A stretch of 64,000 bases of DNA, taken from positions 5,218 through 69,217 of the forward strand of contig JAAZDW010000021.1 of NCBI GenBank assembly GCA_012512595.1, in the 5' to 3' direction. The translations under genes were made by a program, and so were the position numbers. The DNA comes from Erysipelothrix sp. (GTDB lineage Bacteria; Bacillota_I; Bacilli_A; Erysipelotrichales; Erysipelotrichaceae). This document shows, one piece after another, positions 1 through 64,000 of the stretch. How positions within the stretch are numbered: the first letter of the stretch is position 1; each line of letters opens with the position of its first letter. The notes beneath the pieces are model-generated. The model was given only the letters and a program-made list of their open reading frames with translations. It searched no databases and had not been told where the DNA came from.

Positions 1-2
1 TT

Positions 3-1010
3 GGAAGAAATGAATATATCGAAACTTCAAGGCCTTTGGTTATGATAACAGCCCCAGGCTCAGGTAGTGGTAAAATGGCCGTTTGTCTTTCTCAACTATA
101 TCAAGATTCAAAAAATGACTTAAAGTCTGGTTTTGCAAAGTTTGAGACATTTCCGGTTTGGAATTTGCCGCTTAACCATCCCGTTAATCTTGCCTATGAA
201 TCTGCGACTGCAGATTTAAACGATGTTAACATCATAGATCCCTTTCATTTTTCTGCTTACAACGTCGTTTCAACATCATACAATCGTGATGCTGACGTCT
301 TTCCTGTTTTAAATACTGTTTTCAAATCTATTTATGATGTTTCCCCATATAATTCTCCAACTGATATGGGTGTTAATGTTATTGGAAGTTGTATTATTGA
401 TGATCAAGTAGTCCGAGAGGCTGCTAAAAATGAAGTCATTCGAAGATACTTAGTTGCAGTTGTAAACCATCGTAAAGATAAAGAAACCATTGAAACCGTC
501 AACAAACTTGAAATGCTAATGAACCAGTGTGAAGTTAGTGTCAAAGACCGAAAGGTAGTTAAGTATGCTAATGACTTAGCCGAAAAGACACAGCACCCTG
601 CTGTCGCCATGGAATTGCCAGATGGAACAATTGTGACTGGAAAAACATCTTCTCTACTTGGAGCTGCTAGTGCTTGTCTGTTAAATGCTTTAAAAACAAT
701 AGCCAAGATTGATGATGATATCCATCTTATTTCAAGTAAGGTTATTAAGCCGGTTCAACAATTAAAAGTAAATAGTCTTGGTAATAATAATCCGCTTTTA
801 CATATTGACGAAGTCTTAATAATGCTTTCGGTTGCAGCCACAGAAAATAAATGGGCTAAACTTGCTCTTGATCACTTGTCAGAATTAGCTGATAGTGAAA
901 TGCATTCTTCGGTTATCTTATCTTCTACCGATAAAAGTGTTCTAAAATTATTATTTATTAACTTAACTACAAATCCAACTTATCAAACAAAACGTTTGTT
1001 TAGAAAATAG
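3..1010 (+). CDS. DUF1846/UPF0371 family protein, C-terminal part (5' end outside window)
   Basis: The reading frame is open from the window edge. VMITAPGSGSGK...FETFPVWNLPLNHPVNLAYESATADLNDVNIIDPFH...SPTDMGVN matches the conserved UPF0371 family as I remember it. Confidence 0.8.
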   Translation, partial: GRNEYIETSRPLVMITAPGSGSGKMAVCLSQLYQDSKNDLKSGFAKFETFPVWNLPLNHPVNLAYESATADLNDVNIIDPFHFSAYNVVSTSYNRDADVFPVLNTVFKSIYDVSPYNSPTDMGVNVIGSCIIDDQVVREAAKNEVIRRYLVAVVNHRKDKETIETVNKLEMLMNQCEVSVKDRKVVKYANDLAEKTQHPAVAMELPDGTIVTGKTSSLLGAASACLLNALKTIAKIDDDIHLISSKVIKPVQQLKVNSLGNNNPLLHIDEVLIMLSVAATENKWAKLALDHLSELADSEMHSSVILSSTDKSVLKLLFINLTTNPTYQTKRLFRK

Positions 1011-1121
1011 AATATTTTAATAGAGCAAAATCTCTACCACTTTACATTATTATAGTTTAATTCACAAATAATCTCCGTATATTTAAATGAAGATTCTATA
1101 TAAAATCAATCAAACAAATAT

Positions 1122-1160
1122 AAAATGCGCTTTCTCAGATATCTGATAAAGCGCATTTTT
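1122..1160. terminator. Bidirectional intrinsic terminator between the convergent DUF1846 gene and gltX
   Basis: AAAATGCGCTTTCTCAGAT/ATCTGATAAAGCGCATTTT is a ~13-bp inverted repeat with an A-run on the left and a T-run on the right. Confidence 0.7.
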
Positions 1161-1185
1161 ATATTATTAATTTAATACATTAAAT

Positions 1186-2622
1186 CTATTCATTCAGTCT
1201 TTTAATTATTTCAGTTTTTCCAATAAGGTAGATTGAATTCATTAAATCTGGCCCATGACTCAAACCAGTAGTTAAAACCCTTGCTCCCATAAATAAAGGC
1301 CGCCCCTTTATTCCGGTTTTATCTCGAACATTGTTTACTGCAGTTTTGATATTATCTGTTGTCCATTCTTCAATTGTATTAACTTCAATTAACAAAGCTT
1401 CCCTGACAACCGCTGTCGATTCTTCATTAAATGCTTCCATCGCTTCTTCATTCATCGTGAATTCTGAAAAGAATGGTTTAACAAGTTCAACAATTTCTGC
1501 TCCATATTGTAATTGTTTTTGATATAAATCTACTAAAGTATTTACCCAATCATCGTCATGGCCCGATAAATCATATGATTTATCTAAAAACGGCTTGACT
1601 AAGTCGTGGTAATTATTACTATCTAGTTTTTGGATATACTTGTTGCTCATCCAGTTTAATTTGTCTCGATCAAACATTGATGGAGATTTAGATAAACGAT
1701 TTGAATCGAAAATTTCGATCAATTCATCTTTGCTAAATATTTCTTCTTCAACTTCTGGTGACCAACCTAAAAGAGACATAAAATTTAACATCGCTTCTGG
1801 TAAGTAGCCAGCTTCTTGGTATTGACTCATAAATTGCATAATTGAGTTATCACGCTTTGATAGCTTTTTACCTTCAGAATTAACAATTAAGGTCATATGT
1901 GCAAAGGTTGGGACTTCCCAATCTAACATATTGTAAACCATAATTTGCCGTGGAGTATTACTTAGATGTTCTTCCCCTCTAAATACATGGGATATATCCA
2001 TTAAGTGGTCATCGATTACAACTGCAAAGTTATATGTTGGAATACCATTAGTCTTTAAGGCAACCCAGTCCCCAATATCACTTGATTCGAAAGATACATT
2101 GCCTCTGATCATATCGTCGAAACTATAAGTTTCTTTTTCTGGAACTTTAATTCTTACCATATAAGGTTTGTTTTGTTGATCATTTAAGGCTATTTCTTCA
2201 CTACTTAAATTCAAACATCTGCGATTATATCTTGTGCTTGCTATTCCGCGCTCTTTTTGACTTTGGTAATCTGCATCTAATTCTTCTGATGTGCAGTAAC
2301 ATTTATATGCATATCCATATTCAATTAGTTCATCAATATATTTTCTATAGATGTCTAATCTTTCCATTTGACGATAAGGTGCATATTTAGGGTTTGGTTT
2401 TTGGGCTGACTCATCGGGTGAAATACCCAACCATTCTAAATATTGGAGTTGAGATTCTTCTCCACCTTCAACATTTCTTTCAATGTCTGTATCTTCAATT
2501 CTTAAGATAAAATCACCTTTGTGGTGTTTTGCAAATAAATAATTAAACAAAGCCGTTCTTGCATTGCCAATATGTAAATGTCCTGTCGGACTTGGTGCGT
2601 ATCTAACTCTTACTTTTTTCAT
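1186..2622 (-). CDS. gltX: Glutamyl-tRNA synthetase
   Basis: 478 aa. Class I motifs are present: HIGNARTA (HIGH) and KLSKR (KMSKS). The start overlaps the ispF stop as ATGA. Confidence 0.95.
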
Positions 2623-3098
2623 TTAATACTCCTCTTTAATAAAACTACCGCCTGCGCCATAACGCCCTCTTCACGGCCAATATATCCTAGCTTTTCGCCT
2701 CTTGTTGCTTTAACATTAATTATATCGGGACTACATTTAAGAGCTTTAGCAATATTATATTTCATTTCTAATATATAAGGAGATAGTATAGGTTTTTCTA
2801 TTATGACTAAACTATCAATGTTACCAATTTGATATCCATTACTTTTCATTAAATTATAAACGTGCTCCAATAATTTTATTGAGGATATACCCTTGTATTT
2901 AGGGTCAGTGTCTGGAAAATGCTGGCCGATATCGCCTAAAGCTAAGGCACCGATAATGCTTTCAGCTATTACATGTAATAATACATCCGCATCTGAATGC
3001 CCAACCAATCCAAAAGGATGGTCTATTTCTACACCACCAAGAATTAATTTTCGATTTATCGCTAATTGATGTATATCCGTTGATTGACCAATTCGCAT
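2619..3098 (-). CDS. ispF: 2-C-methyl-D-erythritol 2,4-cyclodiphosphate synthase
   Basis: 159 aa. [12 protein letters not shown]...[10 protein letters not shown]...GDIG is typical of IspF. Confidence 0.9.
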
Positions 3099-3145
3099 AA
3101 CTCACCTCTTTTAGTTAAAAAAGGATTGATATTAAACCAACCCGT

Positions 3146-3469
3146 TTATAATTTTAAAAATTGTTCAATATCCAAGACAAAAATTGTGGCTCCGCCTACT
3201 TCTACCTCTACTGGAAAAGATGCGAATCTTCCTAAGTCATATGAAGCTGATGATGGAACTACTTCTGTCCTTTTTTTACTCTCTTGACCGATCAATTCTA
3301 TTACATGATCAACTCTCTCATCTTCAGTACCCACAATAATAGTTGTATTACCGGCTTTTAGAAATCCACCTGTAGTTGCTAGACGAGTTACTGAGTAATT
3401 CTCTTTAGTTAATAGGGTTGTTACATTTTGGCTGTCATCATTTGATACAATTGCTAAAATTAATTTCAT
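3146..3469 (-). CDS. darA: PII-like cyclic-di-AMP receptor (YaaQ/DarA, DUF970)
   Basis: 107 aa. MKLILAIV..DDS...TRLATTGGFLKAGNTT...PVEVEVGGATIFVL closely parallels B. subtilis YaaQ as remembered. Confidence 0.85.
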   Translation of the reverse strand: MKLILAIVSNDDSQNVTTLLTKENYSVTRLATTGGFLKAGNTTIIVGTEDERVDHVIELIGQESKKRTEVVPSSASYDLGRFASFPVEVEVGGATIFVLDIEQFLKL

Positions 3470-3505
3470 ATAATTACACCTTCTTTCCCTTATAGTTTAT
3501 CACAA

Positions 3506-4606
3506 TTAAACATTAAATCTAAATAAAATTATGTCTCCATCTTCAACCGTGTATTCTTTTCCCTCAGATCTTAATCTACCAGCGCTTTTTGCTCCAGCTT
3601 CTGAACCATACTTTATTAAATCGTCATAACTATATACTTCTGCTCTAATAAATCCTCTTTCAAAATCTGAATGAATGATACCCGCTGCTTGAGGTGCTTT
3701 GGTGCCTTTTTTAAATGTCCAAGCACGTACTTCAGTTGGACCTGCCGTAAAGTAAGTCTGTAAATCTAAAAGACTATAAGTGGCTTTAATTACTCTGTCC
3801 AAACCACTTTCACTAATATTTAACTCTTCAAAAAACAGTGATTTTTCTTCGTCGCTTAATTCAGATAAATCCTCTTCTGTTTTGGCACAAATAGGAATAA
3901 CTTCACTATTTTCCTTAGCCGCATGTGCTTTAACTAACTGAAAATATTCATTATCTTCTGGGTTAAAAACTCCCTCTTCACTCATGTTAGCAATATATAA
4001 TACTGGTTTACTAGTTAAAAGATGAAAATGTTTACATATTTTGGCTTCATCAACACTTAGGTCTAAACTTCTTACTAAGTTGTTTGCTTCCAAAGTTTTC
4101 TTTAGCTTTTCAAGCAAATTATTTTCAAATATAGCTTCTTGGTCTTTACTTTTAACTTTGCTTTTTAATCTGCCAATTCTATTTTCAATTGTTTGCAAGT
4201 CAGCAAAGATTAGTTCGAGGTTTATAATTTCAATGTCCCTTATTGGATCTACGCTATTTGAAACATGCGTTACACTGTCATCATCAAAACATCTAACGAC
4301 ATGACAGATAGCTTCAACTTCACGAATATGAGATAAAAAGCGATTGCCTAAGCCTTCGCCCTTACTAGCTCCCTCTACAAGTCCCGCAATATCTGTAAAT
4401 TCAAATGTTGTTGGAACTTCTTTTTTAGGTTGAATTCTTTTTGTTATTTCTGCCAATCTATGATCAGGCACTTCGACAACTCCGACGTTTGGGTCGATTG
4501 TTGCAAAAGGGTAATTTGCCGCTTCTACTTTTGATTTTGTAATTGCATTAAATAAGGTCGATTTACCAACGTTTGGTAAGCCAACTATTCCAGCTGTTAA
4601 AGCCAT
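3506..4606 (-). CDS. ychF: Redox-regulated ribosome-binding ATPase YchF
   Basis: 366 aa. It has a GLPNVGKST P-loop and a C-terminal TGS-like end (GKEYTVEDGDIILFRFNV). Confidence 0.95.
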   Translation of the reverse strand: MALTAGIVGLPNVGKSTLFNAITKSKVEAANYPFATIDPNVGVVEVPDHRLAEITKRIQPKKEVPTTFEFTDIAGLVEGASKGEGLGNRFLSHIREVEAICHVVRCFDDDSVTHVSNSVDPIRDIEIINLELIFADLQTIENRIGRLKSKVKSKDQEAIFENNLLEKLKKTLEANNLVRSLDLSVDEAKICKHFHLLTSKPVLYIANMSEEGVFNPEDNEYFQLVKAHAAKENSEVIPICAKTEEDLSELSDEEKSLFFEELNISESGLDRVIKATYSLLDLQTYFTAGPTEVRAWTFKKGTKAPQAAGIIHSDFERGFIRAEVYSYDDLIKYGSEAGAKSAGRLRSEGKEYTVEDGDIILFRFNV

Positions 4607-4649
4607 AATATCATCTCCAGTTTCTTATACCGTTCTACATTATAGCACA

Positions 4650-4853
4650 TTAAAGAGATTCTTCTTCAGCTTTTTCAACTATTTTTTTAAGTCTTTTTTC
4701 AAAGTATGGACGTTCTAACATGACAACTGCTCCACATCCTAAGCATTTTATTTTTATGTCTACACCCATCCTAACAATCTGCCAATGCATAGATTTTTTA
4801 CAAGGGTGTTGCTTTTTCATTTCTACGATATCATTTAAGGCATAATTATTCAT
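4650..4853 (-). CDS. DUF951 family small protein
   Basis: 67 aa with the HPC...W.IVRMG.DIKIKC.GC pattern. It overlaps the folD stop by 8 nt. Confidence 0.7.
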   Translation of the reverse strand: MNNYALNDIVEMKKQHPCKKSMHWQIVRMGVDIKIKCLGCGAVVMLERPYFEKRLKKIVEKAEEESL

Positions 4854-5688
4854 AAAAATCTCCTTTATAAGCTGAAAGTGTGTTCATCAGTAACATCGAA
4901 ATTGTAAGTGGTCCAACCCCTTTTGGAACTGGTGTTATATAACTAACCTTTTCAAACACATCATTAAAATCGACATCTCCAACTAACTTATTATTATCGT
5001 CACGATTAATACCAACATCAATTACTACTGCCCCTTTTTTGACATGCTTAGATTTAATAAATTCTTTTTGTCCTATTGCTACACATAGTATATCTGCCTG
5101 ACTTGTTATTGCTTCAAGGTTTTTGGTTTTACTATGACAAATACTTACTGTTGCATCAGCCTCTACAAATAATCTCGATAATGGTAATCCGACTAAATTA
5201 CTTCGGCCTACTACAACTACATGCTTATTCGCTACTTCAATGTTAGATTCTCTTAGCATATGTAATATCCCTTTAGGCGTACAAGGTTTAAATAAGGGCT
5301 TGCCTCTAAATAGCCTTCCTGCATTATAAAATGTAAATCCATCAACATCTTTACTACTTCTAACTGAATTAACTACTATACTTTCATTTAAATGAACTGG
5401 CAGAGGTAGCTGTACTATTATTCCATCTACTTCTTCATCATTGTTTAGGTTTTGTATTTTTTCTAATATTTCACTTTCGGTGGCTGTTTGTGGGTAGTCA
5501 AAAACTTTTACTTCTATGCCTACTTTTTTGCCCGCTTTGATTTTGCCTTTTACATAACTGGCACTAGCGAAATTATTACCGACTAAAACCACGCCAAGTA
5601 CTGGTGCCCGATTAAGCTTGCTTACTTCATCTTTTATTTCTTTAAAAAGTTTTAAGGCAATTTTGTCGCCTTCTATTATTTTTCCCAT
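4846..5688 (-). CDS. folD: Bifunctional methylenetetrahydrofolate dehydrogenase/cyclohydrolase
   Basis: 280 aa. ASYVKGK, VDGF, VVVGRSNLVGLP and TPVPKGVGPLT are FolD signatures. Confidence 0.95.
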   Translation of the reverse strand: MGKIIEGDKIALKLFKEIKDEVSKLNRAPVLGVVLVGNNFASASYVKGKIKAGKKVGIEVKVFDYPQTATESEILEKIQNLNNDEEVDGIIVQLPLPVHLNESIVVNSVRSSKDVDGFTFYNAGRLFRGKPLFKPCTPKGILHMLRESNIEVANKHVVVVGRSNLVGLPLSRLFVEADATVSICHSKTKNLEAITSQADILCVAIGQKEFIKSKHVKKGAVVIDVGINRDDNNKLVGDVDFNDVFEKVSYITPVPKGVGPLTISMLLMNTLSAYKGDFYE

Positions 5689-6131
5689 CCGTAATCCTCA
5701 CTATCTAACATAATTGTAAACGGGCCATTGTTAACTAATTTAATGTCCATATCCGCTTGAAATAGACCCGTTTTGACTGTTATTTCTTTATTTAATTGTT
5801 GATTAAAGTAATCATAAAGATTACTTGCAACATTACTATTGGCACTCCTTGAAAAACTTGGCCTTCGACCCTTTTTGGTTTCAGCATAAAGTGTAAACTG
5901 TGATATGCTAAGTATTTCTAAACTTCTTGACATAATTGATTCATTTGTTTTACCTTGTTCATCTTCTAGTATTCTCAAATTAACAATTTTTGAAACCATT
6001 TTATCTATAATCTCTTTATTATCATTTAAATTAAAACCTACAAATAAAACAAGACCCTCATTAATCTTATTATATTGCTGTCCTTCTATTATAACACTTG
6101 CTTGGCTTACTTTTTGAATTAAAACACGCAT
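5676..6131 (-). CDS. dtd: D-aminoacyl-tRNA deacylase
   Basis: Only the C-terminal 151 aa of the 319-aa ORF (from MRVLIQKV...) look like Dtd (SQFTLYA, NNGPFT). The ATG is at 6131-6129. The longer ORF runs antisense into rarA. Confidence 0.9.
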   Translation of the reverse strand: MRVLIQKVSQASVIIEGQQYNKINEGLVLFVGFNLNDNKEIIDKMVSKIVNLRILEDEQGKTNESIMSRSLEILSISQFTLYAETKKGRRPSFSRSANSNVASNLYDYFNQQLNKEITVKTGLFQADMDIKLVNNGPFTIMLDSEDYGWEK

Positions 6132-6192
6132 ACTAGCACCCCTTATATACTTAAATTTAGCAAACAATGGTAGAATAGTAAAGAGGGATATT

Positions 6193-7437
6193 ATGAAAAC
6201 ACCATTAGCACACAAGTTAAGGCCAAAAATATTAGATGAAATTATCGGACAGCAACACTTAGTTGGTGAAGATAAAATTATTCGTAATATGATTAAAAAT
6301 GATTCGCTTTTTTCTATGATTCTTTTTGGAAGTCCTGGAACTGGTAAAACGACATTAGCAATGGTAATTGCTAATGAATTAAAAATACCTTTCAGAATTT
6401 TCAATGCTGTCGTTGGCAGTAAAAAAGACCTTGTCGCTATCTTTGAAGAAGGAAAACTGACAAACGGGCTTGTTGTTATTATTGAAGAAATACACCGTTT
6501 AAATAAAGACAAACAAGACTTACTTCTTCCACATTTAGAAGATGGAACAATTACTATCATTGGAACAACTACAGCCAACCCATACTTTTCAATTAATCCC
6601 GCCATTAGATCAAGGACACATTTGTTTGAGGTCAAGCCTTTAACCGAAAAAGATATTGTGTTTTCAATAAGTAATATTATGAATAGAGCAGAATTTAATC
6701 ATATCAATATCGAAGAAAGAGCTGTTGAAACAATTGCTAAACATGCTGGGGGTGATTTGCGAACCGCAATCAACCTTTTAGAGTTGTGTCTTTTAACCGG
6801 CAATAATATTACTAACGAGGATGTTTTAGAATTATCCAAACAACCTGTTATGAACATTGATGAAAGTGGCGATGGACACTACGATGCTTTGAGCGGGCTT
6901 CAAAAGTCAATTCGAGGTAGTGATGTGGATGCTGCCTTATATTATTTGGCACAACTATTACTTGCGGGTGACTTAGAATCTATATCTAGAAGACTGACCG
7001 TAATCGCCTATGAAGATGTAGGGTTTGGAAATCCAGCAGCAGTCGCAAGAACATTAGATGCCATTGAAGCTGCAGAACGAGTTGGATTGCCTGAAGCTAA
7101 AATGCCTTATAGTGTTGCCGTTATTGATTTAGCCTTATCACCTAAGTCTAGGACAGCAACTGAGGCAATAAATGAGGCAATGACCTATGTGAAGTATAAT
7201 CCACATCAAACACCAGACTATATCAAATACACACCCGTAAATTTAGCTGAGGATAAAAAATATCCTTATGATCGACCAGATCTTTGGCATAGAATTCAAT
7301 ATTTACCAAATCCTATCAAAGATATTGTATTTTATAAGGCTGAAAAAAATAGTAATTATGAAACTGCATTAGCAACAAACAACGAAAAGCTAAAAGAAAT
7401 TAAACGATCAAACCAATTAGATAAAATTAAAAAGTAG
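6193..7437 (+). CDS. rarA: Replication-associated recombination protein A (AAA+ ATPase)
   Basis: 414 aa. It has Walker A GSPGTGKTTLA and the MgsA C-terminal pattern (HYD..S...KS.RGSD.DAALYY). Confidence 0.9.
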   Translation: MKTPLAHKLRPKILDEIIGQQHLVGEDKIIRNMIKNDSLFSMILFGSPGTGKTTLAMVIANELKIPFRIFNAVVGSKKDLVAIFEEGKLTNGLVVIIEEIHRLNKDKQDLLLPHLEDGTITIIGTTTANPYFSINPAIRSRTHLFEVKPLTEKDIVFSISNIMNRAEFNHINIEERAVETIAKHAGGDLRTAINLLELCLLTGNNITNEDVLELSKQPVMNIDESGDGHYDALSGLQKSIRGSDVDAALYYLAQLLLAGDLESISRRLTVIAYEDVGFGNPAAVARTLDAIEAAERVGLPEAKMPYSVAVIDLALSPKSRTATEAINEAMTYVKYNPHQTPDYIKYTPVNLAEDKKYPYDRPDLWHRIQYLPNPIKDIVFYKAEKNSNYETALATNNEKLKEIKRSNQLDKIKK

Positions 7438-7462
7438 CTCAATTAAACATGAGCTACTTTTT
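7430..7462. terminator. Bidirectional terminator between rarA and the ABC permease
   Basis: GTAGCTC-(10 nt)-GAGCTAC is followed by TTTTT. The hairpin overlaps both stop codons. Confidence 0.6.
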
Positions 7463-8671
7463 ATCACCAATTTTTTTCTTTTTCATATTTAATCCACCTA
7501 AGATACCAATATTATATATATAGGCTCCATAATAAGTTGTTAGGGACAAGGTAATCAAACTTACAATTATGCCTAATCCAACTTCATAGAAAGACACATC
7601 CAATAATAAAAGCCGCATTGGCATAAACAGCATAGAGAAGACTGGGGTCAAGGAAAAGTAATATCCCAATCCTTCATTTAATTTAGATGGCGAATTCAGT
7701 GCCAAGGCCGTATAGTAAACTATTAGTAATATGATATATACTGGCGCCTGGATTCCACTAGATTCCTCTACTGAATTTATAAAACTAGATATACACACCA
7801 TTATTGTTTGGATAATAACCATTCCTATCATCAAATAAAGCAATGATATTAATAAAACCGACAGTAAATTAGTGTTAATATCTAAAGCAGTTAGAAACTC
7901 TTTAAATGTGTTTGCCTTGACTTGGATTAGCCCATATTTTTGCAACATCTTAATTAATCCTAAACCCTGGTCATAGTAATTTCTAATCAATATCGCTAAA
8001 CCAACTTCAAAACCTACCATTAAAATCTGAATCAGGATAGTTAGCCAACCAATAATCATTTTTGATAAGTAGTGAGTTGAAGTATCCACAGAAGTTAAAA
8101 CTAATTCTAAAACCCGAGAAGTCTTTTCGTAAACAACTTCGTTGGCGATCATTGTACTAAAGGATAACATTGCAAAGTATATTCCGGTAATCAAAAACAT
8201 TGAGATGTTTTGCTTATCAACCGATACACCTACTTTAGATAAAGTCACTTCTTTTATATCGGGATATATATTATCCAAAACCATGTTTGATGACTCAAAG
8301 CTCATTTCATTTAACCATTTATTTATTATTGCATCTTCAATTAAAACATGGATATGTGATGATGTCATCGGATCAAGAGCAAACTCACTTTCAATAATCC
8401 AGCCATCTACATTCTTTAAGTTAATTTCCTTATCTTTGTATCCAGCTTTAAATCTAAATAATTCATTATCTTCGTTAAAATAATTTATATATTCACTCAC
8501 GCTGCTATCATAGTATATATTTGTTAAATCTTGGCTATTTATAAAAAGTTTCTCTATGATTTTATCACTAAATACAAAACAGAAAAGTAAGGTAACAATT
8601 AATAAGTGTAAAATAACTGTAACTTTGTTTCTGAATCTTCTGCTTAGTGAAAAATTTATTAAGTGCTTCAT
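7454..8671 (-). CDS. ABC-2 type transporter permease (NatB-like)
   Basis: 405 aa. It has an N-terminal TM, a large extracytoplasmic loop and about 5 C-terminal TM helices. It overlaps the upstream ATPase gene by 4 nt. Confidence 0.7.
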   Translation of the reverse strand: MKHLINFSLSRRFRNKVTVILHLLIVTLLFCFVFSDKIIEKLFINSQDLTNIYYDSSVSEYINYFNEDNELFRFKAGYKDKEINLKNVDGWIIESEFALDPMTSSHIHVLIEDAIINKWLNEMSFESSNMVLDNIYPDIKEVTLSKVGVSVDKQNISMFLITGIYFAMLSFSTMIANEVVYEKTSRVLELVLTSVDTSTHYLSKMIIGWLTILIQILMVGFEVGLAILIRNYYDQGLGLIKMLQKYGLIQVKANTFKEFLTALDINTNLLSVLLISLLYLMIGMVIIQTIMVCISSFINSVEESSGIQAPVYIILLIVYYTALALNSPSKLNEGLGYYFSLTPVFSMLFMPMRLLLLDVSFYEVGLGIIVSLITLSLTTYYGAYIYNIGILGGLNMKKKKIGDKK

Positions 8672-9552
8672 ATTAATTCCCGTTCTTTAACAATAATTTC
8701 GATACTGGCTTGTTCAATAGAAATATTATTGACATTTTCATTTGCGATTATTCTTTTGAATAATTTATCTCTTTGACTGCGATCATCTATTTTAAGTTGT
8801 ATTAGTTTTCCTTTCACTTTAAATTCTACAACATGTTCGTCATCAATGTAATTTAAACCTACTTCTTTATCTACATTTAAATAATGGTATTGAGATGAAT
8901 TAATCAAATCCATCACACTACCTTCATATTGAACATCGCCTTTTTTCAAGATTATTATATCATCACAAAATTCCTCTATATGCTCAAATTGATGGCTTGA
9001 AAGTAGGATATACTTGCCTTGAGATTTTAAATCATTTATAAGTTTTTTTAAAATTTCAACATTTATAACATCTAGACCAGAGAGTGGCTCATCCAATATT
9101 AATATACTAGGCTCATGAATTAGAGCACAAAGGATTTGAACTTTCTGTTGATTGCCCTTTGACAATTTATTTATTTTTGTATATTTGTAATCTGCGATTT
9201 TCAATATTTTTAAATACTTATCCAAGCGCTCTATGATTAACTCATCACTCATTTTTTTTAAACGTCCTAAAAAGATTACTTGATCAAACACCCGCAAATC
9301 CTTATATAGGCTTCGCTCTTCAGGTAGATAGCCAAAAAGAGAGATTGGATGTTGTGACAGTGGCTTGGATTTAAACAAAATTGTCCCACTGTCTGCTTTT
9401 AGAAGCCCTAGTAAAACACGAAAGGTAGTGGTTTTACCACTACCATTTATGCCTATTATTCCAAGAGCTTTACCACTCTTTAGATTAAAACTTAAATTTT
9501 CAACACCTTTTGTCTTTTTGTAGTATTTTACAATGTTATCTATTTCAAACAT
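8668..9552 (-). CDS. ABC transporter ATP-binding protein (NatA-like)
   Basis: 294 aa. Walker A GINGSGKTT, signature LSKGNQQK and Walker B ILILDEP are present. Confidence 0.9.
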   Translation of the reverse strand: MFEIDNIVKYYKKTKGVENLSFNLKSGKALGIIGINGSGKTTTFRVLLGLLKADSGTILFKSKPLSQHPISLFGYLPEERSLYKDLRVFDQVIFLGRLKKMSDELIIERLDKYLKILKIADYKYTKINKLSKGNQQKVQILCALIHEPSILILDEPLSGLDVINVEILKKLINDLKSQGKYILLSSHQFEHIEEFCDDIIILKKGDVQYEGSVMDLINSSQYHYLNVDKEVGLNYIDDEHVVEFKVKGKLIQLKIDDRSQRDKLFKRIIANENVNNISIEQASIEIIVKERELI

Positions 9553-9592
9553 ATTATCACCACTACAATATAGTCTTTAAAAGATTTAATAC

Positions 9593-11137
9593 CTATGGAA
9601 GCAACATTTTCTTACGTAGCAATATTTCTTTTCTAATAGTTGTACTTGCTGTTCCATAATAGAGGGCATATGAAGTTTTTGTTTCTATTACCCGGGAAAT
9701 ATTTGAACTTTCTAAACGTTCATAATTAAACAACTGTGGACGGGATAATTCAACATCAATCCTAAATGGACTTGAGTCAATTATCTCAATATTTTCTAGT
9801 CCCCCTACAACCTCTAAAACTTCCTCCACTAATGTTTCGATTTCAAATTTATTTATTAAACCTAACGATAAATATCTGTAATAGAATATTGTTGCCAGAT
9901 AATATATTACCGCTGTAATTAAGCCGATTATTATAAGTGAAATAATGGTGCCCCTCAAACTTGCTATTTGGAAATAGGACAGCAAGTCAATGCCTCCACC
10001 AAGCGATGCGCTAATTACTGTTCCCTCAAAGGCAAAACCAAGAAATAGATTTAAACCTTGCAATAAAGCAAACAAACTACTTACTATAAACAAATGGAAG
10101 AAATACAGCATTGGTGCCATCACTATTAGAAAAATTTCTATAGGTAGTGATATGTCTGAAATGAAAGCAAACATAATTACTATTATTGCTAAGCTTAAAT
10201 ATGAGCGTCGTTGCTTTTTGCTAGTAAAAGTACTGTATATACCCAATATAAAGCCCGGCAAGGCAAATAGGTTTATTATATAATAAGGCGTAATAAAACG
10301 ACCAAAGCCTGTATTTGTAATGCCTGTCTTTAATTGTTGTGTCCATATTGAAATATCTCCAACATAGTTTTCACCAAGGTCATTCATCCATGACCCGCCT
10401 TGTGATGTATACCAAAATGTTTGTCGATTAATATTAGACAAATCTAAAATTGAAAATATTCTATCAATAAACCCATATACAAAGGTACTTATAGGATTTG
10501 TTATATCATTACTTATCCAGGTAAACACCTTAAAGATGAACTCAATAAAGTACGGCCAAATAAAAGCGGTAGCTACCCCTGCTATTAAAGTAAAAAATAG
10601 AGTTGTTAGTAAACTAAGAACATCCTTATCAATGTATGGGATAAAGCCATACTTGGTTCTTGTTCTTGTTAATCTATAAGATAAATCTGCGACATATCCT
10701 ACTATAATTGCTCCCAAAAATCCTAAGCGGTATGGAAGTCTCAAAATGCTAGCATTATTAAATGTGTCAGAAGACAATCTAACATTCAAACCAAAAAGAT
10801 CATCATAAACAATCATAGGCATATTTGTTCTTCCGATGATCATTGTTATTGTCAAAAACAAAAAGTAGGATACAATAAACATTAATACTACTCTCTCACT
10901 ATTATGTTTTTTGCTTAGTATTTTAATAATGGTTAAAAATGGTAAATATTGAATGACTAAACCACTGAATTGTTTTGCAATCTGACTTAGGAATAATACC
11001 CAGGTAAAATTACTAGGTATAAGATTAACAACTGCCTGACTCAATATGGTGTTACTTAGCCCTCTTAAAAAAACCGTTATTAAAAGGATTATAAGTGGAA
11101 ATCTAATTGTCTCAAATTTTATTTTGAATTTTCCCAT
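9593..11137 (-). CDS. PTS glucose-family EIIC-EIIB-like membrane protein with degenerate catalytic motifs
   Basis: It is multi-TM. SDISLPIEIFLIVMAPMLYFFH aligns with the EIIC GITEPIEF..APxLY..H motif. The C-terminal GGLENIEIIDSSPFRIDV aligns with the EIIB GGKENI...DACITRLRV motif, with Ser in place of the phospho-Cys. The start was chosen at M10 (GAGAGGTG SD); the ORF track starts at 11164. Confidence 0.55.
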   Translation of the reverse strand: MGKFKIKFETIRFPLIILLITVFLRGLSNTILSQAVVNLIPSNFTWVLFLSQIAKQFSGLVIQYLPFLTIIKILSKKHNSERVVLMFIVSYFLFLTITMIIGRTNMPMIVYDDLFGLNVRLSSDTFNNASILRLPYRLGFLGAIIVGYVADLSYRLTRTRTKYGFIPYIDKDVLSLLTTLFFTLIAGVATAFIWPYFIEFIFKVFTWISNDITNPISTFVYGFIDRIFSILDLSNINRQTFWYTSQGGSWMNDLGENYVGDISIWTQQLKTGITNTGFGRFITPYYIINLFALPGFILGIYSTFTSKKQRRSYLSLAIIVIMFAFISDISLPIEIFLIVMAPMLYFFHLFIVSSLFALLQGLNLFLGFAFEGTVISASLGGGIDLLSYFQIASLRGTIISLIIIGLITAVIYYLATIFYYRYLSLGLINKFEIETLVEEVLEVVGGLENIEIIDSSPFRIDVELSRPQLFNYERLESSNISRVIETKTSYALYYGTASTTIRKEILLRKKMLLP

Positions 11138-11198
11138 ACATACACCTCTCAAATATGATACCATTAATACATAACACGTTCAATAAAGGAGGGTTATT

Positions 11199-11621
11199 TT
11201 GAAATTTATAATTGCAAAAAATCAAGTGGAAATTTTCACTGTAATATATATAAGAAAGCTAGTTTTTATGGATGAACAAAACGTTAGCGTAGATGAAGAA
11301 TTAGATTGTTTAGACTTTGAAGCTGACCATTTTTTATTAGAAGTCGATAATGAACACGTAGCAACAGCTAGGGTCTATTATGAAGCAGATAAAGCCACTA
11401 TAGGTAGAGTTGCCGTTTTAATAAGACACAGGAAAAAAGGGTATGCTAAATTTCTAATGGAAGAAACAATCAATTATATCAGGAATAAAGAAGCGTCGAC
11501 GATTCATATTGGAGCCCAGGTTCAGGCTTTAGGATTTTATGAAAAACTTGGTTTTGAAGTAATCGGTGATATTTACCTTGATGCTAATATCGAACATTAC
11601 CCTATGGAGTTGAAACTATGA
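11199..11621 (+). CDS. GNAT family N-acetyltransferase
   Basis: 140 aa with the acetyl-CoA motif RHRKKGYAKFLME. The TTG start sits 5 nt after AAGGAGGG. Confidence 0.8.
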   Translation: MKFIIAKNQVEIFTVIYIRKLVFMDEQNVSVDEELDCLDFEADHFLLEVDNEHVATARVYYEADKATIGRVAVLIRHRKKGYAKFLMEETINYIRNKEASTIHIGAQVQALGFYEKLGFEVIGDIYLDANIEHYPMELKL

Positions 11622-12808
11622 AGTTGTCCCCTAAGTTTGAGAAAAATAAGTTTAATATCGATTGGTTTTTAGTTGGAATATTTGCCTTGTTTTTAATTAT
11701 TAGTATCACTTCAATTCACTTAGCAACACCAATTGTAAGTAGAGTAACTGGCCTAGTTGTAAAGCAAATAATTTGGTATGTAACTGGATTCTCCCTAATG
11801 GCACTGCTTATTTATTTTGGAATTGAAAATCTCTATGATATTTTAATTTACGTTTATGCAGGCTTAATGATAGCTCTTGGACTTTTGTACTTAGATAGTT
11901 TTAGTTTTATTTCAGTACCTTTTGTTGAAATCACCAATAACACAAGAGCCTGGTTTGTCTTTCCGGGAATCGGAAATTTTCAGCCAAGTGAGTTTATGAA
12001 AGTTGTCTTACTTTTAATGACTGCTAACATTATAAGTAAACATAACAGTCAAAAAACTGAGGTCTCTTTCAAATCTGATATTACTTTATTTATAAATATT
12101 TTAAAGATAGCTCTGCCGCCGTTAATTCTGATTGTGCTACAACCTGATACAGGAATACCTTTAGTTATAATAATTAGTATTATGATAATGGTTGCGGTAA
12201 GCGGCATTAAACGAATTTGGATCTATGTTGGAGCTACATTAGGCATAGGACTCTTTGGTGGCTTTATTATTTTGTTTTATACAAACCAACAGTTTTTAAT
12301 TGAACTTTTTGGCTCTTCATTAAGACTTTCAAGATTCTATGGTTGGCTTGAAACAGAAAAGTATATTAGGTCTTATGGTAACCAATTATATGAAGGCTTG
12401 TTGGCAATTGGGTCTGCCGGTTGGTTTGGACACCCTTTAGGTCAAGGTATCGTTTGGTTTGCTGAACCGCAAAACGACTTTATCTTTGCTGTTATAGGTC
12501 AAAATTTTGGTTTTATAGGTACCAGTCTTGTAATTGTATTGTTTTTCATCTTCGATATTAAATTACTAATAATAGCTTTAAATAATGACAGTATGCGAGA
12601 TAAGATGATGGTTATTGGCTTGCTCGGTATGATTTTGTTTCAACAGGTTGAAAATATGGGAATGATTAGTGGATTATTACCAATCACAGGTATTACTCTA
12701 CCCTTTATTTCATATGGTGGTTCCTCTTTGTGGTCATATATGATTCCATTATCCGTAATATTCAGAATGTCTAGTGACAACATAAATAAAAAAGGTTCAT
12801 TAGTTTAA
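11618..12808 (+). CDS. SEDS family peptidoglycan polymerase (FtsW/RodA/SpoVE)
   Basis: 396 aa, about 10 TM helices. QPSEFMK, LQPDTG and the PFISYGGSS C-terminal motif are present. The ATGA overlaps the GNAT stop. Confidence 0.9.
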   Translation: MKLSPKFEKNKFNIDWFLVGIFALFLIISITSIHLATPIVSRVTGLVVKQIIWYVTGFSLMALLIYFGIENLYDILIYVYAGLMIALGLLYLDSFSFISVPFVEITNNTRAWFVFPGIGNFQPSEFMKVVLLLMTANIISKHNSQKTEVSFKSDITLFINILKIALPPLILIVLQPDTGIPLVIIISIMIMVAVSGIKRIWIYVGATLGIGLFGGFIILFYTNQQFLIELFGSSLRLSRFYGWLETEKYIRSYGNQLYEGLLAIGSAGWFGHPLGQGIVWFAEPQNDFIFAVIGQNFGFIGTSLVIVLFFIFDIKLLIIALNNDSMRDKMMVIGLLGMILFQQVENMGMISGLLPITGITLPFISYGGSSLWSYMIPLSVIFRMSSDNINKKGSLV

Positions 12809-12818
12809 CAAAGTATTT

Positions 12819-12855
12819 AAAAAGCTAGTTACTAACGATTCGTAACTAGCTTTTA
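12819..12855. terminator. Bidirectional terminator between the SEDS gene and nadK
   Basis: AGCTAGTTAC-(9 nt)-GTAACTAGCT is flanked by an A-run and a T-run. Confidence 0.7.
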
Positions 12856-12861
12856 ATTTGC

Positions 12862-13650
12862 TTAAAATAAAGATTTGATTCGGTGTGTATACTTTAAACC
12901 GTCTTTATATCTAGCAAAATTTATCTTTTTACTTTTTGAGAGGGAACAAAAGATATGTTTTGCATCGCTAATATTAACACTTAAGTGGTCATAACAAAGG
13001 ATGGCTTCTTTAAATGAGGGGCTAGCAAAATCTATCTCTGCATCATCAGCTAAAATTAATGGAACTTGTAATGATTGAAATAGTTTGTGATGAATCCCTG
13101 TAATTTCAGTCATTTGAAGTAATTCCAACTGGTCAGATATAACAGCTCCTTTTAGAGACCGATTATATCCTGTTGATCCTGGTTGAGTTGAAACACAGAT
13201 ACCTGTCCCTCTAAATGTTTCTAGAAAAACATGATTAATCCATACTTTCAATATTTGTGTTTTAATCACATTTTCAATTCTTATTTCATTCAGTGAGTAG
13301 TATATTTGGTTTTTATCATCATTATTAACTACTTTTGTTTTTAAAAGTCTTTTTGTACTTACCTTTGGTTTTTTATTTAATATAGAATGTATTAACATGT
13401 CAATTTCATCAACCTTAAAGTCTGCAAAAAATCCAAGCGTCCCGGTGTGTATTCCTACCATCAAAACATCAGATATTATCTCGATGTATTTATGTGCGGC
13501 TACTAAAAAGGTCCCGTCGCCACCAATAACGATTACTATCTCAGGGTTTTTATTGTCTCTCACTTTACCAGCTTCTAATAAAGCTTTTTCAACATATTTG
13601 CCAGTTTCAATTGATTTTTCATCTAGTCTATTTACTATTGTAAATTTCAT
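12862..13650 (-). CDS. nadK: NAD kinase
   Basis: It has the GGDGTFL motif and NEIRIEN. ATG at 13650 is preferred (GAGGT SD); the ORF track starts at GTG 13656. Confidence 0.9.
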   Translation of the reverse strand: MKFTIVNRLDEKSIETGKYVEKALLEAGKVRDNKNPEIVIVIGGDGTFLVAAHKYIEIISDVLMVGIHTGTLGFFADFKVDEIDMLIHSILNKKPKVSTKRLLKTKVVNNDDKNQIYYSLNEIRIENVIKTQILKVWINHVFLETFRGTGICVSTQPGSTGYNRSLKGAVISDQLELLQMTEITGIHHKLFQSLQVPLILADDAEIDFASPSFKEAILCYDHLSVNISDAKHIFCSLSKSKKINFARYKDGLKYTHRIKSLF

Positions 13651-13675
13651 TACCACACCTCATTCACTTTTGTTG

Positions 13676-14281
13676 TTAAATTTTATTTCTACCTTCCATC
13701 GCTTTTATGATGGTTAAATCATCTGCATAGCCTAAGTGACCACCTACAGGAAGTCCATGAGCTATTCTTGATACCGCGATTTTTCCTTCACCGACTTGAT
13801 TTATTAATTTAGATAAATAAAGTGATGTCGTGTCGCCTTCAATAGTTAAGTTTGTAGCTATGATAATTTCTGCTAGTTTAGGATCTGCGAGCCTTTTTTC
13901 TAAGTCTTTTATATTTAAATCGTCTGGTAAAATTCCTTTTGATGGTGATATTAGACCATTTAAAACATGATACAGGCCGTGATAGTTTTCAGTCTTTTCC
14001 ATTGCAATTACATCAGACACACTTTCAACGACACATATTAGAGAACTATCTCGCTTTTCATCTTCGCAAATAGAACAAAAATTGGTTTCGGAGAGATTTC
14101 CACAAATCTGACAATACTTAGTGTTGTTTTTTGCATTAATAATTGAATTGGATAACTCTGAGACTACATCAGAATCTAGGTCTATAATACGCAATGCAAA
14201 CCTTTCCGCTGTTTTTTGACCAACGCTAGGCAACACTTGTAAGTTTTCAATTAACTCTTGTAATGATTTTGGGTATACCAT
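13676..14281 (-). CDS. recR: Recombination protein RecR
   Basis: It has LPSVGQKTAERF (HhH), a C..C...C..C zinc finger and a Toprim region. The start at MVYPKSLQ (14281) has a GAGGAG SD that overlaps the dnaX stop. Confidence 0.9.
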   Translation of the reverse strand: MVYPKSLQELIENLQVLPSVGQKTAERFALRIIDLDSDVVSELSNSIINAKNNTKYCQICGNLSETNFCSICEDEKRDSSLICVVESVSDVIAMEKTENYHGLYHVLNGLISPSKGILPDDLNIKDLEKRLADPKLAEIIIATNLTIEGDTTSLYLSKLINQVGEGKIAVSRIAHGLPVGGHLGYADDLTIIKAMEGRNKI

Positions 14282-14285
14282 TATG

Positions 14286-16094
14286 TCACTCCTCAATAGT
14301 AAATCCGTCTTTGCCAAATACGGATTCAGCTTTACTTATAAGACTATCAACTATTAATTCCTTTGTCTCTTCCACTATCTCAACTTCGATTTTATCTGGT
14401 AATGTATTGTTAGCTGCTCTTGTTTTAAATTTTTCTATGATTTCTTGTGATTTTTCAGTTGTTATCGCAAACACCCTTAACTCTTCATTTAATTTTTCCT
14501 TTAAAAATTTAGTTAAGCCTATTTGATTAGAATCATCATTTAAATCAGTTGCTAAGTGATTATGCTCAACAACCGCGACTACATAATTATCTCCTATTGC
14601 TAGAATGCTGCTTTTACATAGTTTATAAGCATATTTCGCTACTTCTACATCATTACAGTAATTGACAATATTTTCCCAGTCTGTTTGGATACTGATTCTT
14701 TTTTCTTTATCTGCAAAAGTTAAAAGTGAAAGTAGTGTTTCATCATTCAAAACTATGTCTCGTTGTGGTTCTGTTTTATGAACGCCAATAACATCTATAT
14801 CTTCTTTATCGTCGTTTTTATCCATATCTGAATCATTTGAATCTAAATCTAGCTTTTTTACCTTTGTTTCTTCAGAAGTCGGTGTCAAATGTTTTTTAAA
14901 TTCTTCCTCAATATTAATTTTATCTACTACTTCTTTTTTGTAATTAGTGTTTTTAGTTGGTTTAGCTATAGTGACATCTTTTTGTGGCGAGATTTCTTCA
15001 GAAAATTTAGTTTTATTTTCAACAATACTTATCATTTTAATAAAGCCTAATTCCATGTAGGAAACTAAGTCTGATATATTCTTTTTTGCTGCATCAATAT
15101 CCATTAAAATATCAATCATCTGCAATAATTGTGAAGAGTTCACAACATTAAGGATTGATTCTACTTCTTCTTTTGATAGATTTTGTAGCAATTCGGTGGA
15201 CTTTGAATAACTATAAATAACTGTTTCCTTTAACGTGTTCACTAACTCAATATTAAATCTTTCAAGATCGTTTCCTTGGTTGCTTATTTTGTCTAATAGA
15301 GCTAGAGTTTCCTTCATTTTAAGTTTAAAAATATTATCTAGTAGTTCAAGTTTTTCTTCCTTTGTCACAATTCCATATATTCTTCTTACGTCTTCTACTG
15401 TTACTAGCTCAGGTGAGTATGCAACACTTTGTTCAAGAATACTAAGACTGTTTCTTACTCCACCATCAGCTAAATTACTAATTAGCTGAATCGCTTTTTT
15501 ATCATAGTCGATGTTTTCACCATTCAGAACTTTTACAATATTATCAAAAATATCAGATTCTTTAACTCTTGTAAAATCATATCGTTGACATCTTGAAATA
15601 ATCGTTGGGATAACTTTATGCGGTTCTGTAGTTGCTAAAATAAACACAACATGTGCTGGTGGTTCTTCAAGCGTTTTTAAAAGTGCATTGAAGGCCCCTA
15701 AAGACAACATGTGTACCTCATCAATAATATAAATTTTATATTTGCCTTTTAAAGGAGAATATTTAACTTTTTCTATTAAACTTCTTATTTCATCTACCCC
15801 ATTATTACTAGCCGCATCAATCTCAACTACATCGGGATGAATGTTATTTTTTGTATCGAGGCAATTCGAGCATTTATCACAAATAATTTGGTCTTTTGAC
15901 TCACAGTTTATTGCTTTTGCAAACAGTTTTGCCACACTCGTCTTCCCGTTTCCACTAGGACCAGTGAACAAATAAGCATGAGCTAGTCTATTTTGAGCTA
16001 AAGCATTGGTTAATGTTTGGACAATATGCTGTTGACCCGCAATATCATCAAATGTTGATGGCCTATATTTTCTATATAAAGCTGTATATGACAT
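14286..16094 (-). CDS. dnaX: DNA polymerase III subunit tau (gamma/tau)
   Basis: 602 aa. It has Walker A GPSGNGKTS, a Cys cluster CDKCSNC, DEVHML and an SRC motif. Confidence 0.95.
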   Translation of the reverse strand: MSYTALYRKYRPSTFDDIAGQQHIVQTLTNALAQNRLAHAYLFTGPSGNGKTSVAKLFAKAINCESKDQIICDKCSNCLDTKNNIHPDVVEIDAASNNGVDEIRSLIEKVKYSPLKGKYKIYIIDEVHMLSLGAFNALLKTLEEPPAHVVFILATTEPHKVIPTIISRCQRYDFTRVKESDIFDNIVKVLNGENIDYDKKAIQLISNLADGGVRNSLSILEQSVAYSPELVTVEDVRRIYGIVTKEEKLELLDNIFKLKMKETLALLDKISNQGNDLERFNIELVNTLKETVIYSYSKSTELLQNLSKEEVESILNVVNSSQLLQMIDILMDIDAAKKNISDLVSYMELGFIKMISIVENKTKFSEEISPQKDVTIAKPTKNTNYKKEVVDKINIEEEFKKHLTPTSEETKVKKLDLDSNDSDMDKNDDKEDIDVIGVHKTEPQRDIVLNDETLLSLLTFADKEKRISIQTDWENIVNYCNDVEVAKYAYKLCKSSILAIGDNYVVAVVEHNHLATDLNDDSNQIGLTKFLKEKLNEELRVFAITTEKSQEIIEKFKTRAANNTLPDKIEVEIVEETKELIVDSLISKAESVFGKDGFTIEE

Positions 16095-16127
16095 GTTTTC
16101 GCCTCCTTATTACATTATAACAAACAA

Positions 16128-17507
16128 CTAGTCATCTTTATTGAACACTTCTTTAATCTTTTTCTTTAATAAAGCATAGTGTCTATTCTTTGCTAAATCA
16201 AAATCTTCTTGCCTGTTTTCTGATGATAAAACAATCTTTTCTATTATTTCTCTAATGATAACCATTACATCATAAAGGTTTTCCTCATAAATAATTCTTA
16301 TAGTTTTTTGACTTATCAAGCAATCAGCCACTATTTCGTACAGTTCATCCCCTATCCCTTGGCAATCAATATTGGCCTCACACTTTTCCATTTGTTTTTT
16401 AAACCAGTTTGGGCTAAAAAGAATTTCTTTTATAAAATTATTAAATTTATTGAAAGTAATAACAACGTCATCATTCTCTAACATAAAAAGCATTGAAAAT
16501 AGGACATGCCAGTCAAAGTCTACATTCATTACACTTAAACAGTATTCCCCAAACTTTTCCAGAAAAGGATTCCCATTACTTATTTCTTCTTTAATTTTTA
16601 TAGGTACGGTGAAATCCATTTCTGAATGTGAAAGCAAATTTAGCTTCTCAAAGTAGGACATCATTACTATTTGAGGTTGATCCGACCTAACAAAATTTTC
16701 TATATAAATATATTGGCTTAATAGGGCACTTATTTTCTTTATGTTTGCCTCAATATCAATTGTTTCTTTTAATTTTACTGAAAACAAATCATTTATAGAT
16801 TTTCCTAAAAAGGATTTAAAACTCTTGTCATCCATTCCGACTGCTTGAGAATCAATCTGTGTCATTTGATCATAGACTTTTGTAAGTTGATAATCAATTG
16901 TCTCTAAATTTGATTTTATCGAGTGTAGTATTTCTTTCAAAAAGCTGTCAAATAACAAGTAGTTGTTATTTTTATAAATAACCTCATGCTCTATACCCGA
17001 CCAAAAGGTGTTTATTAGTGATTTGATTTGTAATTCAAAATTGATCTTTTTTCCATTTTGATAGCGATATCCATCAATTCTGTAGTCATCAAAACCATTT
17101 TTTTGTTTTTGAGGTTGTTCCATTCTCAAATTTAAATACATTGAAGGATCTTTTTTAGCTTGAAAGAAGTCTCCTTCTCCTTCTTTAAACTCTTCTTTTA
17201 TTAAATTAAGAAGTTTAACCTCATCATCCTTAAATCGGCATTCTAGGGTAACTCCAACAATATCAGAAAGGTTATTTAAGATATCTTCGGAACTTTGATA
17301 GTCCAAGTAATATTTTTTTCTTACTATTTTGCTTTTTAAACTGTCTTCTGTCTTTACCCTCGATGTATTACCTATGTAATTTTCATTGTTTTCAACTAAA
17401 TTTACTAAAAAATCAACAATACTTCTTTCGGCTTGTTCATATTGTTTTCTGTTTTGTTTCAGCAAGCTAGCTGCTTCATCTACTAATTTAAATAATTTCA
17501 ATGTCAA
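16128..17507 (-). CDS. RelA/SpoT synthetase-domain (small-alarmone-synthetase-like) protein with a ~260-aa uncharacterised C-terminal region
   Basis: The motifs SRVKTEDSLKSKIVRK, DIVGVTLECRF, NGFDDYRIDGY and FELQIKSLINTFWSGIEHEVIYK are in the order found in RelQ/SasA. There is no HD/TGS/ACT region. The start is TTG (17507, or 17501) behind AAAGGAGGG. The 5' end overlaps ribF. Confidence 0.7.
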   Translation of the reverse strand: MTLKLFKLVDEAASLLKQNRKQYEQAERSIVDFLVNLVENNENYIGNTSRVKTEDSLKSKIVRKKYYLDYQSSEDILNNLSDIVGVTLECRFKDDEVKLLNLIKEEFKEGEGDFFQAKKDPSMYLNLRMEQPQKQKNGFDDYRIDGYRYQNGKKINFELQIKSLINTFWSGIEHEVIYKNNNYLLFDSFLKEILHSIKSNLETIDYQLTKVYDQMTQIDSQAVGMDDKSFKSFLGKSINDLFSVKLKETIDIEANIKKISALLSQYIYIENFVRSDQPQIVMMSYFEKLNLLSHSEMDFTVPIKIKEEISNGNPFLEKFGEYCLSVMNVDFDWHVLFSMLFMLENDDVVITFNKFNNFIKEILFSPNWFKKQMEKCEANIDCQGIGDELYEIVADCLISQKTIRIIYEENLYDVMVIIREIIEKIVLSSENRQEDFDLAKNRHYALLKKKIKEVFNKDD

Positions 17508-18441
17508 AGGCCCTCCTTTGCTCTTTTGTAAAATATTCTTCGGTTACTTTAATGTCATTATCCATTTGCTCTATGAGCTCTGTTACACTTGAAAACTTTT
17601 CTTCATCTCTAATTCTTTCTAATATGTAGAAAGTCACTTTTTGTCCATAGGTGTCTTCGCTATAATTATGAACAAAGGATTCTATTGATTTATGTTTTAC
17701 TGTATTAATTGTCGGGTTGTGTCCAATGTTTATCGTAGACACATATTTTTTACCCATTATAATTGAAATCCCAATGTAAACACCATCTTTAGGGACTATC
17801 TTACTATCTTCAATTAATAAATTCAGGGTTGGAAAGCCAATCGTCCGGCCTTTTTTTCTACCATGCATTACAAATCCATTTAATTCGTATGAATAACCTA
17901 ACAGGTTGTTTGCAACATTCATGCTACCTGCTTCTACTTGTTTTTTAATTATTGTAGAGCTAATTCTTTCGTTTATATACTTAAAGTCTTGAATTACACT
18001 TAAACCAATTTCTTCAATGGCTCTTAACGTATCTACATTGCCGCTTCCTTTATAACCAAATCGAAAATCTTCACCACAGACAAGGTGTTTGACATTCAAA
18101 GTTTTTATAACTTTTTCATAAAATAAATTTGGCTCTAGTTGTGATAACTCTGGAGTAAACCTTAATACAATCAAAACTTCTATTCCTAACTTTTTAGCAA
18201 TAGCTGCCTTTTCTTCCACTGTTGTTAATAATTTCTCTGGTTGTTTTAGTAGAACTGATTGTGGTGATGGCGAAAAGGTTATTAATGCAGGCACTAATTG
18301 TTTTAATTGCGCTTGTTTTAGTGTTTCTTTGACCAATTCTTGGTGTCCTCTATGTAAACCATCAAAAAAGCCAATTGCAGCTACTAATGGTTTAAACTCT
18401 ATAGTCAATCTACTGTTTAATTCAAAATGTACTATTTTCAT
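17488..18441 (-). CDS. ribF: Bifunctional riboflavin kinase / FMN adenylyltransferase
   Basis: It has GFFDGLHRGHQ, GYKGSG and GFPTLN motifs. ATG at 18441 is preferred over 18450 on SD spacing. Confidence 0.9.
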   Translation of the reverse strand: MKIVHFELNSRLTIEFKPLVAAIGFFDGLHRGHQELVKETLKQAQLKQLVPALITFSPSPQSVLLKQPEKLLTTVEEKAAIAKKLGIEVLIVLRFTPELSQLEPNLFYEKVIKTLNVKHLVCGEDFRFGYKGSGNVDTLRAIEEIGLSVIQDFKYINERISSTIIKKQVEAGSMNVANNLLGYSYELNGFVMHGRKKGRTIGFPTLNLLIEDSKIVPKDGVYIGISIIMGKKYVSTINIGHNPTINTVKHKSIESFVHNYSEDTYGQKVTFYILERIRDEEKFSSVTELIEQMDNDIKVTEEYFTKEQRRAFDIEII

Positions 18442-18443
18442 AT

Positions 18444-19283
18444 TTACCATAACCCTCTTTTTGATTTAAATATATTTTCTTCTACTCTTTCATAAAAAGC
18501 CATGATTTTATTTTCTACTTCTATTAAGACTAAGTCATCCTTTGTATATATTTCTATTTTTCTACCGTTAATTATATCCGATAAGTTTTCATATTTATAT
18601 ATTGGGTATTTGCTTAGAGCCCGTCTTGGATCCACAATTTTATATTGCTTATTTCTTAACTCTGATATTGTGTTTGCCTCTTCTAAAGTAAATTCTCCTA
18701 TTTTAGTTCTTACTAAAGATGTCATCGTCCCAACCGTGTCTAATTTATTCGCGATATCTAAACAAAGAGTTCTAATGTATGTTCCAGAGGAACAAGCAAC
18801 CCTTATTTTAATTGTATGATCATAGTCCAAAAGTTCTATTTCATAAATTTCTATTTCACGCTTTGGTATTTCTATTACTTGATTTGCTCTAGCAAGTTCA
18901 TAAAGTTTTTTACCTTGAATTTTAATAGCTGAATACATGGGTGGTCTTTGCATTTGTTTACCTTTAAACGATTCTAAAACTTGTTTAAAATCAGCCTTTG
19001 TTGGCTTTATGTAATCTTCTTCTTTAGTAATTTTTCCCCAAATATCTAAAGTGTCTGTCAAAACACCTAATTTCATCTCTAAAACATACTCTTTATCGTC
19101 AGTTTGTAGATAATTAACCAACTTGGTTGCCTTTCCAAATGCCATTACCATTAAACCGGTTGCATTTGGATCTAGAGTTCCTGTGTGCCCTACTCTTTTC
19201 ATATCAAGTTGTCTTCTAACTATATTAACCAAGTCGTGAGATGTCATATCAACTTCTTTATTTAATAGTAGCAATCCGTTCAT
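18444..19283 (-). CDS. truB: tRNA pseudouridine(55) synthase
   Basis: 279 aa. It has the catalytic GHTGTLDP motif and YSAIK. Confidence 0.95.
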   Translation of the reverse strand: MNGLLLLNKEVDMTSHDLVNIVRRQLDMKRVGHTGTLDPNATGLMVMAFGKATKLVNYLQTDDKEYVLEMKLGVLTDTLDIWGKITKEEDYIKPTKADFKQVLESFKGKQMQRPPMYSAIKIQGKKLYELARANQVIEIPKREIEIYEIELLDYDHTIKIRVACSSGTYIRTLCLDIANKLDTVGTMTSLVRTKIGEFTLEEANTISELRNKQYKIVDPRRALSKYPIYKYENLSDIINGRKIEIYTKDDLVLIEVENKIMAFYERVEENIFKSKRGLW

Positions 19284-19335
19284 AGTTCACCTATACCTTT
19301 ATAATTATAACAAATAACTTCTTTAAAACCTTTTG

Positions 19336-19785
19336 TCATCTTTTGTTTTTTAAAAAATCTTCAATGATTTTTTTGCACTTTTGTTCTAAAACTTTAGTCT
19401 TTACAATCAATTGATGGTTATGATTATTTTCAAATATATGTTTTGAACTAATAACTGCTCCATCTTTATTGTCTAACGTCCCTATTACAACTTTTCTTAT
19501 TCTGGATTGGACAATTGCACTTGCACACATTGCACATGGTTCTAATGTCACATACAGGTCACATTCACTTAATCTCCAGCTATTTAAATGTTTGGAAGCT
19601 GCATTAATCGCGATTATCTCTGCATGATCAGTCGCTGTTTGATTCGTCTCTTTTAAATTATGTGCTTGCGCGATAACTGTATCTTTATAAACTATGACAC
19701 ATCCAACTGGGATTTCATTTAGTTTATAAGCCATTTTGGCTTGTTCTAAGGCTTTTTGCATATATTTTTCTTCGTTATTATTCAT
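19336..19785 (-). CDS. tadA: tRNA-specific adenosine deaminase
   Basis: 149 aa. It has the deaminase zinc motifs HAEIIAI and PCAMCA. Confidence 0.9.
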   Translation of the reverse strand: MNNNEEKYMQKALEQAKMAYKLNEIPVGCVIVYKDTVIAQAHNLKETNQTATDHAEIIAINAASKHLNSWRLSECDLYVTLEPCAMCASAIVQSRIRKVVIGTLDNKDGAVISSKHIFENNHNHQLIVKTKVLEQKCKKIIEDFLKNKR

Positions 19786-19858
19786 GCAATCCCTCCCTTG
19801 TTATTGTCTGTGCTTATACATTGTATCACACCAAAAGTCATATTTTCCCATATAAAAA

Positions 19859-19932
19859 GGCACACACAAATATTGGTTGAGTAAGGCTGCTTCCTTCCGG
19901 ACCTGACCTGATTACAACATACTTGTTGTGCC
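19859..19932 (-). ncRNA. ffs: Signal recognition particle RNA, short (4.5S-like) form
   Basis: The minus strand reads GGCACAACAAG...CAGGUCAGGUCCGGAAGGAAGCAGCC...UUUGUGUGUGCC. This is the universally conserved domain IV motif, with 5' and 3' ends that pair, followed by UUUUUAU. The 67-aa ORF 19782-19985 over it is spurious. Confidence 0.85.
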
Positions 19933-19938
19933 ATAGTT

Positions 19939-19967
19939 ATTATACAATTATGCTTAGTAAAAATCAA
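19939..19967 (-). promoter_or_regulatory. Sigma-A type promoter of the SRP RNA
   Basis: On the minus strand: TTGATT, a 17-nt spacer, then TATAAT. The -10 ends 6 nt upstream of the predicted RNA 5' G. Confidence 0.7.
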
Positions 19968-20025
19968 ATTTATGTAACATTTCAACCTTTATTCAAAAAG
20001 GCCTTAAAATGTTTCACGTGTAACA

Positions 20026-21309
20026 TTACTTAGGTTTTATTATTTCTTGACCACCCATATATGGTCTTAGTGCTTTTGGTATATTAACTGAGCCATCCTC
20101 GTTAACATTATTTTCAAAAAACGCAATTAACATTCTTGGAGGTGCCACTACCGTATTATTTAAAGTGTGCGGGTAGTAGTTTTCTTCTTCACCATCTACT
20201 CTAATTTTAAGTCTTCTTGATTGAGCATCTCCTAGGTTAGAAGCACTACAAACTTCAAAGTATTTATCCTGTCTTGGGCTGTATGCTTCAACATCAACAC
20301 TTTTAACTTTTAAGTCTGCCAAATCTCCACTACAGCACTCTATCACTCTTACAGGTATATCTAATTGTAAAAATAATTCGACAGAGTACTTGTAAAGTTT
20401 GTCGAACCATTCTTTACTATCTTTAGGGTCACATACGACTACCATCTCTTGTTTTTCAAACTGATGTACACGATAAACGCCTCTTTCTTCGATTCCATGG
20501 GCACCTACTTCTTTTCTAAAACACGGAGAAAAGCTAGTGATTGTTTGAGGAAGGGTGTTTCTATCAATTATAGTATCCATGAATTTACCGATAGTGGAAT
20601 GTTCACTTGTACCAATCAGATATAAGTCTTCCCCCTCAATTTTGTACATCATATTATTCATTTCTTCAAAACTCATAACTCCACTTACAACCTCTTCACG
20701 AATAAGATATGGTGGAATACAATAAGTGAATCCCTTCGCTATCATAAACTCTCTCGCAAAGGACAAAACTGCTGTGTGTACTCTAGCTACGTCTCCCATT
20801 AAGTAGTAAAAACCTGACCCACTTGTCTTCCTTGCGCTTTCGAGGTCTAAGCCGCCCAATTTTTCCATTATGTCAGCGTGGTATGGGATTTCGAAATCCA
20901 ACTCTCTTGGTTTCCCATGAACTTCAATTACAACATTTTCGCTATCATCTCTACCAATTGGTACACTATCATCAATAATATTTGGTAAGGTCATCATAAT
21001 TGTTTTATATCTTGCTTGTTTTACCTCAAGATCTGCCTCTAAATTAATTAATTCTAAACCCAACTCTTTTACCTGTGCTTTTTTAGCTTCTGCTTCTTCT
21101 TTTAAACCCGTTTGCATAAGTTTTCCTATTTCTTTGCTAAAAGTATTTCTATTTGAACGTAGTATATCGCCTTTTGTTTGAATTTTCCTAAGTTCGATGT
21201 CTAATTCAATAACTTCATCGACAAGTGGTAACCTTTCCTCTTGAAATTTTTTGCGTAGATTTTCTTTAACTACTTCTGGCGTTTCTCTAATAATTTTAAT
21301 GTCTAACAT
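20026..21309 (-). CDS. serS: Seryl-tRNA synthetase
   Basis: 427 aa. It has an N-terminal coiled-coil arm and class II motifs (FRKE, GTSEH, RMLIAFFEN). Confidence 0.95.
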   Translation of the reverse strand: MLDIKIIRETPEVVKENLRKKFQEERLPLVDEVIELDIELRKIQTKGDILRSNRNTFSKEIGKLMQTGLKEEAEAKKAQVKELGLELINLEADLEVKQARYKTIMMTLPNIIDDSVPIGRDDSENVVIEVHGKPRELDFEIPYHADIMEKLGGLDLESARKTSGSGFYYLMGDVARVHTAVLSFAREFMIAKGFTYCIPPYLIREEVVSGVMSFEEMNNMMYKIEGEDLYLIGTSEHSTIGKFMDTIIDRNTLPQTITSFSPCFRKEVGAHGIEERGVYRVHQFEKQEMVVVCDPKDSKEWFDKLYKYSVELFLQLDIPVRVIECCSGDLADLKVKSVDVEAYSPRQDKYFEVCSASNLGDAQSRRLKIRVDGEEENYYPHTLNNTVVAPPRMLIAFFENNVNEDGSVNIPKALRPYMGGQEIIKPK

Positions 21310-21330
21310 TTTAATCTCTCCTTATGTAAT

Positions 21331-21532
21331 AAAAAAAGATACCGTCAGGGACGATATCTCGCGTTGCCACCCTTTTTCATTGTTTCACGTGAAACAATCT
21401 CAAAGTTATAACGTAACTACCGGGACTGTGCCATGCAAGACAGGAGATTTCATTAGGTTGATGAATAACTTTCACCAATTGTCATTTCTCTGAACATCAA
21501 CTTTTAACTACTTTGCTGTCTTATTGCTATTA
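21331..21532 (-). promoter_or_regulatory. T-box leader (tRNA-sensing riboswitch) of serS
   Basis: The minus strand carries the T-box sequence AGGGUGGCAACGCG (21360-21373). A terminator follows immediately (GAGAUAUCGUC-CCUG-ACGGUAUCUUUUUUU). Upstream there is AGAGA/GGUGAAAG stem I material. Ser codons UCU/UCC sit in GAAAUCUCC as candidate specifiers, which I did not resolve. Confidence 0.8.
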
Positions 21533-21538
21533 GTATAA

Positions 21539-21567
21539 ATTGTACAACACCTAACTATTTTGGTCAA
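21539..21567 (-). promoter_or_regulatory. Promoter of the serS T-box leader
   Basis: On the minus strand: TTGACC, a 17-nt spacer, then TACAAT. The -35 lies in the last codons of gyrA. Confidence 0.6.
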
Positions 21568-24052
21568 TTTGAATATTGTCCGCTTCCTTAGAATTTTGAA
21601 CATTTTCAAAGTCTTCTTCGTCTTCTCTTATGATTGCTACAGCTGAAACTTTGCCGCCATCATTTAAGTTAATCAATTTAACTCCTTGTGTATTACGGCT
21701 GTAAGTTCCCACATCTGCTACCGAAATTCTAATGATAATTCCATCATCTGAAATTATCATCATTTCTTCATTTCCATCAACTGCCCTTAAAGCAACTAGT
21801 GATCCATTTCTTTCGGTTAATTGAATTGATCTAACACCCTTTCCGCCTCTTTTTGTCAGACGGTAGTCTTCTAGTGGTGTTTTTTTACCATAACCGTTCT
21901 CTGTAATAGAAAGAATGTATTTTCCTGTTGTATCGGTTGCCATCCCAACTACTTCGGAGCCATCTGTATTAAACCCAATAACTCCAAAAGCATTTCTACC
22001 CATTGGTCTTGCGTCGTTTTCGTCAAATCTGACTGCTTTTCCATTTGAACCACCTATTATGATTTGATTTTCGCCTGTTGTGTGTCTTACTGCGACTAAC
22101 TCATCATCATCTTTAAGTGAAATGGCTATTTTTCCTGTTTGTCTGATAGAGTTAAACTCGCTCATTTCTACTCTTTTCACTAAACCAGATTTTGTAACAA
22201 AAACCAAATATTTCATTTCTTCTTCTCTGGCAGCAAGAATTGTGTTTACTTTTTCACTATCATCTAAGTCAATTAAATTAACAATAGGAATACCTTTTGA
22301 TGTTCTACTTGAAGCTGGTACTCGATAACCTTTTATTCTATATACCTTGCCTTTATTAGTAAAAATCATTAAATCATCATGTGTCGACATTTTGATTATG
22401 GAATCTACCGCATCATCATCGTGCATACCCATACCTTTAATTCCTCTGCCACCACGGTGTTGAAGTCGGTAAGTATCATCGCTCACGCGCTTGATATAGC
22501 CGTTTGAAGTAAGTGTAACAAAAATACTTTGTACTGGAATTAAATCTTCATCTTCCATATCAATCTCCGCTTCGGAAATTTCACTTCTTCTTGCATCTCC
22601 AAACTTTTCTTTAATTTCTCTTAAATCATCCTTTATAATAGTTTCAACACGTTCTTTATTTTCTAAAATATCTTTTAAGTCTGCAATTTCAATAAGTAAG
22701 TCTTTATGTTCTAACTCTATTCTATCTCTTGATAAACCTGTTAATCTGCGTAACTGCATTTCTAAAATTGCTTTTGTTTGAGTTTCACTAAGACTAAATC
22801 TCTTTATCATTCTTTCTTGAGCTTGGGCGTCATCATCTGATGATCGAATTATCGAAATAATTTCATCAATATTATCCAAGGCTATAATAAGCCCCTCTAA
22901 AATATGAGCTCTTGCTTGTGCTCTTTCTAAATCAAACTTGGTCATTCGCTCAACAACTTCAATTTGATGCTTTATATAATATTCTAGGGCTTGTTTTATA
23001 TTTAAAACTCTAGGCTCATTATTTACTAGCGCTAGCATATTGACTCCAAAAGTTGACTGTAAAGCCGTCATTCTGTAAAGTTGATTTAAAATAACCTCTT
23101 CTTGGACATCTCTTCTAAGTTCAATTACAACTCTAATGCCATTACGGTTTGATTCATCTCTTAAGTCTGAAATACCCTCAATTGCTTTATCTCTTACTAA
23201 TTGTGCAATTCTTTCTACCAATCGTGACTTGTTTACTTGGTACGGTATTTCTGTAACGACAAGTCTTGTTCTATTTGGCGATAATTCTTCTGAATGAATT
23301 TTTGCTCGCATAACAACCGAGCCCCGTCCTGTCTCAAAAGCTTTTTTTATTCCTGATCGTCCTAAAATATACCCACCTGTTGGAAAGTCTGGACCATAAA
23401 TATAGTTTTCCATCAATTCTAAAATCGTTATTTCAGGGTTTTCCATTATCGCGATTGTAGCATCTATGGTTTCACCCAAATTATGTGGTGGAATGTTTGT
23501 GGCCATACCTACAGCAATTCCTGTCGTACCATTGACAATTAGATTAGGAAATCTTGACGGTAAAACAGATGGCTCTGTTTCTTCTCCATCATAGTTATCT
23601 CTAAAGTTAACTGTATTCTTATTTAAATCTCTAAGCATCTCCATTGATATTTTAGACATCCGAGCCTCTGTATAACGCATTGCAGCTGCTCCATCACCAT
23701 CAATCGATCCAAAGTTTCCATGTCCATCAACTAGCTCATACCTAAATGAAAAATCTTGTGACATTCTAACCATTGACTCATAAATTGCGGAGTCTCCATG
23801 AGGGTGATACTTACCCATAACATCCCCAACAATTCTTGCTGATTTTTTATAAGGACGATCACTATACATACCTAAGTCATTCATTGTATAAAGTATTCTT
23901 CTATGTACAGGTTTTAGACCATCTCTAACGTCTGGTAGCGCTCTTGAGACAATTACAGACATCGAGTAATCTAAAAACGATTTTTTCATTTCCTTGGAAA
24001 TATCTCTCTTTTTAATTCTACCATGATTTATTGGTTCGTTTTTTTGATTCAT
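21551..24052 (-). CDS. gyrA: DNA gyrase subunit A
   Basis: 833 aa. It has the [10 protein letters not shown] active-site Tyr region, HPHGDSAIY (QRDR) and C-terminal beta-pinwheel repeats. Confidence 0.97.
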
Positions 24053-24061
24053 AATTTCCTC

Positions 24062-27057
<2,996 letters not shown>

Positions 27058-27068
<11 letters not shown>

Positions 27069-27264
27069 ATTCAATTGTAATTTTTCGTTCATTTACAATT
27101 ACAACATCTTTAGGATACAATTTACGTCCTCTTCTTCTTTCAACTTCATCATTTACTAAAATATCTGTTTCATTGAGTAAGTATTTTATATCCCCACCAG
27201 ACATCGCAATCCCTGCAAATTTCAGTAATTGACCTAAGGTTATATACTCTGTATTTATCTTCAT
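27058..27264 (-). CDS. yaaA: S4-domain RNA-binding protein YaaA
   Basis: About 68 aa starting at MKINTEYITLGQLLK, with an AAGGAG SD. It sits in the conserved position between dnaN and recF. Confidence 0.8.
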
Positions 27265-27339
27265 TAACTCACTCCTTATAATCTCTTTATCCTTACTCAT
27301 TATAGCATAAAACACCTTTTAAATCCATTTTAAGCAAAA

Positions 27340-27369
27340 TAAAAAAAACTAATACGATTGTATTAGTTT
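27340..27369 (-). terminator. Intrinsic terminator after dnaN
   Basis: On the minus strand: AACUAAUAC-AAUC-GUAUUAGUU followed by U8. It overlaps the dnaN stop. Confidence 0.65.
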
Positions 27370-28489
27370 AGTAGTTTGTTCTTACTGGTAAAATTAAATG
27401 CGTACTAGACTGATTGTCTGTTTGTCGCACAATAAATGGTTTCATTTCACCTTCAAATGAAATTATGAGTTCTGGACCTTCTAAAGCTCTAATAGCATCA
27501 TATAAAAATTTACCACTAAAGGATATTTTAATTGGATTACCACTAAAATCATAGTTTGCAATTTCTTCTACAGATGATCCTACTTCTTGTGATTGACTAG
27601 AAACTATAAATTCATTTTCTGAAATTTGAAAATTAACAATTGATACTCCATCTGCACTTTTTATAAATGAAGCTCGATCAATAGCATTTAATAAATCTCT
27701 ACTATCGATTGTTATAATTGTTTGATATTCATTTGGTATAAAACGGGCGGTATCTGGAAAAATACCATCAATTAATCTATTTTGAATTATCATATCTTCA
27801 AAATAAAATTGAACTTTTTTATCCGAAACAGCAATTTTTATATCTGAATTTTTATCAATAATTCTTGCAATTTTAGTTAATGAATTTGCTGGAATAGTAA
27901 AGTTAATTCCTTCTTCACAATCTATTTCAATATATTTTCTAGCTAAACGATTACTATCAGTTGCAGCAAATGTTAATTTTGAATTATCACAGCTTATATT
28001 TACACCTGTTAGGATTGGTCTGTTTTCTCTATCACTTGCACAAAATCCAGTTTGAACGATTAATTGTTGTAATTCACTAGAATTTATTTTAATTTCATCA
28101 CTTGGCTTACTAAAATCTATAAGTGGATAATCTGACGACTTAACTCCATTAATTTTAAATTCTGTGTTTCTTCCACTGAATTTTGTTAGTGAATCATTAA
28201 TAATTTGTACTTCTATTTCATTTGAATCAATTTTTCTAACTATATCTAAAATATACCTAGCTTCAATAACAATTGATCCTTCATTAAATATTTGTAAATT
28301 ATTTTCTTCATTAGATTTAATTCTTTTAATTATAGACATATCAGAGTCACTAGCTATTAATTCAATTTCATTATTGAATACAGTTAATTTAATTCCAGAT
28401 AATGCAGGAATTGGTGAACTAGCAGAAATAGCTCTTGAAACCTTATCTAATGATTCATAAAATACTTTTTTTGAAATTTTAAAATGCAT
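27368..28489 (-). CDS. dnaN: DNA polymerase III beta sliding clamp
   Basis: 373 aa. It has a three-domain clamp pattern, a typical LILPVR C-terminal motif, and sits directly after dnaA. Confidence 0.95.
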   Translation of the reverse strand: MHFKISKKVFYESLDKVSRAISASSPIPALSGIKLTVFNNEIELIASDSDMSIIKRIKSNEENNLQIFNEGSIVIEARYILDIVRKIDSNEIEVQIINDSLTKFSGRNTEFKINGVKSSDYPLIDFSKPSDEIKINSSELQQLIVQTGFCASDRENRPILTGVNISCDNSKLTFAATDSNRLARKYIEIDCEEGINFTIPANSLTKIARIIDKNSDIKIAVSDKKVQFYFEDMIIQNRLIDGIFPDTARFIPNEYQTIITIDSRDLLNAIDRASFIKSADGVSIVNFQISENEFIVSSQSQEVGSSVEEIANYDFSGNPIKISFSGKFLYDAIRALEGPELIISFEGEMKPFIVRQTDNQSSTHLILPVRTNY

Positions 28490-28631
28490 TGTATTTCCTC
28501 CTTTTATATACTTCTTTAAATGCTAATAGTAATAAGGGCTGTGGATAACGTGGATAACTCCATTATATCCCGTATATATAGTCTATATTACCATTATTTA
28601 CTGTTAATATAAAGTTAATTAGTGTGTATAA
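28490..28631. other. oriC part 2 (dnaA-dnaN spacer): tandem DnaA boxes, GC cluster, DnaA-trio-like repeats and an AT-rich stretch
   Basis: TGTGGATAA is at 28540-28548 and CGTGGATAA at 28549-28557. They are preceded by GGGC (28536-28539) and TAA TAG TAA TAA (28524-28535). AT-rich sequence then runs to the dnaN start. Confidence 0.7.
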
Positions 28632-29999
28632 CTATTGATTCAACATTTTTCTTTCTATTTCATTTATAGCGATTTGATAGCTTGCTTCCTTTTTTAAAAG
28701 TTTTTGTATTTTATCATAAGCACTAACAACAGTTGAGTGATCTCTACCTCCAATTTCATCTCCAATTTTTGCAAACGATATATCTAAGTGTTTTCTAATT
28801 AGATACATTGAAATATGTCTAGCATTTACAATAATTCTGGTTCTATTTTTGGAATCAATTTGTCTAACTGTTAAACCATAGTATGTAGCGACACTATCTT
28901 TGATTGATTCAACACTCAAGGTGTCTCTTTCTCTACTAGTTTGATTATGAAAGGCTTTTGTTGCAACTTCCATAGTAATTCGATCATTATCGGCAAAATT
29001 TATAGAATAAAATATTAGCCGATTTAAAGCTCCTTCTAATTTTCTAACATCCTTGGAAAAATGTGTTGCTAAATATGAAAGTACTTCATCATCAATATTG
29101 TCAGGATTTATCATTTGAAGTTCTAACTTTTTATCTAAGATAGCTTTCGCTACTTCAAATTCAGGCGAATCAAGACCTACTGATAATCCAGAATAAAAAC
29201 GACTAATTAATCTTTCTTCTAAGCCTTTTATTTCGGTAGGATGTTTATCACTCGTCAAAACAATTTGTTTTTTATTATTTACTAGTTCATTAAAAATATA
29301 GAAAAATATTTCATGTGACTTTTCCTTTCCAGCTAAAAACTGGATGTCATCCACTAATAAAATATCTAATTTATACATGTCTTGCTTAAATTCTTCAATT
29401 CTATTTTTTTTAAAACTATCAACAACTCTTGTGATGAAATCATTACTCGTTATATACATTATTTTTAAGTCATTTTTGTGTTTTTTTGCATAATTACCAA
29501 TTGAATGAAGTAAATGCGTCTTACCAAGACCAGAATTGCCAAAAATAAACAAAGGATTATAAAAATGGCCAGGACTTAAAGCACTAGCTAGTGCTGCAGA
29601 GTGACTTTCCTTATTACTATCTCCAACAACAAAATTATCAAAATTATATTGACTTTGAATATTGTCACTCAGATCAATTTCTAAGGGAAGTGTCATAAAT
29701 TTATTAGTTTCTTGCTGATTACCTATTAATGTATCGAGTTCATCTTTATTATAAACCTCAACCTTATATTGTTCTTCCAATACTATCGATGTTTTCTCGG
29801 CAATTAGTTCAATCATTTCCATAAAAACCATTTTTTGAAGATTGTTGTCGACTTTTACTAAAACTTTATTATTATCAGTTATTTTGTATATTGTAGACTC
29901 CTTAAAATAAGTGTTGTAGACAATTGAGTCAACACTTTTTTCAATTTCAATAAGGATGTCTCTCCAAATCTTATTTAAGTGACCATTAGCCTGTTTCAT
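28632..29999 (-). CDS. dnaA: Chromosomal replication initiator protein DnaA
   Basis: 455 aa. It has AAA+ GNSGLGKTHLLHSIGN, the box VII region and a C-terminal HTH (GGRDHSTV). Confidence 0.97.
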   Translation of the reverse strand: MKQANGHLNKIWRDILIEIEKSVDSIVYNTYFKESTIYKITDNNKVLVKVDNNLQKMVFMEMIELIAEKTSIVLEEQYKVEVYNKDELDTLIGNQQETNKFMTLPLEIDLSDNIQSQYNFDNFVVGDSNKESHSAALASALSPGHFYNPLFIFGNSGLGKTHLLHSIGNYAKKHKNDLKIMYITSNDFITRVVDSFKKNRIEEFKQDMYKLDILLVDDIQFLAGKEKSHEIFFYIFNELVNNKKQIVLTSDKHPTEIKGLEERLISRFYSGLSVGLDSPEFEVAKAILDKKLELQMINPDNIDDEVLSYLATHFSKDVRKLEGALNRLIFYSINFADNDRITMEVATKAFHNQTSRERDTLSVESIKDSVATYYGLTVRQIDSKNRTRIIVNARHISMYLIRKHLDISFAKIGDEIGGRDHSTVVSAYDKIQKLLKKEASYQIAINEIERKMLNQ

Positions 30000-30720
30000 A
30001 TAAACACCTCATAATTAACTCTATTCTACAATAATTCGATTTTTAATTAAAGGTAAAAAATCAATAGAAAAAGTTATCCACATGTTTATAATACTTAATG
30101 TCTTTATTGATAGCCTCTTTAAAGTTATCCCCAGTTATCCATAAGATTTATTGTGGATAACTTTTCAAGTCAAAATTCAATATTTGTGCCCATTATAATA
30201 AACAGTTAGGTTTTATTAAAAAAATCCAAATTATTAATGAGAAAATATAGTTAAATCTTCAAAATGATGATAGAAGAGTAAAAAGGTTTCAATATATTAC
30301 ATTTAATTCTTTATCCACTGGGGTTAACTCTATGTGGATAACGTGGACAACTACATTGTGAATAACTAACAACGTTAACAACTTTCAATCAATAAACGCC
30401 GTTTTAAGGGTGTTTTTAGGCTATCCCCAATATCCACACACTGTTGATAAGTATAAAATTAAATTGTTGATAAGCTATTTATAAGAGTAATAGTCTTACA
30501 ATTAAATAAAACTAAAATTAATAAGATATAAGGCCAAATACCTACAAGAAATCGATGTAATTGTTGAGGAAATTATTAATTATGGTTTTAACTAGAGCAA
30601 CCTATAAATAATAGAGTGACAAAAATAAAGAAGTGCCGTAAAAGACTTGGCAATGAACTATTTATCACATTGTTGGGGATAACTTAGAGAGTCTTAAAAT
30701 ATATTTTAATAAAGGATTAT
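30000..30720. other. oriC part 1: DnaA-box cluster between the divergent dnaA and rpmH genes
   Basis: A perfect TTATCCACA is at 30074-30082. Its complement is at 30152-30160 and 30333-30341. One-mismatch boxes are at 30125, 30135, 30311, 30357, 30430, 30442, 30465 and 30674. A two-mismatch box is at 30342. Long AT-rich tracts lie between the boxes. Confidence 0.85.
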
Positions 30721-30724
30721 ATTA

Positions 30725-30753
30725 TTGACTTATAAGTCATATTTATGTATAAT
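30725..30753 (+). promoter_or_regulatory. Promoter of rpmH-rnpA
   Basis: TTGACT, a 17-nt spacer, then TATAAT, about 80 nt upstream of rpmH. Confidence 0.65.
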
Positions 30754-30832
30754 CAATAGGCAATTACCTTTACGTATATTTGTAATGGGTAGTAGAAAGT
30801 ATAAAGACAAACAGAATTGGAGGTAGCTTTAT

Positions 30833-30967
30833 ATGAAGAGAACTTATCAGCCAAGTAAAAGAAAAAGAAAAAACGTTCACGGCTTCAGAGCAAGAATGAG
30901 TACGCCAGCAGGGCGTAAAGTACTTGCGCGCCGTAGAAAAAAAGGCAGAAAGGTATTATCAGCATAA
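30833..30967 (+). CDS. rpmH: 50S ribosomal protein L34
   Basis: This 44-aa ORF is not in the supplied track because it is under 60 aa: [44 protein letters not shown]. It has a GGAGG SD. Confidence 0.95.
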
Positions 30968-30995
30968 AAACTGTCACCTAATGGTGACTTTTTTT
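30966..30995 (+). terminator. Hairpin and T-run between rpmH and rnpA (partial terminator/attenuator)
   Basis: GTCACC-TAAT-GGTGAC followed by T7. It ends 11 nt before the rnpA ATG. Confidence 0.6.
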
Positions 30996-31006
30996 AAAAT
31001 ACTTAT

Positions 31007-31360
31007 ATGAAAAAAGAGAGAAGAATAAAAAGAGCTGATGAATTTCAAGGAATAATTAAGAAAAGAAATTCAGAATTAAATTCGAAATTCGTTATTTACC
31101 ATGTTCCTAAACAAGAAAGCTACGCAAGAGTTGGAGTTTCTGTCGGAAAAAAACTTGGGAATGCTGTATTAAGAAATAAAGTAAAACGTCAACTTAGAAT
31201 GATGATACAGGATATATATCAAAAATCATATTCATTTGATAGTGTAGTTATTGTAAGGTCAAAATATTTTAAATCTGATTATGCATCAAACAAACAAGAA
31301 TTAAATGAATTATTTGATTATATAGAACAAAGGAGATATGCAAATGCAAAAATTAAGTAA
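31007..31360 (+). CDS. rnpA: Ribonuclease P protein component
   Basis: 117 aa and basic. It starts MKKERRIKRADEFQ, has the RNR-like motif LRNKVKRQLR, and follows rpmH. Confidence 0.9.
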   Translation: MKKERRIKRADEFQGIIKKRNSELNSKFVIYHVPKQESYARVGVSVGKKLGNAVLRNKVKRQLRMMIQDIYQKSYSFDSVVIVRSKYFKSDYASNKQELNELFDYIEQRRYANAKIK

Positions 31361-32261
31361 AACCCAAAAAAGAATTCTATTCATAGTTTTGGGATTGGTT
31401 ATTTTAACGGGATGTGCAATGCCAGATAAGGATAATGCCAGCCACTTTTATGATTTATCGACTAGTTTTGCCCAAGTGTGGGAAATCAGTAAATTTCAAG
31501 CAATATTTGTTTTACCAATAACATATGTAATAAACTTTGTAATTGAAAAATTAAACTGGGGAATAATTGCAGGAATTGGGATCGCAACACTATTAGTTAA
31601 CTTAGTTACCTTACCTTTGATGTTGTATTCACAAACAAATAGTGCGAAGATGCAATTACTTCAACCACAAGTAAATAAAATTAATAAGAAATATGAAGGT
31701 CGCGAAGATCAGCAGTCAAATATGCAAAAAGCACAAGAAACTCAACAATTGTACAAAGACAATAATATTAAAATGAGTATGACATTATTAGGATCTTTAA
31801 TTCCGTTTCCACTATTAATCGCGATGTTGCAAGCGGTATATCGTGCTAATTCATTATTTGATGATGCAAACCGCGTCATGGGTTCAAGTTTAAATGTTAA
31901 ACCTTTCGATGGGTTTAAAACGGGTCCAAATGGTTGGCTATATATAGTTATTATTTTAGTAATGATTGGAACTCAGTTTATTGCAATGAAACTTCCACAG
32001 TACTTGGCTAAAAAACGCTTGGAAAAAGATCGTAGTTATAAAAAATATGATGAAGTACAATCACAACCTGCAGCAGGCGCTGGAATGATGAACATGATGG
32101 TGTTTATGATGATATTCATCGCGATCAGTACACCAACTACAATGTCAATTTACTATACCTTCTCATCAATAATGATGATTTTAAGAAGTATAATTGGTGA
32201 CCAAATGGTCGCTAAAAGCGGTATATCCTCACAATCTTCACGAGGAAGTGCTAAAAAATGA
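31344..32261 (+). CDS. yidC: Membrane protein insertase YidC (lipoprotein type)
   Basis: It has a lipobox LTGC after an N-terminal hydrophobic segment and a YidC/Oxa1 core. ATG at 31344 is preferred over 31338 on SD spacing. Confidence 0.9.
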   Translation: MQKLSKTQKRILFIVLGLVILTGCAMPDKDNASHFYDLSTSFAQVWEISKFQAIFVLPITYVINFVIEKLNWGIIAGIGIATLLVNLVTLPLMLYSQTNSAKMQLLQPQVNKINKKYEGREDQQSNMQKAQETQQLYKDNNIKMSMTLLGSLIPFPLLIAMLQAVYRANSLFDDANRVMGSSLNVKPFDGFKTGPNGWLYIVIILVMIGTQFIAMKLPQYLAKKRLEKDRSYKKYDEVQSQPAAGAGMMNMMVFMMIFIAISTPTTMSIYYTFSSIMMILRSIIGDQMVAKSGISSQSSRGSAKK

Positions 32262-32866
32262 GACAATATAGCGGCAAATCTATAGAAGAGATTATCGATG
32301 TTGTTGCATTGGAAAAAGGAATTGCAAAATCACTTGTTTACTATCATGTACTAAGTGAAGATCAGGATAGTGTATCGTTAAATATATTTACCGATGTTGA
32401 TATAATTGATTTTATCCAAGATTACATCGAAAAATTCTTCAATAATTTAAAACAAGAAGTTTATGTTGATATTAGATTTTCAGATGGAATGTACCGAGTT
32501 TTTATTGACGCAAAAAATAATGCAGTTATAATTGGTAGAGCGGGTCAAACCCTTCAAGCCTTAACAAACGTAGTAAGAAGCGCAACAAATGCTTACTTTA
32601 AAAAACATCTTAAAATCGTAATGGATGTTAATAATTATAAAGCAAACCGATATGAAAAAGTTGAGTCGATGGTTTATCATATCGCTAAAGAAGTTCAAGA
32701 TACAAAAATTGAAACAACTTTAGATTTTATTCCAAGTGATGAGCGTAGAGTTGTTCATCATTACTTAAATGGAATGGAAAACATTTCAACAAGAAGTGTT
32801 GGCGAAGGAAAAGATCGCCGACTGGTAATAAGCTACAAAGAAGATGAAAAAGTAGAAGAAAACTAA
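32258..32866 (+). CDS. jag: Jag/KhpB RNA-binding protein (KH + R3H)
   Basis: 202 aa. It has KH-like IIGRAGQTLQAL and R3H ERRVVHHYL. It sits in the conserved position after yidC. Confidence 0.85.
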   Translation: MRQYSGKSIEEIIDVVALEKGIAKSLVYYHVLSEDQDSVSLNIFTDVDIIDFIQDYIEKFFNNLKQEVYVDIRFSDGMYRVFIDAKNNAVIIGRAGQTLQALTNVVRSATNAYFKKHLKIVMDVNNYKANRYEKVESMVYHIAKEVQDTKIETTLDFIPSDERRVVHHYLNGMENISTRSVGEGKDRRLVISYKEDEKVEEN

Positions 32867-32886
32867 AAAAGGCTAATGCCTTTTTT
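32865..32886 (+). terminator. Terminator after jag
   Basis: AAAAAAGGC-TAAT-GCCTTTTTT. Confidence 0.5.
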
Positions 32887-32926
32887 AATTTGTATTCTAT
32901 AGTAGAATATAGCTAGGAGTGAGAAG

Positions 32927-33490
32927 ATGAAATTAATAGTAGGTATAGGTAATCCGGGAAAAGAATATGAAAACACACGCCATAATGTTGGCTTTTTGGC
33001 GGTCGATAAAATAGCTGACCACCATAATGTTGAATTTGATCAAAAAAAATTCAACAGTGTTTATGCAATTTTGCGAATAAAGGGTCAAAGAGTAATCTTA
33101 ATGAAACCTGAAACATACGTCAATTTATCAGGGAGTGCCGTCTTATCAATGATGAATTACTTTGGTATCGATAAGGACGAAATATTAATAATATATGATG
33201 ACTTTGCTCTACCTCTAGGTAAAATCAGGGTTAGATTTAAAGGAAGTGGCGGTGGTCACAACGGACTAATTAATATAATAGAGTATTTAAAAACACAAAA
33301 TTTCAAAAGAATGCGAATCGGAATAGATAGTAACCCGCTAATTGAAAATAAAAACTATGTATTAGGTAGGTTTAATAAAGACGACCAAAAAGTAATTGAT
33401 GAAACATTGAAAAAATTAGTAGATGTACCCAAAGACTTAATCAATTACAGCTTTAGCGATTTTATGAATAAATATAACAAAGAGATGTAA
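32927..33490 (+). CDS. pth: Peptidyl-tRNA hydrolase
   Basis: 187 aa with GLGNPG-type GIGNPGKEYENTRHNVGF and GGGHNG. Confidence 0.95.
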   Translation: MKLIVGIGNPGKEYENTRHNVGFLAVDKIADHHNVEFDQKKFNSVYAILRIKGQRVILMKPETYVNLSGSAVLSMMNYFGIDKDEILIIYDDFALPLGKIRVRFKGSGGGHNGLINIIEYLKTQNFKRMRIGIDSNPLIENKNYVLGRFNKDDQKVIDETLKKLVDVPKDLINYSFSDFMNKYNKEM

Positions 33491-33493
33491 ACC

Positions 33494-36400
33494 ATGCAAA
33501 AACTTTTAAGCTTTTTCGATAATTATGAATTAGTAAAACAAATACAAAAAAATAAAGATGGACAAGTATTTTCTTTTACAGAAGAAGCCCTTAGTCTTGC
33601 AAGTTTTTATAATACTCATAAACAACAGATTATTATAGTAAAAGATAATTTGTATCATGCAGAACAGCTTTATGATTCTTTATCTAACTTAAGTGACGAT
33701 GTATATATTTATATGACAGAAGAGTCTAAACGACTTGAAAATATCGCAACCTCACCCGAATTTACCGCAAATAGGTTATCAGTCTTAAATATGTTGTTAA
33801 ACAATGAAACAGGCATATTTATTACACACACAGCTGCCCTTTTGCGATACTTACCAGATGTTAAGGTTTTTAGACAAGCAATCTTAACATTTGAGAATAA
33901 ACAAGTTATTAGCTATAAAGGCTTAAAGAAAAAATTAATTCAAGCGGGCTATAAGTTTAGTAAAAGAGTAGATCAGCCCTTAACGTTTTCAATGCGTGGC
34001 GAAGTTGTAGATATTTACTCAATAAATTATGATAATCCGATTAGGATTGAATTTTTTGATAATGAAGTTGAAAGCATCAGATTTTTTGATATTGATAGTC
34101 AACTCACAATCAAACTTGTCGAAAAAGTTACGATAACGCCCGCAACCGATATCTTATTTTCTGAAAGTGAAAAAGATTTAATTATTGAAAAATTAAATAT
34201 AATAGTTAAACATGAAACAAAGCATAAATTTTATGATAGTTTAAACAACAAAATAAGTCGCGACATATCATATTTAAATAATAACGTTTTTGAGCAAGAC
34301 TTATATAACTACTATGGACTTTTGAGTAAAGAATCAAGTTTACTAGACTACTGTCAAGATAACCTTCTAATTCTTAGTGATTCCAAAGGACTTTTTGATA
34401 ATGAAAAAATGATAATATCCGAAACAATTGAATTTGTGAAAGAGCAATATGAGATAGGTCGAAACCCATTGATTTTGGACTTATGGGTAGATGCTAAAAG
34501 ACTTTTAGAAAAGCACAAGTATGTAAACTTAAAAAACACCTTAGGCCAAAGCACCGATTACTCTAAAATTCATGAAATAGATGTTGCGATTAACCAATTT
34601 GATTACATTATTGAAGATATAATTAATTATAGTAAAGAAAATTGTACTATCTTAGCTTTAAATGAATCTGAAATTAACGAAGTTAAGGCATATTTACAAC
34701 AACGTGACATAAGTTATTCAAACAAGCTTACTAAGATAGAGTCAGGCATTTTCTTAATGAAGAAATCACTAATTAAAGGCTTTTATTATAAAAACTTATA
34801 TGTCTATACAAGTAGAGAATTATTTAACACCAAAATCAATGTTACAAAGTATTCTTCTAAATTTAATGAAAGTCAAAGCTTATCAAATTATGGAGAACTA
34901 GAAAAAGGAGACTTTGTCGTTCATAATACTTACGGTGTTGGAAAGTATATAGGAATTGAAACAAGAGAATTTAATAATTATAAACGTGATTTTCTTAAAA
35001 TTATATATAAAAACAATGACTCACTTCATGTCCCTTTGCACCAGTTTAATTTAGTTAGAAAATTTGTATCCCGCGAAGGGATGGCGCCAAGACTAAATAG
35101 ACTAGGAACCGATGAATGGCAAAAAACAAAAAACAAAGTAAAAGAAAACGTAAATGAACTGGCGGGACGTTTAGTCAAACTATATAGTACTAGAAGTATT
35201 GATAGTGGTTTTCAATTTGAAATAGATGAAATAATTCAAAGAGAGTTTAATAATGAAGTAGAATTTGTTTTAACAAATGACCAAGAGCAGGCGGAAAGAG
35301 AAATAATTTTAGATATGCAGTCTAAAGAAGCAATGGATCGACTTTTAATTGGTGATGTTGGCTTTGGAAAAACAGAAGTTAGTATGCGAGCAGCCTTTAT
35401 GGCTGCCTATAATGGTAAACAAGTTGCTTTTCTATGCCCAACTACAATTCTATCGAGCCAACATTATGAAACTTTTAGAAAAAGATTTAGAAATTTCCCT
35501 GTAAGCATCAGGGTTATTAATCGATTTGTTACTCTCAGTGAACAAAAAGAAATTATTAAAGAAGTAATAGAAGGTAAAGTTGATATCTTAATTGGAACTC
35601 ATCGACTCTTATCTAAAGACGTTAAATTTAAAGATTTAGGCTTACTAATAATAGATGAAGAACAAAGATTTGGTGTTGACCATAAAGAAAGAATCAAAGA
35701 ACTAAAGACAAGTGTTGATGTTTTATCTTTAAGTGCAACCCCAATTCCAAGAACTTTACAAATGTCATTAGTTGGAATTAGATCAATGTCGACTTTAAGA
35801 GAGGCGCCTAAAAATCGAAAACCTGTTCAAACATATGTAATAGAGAAAAATATTGCGACTATAAATCATGTAATTATGCGTGAACTAGCTAGAAATGGTC
35901 AAGCTTTTTACTTACATAACAATGTTAGAAACCTTCCAGATATTGCAGGTCGCTTAGAGAGAGATATTGAAGGAGTAAAGGTTGCTATTGTTCATGGTCA
36001 AATGGACCGTGATACAATTGAAGATGTAATGATTCGCTTTACTCTCAATGAGTACAATGTCCTTGTTTGTACAACAATTATTGAAACAGGTATTGATATC
36101 CAAAATGCCAATACTATAATAATTGATAATGCTGATACCTTTGGTTTATCGCAACTATATCAAATTCGCGGTCGAGTTGGAAGAAGTGATCGAGTAGCTT
36201 ACGCCTACTTAATGTATCAACCTGAAAAAATACTAAGTGAGATCGCGACAAAGCGCTTAAATACAATTAAGGAATTTACCCAACTTGGTAGTGGCCACAA
36301 AATTGCAATGCGTGATTTGACTATTCGTGGAGCAGGCGACATGTTGGGACCGGCCCAATCAGGTTTTATAGATACAGTTGGGATAGATATGTATATTGAA

Positions 36401-36907
36401 ATGCTAAATGAAGCTATCAAAAAAGAAAAAGGCGAAAAAGTTATTAAACCATCTGACGATTCAATCAGAGTTGATAGTGCAGGTCACATTCCAGAAGATT
36501 TTACAGAATTTGATTATGATAAGATAACTTTATACCAAGATATTGATAAGCAGACTAGTTTAAAAACACTACAAAAACTCTATGATGAAGAAAGCGATTA
36601 TTATGGTACACTTCCCGAAGATATTAACTTGCTTTTTGAGCGCAAGCGATTAGAGATTATTCTTAGTAATCCAAACATTTCTAATTATAAAGAACTACTA
36701 AACAGGGCAGAAGTCACATTTACAAAAGCCTTCTCAGATAACGTCGATGGAATACAACTGTTTTCAGATATAAGTTCAATAAATAGTAAGATAAAGTTAG
36801 ATTATAAATACCAAAAAATCACACTTAAAATTAAGCGTGAAAACAATTGGATAAATGATATAATAAAAGTGTTAGAAACACTTGAGATTGGAGAAGAGAG
36901 TCAATGA
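33494..36907 (+). CDS. mfd: Transcription-repair coupling factor
   Basis: 1137 aa. It has a CarD-like region (GDFVVHNTYGVGKY), SF2 helicase motifs (GDVGFGKTEV, DEEQRFG) and a TRG motif region. Confidence 0.95.
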   Translation: MQKLLSFFDNYELVKQIQKNKDGQVFSFTEEALSLASFYNTHKQQIIIVKDNLYHAEQLYDSLSNLSDDVYIYMTEESKRLENIATSPEFTANRLSVLNMLLNNETGIFITHTAALLRYLPDVKVFRQAILTFENKQVISYKGLKKKLIQAGYKFSKRVDQPLTFSMRGEVVDIYSINYDNPIRIEFFDNEVESIRFFDIDSQLTIKLVEKVTITPATDILFSESEKDLIIEKLNIIVKHETKHKFYDSLNNKISRDISYLNNNVFEQDLYNYYGLLSKESSLLDYCQDNLLILSDSKGLFDNEKMIISETIEFVKEQYEIGRNPLILDLWVDAKRLLEKHKYVNLKNTLGQSTDYSKIHEIDVAINQFDYIIEDIINYSKENCTILALNESEINEVKAYLQQRDISYSNKLTKIESGIFLMKKSLIKGFYYKNLYVYTSRELFNTKINVTKYSSKFNESQSLSNYGELEKGDFVVHNTYGVGKYIGIETREFNNYKRDFLKIIYKNNDSLHVPLHQFNLVRKFVSREGMAPRLNRLGTDEWQKTKNKVKENVNELAGRLVKLYSTRSIDSGFQFEIDEIIQREFNNEVEFVLTNDQEQAEREIILDMQSKEAMDRLLIGDVGFGKTEVSMRAAFMAAYNGKQVAFLCPTTILSSQHYETFRKRFRNFPVSIRVINRFVTLSEQKEIIKEVIEGKVDILIGTHRLLSKDVKFKDLGLLIIDEEQRFGVDHKERIKELKTSVDVLSLSATPIPRTLQMSLVGIRSMSTLREAPKNRKPVQTYVIEKNIATINHVIMRELARNGQAFYLHNNVRNLPDIAGRLERDIEGVKVAIVHGQMDRDTIEDVMIRFTLNEYNVLVCTTIIETGIDIQNANTIIIDNADTFGLSQLYQIRGRVGRSDRVAYAYLMYQPEKILSEIATKRLNTIKEFTQLGSGHKIAMRDLTIRGAGDMLGPAQSGFIDTVGIDMYIEMLNEAIKKEKGEKVIKPSDDSIRVDSAGHIPEDFTEFDYDKITLYQDIDKQTSLKTLQKLYDEESDYYGTLPEDINLLFERKRLEIILSNPNISNYKELLNRAEVTFTKAFSDNVDGIQLFSDISSINSKIKLDYKYQKITLKIKRENNWINDIIKVLETLEIGEESQ

Positions 36908-37419
36908 AAAATTCAGGAATTAACCGCCGAATTGATGATTTAGGAAGAATCGTTATTCCACGAGACATAAGAGATCACTTTCGCGTTAAGTCAGGGGATA
37001 CATTTGAAATCTTTATCGAAGATGAGAAGATTGTTTTAAGAAAATTTTCGCCGATCAGTAAGAAATTACAACACTTAGTTGCGATGTGTGAAGTTTTAGA
37101 GGAAGAAATGGATACCCAGGTAATGTTTTATTATGATGGGGTGTTTATTGACCCTCGCCGGAAGGTATCAGTTAAGGATTTACCGATTAAAACTACGACA
37201 GCATTTGAAAAAATTCTTGCCGATTTTCATCCAACAAGTTTTAATGATGTTCAAATATTTGTTGATAGTGCCGAAACCTTGGCTGGTTACACCTATCCGA
37301 TTATAAACGAAGGGAATATTTTAGGAGTTTTTGTGATTTTCAAACAACTAGCAAAACTTGACGAAAAAATGTTAAATGCGCTCAGTTTATGTGAACAATT
37401 ACTTTTAAAACAAATATAA
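36904..37419 (+). CDS. SpoVT-like transcriptional regulator (AbrB/SpoVT N-domain + GAF-like C-domain)
   Basis: 171 aa. GINRRIDDLGRIVIPRDIRDHFRVKSGDTFEIF parallels B. subtilis SpoVT. Its position after mfd is as in Bacillus. The ATGA overlaps the mfd stop. Confidence 0.75.
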   Translation: MKNSGINRRIDDLGRIVIPRDIRDHFRVKSGDTFEIFIEDEKIVLRKFSPISKKLQHLVAMCEVLEEEMDTQVMFYYDGVFIDPRRKVSVKDLPIKTTTAFEKILADFHPTSFNDVQIFVDSAETLAGYTYPIINEGNILGVFVIFKQLAKLDEKMLNALSLCEQLLLKQI

Positions 37420-37420
37420 G

Positions 37421-37681
37421 ATGCGACTAGATAAGTACTTAAAAGTTTCAAGATTAGTCAAAAGACGAACAGTAGCGAAAGAGTTGGCTGCTAATGGTCG
37501 TATTTTAGTTAATGGGAGTGTGGCAAAACCATCAACAATGATTAAAATTAATGATATAATACAAATTACCTTTGGGGCCCGTACCACTGCTTTTCAAGTG
37601 CTTGAATTAATGGACCATGTTAGAAAAAATGACGCAACTATAATGTACACAATGGTTGATGTTATAGACGAAAAATTGTAA
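37421..37681 (+). CDS. rqcP: S4-domain protein YabO/RqcP (ribosome quality control)
   Basis: 86 aa with the S4 motif MRLDKYLKVSRLVKRRTVAKEL. Its synteny matches yabO in Bacillus. Confidence 0.75.
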   Translation: MRLDKYLKVSRLVKRRTVAKELAANGRILVNGSVAKPSTMIKINDIIQITFGARTTAFQVLELMDHVRKNDATIMYTMVDVIDEKL

Positions 37682-37690
37682 GGAGTAATT

Positions 37691-38032
37691 ATGGACAAAG
37701 AAAATATAAAAAAGACAAGAAGGCTGAGATTTAGCCCAACACGAGTTATTTTAAGCGCGATTGTTTTTACAATTTCAGGATACTTACTTTTTAGCGTAAG
37801 CAAAGAGGTATTAACAACGATTGAATTAACTAAAGACTTACAAGTTTACACAAAACAATTGGAAACTATTGAAAATGAAACCCGCGATTTAAAAGAAAGA
37901 ATTGAAAAATTAAATGATCCAGACTATATTAAATCATTCGCACGTGGTGAGTATTCTATTACAAAAGAGGGCGAACAAGTTTTTAGACTTCCATCAATAA
38001 TAGAAAAAGATAATGATAAAAAGGATGATTAG
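37691..38032 (+). CDS. divIC: Septum formation initiator DivIC/FtsB family
   Basis: 113 aa. It has one TM, then a coiled coil, then a DPDYI..ARGEY motif. Confidence 0.8.
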   Translation: MDKENIKKTRRLRFSPTRVILSAIVFTISGYLLFSVSKEVLTTIELTKDLQVYTKQLETIENETRDLKERIEKLNDPDYIKSFARGEYSITKEGEQVFRLPSIIEKDNDKKDD

Positions 38033-38080
38033 TGACTATTAACGATAAGTTAATAGTTTTTATACAAAGGAGGGGTGTTT

Positions 38081-39295
38081 ATGTTTAGAAAAATTGAGCA
38101 TCGAGTATTTAGAGATCCAGTTCATGGATATATTCATGTCAACCATCAAATTGTTTGGGATTGTATAAATACTAAAGAGTTTCAAAGACTAAGAAGGATT
38201 AAACAATTAGGTGCTTCTTTTCAGGTTTATCCAACTGCTGAACATTCAAGATTTTCGCACTCCTTAGGTGTTTATGAAGTTTGTCGCAGAATGTTGACAG
38301 AAGTAGATGATTTGAAAAACAACATAAATGACTATGATAAAACACTAGTTTTACTGGCGTCACTATTGCATGATGTTGGTCATGGTCCTTTTTCCCACAC
38401 CTTTGAGGCTGTAAGTAAAATTGATCATGAAGAGTACAGTGAAATGATAATTTTAGGTAATAGTGAAGTTAATAAAGTTTTAAAGCAAGTAGATGACAAT
38501 CTACCAGAAGAAATAGCCTCAATAATAAATCATACACATAAGAATAAATTATTGTCACAAATAGTATCGAGTCAACTAGACGCGGACAGAATGGACTACT
38601 TACTAAGAGACGCTTACTTTACTGGAACGAGCTATGGCTCTTTTGATTTAAATAGAATATTGAGAACAATGAAAGTAGTTAAAGATAAGATTGTTGTCAA
38701 AGAAAGTGGTGTCCATGCCGTAGAGGACTATATTATGGCAAGGTACCATATGTATTGGAATGTATATTTTCATCCAGTATCACGGTCTTATGAAGCAATT
38801 TTAACCGCATTATTTAAAAGAATGAATAATTTAAAAGCAAGTGATTTAATGAATGACTACCCATTGCTTAAAGAGTTTTTAAATGAAAAAACTCCAAATA
38901 TAAGCTCACATTTTATTTTAGACGAGGCTTTGATGCTTTATTACTTTAATAAAATGCAAAGTTCAAAGGATAAAGTTTTAAGTGATCTCGCTAAAAGACT
39001 TTTAAATAGAAAATTATTTGGTTATAAAGATTTCGAAGACATGGCTCAATATGAAGAGATTTGTAAATTAGCCAAAGAGCAAGGTTATGACCCTATATAC
39101 TATGTATATAAAGATAATTTAGGTCAAACGCCTTACAGCCCATACAGCAAAGACACGTCATCTTTAATTTATATCTTAAATAAGAACAATGAGGTTGTTG
39201 AGTTATCAAAGGTTAGTGAAATAGTGTCAGCTATTTCTGCAGGTAAGGAAAAAAGTGAAAGCAAGATATTTTTTCCTAAAGAAATAGAAGTGTAA
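38081..39295 (+). CDS. HD-domain dNTP triphosphohydrolase-like protein (SAMHD1/EF1143 type)
   Basis: It has FRDPVHGYI, EFQRLRRIKQLG, HSRFSHSLGV, LLHDVGHGPFSH and DADRMDYLLRD. ATG at 38081 follows AAGGAGGGG. Confidence 0.8.
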   Translation: MFRKIEHRVFRDPVHGYIHVNHQIVWDCINTKEFQRLRRIKQLGASFQVYPTAEHSRFSHSLGVYEVCRRMLTEVDDLKNNINDYDKTLVLLASLLHDVGHGPFSHTFEAVSKIDHEEYSEMIILGNSEVNKVLKQVDDNLPEEIASIINHTHKNKLLSQIVSSQLDADRMDYLLRDAYFTGTSYGSFDLNRILRTMKVVKDKIVVKESGVHAVEDYIMARYHMYWNVYFHPVSRSYEAILTALFKRMNNLKASDLMNDYPLLKEFLNEKTPNISSHFILDEALMLYYFNKMQSSKDKVLSDLAKRLLNRKLFGYKDFEDMAQYEEICKLAKEQGYDPIYYVYKDNLGQTPYSPYSKDTSSLIYILNKNNEVVELSKVSEIVSAISAGKEKSESKIFFPKEIEV

Positions 39296-39306
39296 AAGGA
39301 GAGCTA

Positions 39307-40515
39307 ATGAATAAGCAGGCAAGTATAAATAGAAAAACAGTTAAAAAGTCAATGAAAAACAATAGTATGATGATTATATTTTCTGGAAATAAGCTTAAAA
39401 GCAGCGCCGATGGAGAATATCCATTTGTTGTAAATAGAAATTTTTATCACTTAACCCAAATTAATGAGCCTAATTTAGTTTTAACAATGACTAAAAATAG
39501 CGAGGTCTTATTTATTGAAGAGAGTGATGAATTGTTTGAAAAATGGATAGGAAAAAAAATATCAAAGCAAGAATCCTTTAAAAAATCAAATATTGAAGAT
39601 GTTCGCTACTTAGCTGACTTTAAAGAGGAGTTTTTTAATAATTATGAAAATATATATCTAGACTTAGAAAAGGATCAATTTAATAATTATCCAACCCCTG
39701 CTTTAAAATTTAAAGAAGATTTTAAGCTTCATGTCTTGGACGCTTATCCGATTATAACTAAATCCAGAGCGACTAAAAGTTTAACCGAGGTAGAAAAAAT
39801 ATCAGAAGCCTTAATAATTACTGACGAAGGTTTAAAAAATATTATGAGAAGTTTAAAAGCAAACAAAAAAGAATCTTATTTTGAGGCTCATTTTGACTTT
39901 GTGCTTAAATCAAAAAATGTAATTCCAGCATTTGATACAATTGCTGCATCTGGTGCTAATGCCACAACACTTCATTATGTTACAAATGATAACATCGCTA
40001 AAGATGGCGACTTAATTTTATTTGACCTTGGGGCAACTTCTGATTTATATTGTGCAGATATTTCTAGAACATATCCAGTCAACGGTAAGTTTACCAAAAG
40101 GCAAAAAGAATTATATAAAATGGTTTTAGATGCTAATGAAATGGTAATTGACGCAATTAAGCCTGGAATTACAATGAAAGAATTAAATGACATTGTCATT
40201 AAACTTTATGAGAAGGAATTATTGAGACTTAAAGTAATAAAAAATGTGGAAGAAGTAAAAAATTACTATTATCATGGAGTATCCCATTCGCTAGGCCTAG
40301 ATACCCATGATGTTGGTTTGGACCGCAGTCAGCCATTAATCAAAGGTAATGTTATTACGGTTGAACCTGGTATATATATAAAAGAAGAAAATATTGGAAT
40401 AAGAATAGAAGACAACATATTAGTTACTAAAGAAGGAAGTCTTAATTTGTCCAAGCATATTATAAAAAGTATAGAAGATATTGAGGAGTTTATGTCAGAT
40501 GTCAAAGAAAAATAA
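39307..40515 (+). CDS. M24 family Xaa-Pro aminopeptidase
   Basis: 402 aa. The metal ligand pattern is DLGA..DLYCADISRT, HGVSHSLGLDTHD, EPGIY and IRIED. Confidence 0.85.
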   Translation: MNKQASINRKTVKKSMKNNSMMIIFSGNKLKSSADGEYPFVVNRNFYHLTQINEPNLVLTMTKNSEVLFIEESDELFEKWIGKKISKQESFKKSNIEDVRYLADFKEEFFNNYENIYLDLEKDQFNNYPTPALKFKEDFKLHVLDAYPIITKSRATKSLTEVEKISEALIITDEGLKNIMRSLKANKKESYFEAHFDFVLKSKNVIPAFDTIAASGANATTLHYVTNDNIAKDGDLILFDLGATSDLYCADISRTYPVNGKFTKRQKELYKMVLDANEMVIDAIKPGITMKELNDIVIKLYEKELLRLKVIKNVEEVKNYYYHGVSHSLGLDTHDVGLDRSQPLIKGNVITVEPGIYIKEENIGIRIEDNILVTKEGSLNLSKHIIKSIEDIEEFMSDVKEK

Positions 40516-40846
40516 AGAATACCTAGTAATTGGGGGAATATTATTAACTTTAATCATTGCTTACTTTTCAGTAAATTTCTTGTTTAACAAGGGCTCTGTA
40601 GGCCAACAGTTAGTTGAAATAAGATACAAAGATGAAGTTATCCAAACCTTTGATATTGATGTCGATGCTCAGTATGTGATTGAAGTTGAAAGAGGATTAA
40701 TGCACATTGAAGTCTTAGATAGTAGGTATCGTGTTCATGATGTTGACTGTCCAGATAAAATTTGTGAAAAAGTGGGTTGGGTAAAAAAAGGTAGCTTAAC
40801 TACAATCATCTGTTTACCAAATAATATTATTCTTGTTCAAGTTTAA
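40499..40846 (+). CDS. NusG domain II-containing (DUF1312) small membrane-anchored protein
   Basis: It has an N-terminal TM and a C-terminal CPDKICEKVGWVKKGSLTTIICLPNNIIL motif. The ATG at 40499 overlaps the end of the peptidase gene. Confidence 0.65.
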   Translation: MSKKNKEYLVIGGILLTLIIAYFSVNFLFNKGSVGQQLVEIRYKDEVIQTFDIDVDAQYVIEVERGLMHIEVLDSRYRVHDVDCPDKICEKVGWVKKGSLTTIICLPNNIILVQV

Positions 40847-40876
40847 GCAACTTGCGATAGTAGAAAAGAGTTAAAT

Positions 40877-42412
40877 ATGAAAAAAAATGCATTTTTATTA
40901 CTAATATTTTTAATAATATCTAAGTTTCTAGGAATAATTAGAGAGTCCTTTTTAAGCTTTTACTATGGATCTTCATATATTACTGATGCTTACTTGGCAT
41001 CATCATCGATTCCTAATGTTATCTTTGCCTTTATTGCGGCAGGCTTAGTATCGACCTTTATACCTATCTATAGTCAAATAATTAATCGTGAGGGGCAAGA
41101 TCGAGCAGATAAATATTTAGATAATATTCTGAGTATAGTCTTTGTTTCAACTATAATCTTAACTTCTTTAGGTTTGATATTTACGGAAGAGTTAGTAAGA
41201 ATTTTAAGGCCAGGTTATATTGACGAAACCTTTGCGCTTACTGTTGATTTCTTGCGAGTTAGCTTATTTGCAATGCTCTCAAATGGTTTATTTAGTATTT
41301 TTAGTGGTTATCAACAATATCATGACCGCTTTCTTGTAGGTCCTGTTGGCGGCTTTATTATGAACTTTGTTGTAATCACCTCAATTATCGTTAGTGCTCA
41401 AACAAACCCAATAGTCTTAGCTTATGGATTGGTAATTGCCTCAATTGCCCAAGTATTAATGACATATTTTGTAGCCCGCTCAAAAAGTGGATATCGCTTT
41501 AAACCTGGAATAAACTTAAAAGATCGATATTTAAAACCTATGGTAATAATGGCTTTGCCAATAATATTTGGGTCATCAATTGGTCAAATAAATGCCGTAA
41601 TTGACGGGTCCTTTGCCTCAAGCTTGGGGGAAGGGGCAGAATCTACATTGAATTATGCTTCTAAAATAAGTGGTGCGGTTTACGGTTTATTTGTTTCTTC
41701 AATAACAACAGTAATGTATCCAACAATAATTAGACAAGCAGCTTCTGGTAAAATTGAAGATTTAAAAACTACAATAGTAAAAACATTAAATACTATTTCG
41801 ATTATCATGGTACCTGCTACAGTAGGGTTGATGGTTTTAGCAATACCGATAGTAACCTTTTTTCATGGTCGAGGAAAAATGAACGATACCGCTATCGCAT
41901 TAGTTGCCTATGTCCTAATTTTTACTTCAGTTGGCTTAATTGCGATGAGTTTAAAGGATGTTATGGTAAGAGCCTTTTATTCACTTCATGATTCTATGAC
42001 GCCAGTTTTAAGTGGTATTGTCGCAGTTGTTGTTAATGTTTTCTTTAACTTTGTTTTGACACCTTCAATGGGTGTTGCAGGTTTAGCACTAGCATCAAGT
42101 ATCTCGGCCATAATTAGCTTTTTTGTTCTTTACTTTAGTTTAAATAGAAAGTTGGATGGAATACCTCTAGGTAACCTAGTATCAACTTTTCTAAAAATAA
42201 CATTTGCCTCATTAGTGATGGGTCTAGTCGCATACTTCGGATATAAAATATTAGATGGACTAAATATTGATTATAAGATTTCAATGTTTATTACAGTAGG
42301 TATAGCTGGTTTAGTTTATGCGGCTATTTTATATTCATTAAAGATTCAAGAATTTGAAGAGTTATGGGATATGGCATTCTCAAAAATTAAAAATATAAGA
42401 AAAAGAAAATAA
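40877..42412 (+). CDS. murJ: MurJ/MviN (MOP superfamily) lipid-linked oligosaccharide flippase
   Basis: 511 aa, about 14 TM helices. The N-terminal SKFLGIIRESFLSFYYGSSYITDAYLASSSIPN is typical of MurJ. Confidence 0.85.
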   Translation: MKKNAFLLLIFLIISKFLGIIRESFLSFYYGSSYITDAYLASSSIPNVIFAFIAAGLVSTFIPIYSQIINREGQDRADKYLDNILSIVFVSTIILTSLGLIFTEELVRILRPGYIDETFALTVDFLRVSLFAMLSNGLFSIFSGYQQYHDRFLVGPVGGFIMNFVVITSIIVSAQTNPIVLAYGLVIASIAQVLMTYFVARSKSGYRFKPGINLKDRYLKPMVIMALPIIFGSSIGQINAVIDGSFASSLGEGAESTLNYASKISGAVYGLFVSSITTVMYPTIIRQAASGKIEDLKTTIVKTLNTISIIMVPATVGLMVLAIPIVTFFHGRGKMNDTAIALVAYVLIFTSVGLIAMSLKDVMVRAFYSLHDSMTPVLSGIVAVVVNVFFNFVLTPSMGVAGLALASSISAIISFFVLYFSLNRKLDGIPLGNLVSTFLKITFASLVMGLVAYFGYKILDGLNIDYKISMFITVGIAGLVYAAILYSLKIQEFEELWDMAFSKIKNIRKRK

Positions 42413-42448
42413 ATTTTAATGAATTATAATAAAGGAGGAGAATAATGA

Positions 42449-43648
42449 ATGAAAAAACTATCAATATTTACCAATCACTATTTTCCTGAAAATTTTAGAA
42501 TTAATGCTTTATCTAAAAAATTTGCAAAAGAATACCAAGTAAGTGTTGTCACGCAAGTACCAAATTACCCAAAGGGTAAGTTTTTTAGTGGTTATTCCAT
42601 CTTTAAAAAAAGAGAAGAGCTAGTAGATGAGATAAAAATTTATAGGCTACCAGTAATCGCAAGGGGGAATAATGTTGTTACCCTAAGCCTTAATTATATC
42701 TCTTATATTATTTCTTCTTTTTTCTATCGACTTTTTAGTAAACAAAAAGCTGATCATGTCTTTGTGTACATTACTTCACCAATATTTATTAGTTATGCTG
42801 CACTTGCATTTTCCAAGAAAAATAATACAAAATCAACGCTCTACTTGTTAGATCTTTGGCCCGGTTCACTAATATCAATGCTTAAGATTAAAAATCAGTT
42901 TATTACTGACAAGTTAGAAAAATCCTGTATAAAGCTTTATAAACGTTTCGACAATATTGTAGTTTCTTCATATGGTTTTATTGAAGTGTTACACAATTAC
43001 GGTATTAGTGAAGAAAAAATTCATTATATACCTCAACACGCAGATGAAATACCAGAAAAGCCCATAAATATAAAGGTTATAAAAGATAAAGTGAAAATTG
43101 TCTTTACCGGAAATATCGGCCAAGCGCAAAATTTAGATATTTTAGTTAAAAGCGCAAAAATATTAAAACAACAAGACTTTCATTCTGTCTTGTTTACAAT
43201 AGTTGGTGATGGTAGGTATAAAAATAATCTCATAAATATGATTGATGAGTATTGTTTAAAAGATTATTTTGAATTTGTTGGTAGGGTAGATTATAATAAG
43301 ATACAGGGTATTTTGTCGGATCACCACTTTGGCTTTGTTTCACTAAGTGATGATCAGACTTTAAGTAAGACTTTGCCAGCTAAGGTCCAATCCTACATGT
43401 CATATGGTATCCCCATTTTAGCCAGTGCAAATGAAGAAGTACCTTTTATTTTAAATAAATCAAAAGCAGGTTTAAGTGTTAGGGCAAATGATGCAAAAAG
43501 TTTAGCAGAAATGATAGTTAAACTAAAATCGATGAGCCATTTGGAATTAAAAAGATTGGGTATTAACGGTTTCAACTATAGTAAAGAGCATTTTGACTTA
43601 GAAGAAATAGCTCAAAAGTTTAAAAACATTATGAAAGAAGGAAGTTAA
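42449..43648 (+). CDS. Glycosyltransferase family 4 (WbuB-like, usually partnered with L-FucNAc synthesis)
   Basis: 399 aa with a GT-B fold pattern and a C-terminal E..G....E-type region. It sits directly upstream of fnlA and abuts it (stop 43646-43648, ATG 43649). Confidence 0.7.
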   Translation: MKKLSIFTNHYFPENFRINALSKKFAKEYQVSVVTQVPNYPKGKFFSGYSIFKKREELVDEIKIYRLPVIARGNNVVTLSLNYISYIISSFFYRLFSKQKADHVFVYITSPIFISYAALAFSKKNNTKSTLYLLDLWPGSLISMLKIKNQFITDKLEKSCIKLYKRFDNIVVSSYGFIEVLHNYGISEEKIHYIPQHADEIPEKPINIKVIKDKVKIVFTGNIGQAQNLDILVKSAKILKQQDFHSVLFTIVGDGRYKNNLINMIDEYCLKDYFEFVGRVDYNKIQGILSDHHFGFVSLSDDQTLSKTLPAKVQSYMSYGIPILASANEEVPFILNKSKAGLSVRANDAKSLAEMIVKLKSMSHLELKRLGINGFNYSKEHFDLEEIAQKFKNIMKEGS

Positions 43649-44662
43649 ATGTTTAGTGAGAAAGTATTATTATTAACTGGGGGGACTGGATCTTTTGGTC
43701 ATGCTCTTGTAAGAAGATTTATTAAAGAAGATATTAAAGAAATCAGGATTTTGTCACGCGATGAAAAAAAACAAGAAGATATGCGTAAAGAGTTCAATGA
43801 TGAACGTTTAAAGTTCTTTATAGGCGATGTAAGAGATCGTTCAAGTTTAACCCATGCTGTCAAAGGGTCTAACTATATCTTTCATGCAGCAGCTTTAAAA
43901 CAAGTTCCAAGCTGTGAGTTTTTTCCAATCGAAGCGGTTAAGACTAATATTTTAGGGACGGACAATGTTTTAGAAGAAGCAATCTTACATGATGTAGAGA
44001 GAGTTATTTGTTTATCAACAGATAAAGCAGCATATCCAATTAACGCAATGGGAATTTCAAAAGCAATGATGGAGAAAACTTTTGTGGCTAAGGCAAGAAT
44101 GAGCACTAGTACAATTATTTGTGGGACAAGATATGGTAATGTTATGGCCTCAAGGGGTTCAGTTATTCCACTCTTTTTCGAACAAATTAAGCAAAACAAA
44201 CCAATAACGATTACTAATCCAAATATGACAAGGTTTTTAATGAGTTTAGATGAGGCTGTTGACTTAGTTTTATTTGCCTTTCAAAATGGAAACCAAGGAG
44301 ATATTTTCGTTCAAAAATCACCTGCAAGTACAATTGCTGATTTAGCAACTGCAATTGTTGAGTTAACAAAAACAGATACAGAAACGGCAATTATTGGAAC
44401 GCGTCATGGTGAAAAAGTTTATGAAACACTTTTAACTAAAGAAGAATATGTTAAATCAGAAGACCTAGGTAATTATTTTAGAGTTCCAATGGACCAAAGA
44501 GACTTAAATTATGATAAGTATTTTATTGATGGTGAAGAAGCAGTTAGTGAAGAAGAATATAACTCACATAACACCACACAATTAACGGTTGATGAAATAA
44601 AAGGAAAAATTGTTGACTTATATGAAATTCAAGAAGAATTGGCATACTTTAATATAAAATAA
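43649..44662 (+). CDS. fnlA: UDP-N-acetylglucosamine 4,6-dehydratase/5-epimerase (FnlA/CapE type)
   Basis: 337 aa. LLLTGGTGSFGHA..IKEIRILSRDEKKQEDMRKEF closely resembles S. aureus CapE as remembered. Confidence 0.85.
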   Translation: MFSEKVLLLTGGTGSFGHALVRRFIKEDIKEIRILSRDEKKQEDMRKEFNDERLKFFIGDVRDRSSLTHAVKGSNYIFHAAALKQVPSCEFFPIEAVKTNILGTDNVLEEAILHDVERVICLSTDKAAYPINAMGISKAMMEKTFVAKARMSTSTIICGTRYGNVMASRGSVIPLFFEQIKQNKPITITNPNMTRFLMSLDEAVDLVLFAFQNGNQGDIFVQKSPASTIADLATAIVELTKTDTETAIIGTRHGEKVYETLLTKEEYVKSEDLGNYFRVPMDQRDLNYDKYFIDGEEAVSEEEYNSHNTTQLTVDEIKGKIVDLYEIQEELAYFNIK

Positions 44663-44677
44663 GAAAGTTGGAATAGA

Positions 44678-45811
44678 ATGAAAGTTTTAATCACAGGCTC
44701 TTTAGGCTTTGTTGGTAAAAATCTAGTTAGCACCCTTGAATATATGGATGAGTTTGAAATTTTAACTTTTAACAGGGCTGATGATATAAGTGTCTTAGAA
44801 AAACATTCAAAGGTTTGTGACTTTGTCGTTCATTTAGCCGGTGTTAATCGTCCAGAAAAAATAAGTGATTTTTATACTGGAAATGTCGACCTAGTTTCAA
44901 CACTGATTTCATTTTTAAAAAAGCATAATAATAAAGCCCCTATTTTAGTTTCCAGCAGCATTCAGGCAGAACTTGATAACGATTATGGGAAAAGTAAAAA
45001 GGCAGGCGAAGATGTACTAATTGAATATGGAAAAGAAGTTAAAAGCGAGGTACTTATATATCGCTTGCCCAACTTATTTGGTAAGTGGACAAGACCTTTC
45101 TACAATTCAGTTGTCGCAACATGGGCGCATCAAATCTCAAGAGATGAAGAAGTTGAAATCTCCAACCCGGACAATGTTTTGCATCTAGTATATATTGATG
45201 ACTTAGTGAAGGAAATTATTGCAGCCTTAAATATGCAAGCAAATAAAGTGGTAGATAACTACTATAGTGTTCCTATTTCGTATAAAATAAGTTTAGGCGA
45301 ACTTTTAGATCTGTTTAAATCATTTAGAGAAAGTAGAAATACTCGTTTTATTGCCAATATGAAAGATGATTTAACTAGTAAGTTATATAGCACTTATTTA
45401 AACTACTTACCTAGGGACAAATTTTCTTATCCTCTTGTTACTCATAGTGACAAGCGTGGTAGTTTTAGCGAATTTATAAAGTCAGACTATGCTGGTCAAG
45501 TAAGTATTAATGTTTCAACAGCTCACCAAATTAAAGGAGAACACTGGCACCACTCCAAAAATGAGAAGTTTTTAGTTGTTAAAGGTAAGGCTTCGATAAA
45601 GTTTAGAGATATATTTGAAAAAGAAGTTGTCGAGTATATTGTTAGTGATAAAAAACTTGAAGTCGTAGATATTCCAACTGGATATACACATAATATAACC
45701 AATTTATCAAAAGAGGATTTAATAACGATTATGTGGGTAAATGAACCATATAATCCTAATAATCCGGATACCTTTGTAAAAATGGTAGAGGAAGATCAGG
45801 AGGGCTTATGA
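44678..45811 (+). CDS. fnlB: FnlB/CapF-type bifunctional reductase/epimerase (SDR N-domain + cupin C-domain)
   Basis: 377 aa. It has an N-terminal GSLGFVG Rossmann motif and a C-terminal cupin GEHWHHSKNEKFLVVKG. Confidence 0.8.
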   Translation: MKVLITGSLGFVGKNLVSTLEYMDEFEILTFNRADDISVLEKHSKVCDFVVHLAGVNRPEKISDFYTGNVDLVSTLISFLKKHNNKAPILVSSSIQAELDNDYGKSKKAGEDVLIEYGKEVKSEVLIYRLPNLFGKWTRPFYNSVVATWAHQISRDEEVEISNPDNVLHLVYIDDLVKEIIAALNMQANKVVDNYYSVPISYKISLGELLDLFKSFRESRNTRFIANMKDDLTSKLYSTYLNYLPRDKFSYPLVTHSDKRGSFSEFIKSDYAGQVSINVSTAHQIKGEHWHHSKNEKFLVVKGKASIKFRDIFEKEVVEYIVSDKKLEVVDIPTGYTHNITNLSKEDLITIMWVNEPYNPNNPDTFVKMVEEDQEGL

Positions 45812-46194
45812 AAAAAGTGCTAACTTATGGAACTTTTGACTTATTGCACAAGGGTCATATAAATATATTAAAAAGAGCGAAAGACTTAGGTGACTACTTA
45901 GTAGTTGGCTTATCAAGCGATGAATTTAATGCAATTAAGGATAAAAAAGCATATCATAATTTTGAAGATAGAAAGTTTATTTTAGAAGCAATCAAGTATG
46001 TAGATGAAGTAATCAAAGAAGATACTTGGGGACAAAAAATTGAAGATATAAAAAAACATAATATTGATGTCTTTGTGATGGGCGATGACTGGGAAAACAA
46101 ATTTGATGAACTAAAAGAGTTTTGCGAAGTTATTTATTTACCAAGAACGAAAGAAATATCAACAACTTTAATTAAAGATGAATTAAAATTATAA
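45808..46194 (+). CDS. tagD: TagD-type cytidylyltransferase (glycerol-3-phosphate cytidylyltransferase family)
   Basis: 128 aa. GTFDLLHKGHINIL contains the HxGH motif, and there is an RTKEISTT region. The ATGA overlaps the fnlB stop. Confidence 0.85.
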   Translation: MKKVLTYGTFDLLHKGHINILKRAKDLGDYLVVGLSSDEFNAIKDKKAYHNFEDRKFILEAIKYVDEVIKEDTWGQKIEDIKKHNIDVFVMGDDWENKFDELKEFCEVIYLPRTKEISTTLIKDELKL

Positions 46195-46205
46195 AGGAGC
46201 AAACA

Positions 46206-47330
46206 ATGAAAAAACTGAGAGTAATGACAGTAGTTGGTACAAGGCCAGAAATAATTAGGCTTTCATCAGTAATTGCAAGGCTTGAAAAAAGCGAGGCAAT
46301 TGAACATATTTTAGTTCACACAGGCCAAAACTATGACTATGAATTAAATGAAATCTTTTTTAGAGATTTTGATATGAAAAAGCCTGACTATTTTTTAAAC
46401 GCAGCTCAAGCAGGTCCAATCGCAACAGTCGGCCAAATTTTAATTAATATTGAGCCAATCTTGGATGAAGTTCAACCAGATGCATTTTTGGTCTTGGGTG
46501 ATACAAACTCTTGTCTTTGTGCAATCGCAGCCAAGCGTAAAAAGATTCCAGTATTCCACATGGAAGCTGGAAATCGTTGTTTTGACCAAAGAGTACCAGA
46601 AGAAACAAACCGCAGAATCGTGGACCACGTTGCGGATATCAATCTGACTTATAGTGATATTGCCCGTGAGTACTTACTTGCTGAAGGTCTTCCTGCCGAC
46701 CAAATAATAAAAACTGGTAGTCCAATGTTTGAGGTATTAACAGCGCGGATGGACAATATAGATGCATCTACAATACTAAAAGAACTAAAACTTGAAAAGG
46801 GCGAGTATTTCGTGGTTTCAGCTCATCGTGAAGAAAACATAAATAATCCGGTTAACTTTTTTAACTTAATTGAAAGTTTAAATGAAATTGCTAAAATCTA
46901 CCAATTACCAATTATTGTTAGTACCCACCCTCGAACTAAAAAGATGCTAGTAGAAAAAGGTATTAAGTTAGACCCACTCATTAAAACACTTAAGCCTTTA
47001 GGCTTTAATGACTATGTTAATTTACAAAAACATTCAAAGGCCACACTAAGTGATAGCGGAACAATTAGCGAGGAATCGTCAATCCTTAAATTTAAAGCGT
47101 TAAATTTAAGGGAAGCTCATGAAAGACCTGAGGCGATGGAAGAAACATCAGTGATGATGGTTGGCTTAACTAAAGAAAGAATCTTACAAGGATTAAAAGT
47201 TCTTGAAACTCAAAAACCAGATACTCTAAGACTTGTTGGTGATTATTCAATGCCAAATGTTTCTGAAAAAGTTTTGAGAATAATTATTTCATATACCGAT
47301 TACATAAATCGAGTTGTTTGGCAAAAATGA
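46206..47330 (+). CDS. fnlC: UDP-N-acetylglucosamine 2-epimerase, non-hydrolysing (FnlC/CapG type)
   Basis: 374 aa with VVGTRPEIIRLS, HTGQNYD and HMEAGNR motifs. Confidence 0.85.
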   Translation: MKKLRVMTVVGTRPEIIRLSSVIARLEKSEAIEHILVHTGQNYDYELNEIFFRDFDMKKPDYFLNAAQAGPIATVGQILINIEPILDEVQPDAFLVLGDTNSCLCAIAAKRKKIPVFHMEAGNRCFDQRVPEETNRRIVDHVADINLTYSDIAREYLLAEGLPADQIIKTGSPMFEVLTARMDNIDASTILKELKLEKGEYFVVSAHREENINNPVNFFNLIESLNEIAKIYQLPIIVSTHPRTKKMLVEKGIKLDPLIKTLKPLGFNDYVNLQKHSKATLSDSGTISEESSILKFKALNLREAHERPEAMEETSVMMVGLTKERILQGLKVLETQKPDTLRLVGDYSMPNVSEKVLRIIISYTDYINRVVWQK

Positions 47331-48514
47331 AAGTAATGTTTATTAACTCAGTAATTGACTATGGTAGTACAGGTAAAATAGTCAGAGACTTGGCAGAAGG
47401 CTTAAAAGCGGATGGTCACCAGGTTTTAATAGTTTATGGAAGAAATAAACCGTTAAATGATGATGACACTTTTAGTATTTCTAACAAGAGAGGATTTTAC
47501 TACCATGTTATTATGACCAGACTTTTGGACCGTCATGGCTTGCACTCAAAAAAAGCTACAAAAAAGTTAATAAACAAAATTAAAGATTTTAAACCAAATG
47601 TTATTCATTTGCATAACCTGCATGGCTATTATTTAAACTATCCGATGTTAATGAATTTTTTAAAACAACAAAAAGATATAAAAATTGTTTGGACCTTGCA
47701 TGATCTTTGGGCCGTTTGTGGCAGTGTAGCGCATTTTTCATACTATGGCTGCAAAGAATGGCGAGATGGTTGTGTAATTGCAAACAACCCGCGAGTTTAT
47801 CCCCAAAGCAATTTTATTCTAAGAGAAAAGCAAAACTTCTATTTAAAGAAAGAAGTCTTTTCAGGCTTTAATGATTTGACCATTATTACAGTATCTGATT
47901 GGGAAAAAAACATTATAAAACAAACATTTTTAAAACAGTATAAAATTATTAGAATATATAATGGCCTTGATTTTGATCATTATCAAAAAGCCCGTTTTAA
48001 TAAAAAGACGCCAAAAACTTTGTTTGGAACAGCTAGTGATTGGAATAATGAGAAAAATCTAATTGATTACATTAAATTGGCAGATATAATGCCCAAAAAC
48101 TATCAAATGACACTAACAGGCTTAAGCGATGAAATGATAAGAATACTACCAAACAATATAAAAGGCTTACCACGATTAGATAGTGAAAAAGAGTTAATTA
48201 AATTATATGCAAAATCATCAATCTTTCTAAATTTGAGTTTGCAAGAAACAATGGGAATGACAACAATCGAAGCGCTGGCCTCAGGAACACCTGTCGTGGT
48301 TTATGATAAAACTGCAGTCCCTGAAGTAATCGATGCAACCGTCGGCAAAGTAGTTGAAGCAAAAAATATAAATGCTTTATTGAAAGCCGTTATTGAAGTA
48401 GAAGCTAGAAAAATAGATCCTGAGACATGCTATGAATTTGCAAAAAAACGTTACAATAAAACCCAGATGATTACTTACTATAAAAACGTCTATTTTGAAA
48501 GAAGTAAAAGATGA
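47327..48514 (+). CDS. Glycosyltransferase (GT-B, family 1/4-like)
   Basis: About 395 aa with a C-terminal ETMGMTTIEALASGTPVV motif. The ATG at 47327 overlaps the fnlC stop as ATGA; the ORF track starts at TTG 47318. Confidence 0.75.
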   Translation: MKVMFINSVIDYGSTGKIVRDLAEGLKADGHQVLIVYGRNKPLNDDDTFSISNKRGFYYHVIMTRLLDRHGLHSKKATKKLINKIKDFKPNVIHLHNLHGYYLNYPMLMNFLKQQKDIKIVWTLHDLWAVCGSVAHFSYYGCKEWRDGCVIANNPRVYPQSNFILREKQNFYLKKEVFSGFNDLTIITVSDWEKNIIKQTFLKQYKIIRIYNGLDFDHYQKARFNKKTPKTLFGTASDWNNEKNLIDYIKLADIMPKNYQMTLTGLSDEMIRILPNNIKGLPRLDSEKELIKLYAKSSIFLNLSLQETMGMTTIEALASGTPVVVYDKTAVPEVIDATVGKVVEAKNINALLKAVIEVEARKIDPETCYEFAKKRYNKTQMITYYKNVYFERSKR

Positions 48515-49341
48515 ATAATTTAGATAAACTCCACCAAGTGCACCTAGAAATAGCTGACGAACTACATCGTATTTGTAGTAAATTTGATATACAATATTTT
48601 TTAGCTGCCGGCTCAATGTTAGGAGCTATTAGACATCAAGGATTTATTCCTTGGGATGATGACTTTGACGTTGGAATGACGCGTGATAACTATGAAAAAT
48701 TCTTAAAAGTAATTGAAAGTGAACTATCTGATAATTTCTACTTTTTATCACTTGAAAACAATCAAAAGTATGCGCTTCGATATATAAAGTTAATGAAAAG
48801 GCACACTAAACTAATAGAAGCTGCAGCACCAAAAGATATTGATAATTATGGAATATTTATAGATGTGTTTGTATATGATAAAATCCCTAAAAATAAAGCT
48901 TCACAACTTAGGCATAATTTATCAGTAGAAATATATCAAAAACTTTTATATGCAAAATGTAATAGTCAAATAGTATTTTCAAACAAATCATTTAAAGCCA
49001 TTATATACAATGCTTTAAAACTGCTAGTTATACCGATTTCAAAAAATCGACTTCAAAGGGGATTAAAACGTAATATGATTCGTTACAATAAGCAAGATAG
49101 TGACTACATTACCAATGTCGGAGAATACTTTTCGAATTATAATAATGAAAAGGTAAAAATTGAAGTCGCCAAGGATTTAAAATTATATGCTTTTGAAAAT
49201 AGGGAATATTTTGGATTTAAAGATTATGAAGCATATTTAACAGGTCTCTATGACGATTGGCGAAAACCACCACTAGAGAAAGATAGGATAATGCATCACA
49301 ACTATTTATATTTGAATTTTGACACAAAAAACAATGGCTAA
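48511..49341 (+). CDS. licD: LicD family phosphotransferase (CDP-alcohol phospho-group transferase)
   Basis: 276 aa. AGSMLGAIRHQGFIPWDDDFDVGM is the LicD signature. The ATGA overlaps the upstream GT. Confidence 0.85.
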   Translation: MNNLDKLHQVHLEIADELHRICSKFDIQYFLAAGSMLGAIRHQGFIPWDDDFDVGMTRDNYEKFLKVIESELSDNFYFLSLENNQKYALRYIKLMKRHTKLIEAAAPKDIDNYGIFIDVFVYDKIPKNKASQLRHNLSVEIYQKLLYAKCNSQIVFSNKSFKAIIYNALKLLVIPISKNRLQRGLKRNMIRYNKQDSDYITNVGEYFSNYNNEKVKIEVAKDLKLYAFENREYFGFKDYEAYLTGLYDDWRKPPLEKDRIMHHNYLYLNFDTKNNG

Positions 49342-49354
49342 ATCATTGTTTTTT
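49326..49354 (+). terminator. Terminator after licD
   Basis: AAAAAACAATG-GCTAAAT-CATTGTTTTTT spans the licD stop. TGATATAAT (an extended -10) follows at about 49381-49392. Confidence 0.65.
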
Positions 49355-49410
49355 AACGGTAAGCATAGATAGCTTTATTATGATATAATCGATTTATACG
49401 GAGGGATACC

Positions 49411-50523
49411 ATGTACAAAACCTTAAAAAGTATTCAAGATTTAAAAGGTCAAACAATTGATAAACTTGATGTGAGCAAAATCAGTGCAGGCAGCGAAGAA
49501 AGATATATAAAAAAAGAAAAATCAAAGTTAATTTTAACTAATAAGGGGATAAACTATATAGACGATCATAAAAGCGAAGTTGGACAAGAGTCTTCTTTTA
49601 AACAGTTAGAAGCAATTGATCCAAAGTTTATGAAAGATATTAGTCAAGAGATATTTAACACAATAAAAGATGTTTTTAAAATCGACATTGTCGATATTAA
49701 AGATATCGTTCAAATGAAGAAAGGTATGACAAATTTATCATTTCTTTTTACAGTTAATGATAATCGCTATGTATTTAGAGTGCCTGGACGCGGTACAGAT
49801 CTTTTAATAACTAGAAGTCAAGAATCGATTGCCTACGATAAAATCAAGACTTTAAATATTTCAGATGAGATAGTTTATATTGATCCAAATAAGGGCTATA
49901 AAATTACAAAATATTATTCAGATATAAAAACTTTAGATCCATATAATGACAATGAAGTGAAAAAAGCAATGAATAAGATAAAAACTTTACACCAGGCTGA
50001 TTTAAAAGTTGAACATAGTTTTGATATTGCTGAACGTATCAGTTTCTATAAAAGCCTTTGTGTTAATTTAGATATTGAGTTTTCAAAACAATTTTATGAA
50101 ATTGAGAGTAAAATAGTCGACGTCTTAGATTTTATAGTCAAGAACAGGACCGAAAAGCGACTTTGCCACATTGATCCGGTGTGCACAAATTTTTTAGTTT
50201 TTGCTGATGAAACGATTAAACTAATTGATTGGGAATATGCTGGCATGTCTGATCCAATTATGGATGTTGCAATGTTTGGAATATACCAAACATACTCCAA
50301 ACCACAGGTAGATAGACTTTTAGAGTTGTACTTGGATAAAAAACCATCCGCCTTTCAATACAAGGTTTACTATAGCTATGTTGCCCTTGCAAGCTATTTA
50401 TGGTACTTATGGACGATTTATAAAGAGGCCTTAGGTGATTATTATGGTGATTATCGTCAGATGCAATTTAACTTTGCACTAAAATATAGTGACCTTGCAT
50501 TACTTGGTGGCCATAATGTTTAA
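49411..50523 (+). CDS. Choline/ethanolamine kinase family protein (LicA-like) with a ~75-90-aa N-terminal extension
   Basis: 370 aa. It has GMTNLSF, LCHIDPVCTNFL (Brenner-type HxD.N) and IDWEYAGMSDP. A strong GGAGGG SD precedes 49411. Confidence 0.75.
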   Translation: MYKTLKSIQDLKGQTIDKLDVSKISAGSEERYIKKEKSKLILTNKGINYIDDHKSEVGQESSFKQLEAIDPKFMKDISQEIFNTIKDVFKIDIVDIKDIVQMKKGMTNLSFLFTVNDNRYVFRVPGRGTDLLITRSQESIAYDKIKTLNISDEIVYIDPNKGYKITKYYSDIKTLDPYNDNEVKKAMNKIKTLHQADLKVEHSFDIAERISFYKSLCVNLDIEFSKQFYEIESKIVDVLDFIVKNRTEKRLCHIDPVCTNFLVFADETIKLIDWEYAGMSDPIMDVAMFGIYQTYSKPQVDRLLELYLDKKPSAFQYKVYYSYVALASYLWYLWTIYKEALGDYYGDYRQMQFNFALKYSDLALLGGHNV

Positions 50524-51412
50524 AAAACCAAATCTAATCGGTTTAGGATCGGGATTATTTTGGGGTGTTTCAACAGTTGTGCTAGGCTTAGCTTTAGCCA
50601 CCCTAAATATCGATTCTAATTCTGCCACTTTAACGACAACTTTTATCCATGATTTAATGTCAGCCAGTATGCTAGTTTTACTTATTATACTTATTAATAA
50701 AACAAAAGACTTAATTAAAACGATAAAATCTAGATCTGGGCTAATAATAATGGGTGCAGCTTTACTTGGCGGACCAATCGGAATGGGTGCTTATTTTATA
50801 GCGATAAATTATTTAAGCCCTTCTATTGCTGCAAGTATATCAGCATTATATCCAGCCTTTGGAGTTGTTTTAGCATATTTTTTATTAAGTGAAAAAATAA
50901 CGAAAAATCAAGTGATTGGCTTAGCTATTTCAATTGGAGCAATAATGCTTATGAGCTTTTCAAATCAATTAACGGTAAATAATTTATTTTTAGGGTTATT
51001 AAGCATTAGTCTATGTGTTATAGGCTGGGGCAGTGAGGCAGTTATTATTAGCTATGCAATGAAACAAGAAGTTGACTCAACAATTGCCCTTACAATAAGA
51101 CAGATAACATCCGCATTTGTTTATGGTGTCTTTATTATGCCTTTTATAAAATATGACTTTTTAATGGTAATTATAAAAGATAGTAGAGTTTTATTATATA
51201 TAACTATAGCATCAATCTTTGCGACTCTTTCTTATTTACTTTACTATAAAGCGATCGACCTACTTGGTGCAAGTAGGGCTATGGCATTAAATATAAGCTA
51301 TCCTGTCTGGGCATTTATCTTTCAATTGTTACTTTTCAGAGTTTTTTCAATTAGTGAAATGCTCCTTGTGACACTTATTGTCATAGGCATATATGTGGGC
51401 TTAAAACAATAA
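50516..51412 (+). CDS. EamA/DMT family transporter (LicB-like candidate choline permease)
   Basis: About 298 aa, 10 predicted TM helices, two EamA-like halves. The ATG at 50516 overlaps the kinase stop. Confidence 0.65.
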   Translation: MFKKPNLIGLGSGLFWGVSTVVLGLALATLNIDSNSATLTTTFIHDLMSASMLVLLIILINKTKDLIKTIKSRSGLIIMGAALLGGPIGMGAYFIAINYLSPSIAASISALYPAFGVVLAYFLLSEKITKNQVIGLAISIGAIMLMSFSNQLTVNNLFLGLLSISLCVIGWGSEAVIISYAMKQEVDSTIALTIRQITSAFVYGVFIMPFIKYDFLMVIIKDSRVLLYITIASIFATLSYLLYYKAIDLLGASRAMALNISYPVWAFIFQLLLFRVFSISEMLLVTLIVIGIYVGLKQ

Positions 51413-51467
51413 GATTTTATTATAAAAGTCTGTTATTTAAAAAGAGATTTGACACAGAGTTTAATTA

Positions 51468-51495
51468 CTTGACTTAATCTTATATATGTATATAA
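51468..51495 (+). promoter_or_regulatory. Promoter of the DUF1934-argS operon
   Basis: TTGACT, a 16-nt spacer, then TATAAT. Confidence 0.5.
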
Positions 51496-51519
51496 TTCAA
51501 TAGAGAAAAAGGAAAAGAT

Positions 51520-51909
51520 ATGAAGAGAAAAAACATTCGTTTAAAAGTAATCCAAAATGATCTTTTAGAGAAAAAGCGACAACTTATATTTGAGGGATTG
51601 GCAAAGCTTGACCATTTGGATAGTTTAAAGATATATTATCAAGAGTCAGACAAGACAAAGGTTAGGCTTACAATTAGTGAAAGAGAAGGTTTTTTACTGC
51701 GTAAAGGTGAAGCTTTAGTTCAAATGCGTTTTAACTTAGATAAACTTGAGCAAGCAAAAGTATCTACATCAGTTGGAGATATTTACATGGAAGTAAACAC
51801 CTTAAATATTAGCCTTGAAAATAACAACTTATTTTTGTATTATGAGTTATCAGATAGCGAAGCAACTGTCGGTAAATTTCAGTTGGAAATGGAGTGGGAA
51901 GATGAATAA
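51520..51909 (+). CDS. DUF1934 (YwiB-like) beta-barrel protein
   Basis: 129 aa. Its position immediately upstream of, and overlapping, argS is typical for Firmicute ywiB homologues. Confidence 0.65.
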   Translation: MKRKNIRLKVIQNDLLEKKRQLIFEGLAKLDHLDSLKIYYQESDKTKVRLTISEREGFLLRKGEALVQMRFNLDKLEQAKVSTSVGDIYMEVNTLNISLENNNLFLYYELSDSEATVGKFQLEMEWEDE

Positions 51910-53545
51910 AATAGAAACAGCAATAAAAGATGCGATCAATACAGTTTTATTAGAAGAGTATAACTTTGATGCCAAAGAAGAAATAATCGTGGAAATCCCA
52001 AAGGATAATACCCATGGTGACTATTCAACCAATATTGCGATGCGGATAGTAAAAACTTTAAGAAAGTCACCAAAAGACATCGCTAATAATTTAGCCGATA
52101 AGCTTAGAAATAATAGTGAACTATTTACAGAAGTAAGTGTTGCTGGTCCGGGTTTTATTAACTTTAGAGTAAGTCAAAAATTATTTTCTAATGTTATTAG
52201 TCAGGTCTTAAACGAAAAAGATAATTTTGGTAAAAATGATAGTGGTAATGGGTTAAAAATAAATGTTGAATACGTTTCAGCAAATCCAACTGGTGATTTG
52301 CATCCAGGTCATGCAAGAGGGGCTGCCGCCGGGGATTCGCTAACTAGACTAATGAAGTTTTCAGGCTACGATGTTACCCGTGAATTTTACTTAAATGATG
52401 CTGGCGTTCAAATTGAAAACATGGCAAAATCTTTACAAATTCGCTACTTAAATTTGTTTGATATAGATGTCCCATTTCCAGAAGATGGCTATCATGGCCA
52501 AGATATCATTGACATTGCTAAACAACTGAAAGAAGAAGTAAATGATAAGTATGTTAGCGAAAACCTTGATGAGTATTACAGCGAGTTTAAGCGCTATGGT
52601 CTACAGGAAGAAACAGCCAAACTCAAAAGAGATTTAGACCTATTTAGAGTTGAGTTTGATGTATGGACAACCGAGAGTTCCATATACAAAGAAAACAAAG
52701 TTACAAAAGCCTTAGATAAGGTTATTGCCTCAGGACATACTTATGAAAAGGACGGAGCACTCTGGTTAAAAACAACTGATTTTGGTGATGACAAAGATCG
52801 AGTCTTAATCAAGAGTGATAAGACATATACTTACTTAGTACCTGATATTGCTTATCATCAAGACAAGTTTGATCGTGGTTTTGACCAACTAGTAGATTTA
52901 CTAGGTGCAGACCATCATGGTTATATAAATCGATTAAAAGCAGCAATTCAAATTTTAGGTTATAATAAGGACCAACTAGAAGTTGACATAACCCAAATGG
53001 CAATTATGTTAAAAGATGGTGAAGAATTTAAGATGTCTAAAAGAACAGGACAATCAATTTCATTAAGAGAATTAATCACAGAAGTTGGTGTTGATGCCCT
53101 AAGGTATTTTTATGTAGATAGAGCAGCGGATTCCCCAATGCAGTTAGACTTAGATTTAGCAATTAAGCAAAGTAATGAAAACCCTGTTTACTATGCTCAG
53201 TATGCTCATGCAAGAATGTGTTCTATTTTAGCTCAAGGTGAAAAATATCCAAAGGCAAATGATTTCTCACTAATAAATCAAGAAAAGGAAATCGAGCTGT
53301 TAAAGCATATTAATGAATTTTCAAATGTTATTGCGGATGCTGCAAAAGTTAGACATCCACACAAAATAAGCAATTATATTCAAAGGCTAGCCTCTTTATT
53401 TCATAGTTTTTATGGTCAACACAAGGTCCTTGATGAAAATAATGAAGAGCTAACATCACAGCGTTTAGGTTTAGTTTTAGCTAGTAAAATAACTTTAGCC
53501 AACGCGTTAAAATTAATAGGTGTAAGTGCACCTGAAAGTATGTAG
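51902..53545 (+). CDS. argS: Arginyl-tRNA synthetase
   Basis: It starts at MNKIETAIKD; the ORF track extension from 51815 overlaps DUF1934. It has SANPTGDLHPGHARG (HIGH) and FKMSKRTG (KMSK). Confidence 0.93.
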   Translation: MNKIETAIKDAINTVLLEEYNFDAKEEIIVEIPKDNTHGDYSTNIAMRIVKTLRKSPKDIANNLADKLRNNSELFTEVSVAGPGFINFRVSQKLFSNVISQVLNEKDNFGKNDSGNGLKINVEYVSANPTGDLHPGHARGAAAGDSLTRLMKFSGYDVTREFYLNDAGVQIENMAKSLQIRYLNLFDIDVPFPEDGYHGQDIIDIAKQLKEEVNDKYVSENLDEYYSEFKRYGLQEETAKLKRDLDLFRVEFDVWTTESSIYKENKVTKALDKVIASGHTYEKDGALWLKTTDFGDDKDRVLIKSDKTYTYLVPDIAYHQDKFDRGFDQLVDLLGADHHGYINRLKAAIQILGYNKDQLEVDITQMAIMLKDGEEFKMSKRTGQSISLRELITEVGVDALRYFYVDRAADSPMQLDLDLAIKQSNENPVYYAQYAHARMCSILAQGEKYPKANDFSLINQEKEIELLKHINEFSNVIADAAKVRHPHKISNYIQRLASLFHSFYGQHKVLDENNEELTSQRLGLVLASKITLANALKLIGVSAPESM

Positions 53546-53556
53546 GAGGAAAGTTA

Positions 53557-54039
53557 ATGGCAAAGAGTCCAATGGTAGAAAGTGCAGTAAAAGTTCTAGA
53601 GGCCCAAGGTGGAGAACTAACTTTTAACGAACTATGGGAAAAAGTTATCGAAGATATGCAAATAGATAAAGAAACAGCAACAAAACGGATTGCAAAGTTA
53701 TATTCAAATATTACTTTAGACAAAAGATTTATTTCTTTACCAGACAATAAATGGGACTTAAGAAAGAGAAGAAAACTGGACGAGATAATTATTGATACAA
53801 GTGATATAATCATAGAGGACGAAGATGATTTTGAATTAATTGATTATGATGATGAAGATTATGAGTATGATGATTATGACGAAGAAAGTGATCCAGACAA
53901 AATAGAACCAGAAGACATAGATGACGAGGAAGATTTAGATCTTTTTGATGATGAGTTAGAGATTGACCTGGATTTAGAAGAAGACTTAGATGAGGACATT
54001 TCAGAGTTTGAAGAATTAGCAAGTGCAAGTAAAGACTAA
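53557..54039 (+). CDS. rpoE: RNA polymerase delta subunit
   Basis: 160 aa. It has an N-terminal HARE-HTH-like domain and a long Asp/Glu C-terminal tail. Confidence 0.85.
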   Translation: MAKSPMVESAVKVLEAQGGELTFNELWEKVIEDMQIDKETATKRIAKLYSNITLDKRFISLPDNKWDLRKRRKLDEIIIDTSDIIIEDEDDFELIDYDDEDYEYDDYDEESDPDKIEPEDIDDEEDLDLFDDELEIDLDLEEDLDEDISEFEELASASKD

Positions 54040-54051
54040 AAGGAGAGGCTT

Positions 54052-55311
54052 ATGACTGAAGTAATTAAAATTGAAGGTGGACATAAACTAAATGGAACAG
54101 TAAGAATAGACGGGTCTAAAAATGCAACAGTAGCATTAATTCCGGCTGCGATTTTGGCAAATGAACCAGTTACTATTTACGGGGTTCCGGATATTTCTGA
54201 TGTCGGGGCATTAACAACAATATTAAACTATCTAAATGTAAGTGTAGAAAGAAATGAAGCGGGCGATTTAATTATTGATCCAACAAAAATGGTAAACATC
54301 CCGCTAGTTGAAAATACTGTTACCCAACTTAGAGCATCATATTATTTTATGGGAGCTCTACTAGGAAAATATGGTAAAGCAGAAATAAAAATGCCAGGTG
54401 GTTGTGACTTAGGCCCAAGGCCAATTGATTTACATATCAAAGGCTTTGAAGCATTGGGAGCTACTATTTCCTATGCCCGTGGTAATTATATTATTGAAGC
54501 AGAAGAATTGATTGGTAATTCAATCTTTCTTGATATTGCATCAGTTGGGGCAACAATTAATATCTTGATGGCAGCTGTTTATGCTAAAGGCAAGACAGTA
54601 ATTGGAAATGCCGCAAAAGAGCCAGAAATTATTGATGTAGCAACTATTTTAAATAAAATGGGAGCTAATATTAGAGGGGCCGGAACAAATGAAATTACAA
54701 TTGAGGGTGTAAAAACACTAGGTGGTTGTTATCATGAGATTATTCCAGATAGAATTGAAGCCGGTACATATATAATTTTAGCGGCAGCAGCAGCTGAAGA
54801 AGTTGTGATAGAGAATATTATTCCAGCGCATTTAGAAGCCTTACTCTCAAAATTAATTGATATGGGTGTAGATATGACAATCGATGTCGATAAAATAACC
54901 GTAAGAGCAAGTCATAATTTGCAGGCAGTAGATGTTCAAACAAACACATACCCAGGCTTTGCAACGGACTTACAGTCTCCATTTGCGACTTTATTAACAC
55001 AAGCCCATGGAACATCACATATCGTAGAAACAGTATATAAAGAACGTTTTAAAGCTGTTCAACAACTCCAAAGACTTGGCGCACAAGCAACTCTATCAAC
55101 TGGCCGTGCTGAAATAGTCGGACCGGTTGCTTTATTTGGTAGTAGAGTTAAAGCGACAGATTTAAGATGTGGAGCAGCGCTAGTAATTGGTGGACTTTTA
55201 GCCGAAGGTGTCACAGAAATTCGCGAGATTTATCATATTGACCGTGGATATGCCAATATCGATAGTAAGTTAACAAAACTTGGGGCAAAAATTTGGCGCG
55301 AGGAAGTTTAA
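54052..55311 (+). CDS. murA: UDP-N-acetylglucosamine 1-carboxyvinyltransferase
   Basis: 419 aa. It has GSKNATVALIPAAILA and the catalytic Cys in PGGCDLGPRPIDLH. Confidence 0.95.
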   Translation: MTEVIKIEGGHKLNGTVRIDGSKNATVALIPAAILANEPVTIYGVPDISDVGALTTILNYLNVSVERNEAGDLIIDPTKMVNIPLVENTVTQLRASYYFMGALLGKYGKAEIKMPGGCDLGPRPIDLHIKGFEALGATISYARGNYIIEAEELIGNSIFLDIASVGATINILMAAVYAKGKTVIGNAAKEPEIIDVATILNKMGANIRGAGTNEITIEGVKTLGGCYHEIIPDRIEAGTYIILAAAAAEEVVIENIIPAHLEALLSKLIDMGVDMTIDVDKITVRASHNLQAVDVQTNTYPGFATDLQSPFATLLTQAHGTSHIVETVYKERFKAVQQLQRLGAQATLSTGRAEIVGPVALFGSRVKATDLRCGAALVIGGLLAEGVTEIREIYHIDRGYANIDSKLTKLGAKIWREEV

Positions 55312-55327
55312 CCAGAAAGAGGAATTT

Positions 55328-56728
55328 ATGAAATCTAAAACAAAAAATATGATTTTCTACTCAATTTATGCAATATTAAACCTAATATTTATCTTTCAAC
55401 TATTAAAATTGGGAAGTTTACCAAATTTATATAACTTTGCAATTATTTTGATTACATTTATTTTTATGGCACTTATATATTATTCACAGTTTAAGAAAAC
55501 TAAGAACTTCTTAAATAAAATTGGGAAAGTATTAATGATACTACTCTCGTTACTGCTTATAATAACTAATATGTACATTTATAAATTTGGTTCCACTTTA
55601 AACATCGTCAGTGGTGGCAGTTCAAAAAATGAAACAGTTTCAGTAATTGTAAAAAAAGATAGTAGCTATCAAAAATTAGCGGATGTCGAAGACTTAGTCT
55701 TTGGTATTGAAGATGGTAATGAAGCAATTGTTAATGAAGCGATTGAATCAATAGAAGACAAATTAAAACAAAAAATAACAATGCAAGATTATGTCGACTA
55801 CCCTACTTTGGCAAAAGCTTTGATGAATGATGAAATTGAAGTAATCGTTCTAAATGAGGCATTTAGAAATTTTATTGAAGATGAATTAGAAACTTTTACA
55901 GAAGATACAAGAGTAATTTATGAGTACAATAAAAAGACAGTAATTAAAAAATCGGATGTTAATGTTACAAAGGACACCTTTACAGTTATGATTAGTGGAA
56001 TTGATGTTTATGGTTCAATTAGTAATAACTCAAGGTCGGATGTTAATATTTTAGCAACAGTAAATCCAAAAACAAAGGAAATTCTACTTTTAAGTATTCC
56101 GAGAGATTATTATCTTCCACTGGGATGTCAAACAGGAGCTTTGGATAAATTAACTCACTCAGGTATTTATGGAGTTGACTGTACAATGAACACGGTCGGT
56201 AATGCCTTAGGATTAGACATTGATTTTTATGCGAGAGTTAACTTTAATAGTTTAATTAATGTCGTTGACGCAGTTGGCGGAGTCACTGTTGATGTAGATT
56301 CTGGGTTTAATTCAGGAACTTATAATTTCCCAGTAGGTCCAAATTACTTAGATGGGCCAAAAGCCTTATCTTTTGTTAGAGATCGTTATCACCAAGAAGG
56401 TGGAGACCGTGGTCGAGGTAGAAATCAGATGAAGGTTGTAACAGCCTTGATTGATAAAATGACATCACCTGCGATAATAACAAACTTCACTTCAGTATTA
56501 AGTTCACTAGAAGGATCCTTTGAAACTAATATGACAAGCAAAGATATTACGTCGCTTGTAAAAATGCAAATTAATGACATGAGTGGTTGGGCTATCGAAC
56601 AAATGCAATTAGATGGAACCGGGGGAAGTGATTATGCCTATGCGCTTAATGGCTATGCATATGTTATGTATCCTGATTATGCAACAATTGATGCAGCTAA
56701 AGCAGCCATTACAAACATGATGAAATAA
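55328..56728 (+). CDS. LytR-CpsA-Psr (LCP) family glycopolymer-peptidoglycan ligase
   Basis: It has N-terminal TMs and an LCP core SRSDVNILATVNP...LLSIPRDYY...FVRDRYH..GDRGRGRNQ. The ATG at 55328 follows AAGAGGA. Confidence 0.85.
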   Translation: MKSKTKNMIFYSIYAILNLIFIFQLLKLGSLPNLYNFAIILITFIFMALIYYSQFKKTKNFLNKIGKVLMILLSLLLIITNMYIYKFGSTLNIVSGGSSKNETVSVIVKKDSSYQKLADVEDLVFGIEDGNEAIVNEAIESIEDKLKQKITMQDYVDYPTLAKALMNDEIEVIVLNEAFRNFIEDELETFTEDTRVIYEYNKKTVIKKSDVNVTKDTFTVMISGIDVYGSISNNSRSDVNILATVNPKTKEILLLSIPRDYYLPLGCQTGALDKLTHSGIYGVDCTMNTVGNALGLDIDFYARVNFNSLINVVDAVGGVTVDVDSGFNSGTYNFPVGPNYLDGPKALSFVRDRYHQEGGDRGRGRNQMKVVTALIDKMTSPAIITNFTSVLSSLEGSFETNMTSKDITSLVKMQINDMSGWAIEQMQLDGTGGSDYAYALNGYAYVMYPDYATIDAAKAAITNMMK

Positions 56729-56744
56729 CCGTTATTCAAATTGT

Positions 56745-56778
56745 GGTCTCATTGTTATAATAACAGGGGGCCTTTTTT
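56745..56778 (+). terminator. Putative terminator after the LCP gene
   Basis: GGTCTC...GGGGCC closes an extended hairpin (inner TTGTTAT/ATAACA), followed by T6. Confidence 0.45.
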
Positions 56779-56781
56779 AAA

Positions 56782-57711
56782 ATGTTAAAGGATAAAAAAA
56801 TGAAGACCATAAAAATAATACTAACCTTAATCATCGCTACGATACTCTTCACTAGTATTTATGCAGTAAAGAATGAAAACATTGAACCTAGTTTTTATGT
56901 GTATAATACGATAGTTGAATATGATAGCCAGAGCAATTATGCCTTAGTAATAAACCGCGAAAACAAAAAAGTAAAATATGATAAAAATTCAGAAACAAAG
57001 GCTTACCCTGCTTCTTTAACTAAACTTATGACGGTCTTAGTTGCGATAGAAAATATCGAAGATATGGAAGCATTAGTTTCGATTGATGTAGATAGCTACT
57101 ACGAAATGATAGAACAGGATTCTTCAATGGCAGGTTTTTATCCTAATGAGCAAGTAAGCTATTGGGATTTATTGCATGGGACAATGCTAAGTTCTGGAGG
57201 AGAGGCAACAAACTCACTAGCTATAGGGATATCAAAAACCCAAGCAGAGTTTGTTAAATTAATGAACAAAAAAGCTAAAGACTTAGGAATGTTTAACACA
57301 AATTTTACTAATGTTGAAGGTCTCCATAATGACAATCAATATAGTACAGCACAAGATATGGTTAAATTATTAGATATAGCGTTAGAAAACCCGGTTTTTC
57401 GAGAAATTATTACAACAATTACCCACCAAACTATTTCAACTGACCAACATCCCGAAGGAATTGAATTAACTTCAGTAATTATTAAATACTTAGACACCTT
57501 TAATAACGGTGAATATAAAATAATTGGTGGCAAGCCAGGCTATACCCCTGAAGCGGGTATTAATCTAGCGGTAATTGGAATTAAAAATGGGGTTGAATAT
57601 ATTTCAGTTTTAATGAACGCGCCTATTAATGAATATTCAAAAAGGTTTGAAATCTTTTCTGTAGATACAATTGAGATATTTGAACGCTTAAATGAATCAA
57701 CTGATAAATAG
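56782..57711 (+). CDS. D-alanyl-D-alanine carboxypeptidase (S11 family, low-MW PBP)
   Basis: 309 aa. It has a signal/TM segment, SxxK as ASLTKLM and SGGE (an SxN-like region). An alternative start is at 56800. Confidence 0.8.
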   Translation: MLKDKKMKTIKIILTLIIATILFTSIYAVKNENIEPSFYVYNTIVEYDSQSNYALVINRENKKVKYDKNSETKAYPASLTKLMTVLVAIENIEDMEALVSIDVDSYYEMIEQDSSMAGFYPNEQVSYWDLLHGTMLSSGGEATNSLAIGISKTQAEFVKLMNKKAKDLGMFNTNFTNVEGLHNDNQYSTAQDMVKLLDIALENPVFREIITTITHQTISTDQHPEGIELTSVIIKYLDTFNNGEYKIIGGKPGYTPEAGINLAVIGIKNGVEYISVLMNAPINEYSKRFEIFSVDTIEIFERLNESTDK

Positions 57712-57743
57712 CCACTTTTTTACAATTAAAATTTTATCTAAGT

Positions 57744-57771
57744 AAAAAGACATCGATCACGATGTCTTTTT
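57744..57771. terminator. Bidirectional terminator between the PBP gene and the hydrolase gene
   Basis: AAAAAGACATCG-ATCA-CGATGTCTTTTT. Confidence 0.75.
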
Positions 57772-57826
57772 AAATCTTGAGCTCAATAATATTTGATGAA
57801 TATAGTCATCTTATTAATATTTATTT

Positions 57827-58705
57827 TTAATGATTTTTTAAAATGACATTTAAAAGTATCTCAGGTGCGTCTACCATAGGCGAATGACCACAATTTTTGA
57901 TTAAAACAAGATTGGCATTACTTCCAATCGCAGCCTTTAATTCTTTTGCTGTCTTAACTGAAACCAAAAGGTCATCTTCACCTTGGATTATGGTTGTAGG
58001 TTGGGTTATAAGTTTTACTTCTTCGCCTCCCATACTTAAGCCACTATAATAATCTGAAATATTGAATTGATTTAGGCCGTGGTAGATATCGATTAGGTTT
58101 CTTTGACGTAAACTTTCATCCAATTGTTTTTCATATATTTTTGGACTAGGTTTATTAATATTATATATAGCCTTGTCCCACATATTTTTATAAAAGACTT
58201 TATCTTTTTTTTGTAAAGCTTCTAGTTGTTTGATTTTAATCGGATCAAAGGATATCTCTTGTTTGGACTTTAATAATATTTTCTGGTTATTTTCATCTTT
58301 TCGATAAGAATGATATCCAGAAACTCCAGCTGAGGCTATTAAAAATAATCTATTTACCAAATAGCCATAACTTGCAGTAAAGAGCATGCTTACAGCACCA
58401 CCAGTTGACCAACCAAGTAAATCAAACGACTTCAAATTAAGTTTATCGACAAATAATTTTAAATCTCCCGCAAGGTCTCTAAGTGTGTCAATTGGTCTAT
58501 TATAAGTAGAGCCGCCAAAGCCGCGAAGATCAACTGCATATATAGTATATTCTTTAGGCAAGTCATTTATAAGTTGCTCATAAAATTTAGAAGATGCTAA
58601 ATTACCATGAACCAGAACCATTATTTTTTCTCCACCTAAGTAATATCGATATGTATAAATTTCGTTATTGTCTAAATGTATACTTTTAACTTCAATATTT
58701 TTCAT
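57827..58705 (-). CDS. Alpha/beta hydrolase fold protein
   Basis: 292 aa. It has an HG oxyanion motif (VLVHGN), a nucleophile elbow GWSTGG and a C-terminal GHSP. Confidence 0.8.
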   Translation of the reverse strand: MKNIEVKSIHLDNNEIYTYRYYLGGEKIMVLVHGNLASSKFYEQLINDLPKEYTIYAVDLRGFGGSTYNRPIDTLRDLAGDLKLFVDKLNLKSFDLLGWSTGGAVSMLFTASYGYLVNRLFLIASAGVSGYHSYRKDENNQKILLKSKQEISFDPIKIKQLEALQKKDKVFYKNMWDKAIYNINKPSPKIYEKQLDESLRQRNLIDIYHGLNQFNISDYYSGLSMGGEEVKLITQPTTIIQGEDDLLVSVKTAKELKAAIGSNANLVLIKNCGHSPMVDAPEILLNVILKNH

Positions 58706-58741
58706 TGTAACCCTTCTATCTGTAAAATTTTATTCATAAAT

Positions 58742-59890
58742 TTAATCTAACCCTTGGACTCGCTTTAAGGTTTCGTCATAAGCAGCTTGAATGCGAGCCC
58801 TTGAACCATCTGGTACATACGGATCAATCTTACCATCAAGAAAGTCCTTAGCAGGGATTGCTTCATAAAAATATCGGTCTTCTTTGTAATACTTATTAAC
58901 CCAAAGTGGATGATAATCAATTTCTTTAATTTTTGTAATATTTGAAGTAAAGTTTTTCTCAAAAGTAAATTCGATTAATAAACCGCGTTCTGTATTGATG
59001 TCACCTAAGGTTTCAAGTCTTTGATCAGATACATAGTTGCCCATTGAATAGATAACAAAGGCATCATTAATCATTTCATGTTCTTGAACAACATGTGGAT
59101 GTGAGCCTAAAATGACATCTGCTCCCCAATCAACCATTTTATGAGCTAAGTCTCTTTGAGTGTCACTTGGTTTTGTTTGATATTCATTTCCCCAGTGCAT
59201 CATCACAACAGTCAAATCATTATTTGCTGCAACACTACTTTTTATTTCAGATTCTATTTTTTCTTCATCAATAGAGCTTACCATATACTGATGTTGCTCT
59301 TCAGTTAAGTAAAAATCTAAACCATTAAAGCCGTAAGTATAGGCAAGAAAGCCAAGTTTAATGCCTTTTCTTTCAATGCTTCTAAGACTTGGCTGAGGTG
59401 TAGGTCTTGTTCCTATAGGAATCATACCGCGTGTTTGAATGGCGTTATATGTATCTATTAAACCTTGTTTACCACTGTCTAAGGTGTGATTGTTAATTGT
59501 CGATAATATGTCAAAACCTGCATCTTTGATTGCATCGAGCGATTCTACAGGTGTATTAAATTGTGGATAACCTGTATAAGCTTTGGTTTTAGTTGTGGTC
59601 GTCTCATAGTTTCCGATTGTAATATCAGCATTTTTAAAATATGGTTTTGTAAGTGCCATACTGTCGACAAAGTCATAACCACTTGGTCTTGAAGTGTTTT
59701 CTAATATTTGAGTACTGTGGTACATGATGTCACCAATTGACACCATCGTAATTGTTTCAATTCTATCCTCTTCAGGCTTTTCAATAACGACTACTTCTTC
59801 AACAGGCTCAGGTTTTTTATACTCACTTATCAAAACAACGCCCAACAAGGTTATTGCTAAAATTATGATTGCATTAAATATTTTTTTCAT
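58742..59890 (-). CDS. CapA/PgsA family metallophosphatase-like membrane-anchored protein
   Basis: It has an N-terminal TM, then GDIMYH, NNHTLD, GNEY and GSHPHV motifs. The start at MKKIFNAI (59890) has a GAGGGA SD. Confidence 0.75.
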   Translation of the reverse strand: MKKIFNAIIILAITLLGVVLISEYKKPEPVEEVVVIEKPEEDRIETITMVSIGDIMYHSTQILENTSRPSGYDFVDSMALTKPYFKNADITIGNYETTTTKTKAYTGYPQFNTPVESLDAIKDAGFDILSTINNHTLDSGKQGLIDTYNAIQTRGMIPIGTRPTPQPSLRSIERKGIKLGFLAYTYGFNGLDFYLTEEQHQYMVSSIDEEKIESEIKSSVAANNDLTVVMMHWGNEYQTKPSDTQRDLAHKMVDWGADVILGSHPHVVQEHEMINDAFVIYSMGNYVSDQRLETLGDINTERGLLIEFTFEKNFTSNITKIKEIDYHPLWVNKYYKEDRYFYEAIPAKDFLDGKIDPYVPDGSRARIQAAYDETLKRVQGLD

Positions 59891-60022
59891 ATTATCCCTC
59901 ACTTTGTATATCATATCATAAACTAAGTTTATCTATAATAAAAAGAACCATCAGCTTTTTTTATTAAATGGGTTACCTATTAGTTATGTACAAAAAATAT
60001 AAATAATAATCAGATGTTTCAA

Positions 60023-60051
60023 TTGATAATCTCGCCTGTATATGTTATAGT
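60023..60051 (+). promoter_or_regulatory. Promoter of rpmE
   Basis: TTGATA, a 17-nt spacer, then TATAGT with a TG extension. Confidence 0.55.
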
Positions 60052-60104
60052 ATTAATACTTACTTTGGTGACGCAAAGACATCAAGGCGGAAGGAGAGAA
60101 AAAT

Positions 60105-60326
60105 ATGAAAGCAAACATTCATCCAGAATATCATAAGAGTACAGTTATCTGCACATCTTGCGGTAATGAATTTGAAACCGGATCAACTAAAGACGAAATA
60201 AGAGTAGATACATGCTCTAACTGTCACCCATTTTATACAGGTAGACAACGTTTCGCAGCAGCAGCTGGTCGTATTGAAAAATTCCAACAAAAATATGGAA
60301 TCGAACGCGAAGAAGAACAAGAATAG
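60105..60326 (+). CDS. rpmE: 50S ribosomal protein L31 (zinc-binding type A)
   Basis: 73 aa. MKANIHPEY and the CTSC...[10 protein letters not shown] Cys pairs are present. Confidence 0.95.
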
Positions 60327-60327
60327 T

Positions 60328-60353
60328 AAAAAACCAGCAGTTGCTGGTTTTTT
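60328..60353 (+). terminator. Terminator after rpmE
   Basis: AAAAAACCAGC-AGTT-GCTGGTTTTTT. Confidence 0.8.
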
Positions 60354-60445
60354 AATGAAAAGATCATTTTAACATTCATATTTTTTATTATGTGAATCGA
60401 TAATTTGGTATAATAGATAAAGAGAAAATAAATAGAGGTGAAACT

Positions 60446-61036
60446 ATGTATCATAATTATCAAGATGGATTTGTAGAGGTAATATCAGGCTGTATGTTTG
60501 CCGGAAAAACAGAAGAATTACTAAGAAGACTAAGAGTTTTAAGTTATGGCAAACAAAAGATGCAATTGTTTAAGCCTTTACTTGATAATCGCCATGAGGG
60601 TAGTAAAGTTATTTCTCATGCCGGAAATAGTATGGATAGCATCCTTGTTAAAAATTCAAGAGAAATTTTAGAAAAGATTGACCCAGATACTGATATAGTT
60701 GCAATTGATGAAATTCAATTTTTTGATGATGAAATTATTATGGTTGTTGATAAACTAGCGGATAGTGGCATTAGAGTGATGGTTGCAGGTTTAGATATGG
60801 ATTTTAGAGGTGAACCTTTTGGGGTTATGCCAATTCTTATGACAAAGGCAGAATTTGTAACAAAATTGACCGCAATTTGTACCCGCTGTGGAGCACCTGG
60901 TACTAGGTCTCAAAGAATAATCAATGGGAAGCCGGCTGACTATAATGACCCAATTATTATGGTTGGAGCTAGTGAAAGTTATGAAGCAGTTTGTCGTCAC
61001 TGTCACCAAGTTCCAAATAAACCGTGTATAAAATAA
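60446..61036 (+). CDS. tdk: Thymidine kinase
   Basis: 196 aa. It has the P-loop GCMFAGKTEEL, Walker B-like VAIDEIQFF and C-terminal zinc Cys pairs CTRCG...CRHCH. Confidence 0.93.
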   Translation: MYHNYQDGFVEVISGCMFAGKTEELLRRLRVLSYGKQKMQLFKPLLDNRHEGSKVISHAGNSMDSILVKNSREILEKIDPDTDIVAIDEIQFFDDEIIMVVDKLADSGIRVMVAGLDMDFRGEPFGVMPILMTKAEFVTKLTAICTRCGAPGTRSQRIINGKPADYNDPIIMVGASESYEAVCRHCHQVPNKPCIK

Positions 61037-61051
61037 AGGAGGTAAGCTAAT

Positions 61052-62125
61052 ATGGAAGCAGTAATAAAAAGATTAGAGGAAATTAAAAAACGCTATTTTG
61101 AATTAAACGACTTACTTATAAGTCCAGCTGTTTTAGCCGACAATCGTACTTTAGCTAAATATGCTAAAGAACAAGCAGCGCTAGTAAGTTTATATGATGG
61201 AAGCCTGGAACTTGATGAATTAAATAAACAAATTGATCAGGCTCAAGAAATGAAAGCCTTGGATGACAGTGAAATGTCTGAAATGGCTGATATGGAATTA
61301 GCGGAATTACTTCCACAAAGAGATGAATTGATTGATAAACTACAAGTAATGTTAATTCCTAAAGATCCAAATGATGAAAATAACGCTATTATAGAAATTA
61401 GAGGGGCTGCCGGCGGAGACGAAGGCAATATTTTTGCAGGTGATTTATTTAGAATGTATACCCGCTATGCAGAAGTTAGTGGTCGCTCATATGAAATATT
61501 AGAAGCTAATCCGGCTGATATTGGTGGATATGCAGATATTTCCTTTATGATAAAAGGTAAAGAAGCCTATGGACATTTAAAGTTTGAATCAGGGGCACAC
61601 CGGGTTCAAAGAGTTCCAAAAACAGAAACACAAGGACGCGTTCACACTTCGACTGCTACTGTCTTAGTTTTGCCAGAAGTTGAAGAAGCTGAATTTCACC
61701 TTGACGAAAATGACTTAGATGTTTCAACCCACCGTGCAACAGGAGCTGGGGGTCAACACGTAAATACAACTGACTCAGCGGTTAGAGTTATTCACAAGCC
61801 AACGGGAATTGCTGTTAATGTTCAAGATGGCCGTTCACAACATGAAAACAAAGCTACTGCAATGAAGATTATTAGGGCCCGTGTTGCTGAAGAAATGCAA
61901 AGAATAGAAGATGAAAAAACGGGAGACATTAGAAAGTCGAAAATTGGTACAGGCGACCGGTCTGAGAAAATTAGGACTTACAACTATCCACAAAACAGAG
62001 TTACTGACCATCGAATTGGTTTAACTATTAATCAATTAGACCGGATTATCGACGGTAAATTAGAAGCTGTTATTGAAGCTCTACTTGATGAAGAAAAGAA
62101 AGAAAAACTTGCTGGTAATATGTGA
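61052..62125 (+). CDS. prfA: Peptide chain release factor 1
   Basis: 357 aa. It has the GGQ motif (GAGGQHVNTTDSAVR) and a PxT-type recognition region (PKTETQGR). Confidence 0.95.
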   Translation: MEAVIKRLEEIKKRYFELNDLLISPAVLADNRTLAKYAKEQAALVSLYDGSLELDELNKQIDQAQEMKALDDSEMSEMADMELAELLPQRDELIDKLQVMLIPKDPNDENNAIIEIRGAAGGDEGNIFAGDLFRMYTRYAEVSGRSYEILEANPADIGGYADISFMIKGKEAYGHLKFESGAHRVQRVPKTETQGRVHTSTATVLVLPEVEEAEFHLDENDLDVSTHRATGAGGQHVNTTDSAVRVIHKPTGIAVNVQDGRSQHENKATAMKIIRARVAEEMQRIEDEKTGDIRKSKIGTGDRSEKIRTYNYPQNRVTDHRIGLTINQLDRIIDGKLEAVIEALLDEEKKEKLAGNM

Positions 62126-62967
62126 TGATAACCTATAATCAAGCGATAATAGAAGCTGACAAGAAAATTTTAGAAAAGTCTGATTTTTCTGAAGCAAGAT
62201 ATTTAATGTTAGAACTTTGTTTAAAAAACAAAATTGACTTATACCAAAGTCTTGATGAGCAAATCGATTCAATAATTTATCAAGAATTTTTGAGTGGAGT
62301 AGAGAGACTGGTTCAGCACGAGCCAGTTGCCCACATCTTAGGCTATAGCTATTTTTATGGATATCAATTTAAAGTGAATTCAGATGTTTTAATACCACGT
62401 AATGAAACTGAACTTTTAGTCATGAATAGTCTATTAGAAATAGAAAATTACTTTAACAGGTTTGACTTGAAAATGATTGATCTAGCTTGTGGCTCAGGAA
62501 TAATCGGAATTACAATGAAAAAAGAAGAACCTGAATTACAAGTTGATTTAAGTGATATCAGCAATAAGGCTTTAATGGTCGCAGAGTTTAATGCAAAAAA
62601 ACATCAAGTTGACGTTTTGATTAGACAAGATGACATGTTAAATCAGGCGATAGAAGACAAACTTAAATATGATGTGATTATTTGTAATCCTCCATATATC
62701 CATGATGATGAACCTTTACAAGAATCAGTAAAAGACTTCGAACCCCATTTAGCTTTATTTGGCGGCCTTGATGGTCTAGATTTTTATAAAACAGTTTTAA
62801 AACAATCAAAGGCTGTCTTAAATAGTCCGGGTCTTATTGGTTTTGAAATTGGTTATGATCAAAAAGAAAATATTACCCAGGAAATAAAGAAAGTTTATCC
62901 TGTGGCAGTAATAAAACATTTTAAAGATTATGCAAACCTAGATAGAATGGTATTTGTTTTTATATAA
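62125..62967 (+). CDS. prmC: Release factor glutamine N5-methyltransferase
   Basis: It has the NPPY catalytic motif (ICNPPYI) and a SAM motif DLACGSG. The ATG at 62125 overlaps the prfA stop; GTG 62122 is also possible. Confidence 0.9.
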   Translation: MITYNQAIIEADKKILEKSDFSEARYLMLELCLKNKIDLYQSLDEQIDSIIYQEFLSGVERLVQHEPVAHILGYSYFYGYQFKVNSDVLIPRNETELLVMNSLLEIENYFNRFDLKMIDLACGSGIIGITMKKEEPELQVDLSDISNKALMVAEFNAKKHQVDVLIRQDDMLNQAIEDKLKYDVIICNPPYIHDDEPLQESVKDFEPHLALFGGLDGLDFYKTVLKQSKAVLNSPGLIGFEIGYDQKENITQEIKKVYPVAVIKHFKDYANLDRMVFVFI

Positions 62968-62982
62968 TATTGGAGGTTACAG

Positions 62983-63873
62983 ATGAGACTAGTACTTAAC
63001 AATGTTCATAAAAGTTATGGGGAGCACCATGTCTTAAAAGGTATATCAATTGAGGCAATAAGTGGCCGGGCTATGGGACTTTTAGGCAGAAATGGTTCGG
63101 GCAAGACAACAATGATTAGAAGCATTATGCAAGTTTTTGATATAGATGAAGGGAGCATTTCCCTTCCAGTAACTAATATTGATGAGATTGGCTATCTTCC
63201 AGAAGAACGCGGAATTTATCCAAAAGCAAAACTAATTGACCAAATGATTTACTTTGCAATGCTAAAAGGCTTAAACAAAAAAACTGCAAAAAAAAGGTCT
63301 GTCGAGTGGTTAGAAAAAATAGGGCTTACTGACTATGCTAATAAAAAAGCTGATACTTTATCTAAGGGTAATCAGCAGAAAGTACAAGTGGCAATTTCAC
63401 TACTTCATGACCCAAAAGTTATTATCTTAGATGAACCATTTTCAGGGTTAGATCCAGTTAATAGCGAACTTTTGAAAGATATAGTAAGAGCTGAAATTGA
63501 AAAAGGTAAAATCGTCTTTTTCTCTAGTCATCAAATGGCTAACGTAGAAGCTTTTTGTGATGATATTGCAATATTAAATAAAGGCAATATTGTTTTACAA
63601 GGAGATTTAAACGAAATAAAAAAAGGCTATCCAAGAGAAAAAATTCAATTTTTTTCAGATGACTTAGATTTATTAGAAACCCAGTTAAGAAGTATTGAAT
63701 TTGAAAATTTTCATCGAAACAACAATTCAATAGTAGTGAAACTTAAAGACAATAGTGATATTTATAATTATGCAAAACAACTTGTGAATGACTTAGCTAA
63801 CATCAATGGCTATAAGATAGTTGAACCGACATTGGATGAAATATTTATCCAATATGCAAAGGAGACCATCTAA
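62983..63873 (+). CDS. ABC transporter ATP-binding protein (NatA-like)
   Basis: 296 aa. It has GRNGSGKTT, LSKGNQQK and IILDEP. Confidence 0.9.
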   Translation: MRLVLNNVHKSYGEHHVLKGISIEAISGRAMGLLGRNGSGKTTMIRSIMQVFDIDEGSISLPVTNIDEIGYLPEERGIYPKAKLIDQMIYFAMLKGLNKKTAKKRSVEWLEKIGLTDYANKKADTLSKGNQQKVQVAISLLHDPKVIILDEPFSGLDPVNSELLKDIVRAEIEKGKIVFFSSHQMANVEAFCDDIAILNKGNIVLQGDLNEIKKGYPREKIQFFSDDLDLLETQLRSIEFENFHRNNNSIVVKLKDNSDIYNYAKQLVNDLANINGYKIVEPTLDEIFIQYAKETI

Positions 63874-64000
63874 TGCGTAAGTTTCTTATAATATTTAAAT
63901 ATGAGTTTTTAAAACAAGTCCAGACAAAAGCATTTAAAGCTGTAACGCTTGTATTAGTAATTGTGGCAGTCACAGGTAGTTTCTTTATGACTAGAGCCTT
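63873..64000 (+). CDS. ABC-2 type permease, N-terminal fragment (continues beyond the window)
   Basis: The ATG overlaps the ATPase stop as TAATG. MRKFLIIFKYEFLKQVQTKAFKAVTLVLVIV resembles the N-terminus of NatB-like permeases. Confidence 0.6.
   Translation, partial: MRKFLIIFKYEFLKQVQTKAFKAVTLVLVIVAVTGSFFMTRA

Follow-up and report, generated by a model that had tools for sequence, protein, structure and literature searches.

A cloRel/RelC-type RelA/SpoT homologue with a family-specific helical C-terminal domain encoded behind truB-ribF in Erysipelothrix

Introduction

Between ribF and dnaX, in the 64,000-nucleotide stretch of an Erysipelothrix sp. contig that was analyzed here (the window), lies a gene whose product joins a RelA/SpoT-type synthetase domain to a long C-terminal region. 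An earlier note, made from the sequence alone, treated it as an orphan and offered two readings, namely a gated pyrophosphokinase peculiar to the lineage and acting on nucleotides or tRNA, or a fused toxin-sensor, comparable to the toxSAS and CapRel proteins, that had been inserted into a core operon. The locus raises the question of whether a synthetase of this architecture belongs to the conflict systems of the cell or to its housekeeping complement. We addressed this by examining the gene and its flanks, the active site, the C-terminal domain, and the family and genomic neighborhoods of its relatives.

Results

The gene and its flanks

The gene lies on the minus strand, which the earlier note had left unstated. 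The open reading frame, its TTG start and the strong Shine-Dalgarno sequence ahead of it are all as previously described, and so are the overlap with the end of ribF, the position of dnaX past the stop codon and the element in the intervening spacer that had been read as an extended -10 (Table 1). An identical protein is present at NCBI under the Erysipelothrix sp. MAG entry GX769_03175, where the call runs from the second TTG and yields 457 aa; we favor the first TTG because the homologues share an N-terminus of the form M-x-L-x-L-F. The leucine and phenylalanine of this motif, L3 and F6, lie in an N-terminal helical pair and are conserved in over 90% of the family members. The overlap with ribF, which recurs in other Erysipelothrix loci (e.g. 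L001 and L007-L010), suggests translational coupling. No intrinsic terminator is predicted on the strand of the gene between 21336 and 13445, and the gene is probably co-transcribed as well as translationally coupled with ribF.

Table 1. Coordinates in the window of the cloRel/RelC-type gene, its parts and its flanking features
Feature	Position	Strand	Basis or remark
cloRel/RelC-type RSH CDS, complete	16128..17507	minus	459 aa + stop, TTG start; ORF list
Stop codon TAG	16128-16130	minus	cloRel/RelC-type CDS
Shine-Dalgarno AAAGGAGGG	17511..17519	minus	3 nt 5' of TTG; sequence reading
Overlap of ribF 3' end and cloRel 5' end, 20 nt	17488..17507	minus	ORF coordinates
N-terminal helical pair, aa 1-43 (helices 4-18, 20-38)	17379..17507	minus	AF2, pLDDT 79-97
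RelA/SpoT synthetase core, aa 44-185	16953..17378	minus	PF04607, SaRelP profile alignment, Foldseek
Predicted acceptor-site G-loop, aa 131-139, QPQKQKNGF	17091..17117	minus	SaRelP alignment
Long helix aa 188-220 (RelP/RelQ alpha5 equivalent) and low-confidence linker aa 219-224	16833..16952	minus	AF2
All-alpha C-terminal domain, aa 226-459, ~11 helices	16131..16832	minus	Stand-alone AF2
33-nt spacer from cloRel stop to dnaX	16095..16127	minus	Sequence reading
TGTTATAAT in spacer upstream of dnaX	16114-16122	minus	Sequence reading
dnaX Shine-Dalgarno AAGGAGG	16102-16108	minus	Sequence reading
ribF, conserved upstream partner	17488-18450	minus	Pfam FAD_syn, Flavokinase
truB, conserved upstream partner	18444-19283	minus	Pfam TruB_N

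The impression that the gene is more AT-rich than its neighbors holds marginally at best: its GC content is 0.288 as against a mean of 0.321 for the genes of the window (z = -1.3), while its GC3 is slightly above their mean (z = +0.9), and the core genes recF, dnaN and dnaA equal or exceed it in AT-richness. Both its GC content and its codon usage are ordinary, and a foreign origin on compositional grounds is accordingly rejected.

The synthetase domain and its active site

The small-alarmone-synthetase motifs that had been recognized by eye (residues 49-64, 82-92, 137-147 and 157-179) are all present within a match to the Pfam RelA_SpoT profile (PF04607) at residues 49-182, which spans positions 1-112 of the 113 in the profile; its score of 49.5 bits exceeds the cut-off of 27, and at E = 6e-13 this match is not due to chance. 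It is the sole Pfam match in the 459-residue protein, which bears out the reported absence of HD, TGS and ACT domains. A profile alignment with S. aureus RelP (SaRelP) extends beyond this match to about residue 223, and the Foldseek search retrieved RelP/RelQ as the best matches in the PDB (E = 5e-7; target-normalized TM 0.64-0.73), as opposed to E = 1e-3 to 1e-2 and a TM of about 0.4 for CapRel and FaRel2. As modeled, the N-terminal 220 residues thus adopt a RelP/RelQ-type synthetase fold. They include a long helix corresponding to alpha5 of RelP/RelQ, in which 99% of the family members share D205 and 94% share L201.

The ATP and Mg2+ ligands of SaRelP are R78, K80, S84, K88, R91, D107, R112, E174 and H190 (PMC5794853). 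Eight of these nine are retained in the profile alignment, as R50, K52, S56, K60, R63, D82, E158 and H174; barring R63, which is present here and matches the family consensus, they are conserved in 100% of 137 family sequences, and the same is true of Q160. On the strength of this alignment the predicted ATP-Mg2+ donor site is kept almost whole. The exception is the adenine-stacking arginine (SaRelP R112), whose place is taken by T87; of the 82 family members aligned, 40 have an arginine at this position and 38, this protein among them, a threonine or methionine, with the Erysipelotrichaceae members having T or M and hence lacking the adenine-stacking arginine. The earlier note had flagged substitutions at three normally invariant positions, and these are real: GVR has become GVT (T87), NGY has become NGF (F139), and QIRT has become QIKS (K162/S163).

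The second of these substitutions lies in the acceptor-binding G-loop, where P146, N149, G150 and Y151 of the SaRelP segment HP--KENGY align with P132, N137, G138 and F139. The family version of this loop follows the motif QPQxQKNG[F/M/H/Y], with Q131, P132, Q135, N137 and G138 invariant in an 82-sequence alignment. In the present protein some 10 additional residues separate beta2 from the loop, and 2 more lie inside it. Position 139 itself is variable, being phenylalanine in 57 of the 82 sequences, methionine in 10, histidine in 5 and tyrosine in 3, with isoleucine and glutamine also occurring in the family. According to the literature, the tyrosine at this position is critical to every (p)ppGpp synthetase, and the Y128F variant of FaRel2 was the one used for structural work. 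Since this tyrosine is a phenylalanine here and variable across the family, the activity is perhaps low, or the acceptor is perhaps not a guanine nucleotide.

A helical C-terminal domain confined to one family

The earlier note had set apart a C-terminal region of about 260 residues as probably helical and of no recognized family, and both points stand. Modeled by itself with AF2, the domain is all-helical with a pLDDT of 92.6 and a pTM of 0.89; in the full-length model (pLDDT 88.8) a pTM of 0.53 leaves the predicted placement of the synthetase and C-terminal domains relative to each other uncertain. The proposed structure search with the predicted fold returned no match in the PDB (best E = 0.13) or BFVD (best E = 1.4), with TM below 0.3, the top hits being designed helical repeats; residues 222-459 likewise have no match in Pfam, and the domain has none among the PHROG families or PADLOC models. 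Conservation in the domain falls mainly on aromatic and aliphatic residues, with a core motif of the form N328-x-D-F-x-W333-x3-F337-x2-L-F341 in addition to F355. Mean pairwise identity is 0.25 in this domain as opposed to 0.49 in the synthetase core. Both features favor a non-catalytic role for the module.

Among 1.84 billion representatives the domain was seen only at about residues 200-455 of members of the same family. We considered whether it also exists as a stand-alone gene, as would befit a split toxin-antitoxin form, and rejected this because the short matches start at scattered points inside the full-length protein (e.g. MYRIDGKY... and MVNVFWSEIEHK...) and are therefore fragments. 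A divergent HD hydrolase was also rejected, there being no structural similarity to Rel, SpoT or Mesh1 and no conserved His/Asp set. The C-terminal domain is hence family-specific and never occurs apart from a cloRel-type synthetase domain.

Membership in the cloRel/RelC family

The gene product belongs to the cloRel subfamily, one of the 'small' synthetases among the RelA/SpoT homologues (RSH), a kind already catalogued under the names cloRel in 2011 and RelC in 2021. The description of the gene as an orphan is consequently apt only in that it has no partner gene: more than 130 full-length relatives were recovered in Erysipelotrichaceae and Clostridia, with lengths of 450-526 aa (450-466 in Erysipelotrichaceae as against 495-526 in Clostridium) and query coverage of 90-100%. 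These include proteins of C. tetani (P0063/P0127, AAO35055.1; E = 1.9e-67, 35% identity, 99% coverage) and C. perfringens (P0095; E = 1e-57). The name cloRel was given to proteins of these two species by Atkinson, Tenson and Hauryliuk in 2011, in a data set from which the Erysipelotrichia were absent (PMC3153485). As C. tetani E88 has exactly three RSH proteins, cloRel, Rel and RelP (PMC3153485 supplements), AAO35055.1 is equated with cloRel by elimination.

The name RelC was introduced for the C. difficile protein (CDR20291_1607) in a 2021 preprint, which describes a SAS domain followed by a 250-residue C-terminal region without a conserved domain, a distribution restricted to Firmicutes and a divergent GDP motif with an insert; its expression in E. 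coli failed in the sole reported attempt (bioRxiv 10.1101/2021.08.02.454818). Our search with an 82-sequence profile returned only relatives that had already been recovered and no C. difficile entry, and a cluster look-up yielded Clostridiaceae MAGs, Maliibacterium, Oscillospiraceae and Romboutsia in place of RelC. The link to RelC accordingly draws on the literature, on the Romboutsia (Peptostreptococcaceae) member, which has Q137 in a QPQKQ motif, and on the Q137 numbering. A literature search found nothing relevant in the way of later work on cloRel/RelC or on ppGpp in Erysipelothrix.

Genomic neighborhoods

At a distance of about 12.5 kb from oriC, the gene is part of a co-directional block of core genes. 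Examination of related genomes spoke against an insertion into a core operon between ribF and dnaX: truB-ribF lies upstream of cloRel in all Erysipelotrichaceae loci with enough flank, and the order truB-ribF(-rsmF)-cloRel is kept across at least seven genera of this family. The ribF side is thus fixed and the downstream neighbor alone varies, with dnaX following in Erysipelothrix and asp23-infC-rplT elsewhere, such that the dominant order in Erysipelotrichaceae is truB-ribF-rsmF-cloRel-asp23-infC-rplT; the Asp23-family gene that is downstream in most members is absent at the studied locus. In Erysipelotrichaceae, therefore, cloRel is vertically inherited, directly 3' of truB-ribF among genes of the translation machinery. 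The neighbors are variable in Clostridia, including clpB, purA and two-component systems, and in C. tetani the gene is preceded by one for a THUMP/RlmL-type methyltransferase.

No conserved small partner ORF adjoins cloRel at this locus or at the relatives' loci in Erysipelotrichaceae and Clostridia, in agreement with what had been noted for this gene, and the PADLOC defense-system models gave no match. Phages and small plasmids contain no full-length homologue; the phage matches cover the synthetase domain alone at 24% identity, and the full-length plasmid matches fall on one 2.6-Mb record and otherwise on C. butyricum replicons measuring 0.7-0.9 Mb. Among the PHROG families, one without a known function matches the protein weakly.

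Discussion

Relation to known synthetases

The closest parallels are the published cloRel and RelC proteins, which combine the same SAS domain with about 250 C-terminal residues without a known domain (PMC3153485; bioRxiv 10.1101/2021.08.02.454818). The cloRel proteins of C. tetani and C. perfringens are homologous to this one over its full length, and the shared features extend to a Firmicutes-only distribution, a conserved ATP motif and a divergent G-loop (GDP) motif preceded by an insert of about 10 residues. The published accounts differ in that the linkage to truB-ribF and the threonine or methionine in place of the adenine-stacking arginine go unmentioned in them. Among solved structures, RelP and RelQ offer the best matches in both sequence and fold, with the same ATP-Mg2+ ligands bar one arginine, a long alpha5 after the core, a RelP-type G-loop proline (P132) and a chromosomal setting with no antitoxin. 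However, they are single-domain enzymes of about 200-240 aa, whereas this protein is twice as long by virtue of an extra 235-residue domain, has Phe139 for the G-loop tyrosine (SaRelP Y151, BsRelQ Y116), QIKS for QIRT and the roughly 10-residue insert ahead of the G-loop; it scores 34.1 bits with the NCBIfam RelP/RelQ equivalog GTPPhKinYjbM, far below the cut-off of 320.

Other RSH proteins are further removed. The long forms (Rel/RelA/SpoT) have HD, TGS and ACT/RRM domains that are absent here, and the toxSAS modules (FaRel, FaRel2, PhRel, PhRel2) are operons of two or three genes with an adjacent antitoxin, for which there is no counterpart at this locus. CapRel resembles this protein in being a single polypeptide with a synthetase followed by a presumably regulatory C-terminal domain and no partner gene. 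Yet similarity to the CapRel entries 7ztb and 9erv is confined to the synthetase domain, and the C-terminal region of CapRel is not matched, given that the domain found here matches nothing in the PDB or BFVD. CapRel is autoinhibited by a pseudo-zinc-finger that bears a YXXY motif (PMC11782079), as opposed to the 235-residue, all-helical domain of another fold class and size seen here; CapRel also differs in its defense context and patchy distribution from a gene that is syntenic, lacks a PADLOC match and shows weak structural similarity to it. Chromosomal proteins outside toxin contexts in which a SAS domain is fused to a single additional domain provide precedents, namely M. smegmatis RelZ/MS_RHII-RSD, with RNase HII, and actRel, with DUF429 (PMC7591505, PMC3153485); in those cases the extra domain is N-terminal and recognizable, whereas here it is C-terminal with no known match.

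A predicted housekeeping pyrophosphokinase and its alternatives

We consider it reasonably likely that the protein is a chromosomal, non-defensive housekeeping enzyme, an ATP-dependent pyrophosphokinase with a family-specific regulatory C-terminal domain. Such an enzyme would take the beta,gamma-pyrophosphate from ATP and attach it to a purine nucleotide at the 3'-OH, giving a (pp)pGpp- or (pp)pApp-type alarmone, with acceptor binding probably altered by the family-specific rigid loop QPQxQKNG-F, in which phenylalanine replaces tyrosine. The C-terminal domain may set the output through the long alpha5 helix to which it is attached; in RelQ alpha5 relays allosteric activation to the G-loop, and by analogy it might serve as the relay here. 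Of the two readings in the earlier note, the lineage-specific gated pyrophosphokinase is compatible with the intact catalytic set, the altered acceptor loop and the family-specific C-terminal domain, while the fused toxin-sensor is left without support.

The latter reading would make the protein a CapRel-type toxSAS, a growth-arresting synthetase acting by tRNA pyrophosphorylation or (pp)pApp production and held in cis by a phage-sensing C-terminal domain. Its appeal lies in the single polypeptide with a synthetase and a C-terminal domain of no known family, in the lack of a partner gene, in the roughly twofold faster evolution of the C-terminal domain than of the synthetase core, in the failure of RelC to express in E. 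coli, which could mean toxicity, and in the weak PHROG match. We nevertheless regard it as highly improbable: the synteny with truB-ribF in at least seven genera places the gene in a translation-gene cluster rather than a defense island, its composition is ordinary, PADLOC gave no match, the phage matches are limited to the synthetase and the full-length plasmid matches to replicons of 0.7 Mb and more, the N-terminal domain is closest in sequence and predicted fold to the non-toxic RelP/RelQ with CapRel and FaRel2 far behind in the Foldseek search, and the helical C-terminal domain is unlike the pseudo-zinc-finger with its YXXY motif.

The neighborhood itself invites another thought, that of a housekeeping RNA-directed pyrophosphokinase, which would use the 3' end of tRNA or rRNA as acceptor and act with the products of neighboring genes in the maturation or quality control of ribosomes or tRNAs. 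Its proponents could cite truB, an RsmF-like m5C methyltransferase and infC-rpmI-rplT beside the gene in Erysipelotrichaceae, the methyltransferase upstream in C. tetani, a G-loop unlike the guanine-nucleotide type and the precedent of tRNA pyrophosphorylation by the RSH enzymes FaRel2 and CapRel. Nonetheless this seems unlikely, as the synthetase domain, with a pI of 6.0 (family median 5.6), falls in the acidic to neutral range and the C-terminal domain (4.9) is acidic, values that would generally not suit RNA binding; further, Pfam detects no RNA-binding domain, the neighbors vary in Clostridia, and in structure the protein resembles RelP/RelQ more closely than it does the tRNA-modifying enzymes. 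A pseudoenzyme or nucleotide sensor, retaining the fold and the ATP site for binding with catalysis lost or vestigial and serving as a regulator or scaffold via its helical domain, strikes us as similarly unlikely. The loss of the adenine-stacking arginine in Erysipelotrichaceae members, the replaced G-loop tyrosine, for which a Tyr-to-Phe FaRel2 was the variant for structural work, and the fact that activity has never been reported in the literature for any family member would fit this. However, R50, K52, K60, D82, E158, Q160 and H174 are conserved in all 137 sequences at about 49% identity in the domain, and with such strict retention despite this divergence a loss of catalysis would be unexpected.

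Building on the favored reading of a housekeeping pyrophosphokinase, one may speculate, albeit with considerable doubt, that the cloRel enzymes are a distinct, vertically inherited group in which the QPQxQKNG-F loop would select neither GDP nor GTP but some different acceptor, for instance adenine nucleotides or the 3' end of an RNA, and in which a helical sensor of new fold would switch the enzyme via alpha5. In Erysipelotrichaceae and Clostridia, this might tie a non-canonical alarmone or RNA mark to how the translation apparatus is expressed.

Significance

The cloRel gene at this locus is neither a defense system nor a foreign insertion. Its family is found in important pathogens, namely C. 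difficile, C. perfringens, C. tetani and Erysipelothrix, and was named fifteen years ago with no product, regulator or phenotype assigned to it. The present analysis offers three handles on it: a donor site that is strictly conserved alongside an acceptor loop systematically unlike that of the (p)ppGpp synthetases, a C-terminal domain of confidently predicted fold without known relatives that is tied to the cloRel synthetase domain, and, in Erysipelotrichaceae, a fixed position behind truB-ribF among the translation genes.

Family affiliation and phyletic spread

Over residues 49-182 the 459-aa protein scores 49.5 bits with the Pfam RelA_SpoT profile (threshold 27). This is more than a chance similarity and upholds the domain assignment of the earlier note, whose four motif strings lie at residues 49-64, 82-92, 137-147 and 157-179. 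Neither the whole protein nor residues 222-459 searched alone yielded any other Pfam domain. Far from being the orphan it was taken for, it has 119 matches in 5.8 billion proteins, nearly all full-length (450-526 aa, 90-100% query coverage). The identical sequence comes from an Erysipelothrix sp. MAG, where it is annotated as hypothetical, and relatives include a Clostridium tetani "GTP pyrophosphokinase" (519/535 aa, AAO35055.1), a C. perfringens "relA/spoT family protein" and proteins of Natranaerovirga, Cellulosilyticum, Sarcina and Filifactoraceae, with remoter representatives in Romboutsia, Maliibacterium and Oscillospiraceae. When one genome was scanned for each GTDB species, relatives turned up in at least 548 genomes, and the best 80 all belong to Erysipelotrichaceae (Erysipelothrix, Anaerorhabdus, Holdemania, Bulleidia, Solobacterium, Lactimicrobium and Galactobacillus).

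We are highly confident that the protein belongs to cloRel, a Firmicutes-only subgroup of small alarmone synthetases (SAS) whose published definition (Atkinson et al., 2011, PMC3153485) lists C. tetani E88, C. perfringens and C. difficile as carriers. As the RelA/SpoT homologues (RSH) of C. tetani E88 comprise only cloRel, Rel and RelP (PMC3153485), the 519/535-aa protein is cloRel by elimination. The C. difficile member CDR20291_1607 has been named RelC (2021 preprint, bioRxiv 10.1101/2021.08.02.454818), and Romboutsia, a genus in the bacterial family of C. difficile, has a member with QPQKQ at residues 133-137, in keeping with the residue numbering of that preprint. Our literature search found no later cloRel or RelC papers.

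Genomic context and composition

The window includes a bipartite oriC, with clusters of DnaA boxes (TTATCCACA, at most one mismatch; 41 observed in the whole window against 23 +/- 4.9 expected) flanking dnaA, and with a switch in gene orientation, yidC and jag/khpB lying on the plus strand from 31338. About 12.5 kb away, on the leading strand, cloRel belongs to the minus-strand series dnaA, dnaN, recF, gyrB, gyrA, serS, SRP RNA, tadA, truB, ribF, cloRel, dnaX, recR and nadK, in which no intrinsic terminator is predicted from 21336 to 13445. A mechanical ORF overlying the SRP RNA was rejected as spurious. The 602-aa dnaX product is encoded by a gene that overlaps recR by 32 nt, with ybaB/ebfC absent between them, an adjacency also seen in related Erysipelothrix loci.

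Features of the window and of compared loci (positions are those of the respective sequence)
Feature	Positions	Strand	Remark
cloRel ORF	16128..17507	-	TTG start, 459 codons
Shine-Dalgarno AAAGGAGGG	17511-17519	-	3 nt 5' of the TTG
TGTTATAAT	16114-16122	-	in the cloRel-dnaX spacer, read from sequence
dnaX-recR	13676-16094	-	overlapping
Antisense mechanical ORFs	16308-16656, 17386-17592	+	57, 94 and 68 aa; in or across cloRel
phrog_9640 match	16131-17507	-	residues 18-383, E = 8e-10
SRP RNA, bacterial small, RF00169	19851-19937	-	55.6 bits; between serS and tadA
Mechanical ORF	19782..19985	-	spurious
DnaA boxes, dnaA-dnaN	28540-28631		3 boxes
DnaA boxes, 5' of dnaA	30074-30682		11 boxes
RsmB/F-type methyltransferase gene, Anaerorhabdus furcosa (L016)	3670-4992
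Asp23-family gene, Anaerorhabdus furcosa (L016)	6411-6746
THUMP/RlmL-type RNA methyltransferase gene, C. tetani (L005/L006)	4669-5811		precedes cloRel, same strand

The motifs, TTG start and AAAGGAGGG described previously are all present, as are a 20-nt overlap with the 3' end of ribF and a 33-nt gap to the dnaX start that holds TGTTATAAT and also AAGGAGG. The NCBI entry for the identical protein (457 aa) begins at a second TTG two codons downstream; homologues start M-x-L-x-L-F, which favors the first. The impression that the gene is more AT-rich than its neighbors stands insofar as its GC is 0.288 while 49 window ORFs average 0.321, but this amounts to z = -1.3 only, its GC3 lies a little over the mean (z = +0.9) and recF, dnaN and dnaA equal or exceed it in AT-richness. 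With its codon-usage distance at rank 6 of 49, among core genes, its composition is ordinary. Three antisense ORFs lack support and are probably chance ORFs of AT-rich DNA.

In every one of the best 80 Erysipelotrichaceae loci with enough upstream sequence, truB-ribF lies 5' of cloRel. The order truB-ribF-cloRel-dnaX-recR is shared by the window and five Erysipelothrix loci, and most other loci of the family read truB-ribF-rsmF-cloRel-asp23-infC-rplT: an RsmB/F-type m5C RNA methyltransferase gene separates ribF from cloRel, and a 111-aa Asp23-family gene follows about 37 nt downstream, ahead of infC-rpmI-rplT. Both of these genes are missing at the window position. Hence cloRel was not wedged between ribF and dnaX, as had been proposed; the truB-ribF-cloRel block is ancestral, and it is the downstream gene that changes, dnaX having become the neighbor in Erysipelothrix. 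In Clostridia no conserved partner was found among the loci compared, the neighbors being clpB and cvfB in C. perfringens, purA in Natranaerovirga and two-component systems elsewhere. The C. tetani methyltransferase is a second, independent RNA-modification neighbor, but it is missing from other Clostridia.

Synthetase domain

The AlphaFold2 model of the full-length protein, built with an 82-sequence alignment (pLDDT 88.8), predicts a RelP/RelQ-like alpha/beta core (residues 44-180), then a long helix (188-220), then a C-terminal domain made of helices; how the domains are placed relative to each other is not reliably predicted (pTM 0.53). Foldseek ranks S. aureus RelP (SaRelP) and B. subtilis RelQ/RelP first in the PDB (E = 5e-7 to 5e-5, target TM 0.53-0.73), followed by an exported Streptomyces synthetase, and the family profile retrieves only RelP/RelQ-type chains from the PDB sequences.

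In SaRelP, R78 and R112 sandwich the adenine, K80, S84, K88 and R91 bind phosphates, D107 and E174 bind Mg2+, and H190 binds the ribose (Steinchen et al., PMC5794853). By profile alignment these correspond respectively to R50 and T87; K52, S56, K60 and R63; D82 and E158; and H174, eight of nine being kept, with R112 replaced by T87. At position 87, 40 of 82 sequences have Arg, 24 have Thr and 14 have Met; thus, loss of the adenine-stacking Arg is not family-wide but common to about half of the aligned members. Across 137 full-length members, whose cores have a mean pairwise identity of only 49%, conservation is 100% at R50, K52, S56, K60, D82, E158, Q160, H174, Y178, K179 and N180. The acceptor-site G-loop, with about 10 additional residues ahead of it, reads QPQKQKNGF against HP--KENGY in SaRelP. 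Its RelP-type proline (P146, here P132), Asn and Gly are invariant in the 82 sequences, and Y142, R143, D145 and G146 of the following strand are also conserved. At the position of the stacking Tyr151, Phe predominates (57 of 82), followed by Met (10), His (5), Tyr and Ile (3 each) and Gln (2); in the FaRel2 Y128F variant used for structural work, the Phe still stacks the base (PMC11782079). Overall, the donor site appears to be functional, and that of the acceptor is systematically remodeled.

C-terminal domain

Modeled alone, residues 222-459 give a confident eleven-helix fold (pLDDT 92.6, pTM 0.89) without a significant Foldseek match: a designed helical repeat leads the PDB hits with E = 0.13 and TM 0.28, and the best BFVD hit has E = 1.4. 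Pfam and PHROGs gave no match either. The fold does not resemble the pseudo-zinc-finger of CapRel, the fused toxic SAS (toxSAS) with a C-terminal phage sensor; an HD hydrolase was rejected, and there is no sign of a further catalytic site. Residues 200-459, run exhaustively with HMMER against 1.84 billion representatives, gave 97 matches, all corresponding to residues ~200-455 of 440-512-aa proteins or to fragments with scattered internal starts, except a 2,726-aa protein matched solely in short repeated stretches; the domain therefore exists only fused to this synthetase. It is acidic (pI 4.9) and divergent (mean pairwise identity 0.25), its conserved positions being mainly hydrophobic (N328, W333, F337, L340, F341 and F355). 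The whole protein matches phrog_9640 (function unknown, profile length 365) over a stretch that includes the synthetase domain and reaches beyond it.

The linker helix, which carries an invariant Asp (D205), is equivalent to RelP/RelQ alpha5 in the SaRelP alignment. As alpha5 Glu178 of RelQ salt-bridges G-loop Arg117 in allosteric activation (PMC5794853), the C-terminal domain might, by analogy, act on the G-loop through this helix.

Functional implications

Most likely, the protein would use ATP to pyrophosphorylate a purine nucleotide. The acceptor loop and regulation of such an enzyme would set it apart from RelP/RelQ, with the C-terminal domain as a putative regulatory or oligomerization module. 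An RNA 3' end as acceptor would accord with the RNA-modifying neighbor genes, but is disfavored by the acidic charge. Likewise, the T87 and F139 substitutions might hint at a pseudoenzyme, a reading disfavored by how strictly the catalytic residues are conserved.

The evidence also argues against the toxSAS- or CapRel-like sensor/effector envisaged in the earlier note: the truB-ribF synteny is conserved, the composition ordinary, PADLOC gave no match to the whole protein, and CapRel and FaRel2 appear in the PDB comparison only at E = 1e-3 to 1e-2 (TM ~0.4). Matches in phage genomes are distant and confined to the synthetase domain; full-length ones in the plasmid collection fall on C. butyricum replicons (0.7-0.9 Mb each) and one 2.6-Mb record. 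Little beyond the architecture itself speaks for an autoinhibited toxin.

We favor a nucleotide pyrophosphokinase, which in Erysipelotrichaceae would be expressed together with translation-machinery genes. Published work already covers the family and its unusual architecture. Possible novelties are the inclusion of Erysipelotrichaceae in the family, the fixed linkage to truB-ribF, an active-site map at residue level and a confidently predicted C-terminal fold without a relative among the searched solved (PDB) or viral (BFVD) structures. The protein is a new member of a known, uncharacterized family, of low interest as a genome-scan anomaly and of moderate relevance to RSH specialists.
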